A program made the translations under genes and the position numbers. DNA of 64,000 nt from Thermoanaerobaculia bacterium (GTDB lineage: Bacteria > Acidobacteriota > Thermoanaerobaculia > Multivoradales > UBA5704): the NCBI GenBank assembly GCA_044226625.1, contig JBGAGQ010000003.1, forward strand, positions 1 to 64,000, in the 5' to 3' direction. A model generated the notes under the pieces. The model worked only from the letters and a program-made list of their open reading frames with translations, was not told where the DNA came from and searched no databases. Below are positions 1 to 64,000 of this stretch, piece after piece. The stretch's first letter is position 1, and each line of letters begins with the position of its first letter.

Positions 1-6
1 GAGAAC

Positions 7-2661
7 GTGTCGCTCCTCCTCGCGCTCAAGCGCCTCGAAAAGGAGGTGCGCAGGACGCTCGCCGCCCGCCGGGCGGAGGGCCGGGGCGCCACCGATTTCC
101 TCTCGTTCATGATCGCCGCCCGCGACGAGCGCAACGCGAGCGAGCTCTCGGACGAGCAGATCCTCGACGAGCTGATGATGATGCTGGTGATGGGCCACGT
201 CCCGACCGCGATGGCGCTCACCTGGACGTTCTACCTGCTGGCCCGCCATCCGGAGATCGAGGCGCGGATGCTCGCCGAGCAGAGGAGCGTCCTCGGCGAC
301 CGGATCCCGGAGTTCGCCGACGCCGCGCGCCTCCCCTACACCCGCCAGATCCTCGAAGAGTCGATGCGGCTCTACCCGCCGAGCTGGAGCTTCTCGCGGG
401 TGGCGATCGAGGACGACGCGATCGACGGCCGGCGCATCCCCGCGGGCTCGCTCGTCGTGGTCTGCCCGTGGGTCACCCACCGCCGTCCGGATCTGTGGGA
501 CGAGCCCGAACGGTTCGACCCCGACCGTTTCGCCCCAGAGCGCGCGGCCGAGCGCCCGCGCTTCGCCTATTACCCGTTCGGCGGCGGGCCGCGGGTGTGC
601 ATCGCGCGCGAGCTCGCGTTGCTCGAGATGCCGCTGGTGCTCGCGACGCTCGCGCGTCGCCACCTCGTGCGGCCGATCCTCGGGCGCTCGGTCGTGCCGC
701 TCGCGGGCATCGCGCTCCGACCGAGCGGCGGCCTCGCCTCGCGGCTCGAGCCCGCGGACCGAAGCGAGCAACCCGCGGGCGGAGCGCCGGCGTCGATCGC
801 GTCGATCGCATCGATCGCATCGATCGCGTCGATCGCGTCGATCTCATCGACCCCATCGATCGTCTCGTCCCTCCCGGCCTCCGCTTTCCCCGCGACGCTC
901 GGCGACCTCCTCGCCCGGATGATTGCGGCCGACCGGCCCGCGGTGATCCTCGAATCGCGCGCCGAGGGATGGGCGCCGGTCTCCGCCCGCGCGCTCGGCG
1001 AGCGGATTCGCGCGGCCGCCGCCGGCCTGCGCGCGCTCGGCGTCACCCCCGGCGACCGGGTGGCGTTGGTCGCCCGCGGAGGTCCCTCCTGGACCGCCGT
1101 CGACCTCGCCGCCTCAGCGATCGGTGCCGTGGTCGTTCCGCTGCCCGAGGAGCTTCCTCCGGACGCACTCGGTGAGCGCCTGGCCGAGTCGGCCGCCGTG
1201 GTGTCGTTCGTCGCCTCGGAGCCCGCGGCGCGGGAGCTCGCGCTGCGAATCCGGGACGGATCGCTTCCCGCTCTTCGCCGGATCGTCCGCTTCGACGGTG
1301 CCCCCACGGCCGCCGCGTGGGACGAAGAGCCGACCGACACCGAGCGATCGGTCTCGCTTCGCGCATTCCTCGCGCAAGGCGACGCCGGCTTTACGCTCGA
1401 CGAGCTGCTCCGCCGCGCCGCCGAGCGGAGACCCGACGAGGTGGCGACGCTCGCCTATACCGCGGGAGCCCACGGCGAGCCGCGGGCGATCGAGCTGACG
1501 CACGGCCGGATCACGGCGGCCGCCGCCGCGCTCGCCCGCGGCGGTTTTCCGCTCGGGCCGGGCGACGTGGCGCTCTCGACCCTGTCGCTCGCCCACGCCT
1601 CCGAGCGCGCGTTCCACTATCTCTGTCTCGGCCTCGGCGCCACGATCGCGCACTCCCCCTCCGCGAGCTCGGCGCTCGCCGATCTGGCCGCCGTCGAGCC
1701 GCACGCCTTCACCTCCGACCCCGGCCTCTGGAAGCTCCTCCTCAACTGGCAATTCGACCGGGTCCAGCAGCAGAGCGAATGGCGCCAGCGGCTCTATCGC
1801 CGGATCGTCCGGATCTCGCGCCAGGCGCTCCCCTACCGCGAGCGCCACGGCCGGCCGCCGGGATTCCAGGGCTGGCAGCTACGACAGTTCGAGCGCTTCG
1901 TCTTCGCGCCGTTCCGCGCCCGTCTGGGCAAGCGCTTCCGCTTCGCCCTGTCCGGCGGCGCCCGGATGTCGCATGGCTGGATCACCTTCCTCTGGGCGAT
2001 GGGCATCCCCGTCTACGAAGGATGGGCGACCACCGAGAGCGCCGGGGTCGCGACGTTCAACACGCCCTCCGCGATCCGCTGCGGCAGCGTAGGCGTTCCC
2101 CTGCCCGGCCTCGAGATGCGCATCGCCGACGACGGCGAGATTTTCCTCCGCGGCCCGAACCTGGTCCCCTCCGACGATCCGGAGGGGTGGGTCGCCACGG
2201 GCGACGCCGGCTTCGTCGACGACGCCGACATGCTGCAACTGTTCGGACCGAAGGACGAGCGAGGACCGGAAAAATCCGGTCGGCGGGTATCGCCCGCGCC
2301 GCTCGAGAGCATGCTTCGCGGCAGCCACTCGCTCTCCCAAGCGCTGGTCGTCGTCCGCGACGTCCCGGCGGCGCTCCTGGTACCCGATTTCGCCGTCCTC
2401 GACGCGGCGGCCGAGGCGATGGGTTTCGCCGACCGGGCCCCGGAGAAGCTGGTCGCCCTGCCGAGGCTCCGATCGATCATCGCCCGCGACCTCGAGGGGA
2501 TCAACGCGCGCCTCCCCGCCCACGAGAGGATCAAGCGCTGGGAGCTCTCGACGCGGCCGTTCACCGTCGAGGCGGGCGAGATCACCTGGAAAGGAACGTT
2601 CCGCCGCGCGGCGGTCCATGCCCGGCGCCAGGAGGAGATCGACGCCCTGTTCGCGGAGTGA
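7..2661 (+). CDS. Cytochrome P450 (probably 5'-truncated by window edge) fused to a C-terminal long-chain acyl-CoA synthetase-like AMP-binding domain
   Basis: P450 motifs EESMRLYPP (ExxR), PERFDPDRF and PFGGGPRVCIA (heme Cys); after an (ASI)n linker, AMP-binding-like motifs YTAGAHGEPRA, YEGWATTE, TGDAG. Confidence 0.85.
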   Translation: MSLLLALKRLEKEVRRTLAARRAEGRGATDFLSFMIAARDERNASELSDEQILDELMMMLVMGHVPTAMALTWTFYLLARHPEIEARMLAEQRSVLGDRIPEFADAARLPYTRQILEESMRLYPPSWSFSRVAIEDDAIDGRRIPAGSLVVVCPWVTHRRPDLWDEPERFDPDRFAPERAAERPRFAYYPFGGGPRVCIARELALLEMPLVLATLARRHLVRPILGRSVVPLAGIALRPSGGLASRLEPADRSEQPAGGAPASIASIASIASIASIASISSTPSIVSSLPASAFPATLGDLLARMIAADRPAVILESRAEGWAPVSARALGERIRAAAAGLRALGVTPGDRVALVARGGPSWTAVDLAASAIGAVVVPLPEELPPDALGERLAESAAVVSFVASEPAARELALRIRDGSLPALRRIVRFDGAPTAAAWDEEPTDTERSVSLRAFLAQGDAGFTLDELLRRAAERRPDEVATLAYTAGAHGEPRAIELTHGRITAAAAALARGGFPLGPGDVALSTLSLAHASERAFHYLCLGLGATIAHSPSASSALADLAAVEPHAFTSDPGLWKLLLNWQFDRVQQQSEWRQRLYRRIVRISRQALPYRERHGRPPGFQGWQLRQFERFVFAPFRARLGKRFRFALSGGARMSHGWITFLWAMGIPVYEGWATTESAGVATFNTPSAIRCGSVGVPLPGLEMRIADDGEIFLRGPNLVPSDDPEGWVATGDAGFVDDADMLQLFGPKDERGPEKSGRRVSPAPLESMLRGSHSLSQALVVVRDVPAALLVPDFAVLDAAAEAMGFADRAPEKLVALPRLRSIIARDLEGINARLPAHERIKRWELSTRPFTVEAGEITWKGTFRRAAVHARRQEEIDALFAE
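789..843 (+). repeat. 9-bp tandem repeat GCRTCGATC x6 encoding the (ASI)6 linker
   Basis: gcgtcgatc/gcatcgatc units read directly between the P450 and ligase domains. Confidence 0.9.
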
Positions 2662-2812
2662 TCCAAACGGACCGATCCTCGCGGCACGGCCGGCCGACAA
2701 TCCTCGATACAATACGAAGTCCGCGGTTTCGCAGCTCTGACGAACGGCCCGGCGCTTCCTCGAGCGCCGAAGCGCCCTCGCGCAGCGCCGGCGGATCGCC
2801 GGAACCGATCCG

Positions 2813-3811
2813 ATGAGCGACTGGCGCACCTACCTCGACACGTTCTATCGGCAGAGCCCGGCCGAGCAGCGGCGGCTCTGGTCGCAGCTCTCCCCGGAAC
2901 AGCGGCTGGCCTTCGACGCCGCCCGCCAGGCGGCTTGGCCGGCCGGTGAGGCGACCCCCTCGGCACCTTCCGACCCACCGCCGAAGCCCGGTCCCACCAC
3001 GCTCGCGGACGACATCGACTATTTGATCCGGCTCGGGCAAGACATCACCCGCTCGGTCAGCGTCTGGACCGGGATCGGCAAACGAAGCACCGAGTACCTC
3101 GCCTGGCGACTCCGCTGCATCACTTTGCTGCGCGAAATGGGGCCGCGCGTCGAGCATCTGCTCGCGGCGATCGAGAAGCGCAAGCCCATGTATTACCAGG
3201 CGTACTACGCCGAGATCCTCGGAGCGCTCGAGTCGGCGCGCGACCTGGTTTCGCGCCCTCACCGCCCGGCGCTTCCGGCCGGAGTCGAAAGCACGTCGGC
3301 TCCCGAGCCGACGAGGGATTCCGCGCCGCAGCCCGGGCCGACCGGTCAGGCCGAAGGCACCGGCGAGACGCGGGTCTTCCTCGTCCACGGGCACGATCAC
3401 GCCTCGCTCCAGCAGGCGGCACGTCTAATGGAGCAGCTCGAGCTGGTCCCGATCATCCTCGCCGAGGAGGTCTCGCGCGGCCGGACGATCATCGAGAAGC
3501 TCGAAGAACGGGCTCGCGCGCACGCGGCCGTGGTCCTGCTCACACCGGACGACGTCGGTTCGACGGCGGCCGAGGCGCCCCAAGGCCTCAGGCCTCGGGC
3601 GCGACAGAACGTGATCCTGGAGCTCGGCTATTTCCTCGGCCTGCTCGGCCGCCACCGCGTGGTCGTCCTCTACACCCCGGGCATCGAGCTCCCCTCCGAT
3701 TTCGTCGGCGTCGAGTACATCAAGCTCGACGGCGAAGGGGCCTGGAAGCTCCGGGTCGCGCGGGAGCTGCGCGCCGGCAACCTACCGGTGAATCTCAACC
3801 ACCTGTCCTGA
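2813..3811 (+). CDS. TIR-like nucleotide-binding domain protein (CAP12/PCTIR-type TIR) with unknown N-terminus
   Basis: RVFLVHGHD, TIIEKLE, VVLLTPDDVG, RARQNVILELGYF, ELPSDFVGVEY. Confidence 0.85.
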   Translation: MSDWRTYLDTFYRQSPAEQRRLWSQLSPEQRLAFDAARQAAWPAGEATPSAPSDPPPKPGPTTLADDIDYLIRLGQDITRSVSVWTGIGKRSTEYLAWRLRCITLLREMGPRVEHLLAAIEKRKPMYYQAYYAEILGALESARDLVSRPHRPALPAGVESTSAPEPTRDSAPQPGPTGQAEGTGETRVFLVHGHDHASLQQAARLMEQLELVPIILAEEVSRGRTIIEKLEERARAHAAVVLLTPDDVGSTAAEAPQGLRPRARQNVILELGYFLGLLGRHRVVVLYTPGIELPSDFVGVEYIKLDGEGAWKLRVARELRAGNLPVNLNHLS

Positions 3812-3850
3812 GCCTTACGCGCTCGCTCCCCGATCCTGGAGCGGGGCGAG

Positions 3851-3873
3851 AAAAGGGCGGCCCGAGGCCGCCC
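3851..3873 (-). terminator. Intrinsic terminator between convergent genes
   Basis: Stem GGGCGGCC-cga-GGCCGCCC followed by TTTT on the minus strand. Confidence 0.6.
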
Positions 3874-3899
3874 CGTTCCCTTGGTCGACGACCCCGCCC

Positions 3900-5138
3900 T
3901 CAGTCGTCGTCTTCCTCGTCGTCGCCGCAATCGGTGATCGCGAAAGCGGTCAGCGCGTTGCTGCGGAAGCCGGCCGAATAGAGGTGACCGCATCCCTCCG
4001 ATTCGTGCTCGTCCTCGTCGTCGTCCTCGCCGCCGGAGAGGGCGAAACCGATCACGCCCCGAAGCCCCGTCGCGTCGGTGCCGTTGATCAACGCGCGCAC
4101 GAAGGTGAGCGAGCCGTCATGCGGGTCCCGGGAGAAGACACCGATCCGGAACTCGCCGAACGCCGCCGTGAAGACGTAGCGCCCGTCCCGCGTCTCGATG
4201 ACGCCGCTCGCCTGGAGCAAGCCGTCGACACCTCCCACACCGTCTTTGAGGACCTGGTTCTGGGTCAGCGCTCCCGTCCGTCGGTCGACCTGGAACACCG
4301 AGACCGCGTTGTCCGCGATCCCCGTCACGTACGCCTGCTTGCCGTTCTTGCCGAGAATGACGTTACGTGCCGCGGCGAGGCCGTCGACGCCGTCCACTCC
4401 ATCGGTCACCACCTGAACCTGCGTGAGATCGCCGTTCCGCTTGTCGCGCGAGAAGACGGTGACGGAGTTGTCCGCGAGCCCCGTCACGTAGACCTGTTTG
4501 CCGTTCTTCGCCACGGCGATGCCGAATGCGCCGCCGAGCGCATCGACGCCGCCCACCCCGTCCTTGATCAGTTGGCGGAAGGTGAGCCGCCCCGTCGAAG
4601 AGCTGCGCGTCCAAACCACCACGGCGCTGTCACCCACGCCGGCGCTGTAGACGTTCTTGCCGTCGTTGCTCAGCTTGATCCAGATCGTCGAGGAGAGGCC
4701 GTCCGGCGCGTCGACCCCGTCCCGCAGAACCTGGACCTGGGTGAGGAATCCGGTTGAACGATCGCGGCGGAAGACGGAGATCGCATTCTCGAAGGTGGCG
4801 CCGACGTAAAGGAACTTGCCGTCTTCCGAGATTTCGATGTTCTGTGCTCCCATCAGGGCGTCGATGCCGCCGACGCCATCGAACAACGTCTGGATTTCCG
4901 TCAGCTCGCCGGTCAACGCGTCGCGGGAGAAGACGGCCAGGCTGTTGCTGGTCTCGCCGGTCGCGTAGACGTGCTTTCCGTCTGGCGACACCACCACGTA
5001 TCGCGGCCCGACGATCCCCGTGACGCCACCGAGACCGTCTGCATAGAAGTTGATGTACGACAACACCTGAGCCTCCGCCGAAGCGGCCACTCCAAGAGCT
5101 GCTACCACGAAAAATCCAAAGACCTTCCGAAAAGACAT
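3900..5138 (-). CDS. Secreted lactonase-family beta-propeller protein
   Basis: Signal peptide (...AASAEAQ); repeated SPDGKxVY / DGVGGVDGL blades; RBS GGAGGAG before MSFRK. Confidence 0.8.
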   Translation of the reverse strand: MSFRKVFGFFVVAALGVAASAEAQVLSYINFYADGLGGVTGIVGPRYVVVSPDGKHVYATGETSNSLAVFSRDALTGELTEIQTLFDGVGGIDALMGAQNIEISEDGKFLYVGATFENAISVFRRDRSTGFLTQVQVLRDGVDAPDGLSSTIWIKLSNDGKNVYSAGVGDSAVVVWTRSSSTGRLTFRQLIKDGVGGVDALGGAFGIAVAKNGKQVYVTGLADNSVTVFSRDKRNGDLTQVQVVTDGVDGVDGLAAARNVILGKNGKQAYVTGIADNAVSVFQVDRRTGALTQNQVLKDGVGGVDGLLQASGVIETRDGRYVFTAAFGEFRIGVFSRDPHDGSLTFVRALINGTDATGLRGVIGFALSGGEDDDEDEHESEGCGHLYSAGFRSNALTAFAITDCGDDEEDDD

Positions 5139-5421
5139 CGCTCCTCCTTGCATCGAGACACGACTGCCAAGGCGAAGAAGAATTCTTCACCGCACCGCGG
5201 CCCGAAAGTTCGTGGGGACCCGCCAACGCTTCTCCCCCAAGACGCGCGGCGGTTATATGGGTAGTGACTTTTGTTTATAAGAGCGTGACGGCACGTCACC
5301 GGATCCCCTTGAAAATGGGTTCATGCAGCCCGCGGGGGATAAGATCAGAGGCCCGTCGGGTGCAGGCGCCGTCGTCGTCCGCGCCCGGTCCCTCCCCACG
5401 ACCTCTTCGAAAGGCGTTCCC

Positions 5422-5868
5422 ATGCCCACGAACACCGTCCGACTCCATCGCGTGCTCCGAGCGACCCCGTCCCGCGTCTATCGCGCCTTCCTCGATGCCG
5501 ACGCCATGTGCAAATGGCTCCCCCCGCACGGCTTCGTCGGCAAGGTCCATCACCTGGACGCTCGCGTCGGGGGCACCTACCGGATGTCGTTCACGAACTT
5601 CTCCTCCGGCAACGGCCATTCCTTCGGCGGCGAATATCTCGAGCTGGTCGAGAACGAGCGCATCGTGCACACCGATCGGTTCGACGACCCGAACCTCCCG
5701 GGCGAGATGCGGACCACGATCACGACGAAAGCGGTCTCGGTCGGCACCGAGCTCGCGATCGTCCAGGAAGGCATTCCCGAGATGATCCCCCCGGAGGCTT
5801 GCTACCTCGGCTGGCAGGAATCGCTGCAATTCCTCGCGTTTCTGGTCGAGCCCGAAATCCCCGATTGA
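5422..5868 (+). CDS. SRPBCC/AHSA1 (START-like) family protein
   Basis: VRLHRVLRA..RVYRAFLD, DARVGGTYRMSF, CYLGWQESL. Confidence 0.85.
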   Translation: MPTNTVRLHRVLRATPSRVYRAFLDADAMCKWLPPHGFVGKVHHLDARVGGTYRMSFTNFSSGNGHSFGGEYLELVENERIVHTDRFDDPNLPGEMRTTITTKAVSVGTELAIVQEGIPEMIPPEACYLGWQESLQFLAFLVEPEIPD

Positions 5869-5966
5869 TCGCCCACGGGCGACGCGGCGTGCCATCGATG
5901 TCCGGTGGCACGCCGGCCGAGGGGAACAGCGCGGGTCTTCAGCTTGGGTCTCCGGAGGGACGTTCG

Positions 5967-6692
5967 ATGCAAACGATCGGTGTGATCGGCGGCATGAGCT
6001 GGGAGTCGACGCTCGTCTATTACCGTCGGATCAACGAGAGGGTGAAGGCTCGGCTGGGAGGATTCCATTCGGCCAAGGTCCTCCTTGCGAGCGTCGACTT
6101 CGCCGAGATCGAAGAGCTCCAGAGGGTCGGCGACTGGGACGCGGCGGGCGAGCACCTCGCCGCCGTCGCCCGTTCCCTCGAACGGGCGGGTGCCGACTTC
6201 CTGGTCCTTGCGACCAACACGATGCACGAAGTCGCCCCGGCGATCGAGCGAGCGGTGGCGCTTCCCCTTCTCCACATCGCCGACCCGACGGGCCGCGCCA
6301 TCGTCGCCGCCGGCCTTTCGAAGGTCGCCCTCCTCGGCACCCGCTTCACCATGGAGAAAGAGTTCTATCGCGCTCGCCTCGCAGAGCTTCACGGCATCGA
6401 GTCCCTGATCCCGGACGCCGCCGACCGCGAGACGGTGCACCGAGTGATCTACGACGAGCTCGTCGCCGGCAAGATCGTCTCCGCTTCGCGCGACCGCTAC
6501 CTCGCCGTGATCGAACGCCTCCGCGCCCGAGGGTCCGAAGGGGTGATCCTCGGTTGCACTGAGATCTCGCTGCTGCTTCCTCCCGGCTCGTTCGATCTCC
6601 CGGGATTCGACACCACGGAGCTTCACACCGAGGCGGCGGTGGACCGGGCGCTCGGCTCGGCAAAGCCCGGAGCTCCGAGTTGCCCGGGTTAG
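5967..6692 (+). CDS. Aspartate/glutamate racemase family protein (YgeA/RacX-like)
   Basis: IGVIGGMSWEST, ATNTMH, ILGCTEI. Confidence 0.9.
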   Translation: MQTIGVIGGMSWESTLVYYRRINERVKARLGGFHSAKVLLASVDFAEIEELQRVGDWDAAGEHLAAVARSLERAGADFLVLATNTMHEVAPAIERAVALPLLHIADPTGRAIVAAGLSKVALLGTRFTMEKEFYRARLAELHGIESLIPDAADRETVHRVIYDELVAGKIVSASRDRYLAVIERLRARGSEGVILGCTEISLLLPPGSFDLPGFDTTELHTEAAVDRALGSAKPGAPSCPG

Positions 6693-6712
6693 CGGCCCCG
6701 TCCGCCCGGCGC

Positions 6713-7915
6713 CTACAGCGACCGCCAGCCGTGCACGGCGATTCCGCCGCGCCGATGATTGCTGTCCCCACCGTACACCAATGCAGCTGGCGCCTCCGGA
6801 TCGCCGACCACACGGCGCCAGAATTCGAGGCCCGCGAAGAAATCCGGGGCGATGGTCTGCGCGGACTTGATTTCGATTGCCACCCGGTTGCGCCCCAGAT
6901 CCACGACGGCGTCGACCTCATGGCCGGTGGAATCGCGCCAGAAGTAGAGATCGGGTTCTTTGCCCCGGTGCAGGAAATTCTTGAGCAACTCGGAGAGGAC
7001 GAAGCTCTCGAAAATCGAGCCACGGCTCGCGTGAAGGCGCAGATCTTCTGGGGACTGGATCCGCAGCAGATAGCAGAGCAGGCCCGTATCGAGGAAGTAG
7101 AGCTTCGGACTCTTGATCAGCCGCTTGCCGAAGTTCGCGTGGTAGGGCCGCAGCAGTCGAACGAGAAAGCTCGACTCCAGGATCGACAGCCAGCGGGCCG
7201 CCGTGGTGTGGGTGATCCCACAATCGTTCCCGAGCGAGGTGAGATTGAGAATCTGGCCGTTGCGCCCGGCGCAGAGGCGCACGAATCGGCCGAAGATCTC
7301 CAGGTCGCCGACGTTTACGATCTCGCGCACGTCCCGCTCGACGTAGGTCTGGTAATAGCCCGAGTACCAGAACCCCGGATCGTCGAGCTCCCTGTCGTGA
7401 ACTCTCGGGTAGAAGCCGCGCAGCAGCGTCACCAAAAGGTCGGGAGCGTTCTCCCTGATCCGCACCGGAGGGAACTCACGCCCCAGCTTCTCTAGCGGGA
7501 AAGGGTCCCGCCCTTCCAACTCGCCGAGAGAAAAAGGAAGAAGGTGAAGAATCGCGCTCCTCCCGGCCAGAGTCTGGCTGATGGATCGCAGGAGGAGGAA
7601 GTTCTGCGACCCGCTCAAGACGAACCGCCCCGGCACGTCCTCGCGGTCGACCAGACCCTGGATGTAGGAAAAGAGGTCGGGAGCCCTTTGGACCTCGTCG
7701 AGGATCACCGGCCCGCTGAACTGGTCCAGAAATCCCCGGGGATCGGCGAGCGCATACCCACGAACGTCGGGCTCTTCGAGAGACGCGTAGGCGTGGTCGG
7801 GAAACGCGGATCGGACCAGCGTAGTCTTTCCCGACTGGCGTGGGCCGGTGAGCGTCACCACCGGATATTGCCGGGCCACTTTCTCGAGAACGGGTCGGAG
7901 TGCGCGCCGGATCAT
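6713..7915 (-). CDS. AAA+ ATPase (AAA_14 + DUF4143)
   Basis: GPRQSGKTT, ILDEVQR, YxxTYVERDV, KSPKLYFLDTGL, EVDAVV...IEIK. Confidence 0.9.
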   Translation of the reverse strand: MIRRALRPVLEKVARQYPVVTLTGPRQSGKTTLVRSAFPDHAYASLEEPDVRGYALADPRGFLDQFSGPVILDEVQRAPDLFSYIQGLVDREDVPGRFVLSGSQNFLLLRSISQTLAGRSAILHLLPFSLGELEGRDPFPLEKLGREFPPVRIRENAPDLLVTLLRGFYPRVHDRELDDPGFWYSGYYQTYVERDVREIVNVGDLEIFGRFVRLCAGRNGQILNLTSLGNDCGITHTTAARWLSILESSFLVRLLRPYHANFGKRLIKSPKLYFLDTGLLCYLLRIQSPEDLRLHASRGSIFESFVLSELLKNFLHRGKEPDLYFWRDSTGHEVDAVVDLGRNRVAIEIKSAQTIAPDFFAGLEFWRRVVGDPEAPAALVYGGDSNHRRGGIAVHGWRSL

Positions 7916-8021
7916 GCAGATTGAACTTTCGATGTTCAATCTACAAGGACTCCTTGGGCCGGGTCAAGGAACGCGTTTCGGCCCTGAGCTTACCTCGGTT
8001 CCTTCAGGCGTCTCGTTCGGC

Positions 8022-8537
8022 TCATTGCAGCCTCGAGGCGGAGACTGCGCTCCCTCGGCTGGCGCCGTCTCCTGAAAGAACCCCTTTTACGGTCACCACC
8101 AACAATACCGAGATCAAGCCGCCGACCAGATTCGGCGCCAGGTCCGCCAGCCGGGCGTGGTGTCCGATGGCGGTGCTCTCCAAAAGCTCGCAAGCGAGAC
8201 CGAGCGCCATCGTCGTTCCAAAGGCCGCGGCGAGACGCGCCACACCGAACGCCACAACCGCGAGAAGAAGGAGAACCGCATAGGCGCGGATGTGTTGAAC
8301 CTTCGAGAGCGCCTGTGCAAAATCCGCCCAAGTCAGGCCGAGATCCACCGCGAATGGGTGCCGGCCGCGGGGAGCGCGCGACGCCGCATACAGCCCCAAG
8401 CAGGCGAAGAGGGCGAACGGCAGCGCCCGGAGGATCCGAGACACCGGCCTTCGAGGTCCCGCTGGCCGGCGAAGATCCGAGGTGATGACCCAAAGGGCAG
8501 CGACAGCGAGCCCTAGAGCGAGGACGTTCATCGCCAT
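8022..8537 (-). CDS. VanZ-like membrane protein
   Basis: KVQHIRAYAVL...ELLES...GHHARLADLAPNLVG; several hydrophobic helices. Confidence 0.6.
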   Translation of the reverse strand: MAMNVLALGLAVAALWVITSDLRRPAGPRRPVSRILRALPFALFACLGLYAASRAPRGRHPFAVDLGLTWADFAQALSKVQHIRAYAVLLLLAVVAFGVARLAAAFGTTMALGLACELLESTAIGHHARLADLAPNLVGGLISVLLVVTVKGVLSGDGASRGSAVSASRLQ

Positions 8538-8628
8538 GACGTTGGATACCCCGCTGAGAAAGACGATCGGCCCGATCTTACGCCCGGACTACCTCGTCAC
8601 CGACCTTCGGAAACCGACCTTGCCTCCA

Positions 8629-9498
8629 TTATGCGAGGCCGTTCACGCTCAGGTCCTCGAATCGTCGGGTCTGGGGGTCGTACACAACGCCCCAATATCC
8701 GGGGCCGCCATCGCAGGCCACCATCGCTTTCTGGCCCAATTGCTCCAGCCCCCGGGAAGGGAGCTCGATCGGGAACGCGTTGATGTACAGCACCTTTCGG
8801 GATCCGAGAACGATTCCCACATACTGCCTGATGAAATTCCTGGGATCGCGAATGCGCGCACCTCGAACGCAGCAATTGGCTCGCAGACGACCTATCTTGT
8901 CGAGATCCCGCTCGGCGAGGGCCATGTCCTGAAGCGTCGGGCTCCAAGTGCCGGTGGACTTCGGCACCGAGCGTGAACATTGAGCCAGGGCACTCGACGT
9001 TTCGGACACAGGAAGTAGATAGGCATTCGGTTCGAGGGGCCGAGGCTCCAGCGCTCCACCCTCTTGGAGCGCATTCTCCACCGCGGTCTCGATCGACGCG
9101 CAGATCTTGGCGAGGCGCTGGGGGCAACGGTTCCTTGCGTTGTCTAGGATCACGCGAAGGTTGCCGGAGTCTGCCGTGGCATCGATATGAGTGAGAACGA
9201 AGTGCTCGAAATCGGCATCGGCTCGAGTCTCGCGGTCGAGCTTTCGTAGGTTGCTCCAGTCCTTGGCGAGGAGGGCTGTTACGAATTCGGACACGCCTTC
9301 GGCCAGGTAGCCGTCGTCGCAGTCGGGGAAGAAGGCGCGAAACCATCGGTGCAGGTCCGCCCACGTTCGAGACCTGGAGAGTTCGGCATCGGCGCGGTCT
9401 CCGCAGCGGTCGACAGCGATCGCTCCCCCCGATGGCTGGAAAACAGCAAGAAGGAGCAGCAGCACGACAGCCACGGTTGCATGGGCTCTAATTCTCAT
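8629..9498 (-). CDS. Secreted Cys-containing two-domain hypothetical protein
   Basis: RBS GAGGAAGGA before MRIRAH; signal peptide; CDDGYLAEG and CDGGPGYWG segments. Confidence 0.55.
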   Translation of the reverse strand: MRIRAHATVAVVLLLLLAVFQPSGGAIAVDRCGDRADAELSRSRTWADLHRWFRAFFPDCDDGYLAEGVSEFVTALLAKDWSNLRKLDRETRADADFEHFVLTHIDATADSGNLRVILDNARNRCPQRLAKICASIETAVENALQEGGALEPRPLEPNAYLLPVSETSSALAQCSRSVPKSTGTWSPTLQDMALAERDLDKIGRLRANCCVRGARIRDPRNFIRQYVGIVLGSRKVLYINAFPIELPSRGLEQLGQKAMVACDGGPGYWGVVYDPQTRRFEDLSVNGLA

Positions 9499-9587
9499 CG
9501 GTCCTTCCTCGAACGAATCGGGCGCGCCATCCAAAACGGCGACCGGCCAGCCACCCATGCTAACCTTTTCGCATTCCTTTTCCTGCG

Positions 9588-12197
9588 ATGCAGACTCTTC
9601 CCACCGTCTTCGTCTCTTCGACCTCCGAGGATCTCCATTCCTACCGCCAAGCGGCGAAGGACGTAATCCTCGATCTCCATTGGCACCCCGAGATGATGGA
9701 GCACTTCAGGACGGAAGGGCGTGCGGGAATAGTCGAGGCGTGCACGAAGAGGGTCGAAAATTCGGATCTGGTCCTCGCGATCCTCGGCTGGCGCTTCGGA
9801 TGGGTGCCTGGTCCGGAGGCCGGCGGCGACGGCAAGAAGTCGATCACCGAGATCGAGATCGAGACCGCGAAGGCGCTCGAGAAGCCAGTGATCTTCCTGC
9901 TCGCCGAGAAGGAATGGCCAGGGCATCACTGGGAGAACGAAACGGCACGGCGCAAGCAGATGGAAGCGCTCCGCGCCGGTATTGATCGCCTGGCGGTGTT
10001 CTTCTCGTGGGAGCCCGTCGAGGTCGGCAAGCGGGAGGCGCTGCCGCAGTTTCGAGCGAAGGTTCGCGAGGCCCTTCTCAAGCATTGGCCGATCGGATGG
10101 CCGGGACCGGCACCCGAAGGACACCCGACGCCCAGCTATCCGAACGACGAGATCCGCCAACTGTCCGAAGCACTCGAATCGGCCCAGCAGCGGGAGGAAA
10201 CGATCCTCATCAAGGGAGGCGACCTGACGGATGTCAGAGCGGAGATCCTCGACCTTCGGCGAAAGATTCGCGAAGGGGGCAACGTAAAGGCCGGTGACCT
10301 CCTCTCGGGCCGCTACAAGCTCCTCGAGCTGCTGGGCGACGGCGGATTCGCGACGGTCTGGAAAGCCTTCGACCGGAAGGAAAGAAAGCTGGTGGCGGTC
10401 AAAGTCCTGCATCCGCCCGTCGCCCGGGACGGCTCGCGCCTCGATCGATTCTTTCGTGGCGCTCGCCAGATGGCCGGGATCTCTCACCCTGGCATCGTGC
10501 GCGTGCTCGAAAAGCGCCTCGACGACGGCGGCTATCACTACTTCGTCATGGAGTACGTCGACGGTGGCGACCTCCGTACGGCCGTGCTCGAGAAGCGCTT
10601 ACCGACCGAGCGGGTTGTTCCGCTAATCCGCGAGGTGGCCGAGGCGCTCCAAGCCTTTCATGACCAGGGCAAAGGATTCGTCCACCGCGACGTCAAACCG
10701 GCAAACATTCTGCTCGACGCTGCCGGCCGCCCCAAACTTACCGATTTCGACCTCGTCCGGGCGGCGACCGACACGACCGGCGGTACGAAAGCCGGAGCGA
10801 TGCTCGGCACCTTTCTCTATACGGCGCCCGAGTGCATGGGCTCACCCCACGAGGCGGAAGTGAGAGCCGACGTCTACTCGCTCGCCATGACTGCGGCTTT
10901 TTGTTTCTCCGGACACGAGCTTCCGTTCAGTGTGTTGCGCAGCCCGGAGGCCTTCGTCGAGGCACTCCCCTGCCCCTCGGGTGTTCGACAAGTCTTGAAG
11001 CGTGGAGTGGCACTGGATTCTGCCGAGCGGTTTCCTTCGGTTGCTGCGCTCGCAGAGGCGATCGGGAGAGGCCTCGCCGCTCCTGTCAAGGTTGAAGAGC
11101 CGGTCTCGAGGAAAGAGGTCTCGACAGGGATCCTAAGCTCACGACCAACTCAAGTTCTCCTCCCATACTCGGAAAAGTTGGCCGCCAGACCCCCAGAAAG
11201 AGATCGTCCCTCGGCGGTAGAACGGACGCTGCCGTTCTACAGGAGGGAGGTCTCGCCCAGGAAGCCAAGCTCACGACAGGCGCAAGACCTCCTTCCTTAC
11301 TTGGAAAAGGAGGTCGCCAGCCTCCCGGAGAAAGTTCGCCCCGCGGCCGTACTCGCGGCGGTTGAACGGTCGCTTCCGTTCAAGGCGAACGACCTCAGAA
11401 CGCTCGGCATCGTAGCGTGGGCGCTCGACTTCTTCCCCGGTCGAAGCGACCGACCCGGCGAGCGCGAGAAGGCGATCGACCTCCGCAAGCGTGCGTTCGT
11501 CCCCCTCCACAGGCGGTACCCCCAGCCTTGCATCGGCCTCGACGATCCCTCCTGGGCTTCGATCCCTGGCGGAAGCTTTTTAATGGGCAGCCCCGTAGGA
11601 ATTGGACGTAGCGATGAACGGCCTGAACATCTAGTGACGGTTTCACCATTTCGCCTGGGAATCTACCCGGTCACTGTGGCCGCGTATTCGCGCCTCACCG
11701 GCAAGAGCAACAAGTCTGAAGACTTGCCTGCCACCGAGGTGAATTGGTACTCGGCTTACGCCTATGCGGCCTGGTTGGGCGGGCGTCTGCCGACCGAAGC
11801 CGAATGGGAGTATGCCGCACGCGGGGGCACGACCTACGAATATGCGGATCGGGAGGGACACAAAACGACGATCGAAAAGGTCGGATGGTATTCCGGCAAC
11901 TCCCACTCGAAGATCCATCCAGTCGGCCAGCTCGAACCCAATCCGTGGGGCCTCTTCGACATGATCGGCAACGTCTGGGAGTGGGTGGTCGATGGGTACG
12001 GTGCCTACTCGCCAGGCCCACAACGAGAGCCGTGGGGGCCAGCAAAAGGCGTGCGGCGTGTATTGAGAGGGGGTAGCTCATGGCTTGGAGAAGACGCCGC
12101 GCGCGCGGCGATCCGGGGCCATGGGAGCCCGGGGTTCAGGTTCGAGTTCCGGGGCTTCCGTGTCGTGCTCCCTGCTTTCCCCGAACTCATATCGTAG
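9588..12197 (+). CDS. DUF4062 - Ser/Thr protein kinase - FGE-sulfatase multidomain protein
   Basis: VFVSSTSEDL and SITEIEIETA (DUF4062); LGDGGFATVW, VAVKVL, HRDVKPANILL, TDFDL, GTFLYTAPE (kinase); RLPTEAEWEYAARGG, NPWGLFDMIGNVWEW, RVLRGGS (FGE). Confidence 0.9.
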   Translation: MQTLPTVFVSSTSEDLHSYRQAAKDVILDLHWHPEMMEHFRTEGRAGIVEACTKRVENSDLVLAILGWRFGWVPGPEAGGDGKKSITEIEIETAKALEKPVIFLLAEKEWPGHHWENETARRKQMEALRAGIDRLAVFFSWEPVEVGKREALPQFRAKVREALLKHWPIGWPGPAPEGHPTPSYPNDEIRQLSEALESAQQREETILIKGGDLTDVRAEILDLRRKIREGGNVKAGDLLSGRYKLLELLGDGGFATVWKAFDRKERKLVAVKVLHPPVARDGSRLDRFFRGARQMAGISHPGIVRVLEKRLDDGGYHYFVMEYVDGGDLRTAVLEKRLPTERVVPLIREVAEALQAFHDQGKGFVHRDVKPANILLDAAGRPKLTDFDLVRAATDTTGGTKAGAMLGTFLYTAPECMGSPHEAEVRADVYSLAMTAAFCFSGHELPFSVLRSPEAFVEALPCPSGVRQVLKRGVALDSAERFPSVAALAEAIGRGLAAPVKVEEPVSRKEVSTGILSSRPTQVLLPYSEKLAARPPERDRPSAVERTLPFYRREVSPRKPSSRQAQDLLPYLEKEVASLPEKVRPAAVLAAVERSLPFKANDLRTLGIVAWALDFFPGRSDRPGEREKAIDLRKRAFVPLHRRYPQPCIGLDDPSWASIPGGSFLMGSPVGIGRSDERPEHLVTVSPFRLGIYPVTVAAYSRLTGKSNKSEDLPATEVNWYSAYAYAAWLGGRLPTEAEWEYAARGGTTYEYADREGHKTTIEKVGWYSGNSHSKIHPVGQLEPNPWGLFDMIGNVWEWVVDGYGAYSPGPQREPWGPAKGVRRVLRGGSSWLGEDAARAAIRGHGSPGFRFEFRGFRVVLPAFPELIS

Positions 12198-12276
12198 GGA
12201 AACCCTTCTCATGCCTACGCTTACGCTCTAGAGCAATCCGGACGGAATTCACAGTTCTGTTTGGCGACTGCTGGAA

Positions 12277-12861
12277 TCAAGCCCTCCCGCGAGGCGGCGC
12301 CGGCTCAGACGAGCTCTCATAGCGAACCCACCGGCGGTGCTGGACAATCCCCACGATCGCAAACCCCAGCTCGATCGCAGCGCCCGCACCGACAACGACC
12401 GTTACCGGTGCTGCGAACCACTCCAGCAGGAATCCGGCAGCCGCGAGGCTCAGTCCTAGCACCCAGTAGAGCCGCATGCCGAAGAGGGTGGCAAACACGA
12501 GGTAACGCCCGCCGATGGTGAGCAGCATGGCGCCGAAGAACCAGGCGGGGTTTTGTAGACCGAGCCCGTAAGCCAGCGGCAGGCTGAAGATGAGCCAGAA
12601 GGTGCTGGCTCCCGCCAGCAGCCCGAGGGGGTTGGTCTTGGAGTGGGTGCCGGGTACGCCGGCAATGCGACAAAGCAGCACGCCGACGGGGTGGATGAGG
12701 ACGCCGCCGAGGAGAAGCGCCCAGATCGCGCGTTGCGGGGACGCGAGCACCGCGGTTCCCGTGGCGACCCACCACGCGAGTGAGGAGGCCAGAATGCCCA
12801 GGGCGCCGCTGAAGTAGCCGCGGCGCATGTCGGACTGCGCCTCGAGGATCGTCATCCGCAT
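12277..12861 (-). CDS. Conserved hypothetical membrane protein
   Basis: About 6 hydrophobic segments; WFFGAMLLTIGGRYLVFATLFG. Confidence 0.7.
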   Translation of the reverse strand: MRMTILEAQSDMRRGYFSGALGILASSLAWWVATGTAVLASPQRAIWALLLGGVLIHPVGVLLCRIAGVPGTHSKTNPLGLLAGASTFWLIFSLPLAYGLGLQNPAWFFGAMLLTIGGRYLVFATLFGMRLYWVLGLSLAAAGFLLEWFAAPVTVVVGAGAAIELGFAIVGIVQHRRWVRYESSSEPAPPRGRA

Positions 12862-12959
12862 CGTTCGGCTCCGAGTTGGATGTGCACGCCAGACTCAAGA
12901 GGCAGTCTGGGTAGGGCTCCGCCCTACTCGGCCGAACTCGTTGACTTTCTGAGGTCTTT

Positions 12960-13034
12960 TGGAGGCGACGACCGGATTCGAACCGGTGAATAAGGGTTTT
13001 GCAGACCCTCGCCTTACCACTTGGCTACGTCGCC
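12960..13034 (-). tRNA. tRNA-Cys (GCA)
   Basis: Minus strand GGCGACGTAGCCAAGTGGTAAGGC...CTGCAAA...GGTTCGAATCC...GCCTCCA. Confidence 0.97.
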
Positions 13035-13096
13035 TCGGGATCAGGCAGACCGAGCTGCACGGCCTTTGAATCCGGGACTTCCAAAGAGGGAGAATT

Positions 13097-13171
13097 TGGA
13101 GCGGGAAACGGGACTTGAACCCGCGACCCCAACCTTGGCAAGGTTGTGCTCTACCACTGAGCTATTCCCGC
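13097..13171 (-). tRNA. tRNA-Gly (GCC)
   Basis: Minus strand GCGGGAATAGCTCAGTGGTAGAGC...TTGCCAA...GGTTCAAGTCC...CTCCA. Confidence 0.97.
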
Positions 13172-13190
13172 CCGCCCAAACAGCCTGCGA

Positions 13191-13219
13191 AGGATAGTCA
13201 GAGCCCCGCGAGGTGTCAA
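13191..13219 (-). promoter_or_regulatory. Sigma70-type promoter of the tRNA-Gly-Cys operon
   Basis: TTGACA (13219-13214), 17-bp spacer, TATCCT (13196-13191). Confidence 0.8.
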
Positions 13220-13300
13220 GCGCCGAGAACTCCCTCGCCGAGGAGGGCGTACCGGGCTCCCGGGGCGGGAGCGACCGCAAACCCAGTCCACCCCAGGCCG

Positions 13301-13720
13301 GAATTGGGCCGGATCACTCGTGGTCTGGACCGGATCACCACTGGTCTGGACCAGTTCACCAGTGGCCTGGACCGGATCACTACTGGTCTGGACGGGAACA
13401 CCACTGGTCTGGACCGCATCACCACTGGTCTGGACCGGAACACCACTGACCGGGACCGGATAACCACTGGCCTGGCCCAGATCACCACTGGCCTGGTCCC
13501 GAACACCACTGGTCTGAACCGGAACAGCACTGGCCTGGCCCAGATCACCACTGGCCTGGACCCGAACACCACTGGTCTGAACCGGGTCACCACTGGTTTG
13601 GACCAAAACACCAGTGGTCTGGACCAGATCACCACGGGTCTGGACCGGAACACCACTGGCCTGGACCAGAACACCCGTGGTCTGGACAGGAGCACCACGG
13701 ATCTGGCTCAGATCACCGCT
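13301..13720 (+). repeat. 20 x 21-bp tandem repeat (consensus GGTCTGGACCGGATCACCACT; heptad GLDRITT)
   Basis: 20 contiguous units counted; open in the + frame ending at 13735. Confidence 0.9.
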
Positions 13721-13758
13721 GAGCGCGCACGTTAGGCGCTGGGGCGGGTTCGGACGAT

Positions 13759-14640
13759 CTACGGCTCCGCGCGGCCCTTCCCCATCCCCTCTTCGAGCGT
13801 CCTCAGCCCGAGCGCCAGGACTTCCTCGTTCGCGAGCTTGATCGCGGCGAGGTGACCGGCTTCAGGCACGAGGAGGAGGTCGGCGCCGGCCCTTTCGGCG
13901 AGGGAGCGGTGGTCGGCGGCAGGGATGCCCGAGTCGCTCGCCCCTCCAACATAAGCGGCGGATTTGAGGCCGAGATGGGGCGCGTGGCGGCGGAGATCGA
14001 GGTAGGCGTGGGCTCGGCGCAGGAGAGTGCGGAAGAGCAGGTAGACCGGGCGGCCGATCGGCGCGCTGTACCAGGACCATTCGAGGAGGTGGGGCGAGAC
14101 GTCCTCGAACACCGCCGCGCGGAACGGCCGATGGCGCGACATGAGCACGTGTCCCCAGTAGCCGCCGGAGCTCACACCCCAGAAGCCGAGCGGGAGCCCC
14201 GGGGCGCGCGACCGGAGCGCGGTGAGGGCGTCTTCGAGGTCGCGATCCCAGAACGCGCCCGGGGGCGCGCTGCCGCCGAATCCGGAGAGGTCGAAGGTGA
14301 GCACGTGGTAGCCGGCTTCGCGCAGCGCCTCGATGCGGCCTCGGCGGTAGAAATAGGCCTGCCCCCATTCGAGCCACGGATGCGCGAGCAGAACGGCTCC
14401 GCGGGGGGGCCCCGGCGCGGGAAACCAGGTGGCGGCCAACTCGCCGCGCCCGTCCGAGCGCGGGATCGCGAACGGTTCGAAGGGGGCGAGACTCTCGGGC
14501 GGCGGGTGGGGAACAATTCGCCGGAGCTTGGGGCCGAACGCGCGAAGGAAGAGGTGCCCCAACGCCTCTTGGATCCGGCCGGGGCGCGACGGAACCGGGC
14601 CGGCGGACGGGGACGGATGGACGGATGAGGAGTTGCTCAT
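13759..14640 (-). CDS. Alpha/beta hydrolase
   Basis: FDLSGFGGS, GVSSGG nucleophile elbow, AGH near C-terminus. Confidence 0.8.
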   Translation of the reverse strand: MSNSSSVHPSPSAGPVPSRPGRIQEALGHLFLRAFGPKLRRIVPHPPPESLAPFEPFAIPRSDGRGELAATWFPAPGPPRGAVLLAHPWLEWGQAYFYRRGRIEALREAGYHVLTFDLSGFGGSAPPGAFWDRDLEDALTALRSRAPGLPLGFWGVSSGGYWGHVLMSRHRPFRAAVFEDVSPHLLEWSWYSAPIGRPVYLLFRTLLRRAHAYLDLRRHAPHLGLKSAAYVGGASDSGIPAADHRSLAERAGADLLLVPEAGHLAAIKLANEEVLALGLRTLEEGMGKGRAEP

Positions 14641-14816
14641 ACGACGTTCGGCGTCGGGCGGCACCGAACGCTACAATCGGCACCGTTTTTCGAAGCGGAC
14701 CGCAACGCGAAGCTGCGGCTTCCCAGCGCTCGCACGGCAGAGGACGACGCTCCAGGAACTTCCGGATCCGACGACCTCCCCGACGGAGCTCGGCCGTGCC
14801 AGGAGAAGATATCGCG

Positions 14817-16799
14817 ATGAAATCCCTAGGGCGCTTGGCGCACCTCGTTCTCTGGACCGGAGCCGTCGCCTCTCCCCTGCTCGCCGACGCGGCGGGCGTC
14901 TCGACCGGGCCCACCTTCGTCGCCCGCTCGACCGCGCGATCGGTCGACGTCGACCTCAGGACCCTGCCGATCGCTCCCGATTGGCGGCCGGGCGAGCCGT
15001 TTTATGGCGAGGACGAGCGCTTCGAGCCGAAAGGCCTTCCGCCGCGCGCTCCGGCCGTGCCGCGGCGTGATCCGCTGCTCGACCTTCAAGCCCGCTCGCC
15101 CGCTCCGTCGGCGCGGGCGTTCTCGACGCCGCTCACCAACTTCGCCGGCTTGACCACCGGCGCGCAGCCCCCCGACACCACGGGCGACGTGAGCGCCGAT
15201 CACTACATCCAGATGGTCAACGGCGCGGGCGCCCGCTTCGCGGTCTACCGTAAGACCGACGGGGTGATCCTCGCCGGACCGACCAACCTCTCCACGCTCG
15301 GCACCGGCAGCTGCGCCTCGAGCGTCGGCGACGGCATCGTCCTCTACGACTCGCTCGCGGGGCGTTGGGTCCTGTCGCAGATCGGATCCGGTTCGAACCT
15401 GTGCGTGTTCGTGTCGAAAACCTCGGACCCGATCTCCGGCGGCTGGTGGGCGTACCAGTTCGCGGCGCTCGAGTTCCCGGACTATCCGAAATATTCAGTC
15501 TGGCCGAGCGCCTACCTCGCGACCACGAACGAAAGCTCGGCCGCGGTCTACGCGCTCGATCGGACGAAGATGCTCTCGGGTCTCGCGGCCACGGCGCAGC
15601 GCTTCTCCGCCCCGCCGCTCGCCGGATTCTCCTTCCAGGTGCTCGCCCCGGCGGACGCCGACGGCGCCGCGCCCCCGGCCGGTGCTCCGGCCTACGCGCT
15701 TCGCCATCGCGACGACGAGGAACACACGCCGGGCTCGGCGAATCCGAATTCCGATTTCATCGAGCTCTACGCTTTGGCCGTCGATTTCACGACGCCCGCC
15801 AACTCGACGTTCACGGGTCCGACCTCGATCCCGGTCGCCGAGTTCGACTCGAGCTTCTGCGGCTCGGATTCGGCCGCCCTCTCGTGCATTCCGCAAACGA
15901 CCGGCACCCGGCTCGACGCGCTGCGCGAACCGATCATGAACCGCGTGCAGTACCGGAACTTCGGCGACCACGAGACGATCGTCGGCAACTTCGTGACCGA
16001 CGTGGACGGCGCCGACCGCGCGGGCATCCGCTGGTTCGAGCTGCGCAAGTCGGGCGCCGGGGCGTGGAGCCTGTTTCAGGAAGGGACTTACTCGCCGGAT
16101 GCGACGCGGCGCTGGATCGGCTCGATCGCGATGGACAAGCAGGGCAACGTCGCCCTGGGATTCAGCGCTTCGAGCGCGGCCCTCTCGCCGAGCTCGCGCT
16201 ACACCGGGCGGCTCGCGGGAGATCCGGCCGGGACGATGCCCCAAGGCGAAAACTCGATCCAGGCCGGCACGGGGACCAACCCCTCCAGCCGCTGGGGCGA
16301 CTACGCGTCGATGACCGTCGATCCGAGCGATGACTGTACATTCTGGTTTACCACCGAGCACACCGCGGGGAGCGGCACGGGAACCCGCATCGCCTCGTTC
16401 AAGTTCGACGGCTGCGGCGTCGTCGCGCCGTCGTTCGGCTCCTACTTCACCGTCACCCCCTGCCGGGTGGTCGACACCCGGAGCGGCAACGGCGGCATCC
16501 TGTCCTCCGGCGTCATGTCGAGCTACGCGATCCGCGGCAACTGTGGGATCCCCCCGTCGGCGCAAGCGGTCGCGGTCAACGTAACCGTCGTCGCCCCGTC
16601 GGGCTCCGGGTTCTTCTCGCTCTACCCGGGCGGCACGAGCCCGCCGGGCACCGCGACGATCAACTTCGGCCCGGGCCAGACGCGCGCCAACAACGCCATC
16701 CTCCCGCTCGGCACGGACGGCTCGGCGGCCGTCCTCCCGTTCGTGGATGGCGGCGGCCAGGCGCATCTGGTGATCGACGTCACGGGGTATTTCGAATGA
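14817..16799 (+). CDS. Secreted protein with a C-terminal TPCRxxDTR-type beta domain
   Basis: RBS AGGAGAAG; signal peptide; PPDTTGDV, FPDYPK, RWGDYASM, TPCRVVDTR...LVIDVTGYF. Confidence 0.75.
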   Translation: MKSLGRLAHLVLWTGAVASPLLADAAGVSTGPTFVARSTARSVDVDLRTLPIAPDWRPGEPFYGEDERFEPKGLPPRAPAVPRRDPLLDLQARSPAPSARAFSTPLTNFAGLTTGAQPPDTTGDVSADHYIQMVNGAGARFAVYRKTDGVILAGPTNLSTLGTGSCASSVGDGIVLYDSLAGRWVLSQIGSGSNLCVFVSKTSDPISGGWWAYQFAALEFPDYPKYSVWPSAYLATTNESSAAVYALDRTKMLSGLAATAQRFSAPPLAGFSFQVLAPADADGAAPPAGAPAYALRHRDDEEHTPGSANPNSDFIELYALAVDFTTPANSTFTGPTSIPVAEFDSSFCGSDSAALSCIPQTTGTRLDALREPIMNRVQYRNFGDHETIVGNFVTDVDGADRAGIRWFELRKSGAGAWSLFQEGTYSPDATRRWIGSIAMDKQGNVALGFSASSAALSPSSRYTGRLAGDPAGTMPQGENSIQAGTGTNPSSRWGDYASMTVDPSDDCTFWFTTEHTAGSGTGTRIASFKFDGCGVVAPSFGSYFTVTPCRVVDTRSGNGGILSSGVMSSYAIRGNCGIPPSAQAVAVNVTVVAPSGSGFFSLYPGGTSPPGTATINFGPGQTRANNAILPLGTDGSAAVLPFVDGGGQAHLVIDVTGYFE

Positions 16800-17509
16800 G
16801 CGTTTCGGAAAGGACGGCTCCCTCCATGCCGGATTCTGCCGGACAGACCGCCGCGGCAACGATCGCCGCGCCGAACCCGTTTCTGCACCAGGTGCTCAAG
16901 GTCGCCTGGCTGTCGATCGGGCTCGGGATCGCTTTCGAGATCCTGCTCCTCGTGCTCGCCGCCCTGACCGGCACGGCCGGCGACAGCGGCAAGCCGGCCC
17001 TCGCCGATCTCGCCCAGAAGGTCTCCTGGTCGTTCCTGGTCTGCGTCGGCCTCGCGTTCGGGACCGCGGTGAAAAAGATGCGCGAGGCGGCGATGGGAGC
17101 CTTCGGCCTGTTCGCCGCGCCGCTCGCGTTCATCGGGGCCAAGGCGGTCCACAAATCGCTCGGCCAGGCTCTGGGTACGATAGCGCCCGGCGCGACGCTC
17201 GTGGTGCCCCTGCTGATCGCGGGCCTCAAAGGGCTCGAGTATGGCGTGCTCGGCGCGCTCCTCGGTTACGCGACCCAGCGCGGCAAGAGCCTCGGCTTCC
17301 ACATCGCGACGGGCCTCGCGATCGGGCTCACGTTCGGCACGCTGCTGATCTGGGCGGGGGTCCGCTCGGCGCCCGCGCCGGTGGGCGCCGTCGATCTGAT
17401 CGGCCGCGGAATCAACGAGATCCTCTTCCCCCTCGGCTGCTCGATGGTGATCTACGCCTCCGAGGTCTTCGCCCGCCGATTCCGCGGCGAGGTGCCGGCT
17501 ACCGCTTGA
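16796..17509 (+). CDS. Hypothetical membrane protein
   Basis: ATGA overlap with upstream gene; about 6 TM segments. Confidence 0.7.
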   Translation: MSVSERTAPSMPDSAGQTAAATIAAPNPFLHQVLKVAWLSIGLGIAFEILLLVLAALTGTAGDSGKPALADLAQKVSWSFLVCVGLAFGTAVKKMREAAMGAFGLFAAPLAFIGAKAVHKSLGQALGTIAPGATLVVPLLIAGLKGLEYGVLGALLGYATQRGKSLGFHIATGLAIGLTFGTLLIWAGVRSAPAPVGAVDLIGRGINEILFPLGCSMVIYASEVFARRFRGEVPATA

Positions 17510-18962
17510 AGCCCAGCTCGCAGTAGAGCCAGCGGCCGTCCTTCCGGCCGGTGAACACGCTCTCGATCGCCGAGCCGGTCCGAAGATAGCCGCCGCCGAA
17601 GCCGAGCTCGACGCCCGGCCGAAGCGTCCAGACGAGGTCGAGGTCGAGCTCGGTGCCGAGGTCGCGGCTCGGGAACACCCCGCCGCGCGGTCGGCGGGCG
17701 ACGTAGCCGAACGACGCGGCGTTGAAAGCGCCGGAGCCGCCGTACCAGGCGTCCTTGCGGTCGACCAACGAGAACGAATGGAGGGCGGCGCGCGCCTTCC
17801 ACCGCGGCGTCGGCGCGAACGTCGTCTCGACGTACGCGTCGCGCAGGTTCGAGAAGGCGAAGAAGTCCAGGTTGCCGTAGAACTTGTGGTTCGTCGGCAG
17901 CAGGTTGAAGAACCCGCCGAACGTCTTGCCCGCCTTACCGGCCGAGGCCTGCTCGAACGCCAAATGGACGGCGGGCTTGCCCGGCGCGGCCAGGAAACGA
18001 TGGCCGAGGTCGACCGCGAAAGCCGAGGCCCCGCCGCCGTGGCTCTGATCCTGGAGCGCGAGCCAGACCAGCAGATCGTTCGCGTCGTTGCCCGCGAGGA
18101 GCGACGCCCCGCCGGTCGTCACCTCCAGGCTCTTCCGGCCGGCGAGGACCTGCGGCACGAGCCGCCTGCGGTCCTCGTAGCGGCTCCCGAACAGGCGGAC
18201 CTCGGCGCCCGGAATCCAGCTGCCCCGCGGAGCGGAAACGGTGATCCCGACGAGGCTCATCTCGCCGAGGTCGTCGAAGGCGTCGTCGTAATCGAACGCT
18301 CCGGTGAGCGGCCGGAGCGCGAAGGCGTCGATCCGCGTCGTACCCGCCGTCCGCACGAAGCCGCTCGCGCCGTCGAATCGCCGGCCGACGTTGGTGAAGT
18401 CGAGGTTGCCGAACAGGCGCTCGGCGAGGCGGCGCTTCTTCACCCCGTCGAGGAAGTCGCTGCCGGTCGGCACCTCGAAGCCCTCGACGAATCCCTGCCG
18501 GCCGATCGTGAGGCGCGCGTTGGTCCCGGTCCACGCGATCGACAGCTCGGCGATGCCGAGGCTCGTCGGCGCGGTCGCCCCGGCGTTCGCGCCGAGATAG
18601 GTCGGTCCCGAGCCGAGGACCGCGCGGCGGGGCACGGCGCTCGTCGCGGCGCTCTGGGCGAGCGCGTGGAAAGCCCAACGCGGCGCCACCACGTCGACCC
18701 CCGTCCGGACCCGCGCGATGCCGAAACCGTAGCTCGCGTCCTGCGCGGGCGTCGAGCGCGGCGTCTCGAACGACTCGCCGCGCAGGCGGACGTCGAGGCT
18801 GGTCTTCACCTGGATCTTCTTCGTTCCGGCGTCCGACGGCTTCGAGGCCGCGGCCGGCTTGTCGTCCGGAGCGGCCTTGGGTGCCGCCAGCACGGGCATC
18901 GCTGAAGCGAAGCCCCAGCCGATCGTGAACACGCCGAGCAGAAGTCCCGGCATCCGCCTCAT
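17499..18962 (-). CDS. Alginate-export-family outer membrane beta-barrel
   Basis: Signal peptide; LTIGRQ, FTNVGRRFDG, PTNHKFYG, LGTELDL. Confidence 0.75.
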   Translation of the reverse strand: MRRMPGLLLGVFTIGWGFASAMPVLAAPKAAPDDKPAAASKPSDAGTKKIQVKTSLDVRLRGESFETPRSTPAQDASYGFGIARVRTGVDVVAPRWAFHALAQSAATSAVPRRAVLGSGPTYLGANAGATAPTSLGIAELSIAWTGTNARLTIGRQGFVEGFEVPTGSDFLDGVKKRRLAERLFGNLDFTNVGRRFDGASGFVRTAGTTRIDAFALRPLTGAFDYDDAFDDLGEMSLVGITVSAPRGSWIPGAEVRLFGSRYEDRRRLVPQVLAGRKSLEVTTGGASLLAGNDANDLLVWLALQDQSHGGGASAFAVDLGHRFLAAPGKPAVHLAFEQASAGKAGKTFGGFFNLLPTNHKFYGNLDFFAFSNLRDAYVETTFAPTPRWKARAALHSFSLVDRKDAWYGGSGAFNAASFGYVARRPRGGVFPSRDLGTELDLDLVWTLRPGVELGFGGGYLRTGSAIESVFTGRKDGRWLYCELGFKR

Positions 18963-19119
18963 AACTCCCCCTTCCCGTAAAGCTCGTTTCCAGGAGGAGA
19001 AAGCAATCCGGAGGCCAGGCCAGGAAGGGAGCGCCGAGTCACGTCGCCGCGGGGAGCGACGCGATTCCGCCCGCCGGTGCGATCGACGTTGTAAAAACGT
19101 CCGTCGAGCGGCCGAAGGC

Positions 19120-19557
19120 TCAGATGCCTTTGAACAGCGCGTCGAACGCGGAGCGCGCCTCGCTCGGCTTGGCCGCCGGCCTCTCGGCGGCGAACTCGCT
19201 CGTGGTCTTCGGCTCGAACAGCGCGCAATCGTTGCGATCGCGTTTCTTCGCCACCCGGGCCGCCAGCTCGGCGAAACGGCGGCACTCGAAACGGGTGCCG
19301 GGATCGAACGACACGCAATTGGCGCAGCTGTGGAGCGGCGCGCCACAGCCGGCGCACGTCGTCGCGACCTCGATCGGCTCGGCGATCAATCGCTTGTGGT
19401 TGCAGGCGACGCAGCGGAATACCGTTTCGGTCGGGGCGCCGAGCCCGCGTCCGCGCGGGCCGTCCTTCTTGGGCGGCGGCCCTTCCGTCCGCCGGGCGGC
19501 AGGAGCTTCCTCGCTGCTTTGATACCCGCGGTGGCGGTACTTGCGATCGTCGGACAT
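19120..19557 (-). CDS. Cys-rich (probably Zn-binding) hypothetical protein
   Basis: CVAC, CAGC, CANC motifs; ends ARSAFDALFK; RBS AGGAG. Confidence 0.7.
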   Translation of the reverse strand: MSDDRKYRHRGYQSSEEAPAARRTEGPPPKKDGPRGRGLGAPTETVFRCVACNHKRLIAEPIEVATTCAGCGAPLHSCANCVSFDPGTRFECRRFAELAARVAKKRDRNDCALFEPKTTSEFAAERPAAKPSEARSAFDALFKGI

Positions 19558-19606
19558 GGGAAGGGCTCCTTGCGGGCGGCGGCCGAATCCCGGCCGGGCT
19601 TGCATC

Positions 19607-21370
19607 CTACCCCGCGAGCGCGGCGAGCAGCAGCGAGCCCGGCCCGAACGTCGCGCCGAGCGGCGGTCCGATCTCGCCCGCGATCCGCTCGGCGGCCGGC
19701 CAGCGCTTTTCGAGCAGGGCGCCGAGGGCAACGGCAGCGGCCGGCAGATCGCCGTGGGCGACGCCGAGGAGCGTCGGACGCTTCGCGCCGAACCGCTCGG
19801 CGACGCGGTCGACGAGCACCGTCGGAACCTTGTCCACGCGATCGACGCGCTCGCGCAGGAACAGCTCCCCCTCTTCGATCTCGTAAATCGTCCAGACCTG
19901 GACCGGTTGGAGGAACAGACCGAACCGCGGCCGCTCCTCCTCCTCGCGCACGGCGACGAAGAGCCGCAGCTCTTCGCTCAGCTCCTCGATCCGGAGCCGG
20001 ATCGCCGTCGCCGGAAGGCCGCGCCCCGCGAGCGCCGCCGCCGAAAGGGCGAGCAGGCCCTGGCCGAGGCTCACGCTGCGGCTGTCGCAGACCTCGATCT
20101 CCGGAGGCTCGAGCTGCGCGCGAAAACCGGAAAGGGCACGGAGCGCGTCGTCGGCGGCAGCGCGTGAGCTCGCGAGCGCGCTGCCGAACCGGGGCGCGGC
20201 GTGGATCGAAACGAGGTCCTGCGTTTCGAGCAGCGCGGCGTAGAGCGACAGCAGCTCGCCTCGACCGGGGGGCTCGACGGCCGGCGCGACGCCCCCTTTC
20301 GACGCGCGGGCGAGCTCGCGGTAGAAGTCGGCGGGCGAGATCTGCTCCCGGTCGCGCACGAACGTCTCTCCGAACGACAGCGAATAGGGCACCAGTCGGA
20401 TGCCGCGCGCCGCGGCGAGGTCGACGGGCAGATCGCTCGCGGTATCGGTGATCACCCGCGCCCGGTCCTGGGGCTCGTCGAGCACCGCCACCCCCTGCCG
20501 CACCAGCTCGCCCAAGCCGCGGAGGATGTCGCCATCGGAACGGGCGGGCAGCGCGTCGAGCAGCGATCGAACCTGATCGGCCTCCTGGAGCGCCCCCAGG
20601 ATCTCCCGCTCCATGACGCCGAACTTGCCGCCGAAAAACTGCGGTCCAAGCCGCAGGCGGACGCGCGCCTCCGGATGGGGCGGGGTGGCGATTCGGTCCT
20701 CCAGCGCGGCGAGCACCAGGTCGGACAAGCTCCGGTGCAGCGTGCGCTCCGGCAGCTCCGTGCCCGCGACCCCTCCGGCGGAGGCGAGCGGCAGCAGGCG
20801 GACCTCTCCGGAGGTCTGGAGCGCAAGGCGGCAGAACGCCTTCTCGCCCGCGTGCGTGCCGGTCCGCGCGGCGATCACCTCGCCTTTTTCGAGAGCGATC
20901 TCGCCGAGCGCGGTCCGCAGGACGCCGGAGCCGCCGACCGCGCCGAGCGCCCGCAGCAGCTCGAGGAACGGGATGGCCGCGAGGTCGCCCACCAGGGCGC
21001 CGCCGTCGAGATCGATCGAGAGGTCGATCTCCAGGCCTTTCAGCCCGCGATGGTTTCCGAGGTCGGCCCGCAGCAGGGCGAGCAGGAGGCGGCGGAGCGC
21101 CCGATCGAAGCCCTCGCCGCCGAGCGGCAGATCGGCCGGATAGCGCACCTCGAAGACGCCGCCCAGGCTCTCGAGCTGTTCGTCGATCGAGGCGACGATC
21201 GAGACCGCGGCGGTGCCCGCGGCGGTCGAGCCGAAGGCGGCGACGAAACGCTCCCCTTCGCTTCCCGAGCGGACGGGCACCACCTCGCGGCCGGACGCGG
21301 CGATCCGCTCCGCCACGAGGCGGCGCTTGAGGTCGTCCCCCTCGACCAAGACCACGGTCTTGCGATGCAC
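19607..21370 (-). CDS. DegV-family fatty-acid-binding protein with N-terminal receiver-like and DUF4388-like domains
   Basis: VITDTASDLP, DSRSVSLGQGL, EIGPPLGATFGPG (DegV); GDLAAIPFLELL (DUF4388-like). Confidence 0.7.
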   Translation of the reverse strand: MHRKTVVLVEGDDLKRRLVAERIAASGREVVPVRSGSEGERFVAAFGSTAAGTAAVSIVASIDEQLESLGGVFEVRYPADLPLGGEGFDRALRRLLLALLRADLGNHRGLKGLEIDLSIDLDGGALVGDLAAIPFLELLRALGAVGGSGVLRTALGEIALEKGEVIAARTGTHAGEKAFCRLALQTSGEVRLLPLASAGGVAGTELPERTLHRSLSDLVLAALEDRIATPPHPEARVRLRLGPQFFGGKFGVMEREILGALQEADQVRSLLDALPARSDGDILRGLGELVRQGVAVLDEPQDRARVITDTASDLPVDLAAARGIRLVPYSLSFGETFVRDREQISPADFYRELARASKGGVAPAVEPPGRGELLSLYAALLETQDLVSIHAAPRFGSALASSRAAADDALRALSGFRAQLEPPEIEVCDSRSVSLGQGLLALSAAALAGRGLPATAIRLRIEELSEELRLFVAVREEEERPRFGLFLQPVQVWTIYEIEEGELFLRERVDRVDKVPTVLVDRVAERFGAKRPTLLGVAHGDLPAAAVALGALLEKRWPAAERIAGEIGPPLGATFGPGSLLLAALAG

Positions 21371-21384
21371 GGTCCGGCGTTCGC

Positions 21385-22164
21385 TCAGAGGGACGGAGGA
21401 TCGGAACGGTCGAGGGAGAAATCGGCGATCACCGGCAGGTGATCGCTCGCGAGCCGGGCGAGCCGCAGACGCGAGGTCTGCACCGAGTGCAGCGTGACGC
21501 CTCGATAGTAGATGCGGTCGAGCCCCCCTTGCGGCGAGAACGAGGGGTAGGTCGGGATCACCTTACGCCGCCCCCGGGTCCGCTCCGTGGCGCAGCGGAA
21601 GCCGAGCCTTTCCGTGAACGTGGGCAGCAGGAGCGAGCGCCAGTCGTTGAAATCGCCGCCCACGAGAGTCGGATGGCCGTTCAGCGCCTGGCGGAACTCC
21701 GCTGCGCGGGAGAGCTCGGCCACCTGGCGGGTCCGCTCGCGGGCGGACAGCCCGAGATGGAGGTTGAACACCTCCAGCCGCCGGCCGTCCGGCAGGTCGA
21801 GCGTGGCGTGCTGGCAGCCGCGGCGGATCCAGCTGTCGTGCATGGTCAGGTCGATGTTGCGCGCCGCGACGATCGGGAAGCGCGACAGGATCGCGTTGCC
21901 GTACCGCCCGCGTTTCAGGTCGACGTTGAGCCCGAAGGCGATCCGCGGCAGGCCGAGCGCCTCGGCGAGCGCCTCCGCGAGATCGAGCTCGCGCGACCGG
22001 GGCGCCCCTTGATCGACCTCCTGGAGCAGCGCCACGTCCGGGGCGTAGTGCGCGAGGATCTCCACGATCCGCTCGAGGCGGAAGCGCCGGTCGATCCCGA
22101 TGCATCGGTGGATGTTGTAAGTGACGACTCGAAGGTCCACGCGCTCTTTCGGCTCTTTCGGCAC
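21385..22164 (-). CDS. Endonuclease/exonuclease/phosphatase family protein
   Basis: TYNIH, LQEVD, YGNAILSR, GGDFND, LDRIY, SDHLP. Confidence 0.9.
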   Translation of the reverse strand: MPKEPKERVDLRVVTYNIHRCIGIDRRFRLERIVEILAHYAPDVALLQEVDQGAPRSRELDLAEALAEALGLPRIAFGLNVDLKRGRYGNAILSRFPIVAARNIDLTMHDSWIRRGCQHATLDLPDGRRLEVFNLHLGLSARERTRQVAELSRAAEFRQALNGHPTLVGGDFNDWRSLLLPTFTERLGFRCATERTRGRRKVIPTYPSFSPQGGLDRIYYRGVTLHSVQTSRLRLARLASDHLPVIADFSLDRSDPPSL

Positions 22165-22249
22165 CCTCCGAGGGGCGCTCGGCCCAAGTGTAACAGGGCG
22201 CCCCGAGTCCCGCCTTCCCTCGGGAGGCGATCCGGACCGCTAGGGGCGC

Positions 22250-23230
22250 TCACCCGCAAGCGCCGAACGAGAAGGCGTAGGCGCGCAGCCCCGGCCGGCC
22301 GAAACGGACGACGAGGCGGTGCTTCCCCGGCTCGGCCCCCGAGACCAGGCGCACCATCCGCCCCCGCTCCCAGACCGCGCGCGTCCCTTCCCCGACCGGG
22401 TGGAGGTCGGCGCCCCGCGCGCTCTCCGGCACGGGCCTCCCGTCGAGGAGGACCTCGGCTTCTCCCGCCGGATCGAGCACCTGGTGGACCCCGATCCCTT
22501 CGAAACGAAGCTCGATCTCCGCCCCCGGCTCGGCGCTCTCGAGATACTCCGCCTCGTGCCGCCAGGCGCCGCGGGCGGTGAAGGCGTCCGGCGGGATCTC
22601 CGCGGACGGCAGGCCGGCGTGGTGGACGGTCTCCCCCGGCCGGTACCCCTCCGGCGCGAACAACCGGCCGCGATGCCAGCCGACGTAGATCTCGCGGCTC
22701 GAGGGGTGGCAGACCGCTCCTGAACCGGGGCCGGGAGCGTTGGGATCCATCCACGCCTCGGGCCAGGGTCCCGACTCGCCGCGCTCGGCGAGCAGGCGTT
22801 GGAGCCACCGCTCGGTCGTCGCCTCGTCGCCCTCGCCGAAACTCTCGAAGCGCAGGTAACCGCGGACGTCGATCAGGTATTTCGCGGGCCAGACCTTGTT
22901 CGCGAAACGGTCCCAGGTGGCCCGATCGGAGTCCGACAGCACCGGGTAGGGAATCCCTTCAGAAGCCACCGAGCGGGCGACGTGCTCGGAGCGCGCGGTG
23001 AATTCGAACTCGGGGGTGTGGACGCCGACGATCGAGAGCCCTCGCGCCGCATAGCGCTCGTGCCAGGCGATCAGGTAGGGCAGCGAGCGGAGGCAGTTGA
23101 CGCAGGTCGACTCCCAGAAATCGACCAGAACGACCCGGCCCCGCGCCGCGGCGATCGAGAGCGGAGGCCCCTGGATCCAATCCCCCGGCGCGAGGTCGGG
23201 GGCTCGGAGGGGATGGCGGATCTCGGGCAT
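22250..23230 (-). CDS. Redoxin-domain protein (DipZ-like thioredoxin)
   Basis: DFWESTCVNC, GVHTPEFEF, WPAKYLID, RAYAFSFG. Confidence 0.85.
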   Translation of the reverse strand: MPEIRHPLRAPDLAPGDWIQGPPLSIAAARGRVVLVDFWESTCVNCLRSLPYLIAWHERYAARGLSIVGVHTPEFEFTARSEHVARSVASEGIPYPVLSDSDRATWDRFANKVWPAKYLIDVRGYLRFESFGEGDEATTERWLQRLLAERGESGPWPEAWMDPNAPGPGSGAVCHPSSREIYVGWHRGRLFAPEGYRPGETVHHAGLPSAEIPPDAFTARGAWRHEAEYLESAEPGAEIELRFEGIGVHQVLDPAGEAEVLLDGRPVPESARGADLHPVGEGTRAVWERGRMVRLVSGAEPGKHRLVVRFGRPGLRAYAFSFGACG

Positions 23231-23286
23231 GGCCGGGGGCACTCTATTCGAAGCGGCGGCAGGGTTTCGGCCACCACCCGCCGCAT

Positions 23287-24180
23287 ATGATGCGCGCCAT
23301 GCCGCGCGCGATCTCGCCGACCGGCCGGGCGCTGATCGTGGCGTCGGGAGCCGGGATCTGTTTCGGCGCGATGGCGTTCGCCGCCAAGATCGCCGCGGCC
23401 CGGTTGTCGGGGTCGGAGGTCGCCTGCATCCGCTTCGCGCTCATGCTCGCGCCGCTCCTCTGGCCTCCGGTCGCGAAGACGGCGTTCACGATTCAACGGC
23501 TCGACCTGCTCATCTATCGGGGCCTGTTCGGCGGCCTCGCGGTGTTGACCTACTTCCTCGCGATCGAGCACGTCTCGGTCGGTCTCGCCACGCTGCTCAA
23601 TTTCTCGGCGCCGATCTTCAGCGTGCTGTTCGCCGCAAGGTTCCTCGGCGAGCAGATCGACCCCCGCTTCCTCGCGCCGCTCGGCGTCGCCGCGGTCGGT
23701 CTCCTCCTGGTCGTCCGCGGCCAGACGCCCGGCGGGGGGGCGTTCGCTTTCGGACCCTGGGAGTGGGTCGGATTGATCTCGGCGGTCTTTTCCGGCGCTG
23801 CCGTCGCCTCGCTCCGAGCCGCGCGCCGGAGCGAGAGCTCGTGGTCGATCTACACCAGCTTTTCCCTGTTCGGCCTGCTCGTGACCCTGCCGTTCGCGCT
23901 CGCCAGCTGGCGTAAACCCACGCCCGGCGAGGCCTGGGCGCTGCTCGCGGTCGGCGCGACCTCGATCGCCGCCCAGCTCGGGATGACCTATGCCTACCGC
24001 TGGGTTACGAACCTCCAGATGGGCGTCTGTACCCAGCTCGCCGTGGTCGTCGCGATGGCGCTCGGCATCGCCTTCCTCGACGAGCCGGCGACCACCCTCG
24101 GCCTCGCTGGCAGCACGCTCACGATCGGCAGTATCCTCGCGGTCGTCGCGATCCAGGCCACGCCGCGAGCGGTCGAGTGA
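23287..24180 (+). CDS. DMT/EamA family transporter
   Basis: About 10 TM segments; APIFSVLFAARFLGE and LGIAFLDE duplicated halves. Confidence 0.85.
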   Translation: MMRAMPRAISPTGRALIVASGAGICFGAMAFAAKIAAARLSGSEVACIRFALMLAPLLWPPVAKTAFTIQRLDLLIYRGLFGGLAVLTYFLAIEHVSVGLATLLNFSAPIFSVLFAARFLGEQIDPRFLAPLGVAAVGLLLVVRGQTPGGGAFAFGPWEWVGLISAVFSGAAVASLRAARRSESSWSIYTSFSLFGLLVTLPFALASWRKPTPGEAWALLAVGATSIAAQLGMTYAYRWVTNLQMGVCTQLAVVVAMALGIAFLDEPATTLGLAGSTLTIGSILAVVAIQATPRAVE

Positions 24181-24225
24181 CCGGCCGGCGAAGCCTCCTT
24201 TCCGACTCTCCTTCCCTCGATCTCC

Positions 24226-24975
24226 ATGAGCGAACCCGCATCGCCCCCATTGGCTCCCCCGACCCCTCCACGGAAACGGGGCTGCCTCCGCCGCTTCTGG
24301 CTGCCCGCGCTGGTCCTGCTCGCTCTCTACGTGGGCTGGAAGGCCCTCACCTGGCCGGACGTCGCGCGGCTCGCCGACGAGAATCCGAAATCGACGGCGT
24401 TCATCGACGCCTACCGGAACCGCTGGTTCGGTCCCGACCGCGAGGTCGAATGGAAATGGGTCCCCTACTCGCGGATCTCGAAGAACCTTCGCCGCGCCGT
24501 GTTGGTCGGTGAAGACGCCGCGTTCTTCGGCCACGAAGGGTTCGACACCGACGAGATGCGCGACGCGATCACTAAGGCCATCGAAAAGAAGCGGCTGCCG
24601 CGCGGCGCCTCGACGATCACCCAGCAGCTCGCAAAGAACCTCTGGCTCTCCTCGTCGAAGAACCCTCTGCGCAAGATCGAAGAGGTCCTGCTCACCCATC
24701 AGCTCGAGAAGCACCTGACCAAGAAGCGCATCCTCGAGATCTATCTGAACGTGGTCGAGCTCGGCCCCGGCATCTACGGCGCCGAGGCCGCGTCCCGCCA
24801 CTACTTCAAGACCTCCGCCGCCCGGCTGTCGGCCCATCAAGCGGCGCAGCTCGCCGGAAGCCTCCCCGCGCCGAAGAGCTGGCATCCGGGGAGCACCAGC
24901 AAGAAGTACCTCTGGCACGTCCGCTGGATCGAGCGACGCATGTGGCGCACCGGCTGGGTGACGGGCCGGGTCTAG
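24226..24975 (+). CDS. mtgA: Monofunctional peptidoglycan transglycosylase
   Basis: EDAAFFGHEGFD, RGASTITQQLAKNL, RKIEE, KKRILEIYLN. Confidence 0.92.
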   Translation: MSEPASPPLAPPTPPRKRGCLRRFWLPALVLLALYVGWKALTWPDVARLADENPKSTAFIDAYRNRWFGPDREVEWKWVPYSRISKNLRRAVLVGEDAAFFGHEGFDTDEMRDAITKAIEKKRLPRGASTITQQLAKNLWLSSSKNPLRKIEEVLLTHQLEKHLTKKRILEIYLNVVELGPGIYGAEAASRHYFKTSAARLSAHQAAQLAGSLPAPKSWHPGSTSKKYLWHVRWIERRMWRTGWVTGRV

Positions 24976-27833
24976 CCCGAACCCGGCTTCGTTCGACCGA
25001 CGGTTTCGGTTCCTCCCCGCCAATCCCCCTGGAGCACGAACGCTCCCCAATAGTAGGGATCGCCCCAGCCCGGCCGCGAGCGGATCGCGAGCTGCGCGCC
25101 GCGCAGAGCCGCGGCCGGCGCTTCGCCCTTCTCGAGCAGCCGGCGGTAGAAATCGACCATCAGCGCCTCGGTCGCCGCGTCGTCGACCCGCCATAGGCTC
25201 ACCAGGGCGTTGGCCGCTCCTGCCGCGAGGAAAGCCCGGCCGAGGCTCTGCGGCCCTTCGCCGCGTTTCTGGCGCCCGAGGGCGGAGTCGCAGGCGCTGA
25301 GCGAAACCAGCTCGGCTCCGAGCCTCCGGCCGGCCAGATCGCCCAGGCGCAGGAAGGTATCGCCCCCGATCTCCGCGCCGGTCGCGTCGAGCCGGGCGAG
25401 CGCGAGCCCGGAACGCTCCGGCCGGACCGGATCGACCAGGCCGTGGGTCGCGAAATGGAGGATGCGATATCGCTCCAGCCGGGCGCCCAGGACGCCGTTC
25501 CGGCTCGCCGCGAAGCCGACCCGGCGCGTCACGGTCACTCCGCGGGCCAGGCGCCCGATCGCCGCGACCTCGGCTCCGGTGCTCGCGATGCGCGGCAGAT
25601 CGGTCCCGAGAAGGGCTCGTCCTTCGGGGCCGGACGCGAGGACGGCGCGGACCGTATCGCCGTGGGTCGCCGGATCTTTCGAGCCGCACGGGAGCCGGTC
25701 GTCGGGACAGCCGAAGACGGGATCGCCGACCGCGAGCAGCCCGTCCGGAGGCGGTGGCCGCCGCGCCACCTCCGCGCGAATCGCGAGCGCCAGGGAGGCC
25801 GACGGAAGCGTGACGACCGGACCTCGATCGACCAGGCGCGTGGAAGCTCCCGGCAGTGGGAGCGCGGCGAACGGCACGCCGAACAGCGCGCCGTCGGGAA
25901 CGATCGCGAAGCGATCCCCGTCCAGCCGCGTCGCGATCGGTCCGAGCAGGATCCGGGCGAGTTTCTCGGTCGAGCCCCCACGCCTCGCGCCGAGGACTCT
26001 GCCCGGGGGCAATCCGAGCCCTTGGATGACCGGGTGGCTCGCCGCCTCGATCTCCCGGCCCGCGGGCAGGACCGAGACGGCCAAACCGGTCGAGCGAACG
26101 ATCCAGACGAAGCTACGCTCCGCGCCGAGCCAAAAGTCGAGCAGCACGTCGCCCGGAGCGAGCGAAGCGCGAATTTCCGCCAACCGGCGCGGCGGGCTCG
26201 TCCCCCGTCCGCTGACCTCGTCCAACAAGGTTCGCGCCCGCGCTCGCTCGCTCGCGTCGAAGGCCGCGTCCGGGCGGCCCTGCGCGACCCGCAGATCGAC
26301 CAGGGCCTCGAAGAACCGATGACGGTCGGCCCACAGGGTCGCCCGCGCCGCCGGGGTCATTTTCGACCGGAGCCCCTCGACGATCTCGATCGCCCGCTCG
26401 AGATCCACGCCCGCCTCGTCCAACCGGCCCGCGCGGCGCAGCGCCTCGGCCCGCAACGCGAGGACCGAGGCCCGGCCGTCTCCGTCCCCCAGGGCGCGAT
26501 AGCCCTCGATCGCCTCGTCGAATCGGCTCAGCGCGAGCGGAAGATCCCCTTGGCGGGAGGCCGCCGCGCCGAGCAGGCCGACCACGTAGGCGAGCGAGGA
26601 CGGGTCGTCGACCCGGCGCCGATAGATCGTTTCCGCGGGCAGGAGATACCCGAGCGCCCGCCGCGTCCGCCCGAGATCCAACTCCATCCCGCCGAGGGTC
26701 GCTCGGCAGGCGGCCTCCCGCTCCGGGCTGTTCAACCGCAAGGCCAGGGCGATCGCCTGCTCGCCGGCCCGCCGCGCGAGCTCCCACTGACCCAGCCGCC
26801 GATGCGCGAGCGAGAGGCTGTCGAGCAGGTCGACGCGCAATTTCGGATTGGAGACGTCGAGCGCTAAGCCGCTTTCCAGATCGCGCATCGCCTGCTCCGG
26901 ATCGCCGAGGGAGAGCGCGGCGGTCGCGGCGAGGTACGCGGTGTTGACCTGGGACTCCCGGTCGCCCAGCTGTCGCCAGATGCGCTGCCTTTGGGCGGCG
27001 AACGCATGCGCCTCCTCGAACTCGCCCCGACGCACCGCGAGTTGGGCGAGCCCCTCGAGCGCGCTCGCCTCGACGAACCGGTCGCCCTCGGTTCGAGAGA
27101 GCCGATATTCGGCCAGGTAGACCGCTTCGGCCTCCGTTTGGCGGCTCGTCTCGGCGAACACCGACGCCAGCTTGTGCAACGCGGAGGCGCGAAGCGCCGG
27201 ATCCTCGGCGAGGTCGGCGGCGGCGCGCAAGTGCCGCACGGCCTCCGGATCGCTCCGCGGCAGCCGGCGTCCGAGCCGATCGTGGACCCTCGCGGCGAGT
27301 CCCGGAGCACGCGCCCGTTCGGCCGAGCGCAGGGCGCGAAGGAGCGCGGCGTCGCCGACCGCGTCTCGCCGCGAGATTCCGAGCAAGAAATCGTTCCAGA
27401 ACGCTGCGCGCAGCCGCTCGCGCGGTCCCGCCGGGCGGGGCGCGGAGATCGCGAGCCGGTAGCCCGCCTTGGAACCGACCGCCTTGCCAAGGACGATTCG
27501 GACGCGCGCTTGGCCGGAGGTGCCGGCGACCCACTCGAATTCGTCGCTTCCCGTGGCATAGGTGAGGCCGTCGACCACGGAAGGCGACGTATCGCCGGGA
27601 GCGAACACCTCGACCACGACGTCGCTCGAGCGTTGCTCGGCCACGACCCGGACGAACTGCCCCGCCGCGACCGGGAATCGGTAGAGGTGAGACTCCTCCC
27701 CTTCGCGCCACGTCCGAACCACGTCGAGGCCGTGAAAACTCTCGGCACGGTACCGAACGATCTCCGAACCCGCCACGCCGAACGCGAGTCCGGCCAGCAG
27801 CGCCAAACCGGAAGAGAAATGGACCGCTTTCAC
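24972..27833 (-). CDS. Signal-peptide TPR + CHAT (caspase-like) protease
   Basis: IVPDGAL, HFATHG (His), LSACDS (Cys), SLWRVDD, PYYWGAF; TPR helices. Confidence 0.9.
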   Translation of the reverse strand: MKAVHFSSGLALLAGLAFGVAGSEIVRYRAESFHGLDVVRTWREGEESHLYRFPVAAGQFVRVVAEQRSSDVVVEVFAPGDTSPSVVDGLTYATGSDEFEWVAGTSGQARVRIVLGKAVGSKAGYRLAISAPRPAGPRERLRAAFWNDFLLGISRRDAVGDAALLRALRSAERARAPGLAARVHDRLGRRLPRSDPEAVRHLRAAADLAEDPALRASALHKLASVFAETSRQTEAEAVYLAEYRLSRTEGDRFVEASALEGLAQLAVRRGEFEEAHAFAAQRQRIWRQLGDRESQVNTAYLAATAALSLGDPEQAMRDLESGLALDVSNPKLRVDLLDSLSLAHRRLGQWELARRAGEQAIALALRLNSPEREAACRATLGGMELDLGRTRRALGYLLPAETIYRRRVDDPSSLAYVVGLLGAAASRQGDLPLALSRFDEAIEGYRALGDGDGRASVLALRAEALRRAGRLDEAGVDLERAIEIVEGLRSKMTPAARATLWADRHRFFEALVDLRVAQGRPDAAFDASERARARTLLDEVSGRGTSPPRRLAEIRASLAPGDVLLDFWLGAERSFVWIVRSTGLAVSVLPAGREIEAASHPVIQGLGLPPGRVLGARRGGSTEKLARILLGPIATRLDGDRFAIVPDGALFGVPFAALPLPGASTRLVDRGPVVTLPSASLALAIRAEVARRPPPPDGLLAVGDPVFGCPDDRLPCGSKDPATHGDTVRAVLASGPEGRALLGTDLPRIASTGAEVAAIGRLARGVTVTRRVGFAASRNGVLGARLERYRILHFATHGLVDPVRPERSGLALARLDATGAEIGGDTFLRLGDLAGRRLGAELVSLSACDSALGRQKRGEGPQSLGRAFLAAGAANALVSLWRVDDAATEALMVDFYRRLLEKGEAPAAALRGAQLAIRSRPGWGDPYYWGAFVLQGDWRGGTETVGRTKPGSG

Positions 27834-27928
27834 CCATCGACTCCACAGCGACCGGTCGCTGGCACGGGAAACGATCGGTGCGACATCGTTGACGCGGCGA
27901 CTCGACTCCGAGCCGCCGCGGTGGGAGT

Positions 27929-28186
27929 TTACGCCTTCGACGTCTTCTTTTCGGCCTGCGACTCGGCCGGCTTCTCGACGGGCACTTTGAGGAAGAACGC
28001 GCCGCTGGCTTTCTTGTCGACTTTCGTACCGTCAGCGGTGTCGGATTCCTTGGAATCCAAAGCATCCCCCTCGGTTGCACCCCCCAGGACCTCAGCGAGA
28101 TGCCGCTCATCGATCGATTGAATCGTTACTGGGCAGGAGGCGTCTCGCAGCCGGTCGGTCCGTGCGCTCAATCGTTCTTTCTCCAT
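27929..28186 (-). CDS. Small 85-aa protein with a double-glycine-like motif
   Basis: RBS AGAGGAG; SIDERHLAEVLGG; co-oriented inside the CHAT operon. Confidence 0.6.
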   Translation of the reverse strand: MEKERLSARTDRLRDASCPVTIQSIDERHLAEVLGGATEGDALDSKESDTADGTKVDKKASGAFFLKVPVEKPAESQAEKKTSKA

Positions 28187-28337
28187 GGCGCTTCTCCTCT
28201 CGGGCCCCGGGCGGAGAGACCGAGGCGTCGCTTCTATTCGATCTGGGTTTCAAACAGCGAGTTCCTGGGAGGATGACACCCTCCCACGGCTTTCGTTGAT
28301 TTTTCCTATCGAAAGAGAACTGAAGGGGAAACGCCGG

Positions 28338-29828
28338 TCAGTCCGCCGACCGGTCCGACGCCGGAAGGCGCACCGCCGGGTCGCCGAAAACCGCGTAGTA
28401 CCGCGCGTCGTGGCAGGCAGCCTCGATCTCCCACAACGTATCAGCCGCAATCGGCATGGCTTCTTGGCGCCGCTGGTCCAGCTCGACGCGCTCGACCAGC
28501 CGGGCCTGATAGCAGGAGCGAAAGGCGCTCATCGCCTCGCCCACTGGCAGCCCGCGCAGGAGTCCCTTCAAACAGCGGTCGTAAAGCTGGGGAGGTTCCG
28601 GGGGCACACCGGGGTCTCGTGACTCCTCGAGGAAGCTATAAGAAAAAACCAGATCGAGATGGCCGATCGCCGCGAGCGCTCCTCGAGCGAGCATACGCTG
28701 CGGGAGCCGCGCGGTCAGATCCTCGGGAGCGAGCCGCTCCGGAACCGGAAGACCGGCGAGGCCCAGATCGTTTTGCGCCGATACGCCGAGACTGCAGCAG
28801 GCGAAATGAAACGCGACCATCCCGTCGAGGTCGAGATCGCTCCGGAGGTCGTTTGCCGCGAAGTAGTCGGCGTCCGAAATCCCCGCGTTACGAGGACCCA
28901 GCCAATCCGCGCAGACCAGCGCGCCCTGATCAGCCTGCTGCCGCCTATCACCGCAGGCGAAAACCGCGCCGTGCCCCGCGGTGAACAGGATCGCTGGAGG
29001 GACCTCGCGCTCAAGCAGGCCGGAAAGGCGATGCTTGGTTGCGTTCGCCCCGAGGATTCGCTCGACCGTCCACCCGTCGCCGGGAAGAGAGCACGATTCG
29101 GCGAGCGGCAAAGCGAGGCGGCGCGAGCTCTCTTCGCTCAAGGGATCATCGGGATGCTCGGGGGCGAAGAATGCGATCCGCCGCACGGTTCCCGCCGGAA
29201 CGTGCGCCCGTTCCGCGCGAACTAAGCGTTCGGCGTAGAGGGCGTAGTCTTCGATCGACTCGAGCTCGAGCCGCCCCACCGCATACTCCTGTGCCGCGAG
29301 CTCGGTCTGGAAGTCGAACGGAATTGCCTCAGGTCCACCGACCAAGACGAGGTAACCCGGGATCTTTCGGGGATCTGGGATCCCCGGCGAGGCCTTGTAT
29401 CGTCGGCGGAAATCGAACAGAAGCTCGCCCGGACGATACTCGAGAAGATGGAAATGCCTCTCCGAAACGGCACCGACCTGCTCACGCCGAAAGGCCAGTA
29501 AGGGCTCCAGTGCCGCAAGGAGGCCAGGCATCCGGGGGTCGCCGGCAGGGAAAACCATCCCCCAGCCCCTCTTTGCGATCTCCCAATCGGGCATCTCCTC
29601 GCGGCCTCCGCGTCGAGCCGGAGCCGAACGGGAACCTGCCACTGCGTTGCCCAGGCTTTCCAATTGGCGGACTACGAGGCTCTGTCTCGCACTCCTCGCA
29701 AGCTCGGTCGGCGCTCCGAAGGAAAGCGCCGCGGCTTCGAGGTCAGCGGCCGAGATCGGCGGCAACGCATACCGACCGGTACGCCCGTCGACGCCGAAGA
29801 GTTGGATTTCTCGAGGTTTGGCGCTCAT
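28338..29828 (-). CDS. Peptidase C25 (gingipain/caspase-fold) family protein
   Basis: YLVLVGGP..IPFDFQ, YAVGRL, FTAGHG, FACCS, VFGDPA. Confidence 0.75.
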   Translation of the reverse strand: MSAKPREIQLFGVDGRTGRYALPPISAADLEAAALSFGAPTELARSARQSLVVRQLESLGNAVAGSRSAPARRGGREEMPDWEIAKRGWGMVFPAGDPRMPGLLAALEPLLAFRREQVGAVSERHFHLLEYRPGELLFDFRRRYKASPGIPDPRKIPGYLVLVGGPEAIPFDFQTELAAQEYAVGRLELESIEDYALYAERLVRAERAHVPAGTVRRIAFFAPEHPDDPLSEESSRRLALPLAESCSLPGDGWTVERILGANATKHRLSGLLEREVPPAILFTAGHGAVFACGDRRQQADQGALVCADWLGPRNAGISDADYFAANDLRSDLDLDGMVAFHFACCSLGVSAQNDLGLAGLPVPERLAPEDLTARLPQRMLARGALAAIGHLDLVFSYSFLEESRDPGVPPEPPQLYDRCLKGLLRGLPVGEAMSAFRSCYQARLVERVELDQRRQEAMPIAADTLWEIEAACHDARYYAVFGDPAVRLPASDRSAD

Positions 29829-32755
29829 GGGCGCTTTTTGGTCGAAGAGGAATCAGGTCGCGCCGCTCGGGAGCCGGAGCTCGAAGCGCCCCAGTCTCCC
29901 TGGAGAACGAAGGCGCCCCAGTAGTAGGGATCGGCCCAGCCCGGCCTCGAACGAACCGCGACCTGGCTTTGGCGGAGCGCCTCGGCGGGCGCAAGGCCTT
30001 GACCGAGGAGGCGCCGGTAGAAGCCGACCATCAGATCCTCGGTCGACGAGTCGTCCACCCGCCACAGGCTCACCAGCGCGTTTGCCGCACCGGCCGCGAG
30101 AAACGCCCGCCCCAGGCTCTGCGGTCCCTCGCCGCGCTTCTCCTTGCCCAAGGCCGATTCGCAGGCGCTCAAAACGACGAGGTCGGAGCGTAGGCGGCTC
30201 GCTGAGAGATCGCCCACACGAAGGAAGGGATCGCCCGCGAGCTTTCGTCCCCCCACGTCAACTCGGGTGAGCGCGAGACCCGAACGATCCGGCCGTTCGG
30301 GATCGACCAGGCCATGGGTCGCGAAATGGAGGATTCGGAAACGCTCCAAGGCAACCCCTAGCACGCCGTCGCGGCTCGCTCCGAAACCGACGCGAAAGGT
30401 GGCAGATCCGGTGCCAGCAAGCTTCGCAATGGCCGCGACCTCGGAGCCCGTTCGGACGATCCGTGACAGCCTCTCTTCGGCAGCCTCACCCCGTCGCCCT
30501 ACCGTTTCGGAGCCCAGAAGCGATCGGACGCTGGCGACCCACTGGCCCGGCACCGTGGCCTCCCTCGAGCCCGACTGTTCCGCCGCGCAGACGATTCGCG
30601 AGTCGGGGCAACCGAACACCGGGTCGGCGACCGCGAACAGGCCCTGGTCCGCAGCCGTCCTCCGCGCAACGGCATCGCGGATCTCGAGCGCGAGCGACGC
30701 CGAAGGAAGGGTGACTACCTGGGCTCGATCGACCAGTCTCGTCCCAGAATCGTCGCTGGCCCCAGGGATGGGCAGCGCGGCGAAGGGCACGGAGAAGAGA
30801 GCCCCATCGGGCACGACCACCACCGTGTCGCCCGTCAGGCGGCGAGAAATCGGAGAAAGGAGAGTCGCGGCCAGTGCCGCGATCTTCGCTTCCCTCTCCT
30901 CGCGTCTCATCACCCCGGGCGGCCTACCGAACGTCCGGGTCGCCTCGGCGGCCAGACCCTCGATTCTTTCTTGGGCTGGAAGGAGCACCCAGGACAGACC
31001 TTCGCGGCGAACGACGAACAGCACGCTACGGCGCGTCCCTAGCGAATATTCGAGCAGCAGGCCCCGCGGGGGAAGGCCGGCCATGATCTCCGCAAGGGTT
31101 CGAGGCGCGGCGCCCGGACGGCCGCTCACGAGATCGAGCAGGGTCCGGCCCCGAGACCGCTCGCTCGCCTCGAACGCCGCGCGCGGTCGCCGCCGTTCGA
31201 TCTGGAGGTCGATGAGTTGCTCGAAGAACGCGTGCCGATCGGCGAGAAGATCCGCGCGAGAACGCGGATCCAGGGCGGGACGAAGCGACTCGAGAATCGC
31301 GATCGCCGCTTCCAAGTCCGCCTCCGCCTCGTCGAATCGACGGGCCTTACGCAGCGCGTCGGAGCGGTGAGAGAGAACCCACGCCCTGTAACCGTCATTG
31401 CCCAGCCGTCGATAGGCCTCGATCGCACGGTCGAAGTAGGGCAAGGAGGCCGAGACCTCGCCGGTCCGCTCCAAAGCAGGCCCGAGCATGGCGAAGGTAT
31501 TTGCGAGAGCGGATGGATCTTCGACCTCGTTCTCGAAAATCCGCTCCGCTGGAAGGAGGTGGCGGAGCGCCAGCTTCGGCTGTCCGGTATCGAGCGCAAT
31601 CGAAGCGAGGGTGAGGCGGCAAGAGCCTTCCAGTTCGCGATCACCCAGCCTCCGCGCGCCAGCGAGCGCTCGATTTCCGATCTCGTTCGCAGGCTCCCAT
31701 TGCTCCATTCGCCGATAGGAATGGGCGAGCCCGTCCAGGAGGTCGACCTCTAAAGCCGGCGGCAACCCCGGTACCTTCAAGGCCATCGCGTAGGCGTCCT
31801 TCGCCTGCTGGTGATCTCCGAGGTCGATCGAGGTCGACGCGAGGTACCTCAACGTGAGCGCCTGCTGGTCTCGATTTCCCAAACGACGCCAGATCGCGAG
31901 AGCTTGGCGATAGAGCGCAAGCGCTTCGTCGAACCGGCCGGCGCCTTTGTTGAACTGGGCGAGATCCAACAGCGCGAAAGCGAAGCGGGCGGGGTCCCGC
32001 GCACTGAGAGCGATCTTCCGCTCCGTCCGAAACGCCTCTTCCGCTTCCGCCTTTTCGTTTCGCTCTCCGAGGGTGATGCCGAGGCGTCGTAACTCCGCGC
32101 ACTTGAGACTCGGATCGACCGCGCGGGCGGCCGCCGCACGAAAGTGACCGATCTTTGAGGGATCGTCTTCGGGCAAGCGCCGCCCGAGGCGGTCATGGAC
32201 CAGCGCTTCGAGGTCGGGCGCCGCGGCCCGCTCGGCGCGGCGGAGCGCCGCTTCGAGCGTCGCGACCGCCTCTTGCCGCGGAAGAGCTTTCGCTTGTTCG
32301 ATGGCGCCAAAGGCCGACGCGCGAAGCCGATCGATCTCGCTGGCCGGCCGCGGAGCGGAGCTCTCGATCCGATAAGCCGGCACCGTGGCAGCCACTTGGC
32401 CAAGGACGATCCGAATCCTCGCGGCTCCCGCCGTCTTCGCCACCAGCTCGAAGTCGTCTACTCCCGTCGCATCGGTATAGCCGTCGACGGCGACCGGAGC
32501 CTGTTCGCCAGGGGCGAGCACTTCGAGGACGACATCGCTCCCCCTCTGTTCCGCCGCGACGCGCAAATGCTCGCCCGCCCGCAGGGGAACATAATAGAGA
32601 TGAGAGACATCCCCTTCGCGCCAGATGCGAACCGCGTCGAGCCCTGTCGGCCGCAGAGCGGCTCGCTCGTTCCCTGTCGACAGCGCTGCGCAGACACCCA
32701 GGGCAAGCCCGGCGGCCAGGGCGAGCGGTGACGCGGTCCGATGGAGCAACGTCAA
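29825..32755 (-). CDS. Second signal-peptide TPR + CHAT protease (paralog of 24972-27833)
   Basis: HFATHG, LSACES, PYYWGAFVLQGDW; colinear similarity to the first CHAT. Confidence 0.9.
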   Translation of the reverse strand: MTLLHRTASPLALAAGLALGVCAALSTGNERAALRPTGLDAVRIWREGDVSHLYYVPLRAGEHLRVAAEQRGSDVVLEVLAPGEQAPVAVDGYTDATGVDDFELVAKTAGAARIRIVLGQVAATVPAYRIESSAPRPASEIDRLRASAFGAIEQAKALPRQEAVATLEAALRRAERAAAPDLEALVHDRLGRRLPEDDPSKIGHFRAAAARAVDPSLKCAELRRLGITLGERNEKAEAEEAFRTERKIALSARDPARFAFALLDLAQFNKGAGRFDEALALYRQALAIWRRLGNRDQQALTLRYLASTSIDLGDHQQAKDAYAMALKVPGLPPALEVDLLDGLAHSYRRMEQWEPANEIGNRALAGARRLGDRELEGSCRLTLASIALDTGQPKLALRHLLPAERIFENEVEDPSALANTFAMLGPALERTGEVSASLPYFDRAIEAYRRLGNDGYRAWVLSHRSDALRKARRFDEAEADLEAAIAILESLRPALDPRSRADLLADRHAFFEQLIDLQIERRRPRAAFEASERSRGRTLLDLVSGRPGAAPRTLAEIMAGLPPRGLLLEYSLGTRRSVLFVVRREGLSWVLLPAQERIEGLAAEATRTFGRPPGVMRREEREAKIAALAATLLSPISRRLTGDTVVVVPDGALFSVPFAALPIPGASDDSGTRLVDRAQVVTLPSASLALEIRDAVARRTAADQGLFAVADPVFGCPDSRIVCAAEQSGSREATVPGQWVASVRSLLGSETVGRRGEAAEERLSRIVRTGSEVAAIAKLAGTGSATFRVGFGASRDGVLGVALERFRILHFATHGLVDPERPDRSGLALTRVDVGGRKLAGDPFLRVGDLSASRLRSDLVVLSACESALGKEKRGEGPQSLGRAFLAAGAANALVSLWRVDDSSTEDLMVGFYRRLLGQGLAPAEALRQSQVAVRSRPGWADPYYWGAFVLQGDWGASSSGSRAARPDSSSTKKRP

Positions 32756-32771
32756 AGTAGTTCTGAGAATA

Positions 32772-33572
32772 TCAGGAGGCTGGGCGATCTCCCACGATGA
32801 CGAACGTCCCGAGCGCTTGGGTGTTGCCGTTCTTTCGGGTCGAGAGGCGTAGCGAGATGCCGCCCTTGCGGAAGCGCGCCGGGACCTCCAGGCCGAGCTC
32901 GCCGGAGGCGACCGACCGACCCTCGCCCCGCCACACGACGACGCCGGCGCCGTTCACGATCTCCACCCGAACCGGGGCGCCGGCTTCCAATCCCGGCAAC
33001 GGGACGAGAATGGCGATCGGCCGGTCCGAGCCCTCCTCCACTGCCCCAGCCGGCTCGGAGACGCCGCGGGTCGAATCGGCGGGTATCGCTTCCGCGATCG
33101 CGACGCCCACCCGAGGCTGGCGCGCCTGGTGCCAGCTCCATCCGGCGAAGGCGAACGCGAGAAGAGCTACGAGGTAGGGTGCCCAGCGCACCCCGCCGCG
33201 GGCCGGAGGAGGAAGAGCCTGCATCGCGGACGCCATCTCGGCGGGAACCGCCGTCTCATCCAACCGCTTTCGCAGCTCGGCGTACGCTCGGCGCTCTTCG
33301 GCGTCGGCCCGGGCCAGCGAAACCTCGGGCTCGTCGACCACCGTCTTCCCCGCGCTGGGCGCGGCGAGCATCACCTTGCGGCAGGCGCGGCACGCGACCA
33401 GATGGTCGCGTAGGGTCTCCACCTGCTCGGCGTCGAGGAGCCCCGCGGCGTAGCGCTCCCAGAGCGAGGCCTCCGGATGGGACCCGAGATCCCGGGCCTC
33501 TTCGTCGATCCAGTCTTTCGCGGCGCGTGCGAGTCGAGCCTCGATTTCGACCATGTCGCCTCCTCGGCTCAA
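32772..33572 (-). CDS. zf-HC2 transmembrane anti-sigma factor
   Basis: HLVACRAC; single TM helix; directly follows ECF sigma. Confidence 0.8.
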   Translation of the reverse strand: MSRGGDMVEIEARLARAAKDWIDEEARDLGSHPEASLWERYAAGLLDAEQVETLRDHLVACRACRKVMLAAPSAGKTVVDEPEVSLARADAEERRAYAELRKRLDETAVPAEMASAMQALPPPARGGVRWAPYLVALLAFAFAGWSWHQARQPRVGVAIAEAIPADSTRGVSEPAGAVEEGSDRPIAILVPLPGLEAGAPVRVEIVNGAGVVVWRGEGRSVASGELGLEVPARFRKGGISLRLSTRKNGNTQALGTFVIVGDRPAS

Positions 33573-34129
33573 TGAACCGACCCTTGCGGGTCGGTCAGGA
33601 TTTCGCGCAGCCGCCGACGCGCTTGGAACAGGTGGGCACGGACGGTCTCTTCGGAGACCAGCAGGAGCGCGGCGATCTCCTCGTAGGTCTGGCCGTCGAG
33701 GTAGAGCAGCACGACCCGGCCCATCTTCTTCGGCAGGGACTGGATCGCCGCGCGAAGCCCTAGCGCCCGCTCGCCCTCCAGCGCCGACGCGAGGAGGTCC
33801 TCTGACGGATCGGGCAGGTCGAAGAAGCTCTCGTCGTCGTCGACCGGCACCTCGCGCCCCTTGCGCTTGCCGGCGCTGCCGTGGCGCAGGCGGTTCTTAT
33901 AGACGTTCTTCGCGATCTGGTACAACCATCCTCCCCTCGCCTCCGGATCTTCGAGCTGGCCGATCCCCTGGCACGCTCGAACGAAGGTCTCCTGGACGAG
34001 ATCCTCCGCCTCCTCGGCGGAGAATCGTCGGACGAGGAAGAAGACACGAAGCGATTGCCAATGGTTGAGAAAAAGATCGACGAGCAACGGATCGCGGTCG
34101 CCGAAAAGGGGTGGACGCGTCATGGCCAC
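33569..34129 (-). CDS. ECF RNA polymerase sigma factor
   Basis: AEDLVQETF, WLYQIAKN, TYEEIA..L, TVRAHLFQARRRL. Confidence 0.9.
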   Translation of the reverse strand: MAMTRPPLFGDRDPLLVDLFLNHWQSLRVFFLVRRFSAEEAEDLVQETFVRACQGIGQLEDPEARGGWLYQIAKNVYKNRLRHGSAGKRKGREVPVDDDESFFDLPDPSEDLLASALEGERALGLRAAIQSLPKKMGRVVLLYLDGQTYEEIAALLLVSEETVRAHLFQARRRLREILTDPQGSVH

Positions 34130-34213
34130 CTAAATTCTAAAGTTTTCTCGGCCCGGAAGGGGCCGAAGCTTTCGGAGGGGTCGGAGGGGGCGGATGCGAG
34201 ACGCGCGGCCGCC

Positions 34214-34957
34214 TCAACCCGGCGCGCGGAGCGCTTCGACGTCGATCTGGATCGTCACCTCGTCGCCGAGGAGCGAGCCCGCCCCCTCGAGCACGCGGTT
34301 CCAGGTGATCCCGTAGTCCTTGCGATCGAGAGTGAACGAAGTCTGCCATCCGATCCGCTCCCCTTGAGGCGTCCGGACGAGGCCGAGGAGGACGACCGGC
34401 AGGGTAACCCGGCGGACGACGCCACGGATCGACAGATCGCCCGTCACCTCGAAACGGGTCGGCTCGAGGGGGCGAACGGCCGTGCTTGCGAACGTGAGCT
34501 CCGGAAATCGCGCCGCGTCGAAGAACTCCGCCGAGCGCAGGTGCGCGTCCCGGTCGTCGTTGTCGGTTTCGATCGAAGCGGCCTTCACCCGGAACTCGAC
34601 GCTCGACCGAGCGGGATCGTCGCGGTCGTAACGGATGAGCGCCGCGAAGTCGCGGAACCGCCCGCGCACCGGGGTGACGAAGTGGCGCACCGAAAACGCG
34701 ACCGAGCTGTGGTCGAGGTCGGCACGGTAGACCGGCGGCGCCGTGACGGCCACCGACTGGGCCGCGGCGGGGCCCGCGGCGGCGACGGCCATTCCCGCCC
34801 AAAGACTCACCCGGAAACCGAGGAAAACAAGAGGACCGGCGCCCCACCGGGGTCGGCGACAGCGAAGCGGGCCACCGTCCGCGATCGACCTCGCGTCGGG
34901 GCGGAGAAGAGCTCCGCCCCGACGGGATTCGGCGAGGCAACGACGAGCGGCGGCCAT
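34214..34957 (-). CDS. YceI family protein (start codon uncertain)
   Basis: HSSVAFSVRH, RDAHLRSAEFFDA, GDLSIRGV, DRKDYGITWN. Confidence 0.85.
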   Translation of the reverse strand: MAAARRCLAESRRGGALLRPDARSIADGGPLRCRRPRWGAGPLVFLGFRVSLWAGMAVAAAGPAAAQSVAVTAPPVYRADLDHSSVAFSVRHFVTPVRGRFRDFAALIRYDRDDPARSSVEFRVKAASIETDNDDRDAHLRSAEFFDAARFPELTFASTAVRPLEPTRFEVTGDLSIRGVVRRVTLPVVLLGLVRTPQGERIGWQTSFTLDRKDYGITWNRVLEGAGSLLGDEVTIQIDVEALRAPG

Positions 34958-34965
34958 CCCGCGCC

Positions 34966-37656
<2,691 letters not shown>

Positions 37657-37851
37657 GCGGATGGAAACCTCCTGGAGGGACGGGCGAAACGGAACGCCCG
37701 GTTCGAGAGGCCATAGGTTCTCATGGATCGAACCCGGCCGCCAACGCGAACGCCTGGCCCGAGCGCCCCCCGGATCGCGCAATCGTCGAGAAAGCCAACC
37801 CTGGTTTGCGTCTTTAAGAGAGACGACGCCCGACCGGGCCAAAAGGAGAGA

Positions 37852-37880
37852 TTGACAATGAGTCTACATGTAGCTACATT
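37852..37880 (+). promoter_or_regulatory. Sigma70 promoter with overlapping palindromic operator for the TA operon (probably leaderless)
   Basis: TTGACA-17-TACATT, 7 bp before ATG; palindromes CTACATGTAG (37864-37873) and ATGTAGCTACAT (37868-37879). Confidence 0.75.
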
Positions 37881-37887
37881 GCCCGAC

Positions 37888-38196
37888 ATGAGAGACGTCG
37901 GGATCCGCGAATTGAAGGCGCAGCTGAGCCGCGTCGTGCGCGAAGTCGAGGACGGAGAGACCGTGATCGTCACCGATCGAGGGCGGCCGATTGCCGAGAT
38001 CCGGCCCGTGGACGTAGCCCCTCCGACCGAAGAGCATCCCGGCCTGCTGAAGATGGCGCGCGAAGGACGGCTCCTCCTCCCCCAGGTGCGCAACCATCCG
38101 GGCCTCTATTCGCCACCGCGCCGCCCCCTGGGACGTCCCCACCCGAGTATCCAGGAGCTGCTGGACGCCGGACGGCAGGACCGAGGGGAGGACTGA
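37888..38196 (+). CDS. Phd/YefM-family antitoxin
   Basis: VGIRELKAQLSRVVREVEDGETVIVTDRGRPIA. Confidence 0.88.
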   Translation: MRDVGIRELKAQLSRVVREVEDGETVIVTDRGRPIAEIRPVDVAPPTEEHPGLLKMAREGRLLLPQVRNHPGLYSPPRRPLGRPHPSIQELLDAGRQDRGED

Positions 38197-38199
38197 TCG

Positions 38200-38643
38200 A
38201 TGGACGCGCCGACCCTCTACGCTGAATCGAGCGCGGTCTTGAGCTTGCTGCTCGGCGAACCGGGAAGCGACCGGGTGGCCGACGCGCTCGGCCAGGCGGG
38301 CCGCGTCGTCGTCTCCGAACTCACGCTGGCGGAGACCCATCGCACGCTGCTCCGCGCGCGGGCCGTGGGCAAGTTGACCGACGAAGAGCTGGAGCAAGTC
38401 CGCGGCGACCTCGAGCGCGCCGGACTCGGCTGGTCGCTCCAACGGCTCGACGCCGAAACCTACCTGCGCCTCCGCCGCCCCTTCCCCGCGGAGCCGGTTC
38501 GCACGCTGGACGCCCTCCACCTCGCCGGAGCGCTCGCCGCGCGGCGCGAAGTCCCCGAGATCCGCCTGCTCAGCCTCGACGTCCGTATCCGGGACAACGC
38601 ACGCGCGTTGGGTTTCGACGTCGAGCCGGAAGAAGGAATGTAA
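38200..38643 (+). CDS. vapC: PIN-domain VapC toxin
   Basis: LYAESSAVL, SELTLAE, RTLDALHLA, SLD. Confidence 0.85.
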   Translation: MDAPTLYAESSAVLSLLLGEPGSDRVADALGQAGRVVVSELTLAETHRTLLRARAVGKLTDEELEQVRGDLERAGLGWSLQRLDAETYLRLRRPFPAEPVRTLDALHLAGALAARREVPEIRLLSLDVRIRDNARALGFDVEPEEGM

Positions 38644-38814
38644 AAGTCGAAGAAGCCCTATCCCACGGGAAGCTTCGGTATTCGCCGCGCGTGCGTTAGC
38701 ATTCCCGACCGGATCAGAGCCCGTCGACACGGATTTCCACTCTGCGCGACGAAACGCCGCTCCTCGCGTTCCCTCGTCGGTGTACCGGCTGGATTGCCGC
38801 CATCGGCCGTAGGA

Positions 38815-39050
38815 AGCCGCTATCGGTGAGCGATATTCGTTTTCTACCGGCGGATAGCGGCTATCTGGCGCTGCAAAACGGCTATCGGCGATTTATAGCG
38901 GCTATCTGCGCTGGATAGCGGCTATCCGCCGCCGCAAAACCGCTATTTGCCGCGTATAGCGGCTATCCGTCGCCGCTAAACCGCTATCGCGCGCGTATAG
39001 CGGCTATCCACGTCCGATCGCGGTCCCTCTCGCGCGCGAAACGGCTATCG
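38815..39050. repeat. Non-coding array of (G/C)GCTAT(C) units at 20/21-bp spacing
   Basis: CTAT cores at 38820, 38861, 38882, 38902, 38922, 38943, 38963, 38984, 39004, 39045; palindromic (G)ATAGCGGCTAT(C) units interspersed with AAAC(G/C)GCTAT units. Confidence 0.85.
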
Positions 39051-39191
39051 GCGGCGTGAATCCATGATCGATCTCGCAAAGCCGCGAATCGGTCGCGCAT
39101 CACGCCCAGCGTCATCGAATCGACTCGGCCGACCGGCCATCGAGCCGATCCGGCTCGTATGACGAGATCTCGATCCTCGGCTCCGCGGAAC

Positions 39192-41048
39192 CTACCATCC
39201 TTCGAGCTTCCTCCGGATCAGCTGTTCGCCCTTGTTGGGATCGGTCGCTTGGGCGTGCGTGATGCCGTGGCTCGCGAGAATGCGCAGCGCATCGGCGCGG
39301 TCGGGGTGGGGCGCGTGCACCGGGCTCGAAGCGGCCTGATACAGGTTCCGCGCGTGGAGCGCGCGCTCCTCACCGAGCCTTTGGCCCGCCGGGGCGTTCT
39401 TCTTCTGAAAATGGCGGTAGAGCTTGTAAGCCCCGAGGCCGAGGGCGGCGAGCGCGCCGGCTCCGGCGAGACCCCAACCGATCGGGGTGAACAGCGCCCC
39501 GGCGCCGAGCAGGCCCGCGAGCAGGGCTCCTCCTCCCAACGCTCCGATTCCCGCGCCGATGCCGCCCAGGATGTTGCGCTTGCGGCGTTTGGCCAGCTGC
39601 CCGCTCATGTGATCCGCCGCGGCGGTCATGTTCGCGCTCATCGGCGGCCCCGCGCGGACGGCGTCGATCTGCGTCTTGTGCTGATGGGCGCGATAGGCCC
39701 GATAGCCGGCGCGCCCCGCGACGATCGTCTGGACGCCCGCGCCGATGCCGGCCGAGGCGAGGCCGGTGGCGGCCGGCAAGATCGAGGTTCCGGCGTGGCC
39801 GACGGCGCTGATCGCGTTGCCCGCCTGCATCCCTTGGCTCGCTGCGTCGGCCAGATTCACGGTCGCATCCACGGCGAGGCGCTTGGCCGTGCTCCGCGTC
39901 TCGGCCTGGGCTCCGGTCTCGTTGGGCTGAGGCGAGAACGTGTCGCGTATCCCCCGGCCGAAGCCCCTCACGCCCCCCTCCTGGCCCATGTTGCGGAGGC
40001 CCTGGTACGTGGCCAGGAGGTCCGCGCCCCCCGAGGCGATGTTGAGACCCGCTCCGGCCGGCCCGGTGACGCCGCTCGCGGCGCTGGTGTAACTCGTGGG
40101 CGCGACCGCGGCGGGAGGGGTGACCAGGGAGTTCACGGCGCCCAGGCCGCCGATCACCCCGGTCTGCGTTCCAGGGGAGTTGATCGCGAGGAAGTTCTCC
40201 GCCCGCGTGCCGAGGGAGGGGGGAGCGTACGGGGGAAGAGGAGGCAAGCCGGCAGGGGCGGCCCACGCGGCGGCGGGTGCTCCGGGTGGGCCGCCGCCAC
40301 CACCCCCGGGTCCCGCGGGAGCCAAAACCGCGCCGGCCGCAGCGGGAGCGGCGCCGCCGCCGCCCAGCGCCGGGGCGAGCATCGCGGGCGGAGCCGGCAA
40401 CGCGGCCGCCACAGCACCCGCGCCGGGTGCCCCCCCTCCACCGCCCAGCGCCGGAGCCAGCATCGGGAGCGGAGCCGGCAACGCAGCCGGCACGGCGCCC
40501 GCGCCGGGTGCGCCCCCTCCACCGCCCAGCGCCGGAGCCAGCATCGCGGGCGGAGCCGGCAACGCGGCCGCCACAGCACCCGCGCCGGGTGCGCCCCCTC
40601 CACCGCCCAGAGCCGGAGCGAGCATCGCGGGCGGAGCCGGCAACGCGGCCGCCACAGCGCCCGCGCCGGGTGCGCCACCTACACCGCCCAGCGCCGGAGC
40701 CAGCATCGGGGGCGGAGCCGGCAACGCGGCCGGCACAGCGCCCGCGCCAGGAGCGCCACCTCCACCGCCCAGGGCCGGAGCGAGTATCGCGGGCGGAGCC
40801 GCCGGGGCCGGGAGCGCGGCCGGCACGGCGCCCGGCAGTTGGTCCATGTCGTCGTCGTGAGGCCTCGGTTTGCGCTGAATCGGCGCCGCTCCGTGGACGG
40901 CCAGATTTTCGAACCGGTGCCCAAATCGCGTAGCAGCCTCCAGAGCGATCGAGACGGATCGCGGCGCCTCGGACGGCGATTCGGATCCGACGGCGCCCGA
41001 GCCCTCGGTGCGGGCGCTCTCCGCCGGCCGCTGGATCGAAGCTCGCAT
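39192..41048 (-). CDS. GHRFENL-leader protein A: Ala/Pro/Gly repeats and hydrophobic C-terminal domain
   Basis: Start MRASIQRP chosen by alignment with paralog MRTHAQRP; RFGHRFENL...PIQRK; C-terminal GGGALLAGLLGAGALFTPIGWGLAGAG. Confidence 0.75.
   Translation of the reverse strand: MRASIQRPAESARTEGSGAVGSESPSEAPRSVSIALEAATRFGHRFENLAVHGAAPIQRKPRPHDDDMDQLPGAVPAALPAPAAPPAILAPALGGGGGAPGAGAVPAALPAPPPMLAPALGGVGGAPGAGAVAAALPAPPAMLAPALGGGGGAPGAGAVAAALPAPPAMLAPALGGGGGAPGAGAVPAALPAPLPMLAPALGGGGGAPGAGAVAAALPAPPAMLAPALGGGGAAPAAAGAVLAPAGPGGGGGGPPGAPAAAWAAPAGLPPLPPYAPPSLGTRAENFLAINSPGTQTGVIGGLGAVNSLVTPPAAVAPTSYTSAASGVTGPAGAGLNIASGGADLLATYQGLRNMGQEGGVRGFGRGIRDTFSPQPNETGAQAETRSTAKRLAVDATVNLADAASQGMQAGNAISAVGHAGTSILPAATGLASAGIGAGVQTIVAGRAGYRAYRAHQHKTQIDAVRAGPPMSANMTAAADHMSGQLAKRRKRNILGGIGAGIGALGGGALLAGLLGAGALFTPIGWGLAGAGALAALGLGAYKLYRHFQKKNAPAGQRLGEERALHARNLYQAASSPVHAPHPDRADALRILASHGITHAQATDPNKGEQLIRRKLEGW
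40360..40835 (-). repeat. About 6 x 81-bp coding repeat (APPAMLAPALGGGGGAPGAGAVAAALP)
   Basis: Read directly in protein and DNA. Confidence 0.85.
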
Positions 41049-41080
41049 AGGGACGCGACCCGGGGTCGGAAAACCGGCGA

Positions 41081-41266
41081 TCAGAGCGCGCCGGTCCCGC
41101 TCTCCGGGCCCGCGGGCTCCACTCCCTCGAACGCGGCCCGCTCCGGAGATCGAAAGAGCCACGGCCCGTCGCTCGAATCCAGAAAATCGTCTACGGAGAG
41201 ATCTTCCGAGGATTCGGCCACGGGCTCGGATGCCAAGGGACGGTCGAGGGGCTGCTCCGAGTCCAT
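41081..41266 (-). CDS. Small acidic 61-aa peptide, PatE-like precursor candidate
   Basis: Strong RBS GGAGGAGG; EDLSVDDFL and AFEGVEPA resemble cyanobactin RSI and AYDGVEPS. Confidence 0.55.
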   Translation of the reverse strand: MDSEQPLDRPLASEPVAESSEDLSVDDFLDSSDGPWLFRSPERAAFEGVEPAGPESGTGAL

Positions 41267-41362
41267 GGGACCTCCTCCCGCCGCAAGAGTTGTAGGCGAT
41301 GCTGAAGGCATCCTGACAGAGTCGCGACGCACCGACAAGCGCATTTCCTATTCAGGATCACG

Positions 41363-41387
41363 CCGCGGGCTCGGTGAGAGCCCGCGG
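41363..41387 (-). terminator. Stem-loop downstream of precursor gene 41408-41704
   Basis: CCGCGGGCTC-5 nt-GAGCCCGCGG. Confidence 0.55.
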
Positions 41388-41407
41388 GGGTTCCGCGGAA
41401 TCGAAGC

Positions 41408-41704
41408 TCAGCAACCGTAGCCGAAGCACTCCTTCGTGACCTGGATGCCGCCCACCGAGACCGAAACGCAAACTCCGGTGGGGAATCCCAGCGTGGTGCA
41501 AAGGTCGATGCAGGCTTGAGCCAGCGTGCCCGAGCCGGGAATCGGAACGGAGATGCATTCGTTCCCGACCACCGGGAGGTCGAGGCAGATCTGTCCGTTT
41601 TGCACCACGACGGACACGCACTCGGCGGGCGAGATCCCCGACGCCGCGAGGGCGTGGGCGGAGGCGGTCCGGTGGACCGGTGCGGAGAGTTGCGGGAGTT
41701 TCAT
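41408..41704 (-). CDS. Cys-rich RiPP precursor with cyanobactin-like leader
   Basis: RBS AAAGGGG; MKLPQLSAPVHR...SGISPA followed by an 8-Cys core. Confidence 0.75.
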   Translation of the reverse strand: MKLPQLSAPVHRTASAHALAASGISPAECVSVVVQNGQICLDLPVVGNECISVPIPGSGTLAQACIDLCTTLGFPTGVCVSVSVGGIQVTKECFGYGC

Positions 41705-41788
41705 CGGGAAGTCCCCTTTCGTCTCGGCGCCCGATCCGCGGGACCCGGCGCCGTTTCATGTCGCTCCGGAAGCGGAGCGCACGTTGTT

Positions 41789-43300
41789 TCACTCCGGCGG
41801 CTCGCGACGCGGAGGTCCCGGATCGTGCCCGGGCGCGTACGGCCGCACGGGTAGGTCGAGACCCGCGTCGCCCTCGAGCTTCGTGCCGCAACCGCAGATG
41901 CCGAGCGGGCCCTGCTCGAAGGCGTCAAGCCGCAATCGGTCGGCGATGTTCTTTTCGTTGATCGCGGCGGTGAAAAAGGCGCCGAGGCCGAGCGCGGCGC
42001 AGCTCCAATAGAACGTCTGGCTGAGATGGCCGGCGTCGAGCAGCAAGACCCGATACGCCTTCTTGTGCACCTGGTATTTCCAAAAGTTCCGGTAGAAGCG
42101 CGCGGCCAGCACGACCAGGACGTGGGCGGTTTGGAAATACGACTGCCCGGCGGTGAATTCGTTCGCCAACGCTTCGGCCTCGGCGAGGGTCAAACGTTCG
42201 ATCCGCTCCAGGCCATGGACACGGACGTCGTAGTGGTAGAGGCCCGGCGGGAGGCCCTGGACTCGCAACACGAGGGGATACGCCTCGATTGGATGGAGCC
42301 CGCCGCCCGAAGGGCTGGTCTTCTGGAGTGCGACGACTCCGTCGGCGACCTCGGCCACGCCCCGGCAGCCGAAGACGTGGCGCAACAGCGAGGACAGATC
42401 GGCCAGCGACATCGCGCCGTCGCGGTCGAAGACGCGCGTGGTCTTGCGCTCCGCCGGCCATCGAGACGCGATCCTCTCGTCTTCGACGAGGGGCAGCGGG
42501 ACGGCCTCGGCTCCCAGGACCGAAAGGAAGGGCGCCGGAGGCTTGCCATAGCGAGCCACCACCCGGTTGAGCCCCTCGCCTCCGTTCAAATAGGCGTCCC
42601 AACGGTCCGCGTCACCTTCCTGCAGCCCGACGTCGCCCCACACGCTCATGAAGTGATAGAGGGCGGCGTACGGCTCCCACCTCGACGCGGCGATCTCCTC
42701 GTCTCGCCTTCTCGCCGACGCGGCCTCCGGGACGTCGCTCGCGAGCAGGAGGCCTTTCTCGATCAGATGGTCGATCACCTCTTCGTCGAACCGCTCTTTC
42801 AGCCGGTCGACCTCGATCCAGCGCGTCGAGGGGACGCCCGCCAGGATCTCCAGCTCGGCCTCGCTGATCAGATGCTCGGTTTGAGCGAGGAGGTCGGCGG
42901 CCACGAGCTCGTTGCCGCGGAAGATCGAGATCTCGCCGCGCAACAGCTCGTCGACGCCGAGCGAGTAGCGGTCCCGCAGCCAGAGAAAACAGAGGTGATG
43001 CCGCTTGACCGTCTTTCGGAGTCCCGCGGAATTTCCTTTCGAATCGGGCGCGTCGCCGTTCGGCCGACGCTCGGCCGACGTCACCGCGGCGGCGTCCCGA
43101 GCGCCGAAGCCGAATCGGTGGAGACAGTCCGATTTCTCCGGCAGCCGCACCCGCGCGGGTAGCCGTTCCGGATCGAGCGCGACGTCGAGCCTCTCGAGAA
43201 GGGTCCGTGGATTCCCCTCGAGCTCCGCCCGGAACGCGTCGTCCGTGGCGAGCCGGTAGGCAAGATCCGAGGTGAGCTCCAAACGGGTTCGGCTCGGCAT
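41789..43300 (-). CDS. SagB/nitroreductase-type peptide maturation dehydrogenase with N-terminal NHLP-like segment
   Basis: RKTTRVF, KTSPSGGGLHPIEAY, GLYHY, RNFWKY, LDAGHLSQTFY; N-terminus LAYRLATDDAFRAELEGNPR. Confidence 0.85.
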   Translation of the reverse strand: MPSRTRLELTSDLAYRLATDDAFRAELEGNPRTLLERLDVALDPERLPARVRLPEKSDCLHRFGFGARDAAAVTSAERRPNGDAPDSKGNSAGLRKTVKRHHLCFLWLRDRYSLGVDELLRGEISIFRGNELVAADLLAQTEHLISEAELEILAGVPSTRWIEVDRLKERFDEEVIDHLIEKGLLLASDVPEAASARRRDEEIAASRWEPYAALYHFMSVWGDVGLQEGDADRWDAYLNGGEGLNRVVARYGKPPAPFLSVLGAEAVPLPLVEDERIASRWPAERKTTRVFDRDGAMSLADLSSLLRHVFGCRGVAEVADGVVALQKTSPSGGGLHPIEAYPLVLRVQGLPPGLYHYDVRVHGLERIERLTLAEAEALANEFTAGQSYFQTAHVLVVLAARFYRNFWKYQVHKKAYRVLLLDAGHLSQTFYWSCAALGLGAFFTAAINEKNIADRLRLDAFEQGPLGICGCGTKLEGDAGLDLPVRPYAPGHDPGPPRREPPE

Positions 43301-43303
43301 GGA

Positions 43304-45031
43304 TCAATCCTCCGGCGACCGGTTCGCCAGGATTCGAGCGAGCGGCTCGAGCTGGGTTTCGTAGCGGCGCCAGCGCCCGATCTCGTCCGTGTGCATGGCC
43401 GGGAACGCATCGCCCGCGGCGGCTTCGCGGCGGGCCTCCGCATCCGCCAGTCCGCAGAAGCTCTCGACTCGCGTCATCACCTCGCGCGGGTTCTCGACCA
43501 GCTCTTCGTAGCGAACCTCCATCACGGGCGTGGGGAGCACCTCCTGCCAATGGCGCATCAAACGGCAATAGGAGAGGAAATAGCGCCCCAGCTCTTCGAG
43601 ATCGAAGCTGAACGTCTGTCCCCGCGCGAAGTTGGTGCAGTAGCAGGCGAGGCACGCGTCCATGGTCCCCCGAACGCAATGGAGGATCGCGGCCCGGGGC
43701 AGGATGAGTTGGATCAAACCGAGGTGGAGGAAATTGCCCGGCAAGGTGTCCGTGAACCGTGCCGCGGGCCCCGCGATCGCCGTCGCCTGGGCGACGTACT
43801 CCTGGCCCAGCTCGCGCGCCTGGCGCCGGGTCATCCGTGCGACGCCATCCGGATAGGTCGCACCGAGGCGCGTTGGAAAAGCGGCGGCGATCTCGGGCAC
43901 GAAGTCCGGCTCGCCGCCCGCGTGGAGCGCAGGATGCCGCCGGAGCATGCGCTCCACGAGCGTCTTGCCGGTCCGGGGCATGCCGACGATGAAGATCGGG
44001 ACCGCCGACGAAAATCCGAAGTCGGAGCGCTCGGCAAACAAACTCCGGGGGAAGGCGGCGATCAGGCGGTCGTGAGCTTCCTCTTCTCGCGCGGCGTCGA
44101 ACGAGATCGACGACCTTCGGAGACGGTTGCCTTCCGCGAACGCTTCGAAAGCCGCCGCGTGATCTCCCAGATCGGCGTACGCCTTGCCCAGGGCGAACGA
44201 CAAGGCCGGCCGCTCTTCGGCCGCCTCAGGCATCCGATCGCGCAGGCGGACGAGCTCGGCGAGCGCCGGATCGCCGGGCTCGAACGTCTTCGCCAAGGCG
44301 AGGTTGTAACGCGCCTCCACGTAGCTCGGGGCCAGCTCGAGGGCTCGGGCGTAACTGGCCACGGCCCCGTCGACCTCGCCTTGCAGCTGTAAGGCGTTGC
44401 CGAGGTTGTTGTGCGCCTGAGCCAGCTTCGGATCGAGCGCCAGCGCCTGCCGGTAGCAGGCGATCGCCTCGGCCGTCCGGCCCCTCTCCATGAGCGCGAT
44501 GCCGAGATTGTTGCGCGCCGGCGCCGAGCTCGGCGCCAATTCGAGGGCCCGCCGAAAACTCTCTTCCGCATCCCGCGTCCGCCCCAGCCGGAGCAAGGCG
44601 CTCCCCTGTCCGTTGTGGGGCGCGCCGAGATCGGGCCGGAGCTCCGCCGCGCGACCGTACGCGGCGACCGCGCGATGGGGGTCGCCGATCGCCAGGCCGT
44701 GGTTCCCCAGGCAGAGGTGCGCCTCGAACGAGTCGGGATCGATCCGCAAGGCGGTCTCGTAGCACGCCAGGGCTTCATCGAACCGTCCTCGCGCCTCGAG
44801 GACCTTCCCCAGGTTGAGGTGGCCGAAGAGGAAATCGGGACGGATCGAAAGTAACTTGCGATAGAGACGTTCCGCCTCGTCGAGCCGGCCGGAATGGTGG
44901 TGGCGAATGGCTTCTTCGAACGTTCGCTTCGGGTCGGCGGCGCTCTCGAGCCCGTCCGCCGGCTCGATCCGCGACTCGGCCGAAAATTCATCCACGAATT
45001 CGCGTTGGGCTTCGCTCTGGACGGCGATCAT
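43304..45031 (-). CDS. TPR-repeat sulfotransferase
   Basis: Start MIAVQ overlaps the upstream stop (ATGA); TPRs; IFIVGMPRTGKTL, EVRYEELV. Confidence 0.85.
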   Translation of the reverse strand: MIAVQSEAQREFVDEFSAESRIEPADGLESAADPKRTFEEAIRHHHSGRLDEAERLYRKLLSIRPDFLFGHLNLGKVLEARGRFDEALACYETALRIDPDSFEAHLCLGNHGLAIGDPHRAVAAYGRAAELRPDLGAPHNGQGSALLRLGRTRDAEESFRRALELAPSSAPARNNLGIALMERGRTAEAIACYRQALALDPKLAQAHNNLGNALQLQGEVDGAVASYARALELAPSYVEARYNLALAKTFEPGDPALAELVRLRDRMPEAAEERPALSFALGKAYADLGDHAAAFEAFAEGNRLRRSSISFDAAREEEAHDRLIAAFPRSLFAERSDFGFSSAVPIFIVGMPRTGKTLVERMLRRHPALHAGGEPDFVPEIAAAFPTRLGATYPDGVARMTRRQARELGQEYVAQATAIAGPAARFTDTLPGNFLHLGLIQLILPRAAILHCVRGTMDACLACYCTNFARGQTFSFDLEELGRYFLSYCRLMRHWQEVLPTPVMEVRYEELVENPREVMTRVESFCGLADAEARREAAAGDAFPAMHTDEIGRWRRYETQLEPLARILANRSPED

Positions 45032-47145
45032 CGGGTCTCCCGCCCGAGCGCTCGCTTCAACGGCTCGAGGTGGGCCTCGTAACGGCGCCAACGCCCGACC
45101 GATCTCTCGTAGATCGGCTGGCGCACCTGAAGGTTGCTCGCGGTGCGGACCGGACGCTCGGTTCGGTGGAACGCGACGCATCGGTCGTCCCACGGCAGGC
45201 CGCAGAACGCGAGCAGCTTGCGGGTGATCTCCTCCTGGTTCGAGACCAGGTCCTCGTAGCGGACGTCGAGCGTCGGCGCCGGCAGTGCGCGCCGCCAGTG
45301 CGCCATCAGCCTCTCGTAGCTCCGGTGGTAGCTCCCCAACTCTTCGAGGTCGTAGGTGAACGGTTGGTTGTCGCCGGAAAACAGGATCGAGTAACAGGAC
45401 AGGCAGGTATCCAACGGATCCCGGAGGCAGTGGACGATGCGCGCCCCGGGCAGGGCGAGAGCGATCAGGCCCAGGTGGATGAAGTTCTCGGGCAGCTTGT
45501 TCGTGACGCGCCGGGCCGCGCCGTCGCGGGCGCGCAGCGTCTCGACATAGCGGCGTCCGGCGGCCGCCAGGGCGCGTTGCGGCGGAAGGCGCGGACCGTC
45601 GAGGTATCCCTCGTCGCGCCGTAGATCGGCGGCGATCCGACCGAGCGTGGGAAGCTCGCCCGCGCCATGGACCCCCGGGTGGCTGGCGAGGATCTGCTCG
45701 ACCAGGGTGGTTCCGGATCGCGGCATCCCCACGATGAAGATCGGCAGGTCCGACGGCTCTCCCCCGCCGAACCGCTCGGCCATCGCGGTGCGGCTCAAAT
45801 TCCTTTCGATTCGCAGCAGCGATTGCCGCCAGCGCCGAGCGCTGTAGTCGAGCCGCGCGCGCTTTCGCCGATTGCCGTCCGCCCAGAGGCCGAACGCCTC
45901 GTCCTCGCGGCCGGCCGCGTCGTATACCTTGCCGAGGGCGAACGAGAGGTACATCCGATCTTCGGACGAGGCGCGCTCGTGCCGCAGCAGCTCTTCCATC
46001 TTGGCGACCCGCGCGTCGCCGGGCGCCAAGCGCTGCACGTTGGCGAGATGGAAATAGGCCTTGGCGTTGCCGGGCGAGAGCTCGAGCGCCCGGCTCGCGC
46101 TCGCTTCCGCTTCGCGGAACCGGCCGAGGGCCGCCAAGGCAGTGCTCGCGTTCGCGTGCGGCTCGGGATAGTCCGGCCGCAGCCGGAGAGCCCGGCGAAA
46201 GCAGGCGAGCGCCTCGTCCACGCGGTCGAGCTCCAGCAGGGCGCAGCCGAGATTGTTGTGTCCTTCGGCGAGCCCGGGCTCCAAGCGCAACGCTTCCCGG
46301 TAGGAGGCGATGGCTTCGTCGAGTCGCTCCCGGTCCGCCAGCGCGGTCCCGAGGTTGTGGTGCGTCCGCCCGTCGTCGGGCCGGATGACGAGAGCCGCGT
46401 GGAAGCGCTCGATCGCCTCGTCGATTCGGCCCAGCTTGAGGAGCGCGCTGCCCAGATTGTCGAGCGCGTCGGCAGGGTGCGGGCTCCGCCTTGCGGCGTG
46501 TTCGAAATGGTGGACCGCGCGCTCCGTCGATCCCATCTCCAGAAGCAGGCAGCCGAGGTCGTAGTGCGCGGGCGCCGACTCGGGATCGATGCGGAGAGCG
46601 CGCTCGAACGCCCCGAGCGCCTCGTCGCGACGCCCCAGCGCTTGGCATGCCAACCCGAGGTTCACGTGCGCGGGCACGAAATCCGGCCGGATCGCCAACG
46701 CCCGCCGATAGCAGTCGACGGCGGCGGCGATCTCGCCGGAGCTCTTGAGGGCGTTGCCCAGGTTGAGATGCGCCTCCACGTACTCGGCGTCCCGCTCGAG
46801 AGCGCACCGGTAGCTTCGAATGGCCTCCGTGCGCCGGCCCGCGCTCTCGTAGGCCTTGCCGAGGTTGTAACGGAGGAGGGGCGCCTGAGGCCGAGACGAA
46901 ACCGCCTTTTCGAACAGCACCGTGGCCTCGCCGGAGTTGCCCCGCTGGGCGAGGAGCAGCCCCAGATACTGGAGCGCGTCCGCGTCGTCGGGACGCTCTC
47001 GCAAGACCCTGCGGTAGATCGCCTCGGCGTCCTCATGGCGTCCGGCCTTGTGAAGCTCGACGCCGGCCTCGATGGGGTCGTCGATTGGCGGTCGCGGCGC
47101 CAACGGCACGGCGGGCTCCCGAGGGATGTCTGTGGGGTCGATCAT
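45028..47145 (-). CDS. TPR-repeat sulfotransferase
   Basis: About 10 TPRs; IFIVGMPRSGTTLVEQIL, RDPLDTCLS, TASNLQVRQPIY. Confidence 0.9.
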   Translation of the reverse strand: MIDPTDIPREPAVPLAPRPPIDDPIEAGVELHKAGRHEDAEAIYRRVLRERPDDADALQYLGLLLAQRGNSGEATVLFEKAVSSRPQAPLLRYNLGKAYESAGRRTEAIRSYRCALERDAEYVEAHLNLGNALKSSGEIAAAVDCYRRALAIRPDFVPAHVNLGLACQALGRRDEALGAFERALRIDPESAPAHYDLGCLLLEMGSTERAVHHFEHAARRSPHPADALDNLGSALLKLGRIDEAIERFHAALVIRPDDGRTHHNLGTALADRERLDEAIASYREALRLEPGLAEGHNNLGCALLELDRVDEALACFRRALRLRPDYPEPHANASTALAALGRFREAEASASRALELSPGNAKAYFHLANVQRLAPGDARVAKMEELLRHERASSEDRMYLSFALGKVYDAAGREDEAFGLWADGNRRKRARLDYSARRWRQSLLRIERNLSRTAMAERFGGGEPSDLPIFIVGMPRSGTTLVEQILASHPGVHGAGELPTLGRIAADLRRDEGYLDGPRLPPQRALAAAGRRYVETLRARDGAARRVTNKLPENFIHLGLIALALPGARIVHCLRDPLDTCLSCYSILFSGDNQPFTYDLEELGSYHRSYERLMAHWRRALPAPTLDVRYEDLVSNQEEITRKLLAFCGLPWDDRCVAFHRTERPVRTASNLQVRQPIYERSVGRWRRYEAHLEPLKRALGRETR

Positions 47146-47174
47146 CGCGCGCTCCGGATCGGCCTCGGAGCGAG

Positions 47175-47205
47175 GGGTGGCCCGGACCGGTCGCCCGGGC
47201 CACCC
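47175..47205 (-). terminator. Stem-loop downstream of precursor gene 47227-47421 (no U-tract; read-through likely)
   Basis: GGGTGGCCCGG-9 nt-CCGGGCCACCC. Confidence 0.55.
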
Positions 47206-47226
47206 GCCGCCGAGACGGTCAACGAC

Positions 47227-47421
47227 CTAGTTGCAGGCGGGCCAGCCGAACGGGCAGGTGCAGGTCGAGCCGTCGTTGCAGCAGGTCGACAGGAAGGCGC
47301 AGCTGCACTTGGTCTGACCGCTCGAACAGGCCTGCGGCTCGATGCCGGTCCGGTTCTCGCCCTCGCGAACGGCGGCGAAACGGTTGCGGTGGACGGGTTC
47401 GGACTGAAGCGGGGTGTTCAT
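47227..47421 (-). CDS. Cys-rich RiPP precursor with cyanobactin-like leader
   Basis: RBS AAAGGAG; PLQSEPVHR...GIEPQ followed by an 8-Cys core. Confidence 0.8.
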   Translation of the reverse strand: MNTPLQSEPVHRNRFAAVREGENRTGIEPQACSSGQTKCSCAFLSTCCNDGSTCTCPFGWPACN

Positions 47422-47537
47422 ATCGAACTCCTTTGGATGTGTGCCCCGTCACGGGACGGCGGCACGGGGTTGCGATCGACGACGGGTGGAACGACGGCGG
47501 TTCGAAAGCAGTTATGCGGTTCTGCGACGGTGGGCGA

Positions 47538-49604
47538 TCAGTAGACGTCCCAATGCCGGACGGCGCCCACGGTGACCGGGATCACTTCGCTCACGTCGAC
47601 CGTGAATCGATAGACGTGGCGCGCCTGCTCCAGGCGCTTGGCCGGGTTGAAGAAGATCAGCTTGACGTCCCAGCAATCGGAGCCGGGGCGGCAGATCGGG
47701 CTCCGTTCGACGCCGATCCGGTCGAGCTTCAAACCGCCGTGCACCGCGTCTCGGTAGATGAACTCGAGTTGGAAGGCGTTCGTCGCGGCGAAGTTCATCG
47801 ACCTCTCCTGCGGCGTCAGGCCCAGGTTGCGGACCTCGTAATAGACCCGCTCGAGGAAGTTCTGAATCCCTTCCGACTTCCGCGCGTGCGCCGCCGCCGA
47901 ATCCTTTTCTTTCGGGACCTCTCCGGCGGCCGCCTTGACCAGCGCGGGCGTATGCCAGCTGTAGAGGCCGCGCACGTCGGGATAGAGCACGGGCACGATC
48001 TGTCCGTTGAGCAGACGCTTCGTGCCTCGAACGACGCCGGGCACGGACACGCGCTCGGCGCCTTCGGTCAGCTGCTCTCGCAGCGCGCGCCGCAGCCGCT
48101 CGTAGGTCGTGGCGGCGAACGGGCCGTTCGGCGCCACCGCATAGACGACCGTGGCATCGAGGCTGAGCGTCCAGGTGAGGCTCGCCGCCGCGGATGGGTC
48201 TTCGTCCAGATACGCCAGCAGCTCCCGCGGATCGTTCACGTTGCGATGGGTGAGCTGGATGAACTGGTCCCGCCTGGATTCCGTGCCGAAGTCGTACCCG
48301 AGCTGCCCCAGCACGTACGCCAGCACCGGGCTCGCGGATCCTCCGGATCCTCCCGCGCTGCCCGAGCCGCCGCAGCCGCAATCGGAGGCTTCGATGCCGC
48401 TCGCCGCGATGCCGGCCCCGCTTTCCGCTTCGACCTCGAATCCGAGCTCGGGGAGGTCCGCGAGCGCTTCGGCGGCGATCACGGCGTTCGCGATTCCTTG
48501 GGGATCCTCGACGCTCGACGCCTCGATCGCGGTCGATCCGCCACTCTCAACTTGCGCTTGGCTTGACATGTGTCCTTCCCTTTCCGTGGGTTGGTGGTTG
48601 ATATGAATGGCCATGGCCGTTCCGGTCTTTTGCGGCACCGGCAAGATGTCGATCGTGGGAGGAAGGTCGTGGGCATCGCTCCATGCCTCCCGCGCGGCGG
48701 CGAGGACTCCGAGCCCGGCGGTCAGGTGCCGGTAGGCCGCGGCGAGATCGAGCCGGCCGGCGAGCAGCCGCCGGCATTCCGTACCGCTCGAGACGTCGCA
48801 GGGCTCGGCGCCGCCGAGGAGCGCGGCGCGTACCCGGCGCGCGTCGGGCCTCTCGCCGCGGGCGAGCTGGAGGCTCATCAAGAGCGCCGCGAGGCCCGAG
48901 ACCACGGGCGTGGCGAAGCTGGTCCCCGTCTTCCTTGCGACTCCGCCCCCGGGTAACGCGCCGAGGATCTCCTCCCCGGGCGCGAGAATTCCTTGCTCGA
49001 GGTAGGCCTCGCCCCAGTTGCTGAACTCCAAGGGAGTCCCGGCCGCGGTCATCGCGCCGACCGCGAGCACCGACGGCACGGCGGCCGGAACGTGAACGCA
49101 GGCGCAGCCGTCGTTGCCCGCCGCGGCGACGATCAGGACGCCGTTCTCCCAACACCGCTCGATCGCCTGCGCCAGCAAAGGCTCGGCCTCGGCGCCCGGC
49201 GCGAGCTCGCCGCCGCTCACGTTGATCACGTGCGCGCCGTGGATCACGGCGAGGTTGATCGCCCGCGCGAGGTCGAGCTGCGAACAGGACAAAACGTTGC
49301 CTGGCCGCGGTGAATAGATGGGCACGATCAAACCGCGGCAGCCCGGCGCGATGCCCGGCACCGGGCTGCCGTGCCGGCCGAAGATCACGCTCGCGACATG
49401 GGTGCCGTGCCTCGACGCCGTATCGTCGCCCGCGGTGCCCGCGGTGCCCGAGGCCACGGTCTCGACCCGCGTGAGCCTCTCTTCCGAAAAGCAGGGATGG
49501 GAAAGATCGACCGGTCCGTCGAGAACGGCCACGCAGACCCGCGGATCTCCCATGGTCTCCGACCAGAGCGACTTCAACCGCGGCACCGCGACGTCGATGG
49601 CCAT
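47538..49604 (-). CDS. PatA/PatG-family cyanobactin maturation protease (S8 domain + PatG-type C-terminal DUFs)
   Basis: VAVLDGPVD, HGTHVAS, SQLDLARAI, GTSFATP; LGYDFGTESRRD, RNLGLTPQERSMNFAATNAFQ, SPICRPGSDCWDVKL, FTVDVSEVIPVTVG; RBS AAGGAG. Confidence 0.92.
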   Translation of the reverse strand: MAIDVAVPRLKSLWSETMGDPRVCVAVLDGPVDLSHPCFSEERLTRVETVASGTAGTAGDDTASRHGTHVASVIFGRHGSPVPGIAPGCRGLIVPIYSPRPGNVLSCSQLDLARAINLAVIHGAHVINVSGGELAPGAEAEPLLAQAIERCWENGVLIVAAAGNDGCACVHVPAAVPSVLAVGAMTAAGTPLEFSNWGEAYLEQGILAPGEEILGALPGGGVARKTGTSFATPVVSGLAALLMSLQLARGERPDARRVRAALLGGAEPCDVSSGTECRRLLAGRLDLAAAYRHLTAGLGVLAAAREAWSDAHDLPPTIDILPVPQKTGTAMAIHINHQPTEREGHMSSQAQVESGGSTAIEASSVEDPQGIANAVIAAEALADLPELGFEVEAESGAGIAASGIEASDCGCGGSGSAGGSGGSASPVLAYVLGQLGYDFGTESRRDQFIQLTHRNVNDPRELLAYLDEDPSAAASLTWTLSLDATVVYAVAPNGPFAATTYERLRRALREQLTEGAERVSVPGVVRGTKRLLNGQIVPVLYPDVRGLYSWHTPALVKAAAGEVPKEKDSAAAHARKSEGIQNFLERVYYEVRNLGLTPQERSMNFAATNAFQLEFIYRDAVHGGLKLDRIGVERSPICRPGSDCWDVKLIFFNPAKRLEQARHVYRFTVDVSEVIPVTVGAVRHWDVY

Positions 49605-49722
49605 TCGTCTCTCCTTCCAGGGTTCGGCCGGGCGACCGGCCGAACTTGCGTTTGTCTTCACTGAAAGGAAAGGTTAATGATCGATCGGCGGGCTGAAAAT
49701 CGGGGCCCTCTCTGATCTTCGG

Positions 49723-50445
49723 CTAGGGGAAAACCCGATCGTTCCCCTCCGGACGGGGCGGCTGCCGCTCCGTTTCGACCCACAACGTGGCGTGGCGTGC
49801 CAGGTCCGCGACGGAAGAGAGGTCGAGCTTGGACTTCAGATGCTCCAGATGGGTCTCGACCGTCTTGATGCTCAGATGGAGTTGTTGCGCGATGCGCCGC
49901 GTTCCGTGGCCCTCGCCCAGCAGACGGAAGACCTGCAACTGGCGGTCGCTGAGTTGCGCGAGGGGCGAGCCGGGCTCTCGAGGGTTTCCGCCGACGAACT
50001 GGCGGGCCAGTCGATTCGCCAGGGTGTCGCTCATGTAGACGTCGCCGCCGAGCACGTGGCGGATCGCGACCATCACCCGGTCGCAAAGCTGTTGTTTGGA
50101 AACGAAGCCCCGCGCGCCAGCCCGCAGCGAGCGCTCGCCGTAGATCGTCTCGGAATGCATCGAAAGCACGAGGACCGGAATCTTGGGATGACGCGCCGCC
50201 ATGGCTTTCACCAGCTCCAGACCGTCGTCGCCCCCTTCGAGCGCCAGGTCGACGATCAACAGGTCGGGCTTCTGCCGCTTGACGGCTTCGAGCGCGGCCT
50301 GGACTCCCCCGGCCTGGCCGGACACCATGAGGTCGGGCTCGTCGTCGATCAACGCGATCAAGCCGCGCCGCAAGAGCGGATGGTCTTCGACGACGAGGAT
50401 GGTCTTTCGTTCCTGAGCCAATCGTTCGGGTCGCTTCGCGGGCAT
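49723..50445 (-). CDS. NarL/LuxR-family response regulator
   Basis: VVEDHPLLRRG, IVDLAL, LSDRQLQVF, LSIKTVETH. Confidence 0.9.
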   Translation of the reverse strand: MPAKRPERLAQERKTILVVEDHPLLRRGLIALIDDEPDLMVSGQAGGVQAALEAVKRQKPDLLIVDLALEGGDDGLELVKAMAARHPKIPVLVLSMHSETIYGERSLRAGARGFVSKQQLCDRVMVAIRHVLGGDVYMSDTLANRLARQFVGGNPREPGSPLAQLSDRQLQVFRLLGEGHGTRRIAQQLHLSIKTVETHLEHLKSKLDLSSVADLARHATLWVETERQPPRPEGNDRVFP

Positions 50446-50727
50446 GGCGTCGATCCTCGGAGTAGCGGCCGGCGACGGAACATCGCAGGGGGCTGGGGGT
50501 CCGCGGCGCGAAGGCCCCGTTCTTCGGATGCGCCTCCTTCGCGCGGCCCATCCAAGAAAAGTATGGTTTCGTGGTCGGCCCGGACCATCCGGGAGCTCCC
50601 CGGTTGTGGCATCGGGGAAACCCCCAAGGTGCCGCGGGCGTGCTCCGCACAACGCGCGAGCGTGGAGGCGCGGGATCGACCGAACGTGGAGATCGAGGGG
50701 ACCGCGAAGATCGCGGAACGGAAGGAC

Positions 50728-64000: not shown

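Follow-up and report, generated by a model that had tools for sequence, protein, structure and literature searches.

Leader peptides restrict a RiPP enzyme to its own substrates. For combinatorial biosynthesis, chemists lift this restriction by fusing the leader to the enzyme, as in the fusions of lacticin 481 synthetase and of LynD. In engineered proteins of this kind, the leader is placed on a flexible linker at the N-terminus of the enzyme that recognizes it, and an enzyme with a leader appended in cis is reported to be leader independent and constitutively active (PMC13003496). The protein described here has a comparable arrangement, which arose naturally, however, and is conserved across a small clade. 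Borosins, in which an N-methyltransferase and its precursor are naturally fused, likewise combine a RiPP enzyme and precursor-derived sequence in a single chain. Borosins, however, keep the core in cis as a substrate at the enzyme C-terminus, whereas here only the leader part is present, at the N-terminus, and the core-like tail was lost.

The system to which our locus belongs is the NCBIfam trio TIGR04509 (NHLP-related RiPP peptide), TIGR04510 (putative peptide modification system cyclase), and TIGR04511 (putative peptide maturation dehydrogenase). The enzyme studied here scores above the TIGR04511 cut-off, its N-terminal domain is homologous to TIGR04509 peptides, and YcaO is missing, as it is in the loci of the trio. 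In contrast to the separate peptide and enzyme genes of the trio, a single polypeptide is encoded here, with a disordered linker in place of spacer and hydrophobic tail. The usual partner TIGR04510 is absent from the present genome, and the neighbors are instead a PatA-type protease, TPR-sulfotransferases, and Cys-rich peptides. A literature search for TIGR04509, TIGR04510, and TIGR04511 found no paper, and neither did one combining "naturally fused" with leader peptide and RiPP.

Two further systems share parts of this architecture. The azoline oxidases ThcOx, BmdC, and McbC are SagB-type FMN dehydrogenases that, like our enzyme, have an RRE-like domain ahead of the nitroreductase-fold oxidase, and their Lys-Tyr pair aligns with that of our enzyme. 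However, they oxidize azolines supplied by a YcaO cyclodehydratase or an NRPS, a partner not encoded in the window (the whole stretch of 64,000 nucleotides that was analyzed); their sequence identity to the present enzyme is about 20 to 23%, and none carries a leader-like domain. Cluster OS3 of Pseudomonas sp. Os17 resembles our locus in combining a small helical protein of the NHLP clan, Os1348 (PDB 6LK7), with a SagB-type dehydrogenase, Os1351, without SagC or SagD. Os1348 is reported to be a stably folded six-helix dimer, and no mass shift was seen when the dehydrogenase was deleted (PMC7726476). Differences described there are the separate genes, an added GNAT and peptidase, and the length of Os1351 (650 aa), which belongs to another subfamily.

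Domain layout of the fused protein

The dehydrogenase, the linker, and the extra N-terminal domain occupy one frame exactly as the original prediction had described (Table 1). This frame opens one codon past the stop of the upstream gene, and no ATG, GTG, or TTG occurs around residue ~98, where canonical enzymes begin. The GC3 of the gene (0.84) is similar to that of adjoining genes. An AF2 model of the whole protein reached a pLDDT of 87.6 and a pTM of 0.85.

Table 1. Coordinates of the fused gene, its parts, and its operon neighbors in the window
Feature	Position	Strand	Basis or remark
Peptide B, 98-aa Cys-rich small ORF, candidate substrate	41408..41704	-	84 nt downstream of enzyme gene; GC3 0.83
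Whole fused gene, 503 aa	41789..43300	-	Leader-like domain, linker, RRE-like domain, FMN oxidase domain; ORF list, ATG start
Nitroreductase-fold FMN oxidase domain, SagB/McbC/ThcOx type, residues 284-475	41876..42451	-	PF00881, TIGR03605, PDB matches
Lys-Tyr pair K408-Y409	42074..42079	-	Aligns with catalytic K201/Y202 of McbC
Helical connector from RRE-like to oxidase domain, residues 191-283	42452..42730	-	Model secondary structure; inside TIGR04511 match
RRE-like domain, residues 97-190	42731..43012	-	Order strand-strand-strand-helix-helix-helix; structural search of 1-230 model
Disordered, unconserved linker, residues 67-96	43013..43102	-	Replaces spacer and hydrophobic tail of the peptide
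NHLP-clan leader-like domain, residues 1-66	43103..43300	-	Homologous to TIGR04509 peptides at ~6-66; short strand, then helices
Shine-Dalgarno-like GGAGGA	43308..43313	-	7 nt 5' of ATG at 43300, within end of upstream sulfotransferase gene; read from sequence
TPR-repeat sulfotransferase 2	43304..45031	-	Pfam Sulfotransfer_3 E 2.8e-37
TPR-repeat sulfotransferase 1	45028..47145	-	Pfam TPR families; Sulfotransfer_3 E 2.4e-50
Peptide A, 64-aa Cys-rich small ORF, candidate substrate	47227..47421	-	ORF list
PatA-type cyanobactin leader protease with C-terminal PatG_D and PatG_C domains	47538..49661	-	TIGR03895 678 bits, cut-off 421

Residues 98 to 474 matched TIGR04511 (SagB_rel_DH_2) with 330.4 bits, against a cut-off of 240, and residues 299 to 472 matched the SagB domain TIGR03605 with 126.7 bits, against a cut-off of 78.4. 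Within the oxidase domain, PF00881 was found at an E value of 1.6e-14, and the PDB matches were 3eo7, ThcOx, McbC, and BmdC. The best structural match of the full model was ThcOx residues 114 to 469 (Z 26.4, rmsd 2.9, 321 residues aligned, model residues 95 to 476), and its match to ThcOx and BmdC spans the RRE-like domain. When residues 1 to 230 were modeled separately (pTM 0.73), a wide VIA search placed RRE regions of RiPP enzymes on top for residues 94 to 213, with Z scores of only 4.6 to 7.7 (MibB 7.7, TigE 6.5, TbtB 6.4, ThcOx 5.7, NisB 5.5, MccB 5.4, PbtF RRE 4.7, and BmdC 4.6). The pair K408-Y409 aligned by phmmer with the Lys-Tyr pair of ThcOx and McbC, K201/Y202 of McbC being reported as catalytic (PMC6395948); among 107 sequences, K408 was invariant and Y409 at least 90% conserved. 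Sequence and model comparisons thus assign to the enzyme part an RRE-like domain and an FMN oxidase domain that contains the predicted catalytic Lys-Tyr pair.

The N-terminus had been proposed to be of the NHLP leader type, and the domain models bear this out at the level of the clan while staying below their own thresholds. With the whole protein as query, the only NCBIfam matches in the N-terminus were three NHLP-clan models, TIGR04509 (E 1.7e-4), NF038399 (E 4.8e-4), and TIGR03793 (E 0.07), all under the curated cut-offs. Scanned alone, the segment matched TIGR04509 with 25 bits (E 1.5e-5; cut-off 34 not reached) and NF038399, the Os1348 family model, at an E value of 1.6e-5. TIGR03793, the NHLP leader family comprising proteusin and TOMM precursors, gave 13 bits against a cut-off of 50.9, and relation to this family is, judged from the profiles, at clan level only.

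In the reverse direction, an HMM built from five fused N-termini only matched 125 of the 22,229 open frames of 161 loci at an E value of 1e-3 or less. These frames were small ORFs adjoining canonical dehydrogenases, and separate peptides scored as well as ~1e-15. Because of this reciprocal match, we assign residues ~6 to 66, by sequence comparison and although they are under the family cut-off, as homologous to the TIGR04509 NHLP-clan companion peptide.

Peptides or leader domains and enzymes were aligned apart (alignments A4 and A5). Across the 40 rows of A4, R24, D20, F23, P31, P48, L53, and P54 are kept; 38 rows match TIGR04509 and 35 match the Os1348 family model. The A4 profile hit nitrile hydratase alpha at 5e-7, the NHLP precursor 8tb1 at 1.8e-3, and 6lk7 at an E value of 0.16. 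In the model, the leader domain reached a pLDDT of 74 to 96, although it was covered by five sequences only, and the linker stayed below 50 (residues 69 to 92). Foldseek with the model of residues 1 to 230 returned no match at an E value of 1e-3 or less; the proteusin precursor 8tb1 appeared at rank 50 with a probability of 0.41.

Conservation of the fusion and its unfused relatives

Four other metagenomic proteins share the fusion (496 to 619 aa, 44 to 50% identity, 96 to 97% coverage). In a library of 1.84 billion representatives, full-length fused forms made up 4 of the best 150 matches at about 820 bits, the next match scoring 482 bits. The five fused proteins formed one clade in a quick tree of 70 rows based on the enzyme domain only (SH-aLRT 99), and branches of 0.39 to 0.88 changes per site separate them. 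Mean pairwise identity among them was 0.42 in the leader, 0.42 in the RRE-like domain, and 0.18 in the linker, which is of low complexity and 22 to 34 aa long. The leader part, conserved as much as the RRE-like domain and with the linker unlike both, therefore appears to be under selection.

The junction was also covered by a contig from a different study. It spans residues 49 to 118 with 8 substitutions and no gaps. As we read the changes listed for it, those at residues 62 and 63 are silent and those at 69 and 71 replace the residue, with no stop, and the frame is open across the junction. Run X1 matched perfectly apart from a small, uninformative gap between its two contigs (42825-42889); since X1 is probably the source sample, this match is not independent. 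Runs X3 and X7 contributed short or diverged pieces only. Four homologs in one clade and the open frame in the second study's contig uphold the earlier proposal of a natural, conserved fusion, as opposed to a stop lost in one assembly: the fusion is real, old, and selectively maintained.

Within the phylum, 42 of 401 genomes contained TIGR04509 matches, including one weak match in an unpublished genome (G152) that underlies no other statement made here. Long frames at weak matches (L012, L017, L019, and others) were considered as further fused forms and rejected, as tblastn found no dehydrogenase in them. Among the 80 JGI loci kept from 193 relatives, none was fused.

According to the original prediction, precursors and enzymes normally have genes of their own. 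The relatives agree, with a separate peptide gene in 102 of 161 loci. It lies directly upstream on the same strand in 48 and elsewhere in the locus in 54; no peptide was found in 41, 17 loci were truncated, and the only fused one is that described here. In L034, L044, L047, L053, and L203, only stop codons part the peptide from the enzyme, which is in the same frame; L044 is the pair of the cultured Caballeronia calidae (LMG 29321), and L203 comes from a relative of the same order. Where no more than one or two stops lie between in-frame neighbors, as in many relatives, one substitution would suffice for fusion. The original prediction further spoke of an enzyme from another RiPP class, which would make the leader foreign to it. 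This does not hold, since the leader is the companion peptide of the enzyme family itself, TIGR04509 with TIGR04511, and the fusion thus joins neighboring genes. The present protein is a rare variation on a known, uncharacterized peptide-enzyme system.

Stand-alone TIGR04509-type peptides in these loci have about 85 to 140 aa, with a variable C-terminal region and usually a hydrophobic tail. Near the C-terminus, a stretch with at least 6 of 8 residues from FWYLIVM was found in 25 of 39 such peptides, whereas the best stretch in the present protein has 3 of 8. A large cyclase/ATPase/TPR protein accompanied the peptide in all four canonical cassettes sampled. A search of the present genome for a second TIGR04509-like match found none, the sole match being the enzyme's own N-terminus. 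No protein in the whole genome exceeded the TIGR04510 cut-off of 400; the best match, at 41 bits, reflects TPR similarity only.

Operon neighbors and the absence of YcaO

The fused gene is part of a tightly spaced operon. Sulfotransferase 2 starts with an ATG that shares nucleotides with the stop of sulfotransferase 1, and it ends 3 nt ahead of the fused gene's ATG. Scanning positions 41000 to 50200 yielded no promoter-like site, and terminator-like sites were at chance level. The protease matched 4h6w, an N-terminal cyanobactin protease, best among PDB entries (360 bits, versus 191 bits for the PatG macrocyclase 4aks). A full cyanobactin set of PatA-type protease, PatG macrocyclase, PatD heterocyclase, and PatE-type precursor was not found: the PatA-type protease is present alone, there is no YcaO heterocyclase in the window, and a second subtilase with a macrocyclase signature was not detected among the ORFs scanned.

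Peptides A and B are alike over their first ~34 residues (13 of 34 identical, E 2e-4 for a single BLASTP comparison). One homolog of peptide B was found, P0122, with 52% identity and all 8 Cys kept; it comes from a JGI contig, whereas the JGI loci kept include no fused form. A Protein Atlas search for peptide B gave no usable match, and a homolog search for peptide A returned only itself. We consider A and B to be paralogous 8-Cys peptides with a short leader of their own and, by adjacency, candidate foreign substrates. Their G-I-x-P stretch is one that we take to resemble the PatA recognition site.

The window encodes no YcaO, in line with the original prediction, which had presented the missing partner as a peculiarity of this enzyme. 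That part did not survive: tblastn with the YcaO of this genome found nothing in 160 related loci, YcaO was wholly absent from three of five host genomes checked, and its lack is the rule for the TIGR04511 enzyme family. The sole YcaO of the genome was rejected as the missing partner because it lies on another contig (C5) in a cluster of its own, paired with TfuA beside a kinase/cyclase-like protein. Of the features that define a SagB-type azoline dehydrogenase, the SagB domain and the Lys-Tyr pair are present and a YcaO cyclodehydratase in the cluster is not; an operon without cyclodehydratase offers no azoline to oxidize.

Possible roles of the tethered domain

Our preferred reading, to which we give about even odds (a probability of roughly 0.5), is that, with a leader held in cis, the enzyme no longer requires one on its substrate. 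Fusion of neighboring genes has tethered the folded TIGR04509 domain by a disordered linker of 22 to 34 residues to the TIGR04511 enzyme. The hydrophobic C-terminal tail of most stand-alone peptides has been lost, and the genome has no separate TIGR04509 peptide or TIGR04510-type cyclase left. The tethered domain may dock intramolecularly, with the RRE-like domain as the probable site. This would leave the enzyme permanently leader bound and an NHLP leader on the substrate dispensable. The enzyme might then perform alpha,beta-dehydrogenation, a guess as to the chemistry, on other peptides. The two paralogous 8-Cys peptides of the operon, with their own short leader, would be the best candidate substrates, and the PatA-type protease, possibly together with the two TPR-sulfotransferases, may act on them as well. 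Constitutive activity on foreign substrates, as the original prediction had proposed, may follow from such an arrangement.

Docking was approached by complex prediction. Leader plus enzyme scored 0.32 and the best control 0.00, and runs agreed in at least 47% of contacts with a partner pLDDT of at least 67. Of 157 solved complexes, 116 attained the mark applied, as did 2 of 215 mismatched pairs, but at complex scores of 0.60 or less it was attained by only 18 of the 157 solved complexes and by both passing mismatches. Model confidence thus hints weakly that the leader may dock on the enzyme. The full scenario is that of a natural leader-in-cis enzyme that discarded the core and became a permanently activated, leader-independent dehydrogenase. 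It would act in a hybrid pathway in which a cyanobactin-type protease and two TPR-sulfotransferases also tailor two unrelated 8-Cys peptides; as a whole, we regard this scenario as tentative and rather doubtful.

Alternatively, TIGR04509 proteins might be small folded accessory subunits and not substrates, so that the fusion would be a covalent link which leaves the targets of the enzyme unchanged. The Os1348 dimer, encoded with a SagB-type dehydrogenase whose deletion is reported to cause no mass shift, sets a precedent (PMC7726476). The match of 35 of the 40 A4 rows to the Os1348 family model fits this idea, as does retention of the folded domain under selection with the tail discarded in the fused proteins. 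However, the stand-alone peptides look like RiPP precursors in that their N-terminal domain is conserved and the spacer and tail behind it are hypervariable, and some loci hold two or three peptide copies per enzyme, including a tandem duplicated peptide in L032; several copies per enzyme fit substrates better than stoichiometric subunits. We hold the subunit explanation to be unlikely overall. Because it shares the claim that the domain binds the enzyme, it differs from the leader-in-cis reading only over the canonical system.

A role of the leader-like domain as a handle for the TPR domains of the two neighboring sulfotransferases, assembling a multi-enzyme complex, seems quite improbable to us. 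The canonical peptide is paired with the cyclase/ATPase/TPR protein in the four sampled cassettes; in canonical systems, the TIGR04510 cyclase might likewise use its TPR region to bind the peptide. In the present operon, that cyclase is missing and the genes of two TPR proteins lie directly upstream, their start and stop codons overlapping or nearly touching. Yet the TPR-based resemblance to TIGR04510 is unspecific: it amounts to 39 to 49 bits against a cut-off of 400 and is surpassed by that to many other TPR families.

It is more improbable still that the fused protein is itself the precursor, with its linker or N-terminus modified and released. The natural enzyme-precursor fusions of borosins and the protease gene in the operon would be compatible with this, but the sequence found in place of the core shows no conservation (identity 0.18), differs in length between the proteins, and has low complexity, and the hydrophobic tail typical of the family is gone.

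Least credible, and largely refuted, is a functionless extension left by a lost stop or a misassembly: many relatives do have peptide and enzyme in frame, one or two stops apart, but the five proteins on long branches in one clade, a leader as conserved as the RRE-like domain with the signature residues of the family kept, the same open frame in the second study's contig, and the clean removal of the tail, which is more than stop loss, led us to reject a sequencing artifact or lost stop.

The fusion provides a first concrete handle on the widespread, uncharacterized TIGR04509/TIGR04511 pairs, as it may tell apart the part of the peptide that is held by the enzyme and the part that is dispensable. 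Even if it were only a covalent subunit link, it would still suggest a role of the NHLP-like domain beyond delivering its own tail. If the leader-in-cis reading is true, evolution uses the same trick as chemists, and this conserved fusion would be a natural parallel to the engineering approach in combinatorial RiPP biosynthesis and a ready-made, possibly leader-independent peptide dehydrogenase. It would then also serve as a Rosetta stone, indicating that the RRE-like domain of TIGR04511 enzymes is where TIGR04509 leaders bind.

Companion-peptide domain fused to a SagB-related dehydrogenase

The fused gene encodes 503 residues from an ATG that lies 7 nt behind a GGAGGA, in a frame opening one codon past the stop of the preceding gene. 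Because no ATG, GTG, or TTG is found near residue 98, the start point of related enzymes, the enzyme part would never be made without its N-terminal extension. Pfam recognized only a nitroreductase domain (residues 284-472), and NCBIfam assigned residues 98-474 to TIGR04511, "putative peptide maturation dehydrogenase" (330 bits versus a cut-off of 240), and residues 299-472 to the SagB domain model. This is the one TIGR04511 gene in the genome, assembled in 133 contigs (97.9% complete, with 5.5% contamination), in which no TIGR04509-like sequence was detected besides the fused gene. None of seven same-genus genomes carries the gene, which is therefore accessory in this lineage.

The N terminus had been predicted to resemble NHLP-type leaders, and this resemblance proved real. 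Domain HMMs matched it with three NHLP-clan models only (TIGR04509, NF038399, and TIGR03793), each below its cut-off. Loci were fetched for 80 of 131 relatives in species genomes and 80 of 193 in JGI metagenomes, where a small ORF adjoins the enzyme gene. An HMM built solely from five fused N termini matched 125 of the 22,229 open frames in these loci at E ≤ 1e-3, the best separate companion peptides reaching E ~1e-15. In the companion-peptide/leader alignment, 38 of 40 rows matched TIGR04509 and 35 the Os1348 family model, and the profile retrieved nitrile hydratase alpha subunits (5e-7) and the NHLP proteusin precursor 8tb1 (1.8e-3) from the PDB. All signature positions (D20, F23, R24, P31, P48, L53, and P54) are kept in the window protein. 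Thus, its N-terminal domain is homologous to TIGR04509-type companion peptides.

The fusion is genuine and rare, and it is also old. Among 120 homologs listed, four metagenomic proteins (496-619 aa, 44-50% identity, 96-97% coverage) have the N-terminal domain in common with the window enzyme; the other 115 (~345-486 aa) start aligned to residue ~98. Searching 1.84 billion representative proteins with a profile built from all five fusions gave 687 matches at E ≤ 1e-30, and four of the best 150 were full-length (~820 bits; next-ranked, 482 bits). That the fusion is natural rather than an artefact or unique decay, as originally predicted, is borne out by a quick maximum-likelihood tree inferred from 70 rows of the enzyme domain only, in which the five form one clade (SH-aLRT 99; terminal branch lengths 0.39-0.88 changes per site), and by a contig of a second study that crosses the junction. 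That contig (215 nt) covers residues 49-118 in an open frame with 8 substitutions and no gaps; on our reading, those listed are silent in the final codons of the leader and alter two residues of the linker. A public run of the probable source sample reproduced the region with zero differences. Mean pairwise identity among the five is 0.42 in the leader domain, 0.18 in the 22-34 residue linker, 0.42 in the RRE-like domain, and 0.60 in the oxidase domain. In one of them, P0002 (619 aa), ~125 additional N-terminal residues bearing AraC-type HTH domains (PF12833, PF00165) precede the leader domain; it may be a triple fusion, or the gene caller may have run on from a gene upstream.

Enzyme architecture and predicted leader docking

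The full-length AF2 model (pLDDT 87.6, pTM 0.85) comprises an N-terminal short strand (6-9) and helices (11-19, 21-29, 31-37, and 56-63; pLDDT 74-94), a disordered stretch (69-92; pLDDT below 50), strands and helices in RRE order, and the oxidase domain; a separate model of residues 1-230 gave the same picture (pLDDT 85.7, pTM 0.73). Among known structures, the full-length model is matched best by ThcOx, a cyanobactin oxidase (Z 26.4 and rmsd 2.9 over 321 residues, with model 95-476 aligned to chain 114-469), followed by BmdC (Z 20). According to passages in PMC8795117 and PMC6395948, ThcOx and BmdC each combine an oxidase with an RRE-like domain. The catalytic Lys-Tyr of McbC aligns with K408-Y409, a pair conserved among 107 members of the family. 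In a wide structural search with the 1-230 model, all seven top rows were RRE regions of RiPP enzymes (MibB, TigE, TbtB, ThcOx, MadB, NisB, and MccB), as were lower rows (McbB, PbtF, BmdC, TbiB1, and PqqD); since Z was only 3.2-7.7, the RRE assignment is likely rather than proven.

The leader domain is modelled with high confidence although only five sequences cover it; taken with the pTM values, this suggests packing against the enzyme body. Prediction of a complex of two copies of residues 98-503 with residues 1-70, each with its own alignment, scored 0.32 (runs 0.33, 0.32, and 0.15; best control 0.00). Of 157 solved complexes, 116 attained this mark, as did 2 of 215 mismatched pairs; at scores ≤0.60, just 18 of the 157 attained it, along with both passing mismatches. 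At least 47% of contacts agreed between runs, with a partner pLDDT of at least 67. The prediction hints that the leader domain may dock on the enzyme.

Arrangement in relatives

With two HMMs, 161 loci were classed: the window's own is the only fused one, the peptide gene lies just upstream on the same strand in 48 (two copies in 6) and elsewhere in 54 (mostly divergent, 130-400 bp away), the peptide was undetectable in 41, and 17 loci are truncated on the upstream side. Peptide and enzyme share one frame, with stop codons alone between them, in L034, L044 (from the cultured Caballeronia calidae), L047, L053, and L203 (a genome from the window's order), a state from which a single step would give a fusion. 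The large upstream ORF encodes a cyclase-type protein in all four loci sampled, one a TIGR04510 (856 bits) and three resembling the TOMM kinase/cyclase model under its cut-off. In stand-alone peptides the helical N-domain is conserved and the spacer varies, and most end in a hydrophobic, aromatic tail (25/39 by a simple window count); the same count found no such tail in the window's fused protein. The fused system has lost both tail and cyclase.

Tail types vary between lineages: in two loci (L140, L036), Pro/Thr/Glu-rich repeats ending in a common short motif replace the hydrophobic tail. One open frame of a Haliangiales MAG, directly upstream of the dehydrogenase, holds two tandem TIGR04509-like domains, each with its own hydrophobic stretch, and looks like a duplicated companion peptide.

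The lack of a YcaO partner, noted in the original prediction, is usual for the family. tblastn with the window genome's YcaO found no match in 160 loci (1.75 Mb), and three of five host genomes checked lack YcaO altogether; YcaO is not a component of the TIGR04509/TIGR04511 system. That YcaO (TIGR00702, 185 bits) belongs to a separate cluster on another contig, C5, with a TfuA-related protein, two small ORFs (79 and 88 aa) without family match, a TPR-bearing Ser/Thr kinase, and a protein resembling the TOMM kinase/cyclase (611 bits versus a cut-off of 706), which looks like a thioamide-type system.

Operon context and proposed mode of action

Features of the window and related loci; cluster genes run from upstream to downstream
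Feature	Location	Strand	Remark
LuxR-type response regulator, PAS histidine kinase		-	upstream of protease
PatA-type cyanobactin leader protease		-	TIGR03895, 678 bits
Peptide A, 64-aa Cys-rich ORF	47227-47421	-	between protease and sulfotransferases
Two TPR-sulfotransferases		-	genes overlap by ATGA
Fused gene	41789-43300	-	3 nt past second sulfotransferase
Peptide B, 98-aa Cys-rich ORF	41408-41704	-	84 nt downstream of fused gene
656-aa Ala/Gly/Pro-rich ORF	39192-41162	-	no Pfam match; just downstream of cluster
81-bp repeat, 5.5 units	40360-40801		91% match; within 656-aa ORF
Phd/YefM antitoxin, PIN-domain toxin	37864-38643	+	between pyruvate dehydrogenase E1 gene and cluster
606-aa ORF	53655-55475	-	sole match weak Cornifin (Pro-rich repeat); neighbouring 318-aa ORF without family match
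RiPP-like cluster, contig C5	L201:8593-17637		window's own genome
Tandem companion-peptide frame	L032:9193-9963		Haliangiales MAG
Repeat-tailed companion peptide	L140:2021-2317
Repeat-tailed companion peptide	L036:1693-1986

The protease matched the N-terminal protease 4h6w best in the PDB (360 bits; PatG macrocyclase, 191 bits). Peptides A and B are alike over their first ~34 residues (13/34 identical, E 2e-4 for that single comparison), and each carries 8 Cys after a G-I-x-P stretch, which may resemble a PatA recognition site. Peptide B has one homolog (52% identity, 8 Cys kept), and a homolog search with peptide A found none. Their short leaders are not NHLP-like. By adjacency, both are obvious candidate substrates. 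Across the 81-bp repeat, long open ORFs run on both strands.

We put at about one in two the probability that the fused enzyme works with its leader in cis. It would carry the cognate leader domain attached through a flexible linker, and its peptide-binding and oxidase machinery would therefore be permanently leader-bound; it could then dehydrogenate peptides without an NHLP leader, likeliest here the two 8-Cys peptides. Activation by the tether is proposed by analogy with engineered leader-enzyme fusions (in passages of PMC13003496). The chemistry may be alpha,beta-dehydrogenation, judging by fold likeness: AlbAB is among the structural matches of the full model (Z 14.8), and cyclodipeptide oxidases of this fold are described in part of bioRxiv 10.1101/2023.09.25.559410 as performing it without a heterocycle. 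The main alternative, which we consider rather improbable, is that TIGR04509 proteins are subunits, not substrates, a role hinted at by Os1348, a folded dimer from Pseudomonas sp. Os17, in passages of PMC7726476; by this account and the leader-in-cis reading alike, the domain would bind the enzyme.

Both families, enzyme and peptide, and the way they pair are already catalogued but unstudied. A non-exhaustive search of main texts found no paper on the TIGR04509/TIGR04510/TIGR04511 trio and no account of a RiPP enzyme naturally fused to a leader alone. With neither tail nor cyclase, and set among protease, sulfotransferase, and Cys-peptide genes in one operon, the fused architecture represents a rare new variant. 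With five proteins known and their function putative, the fusion is a real and neat natural experiment.
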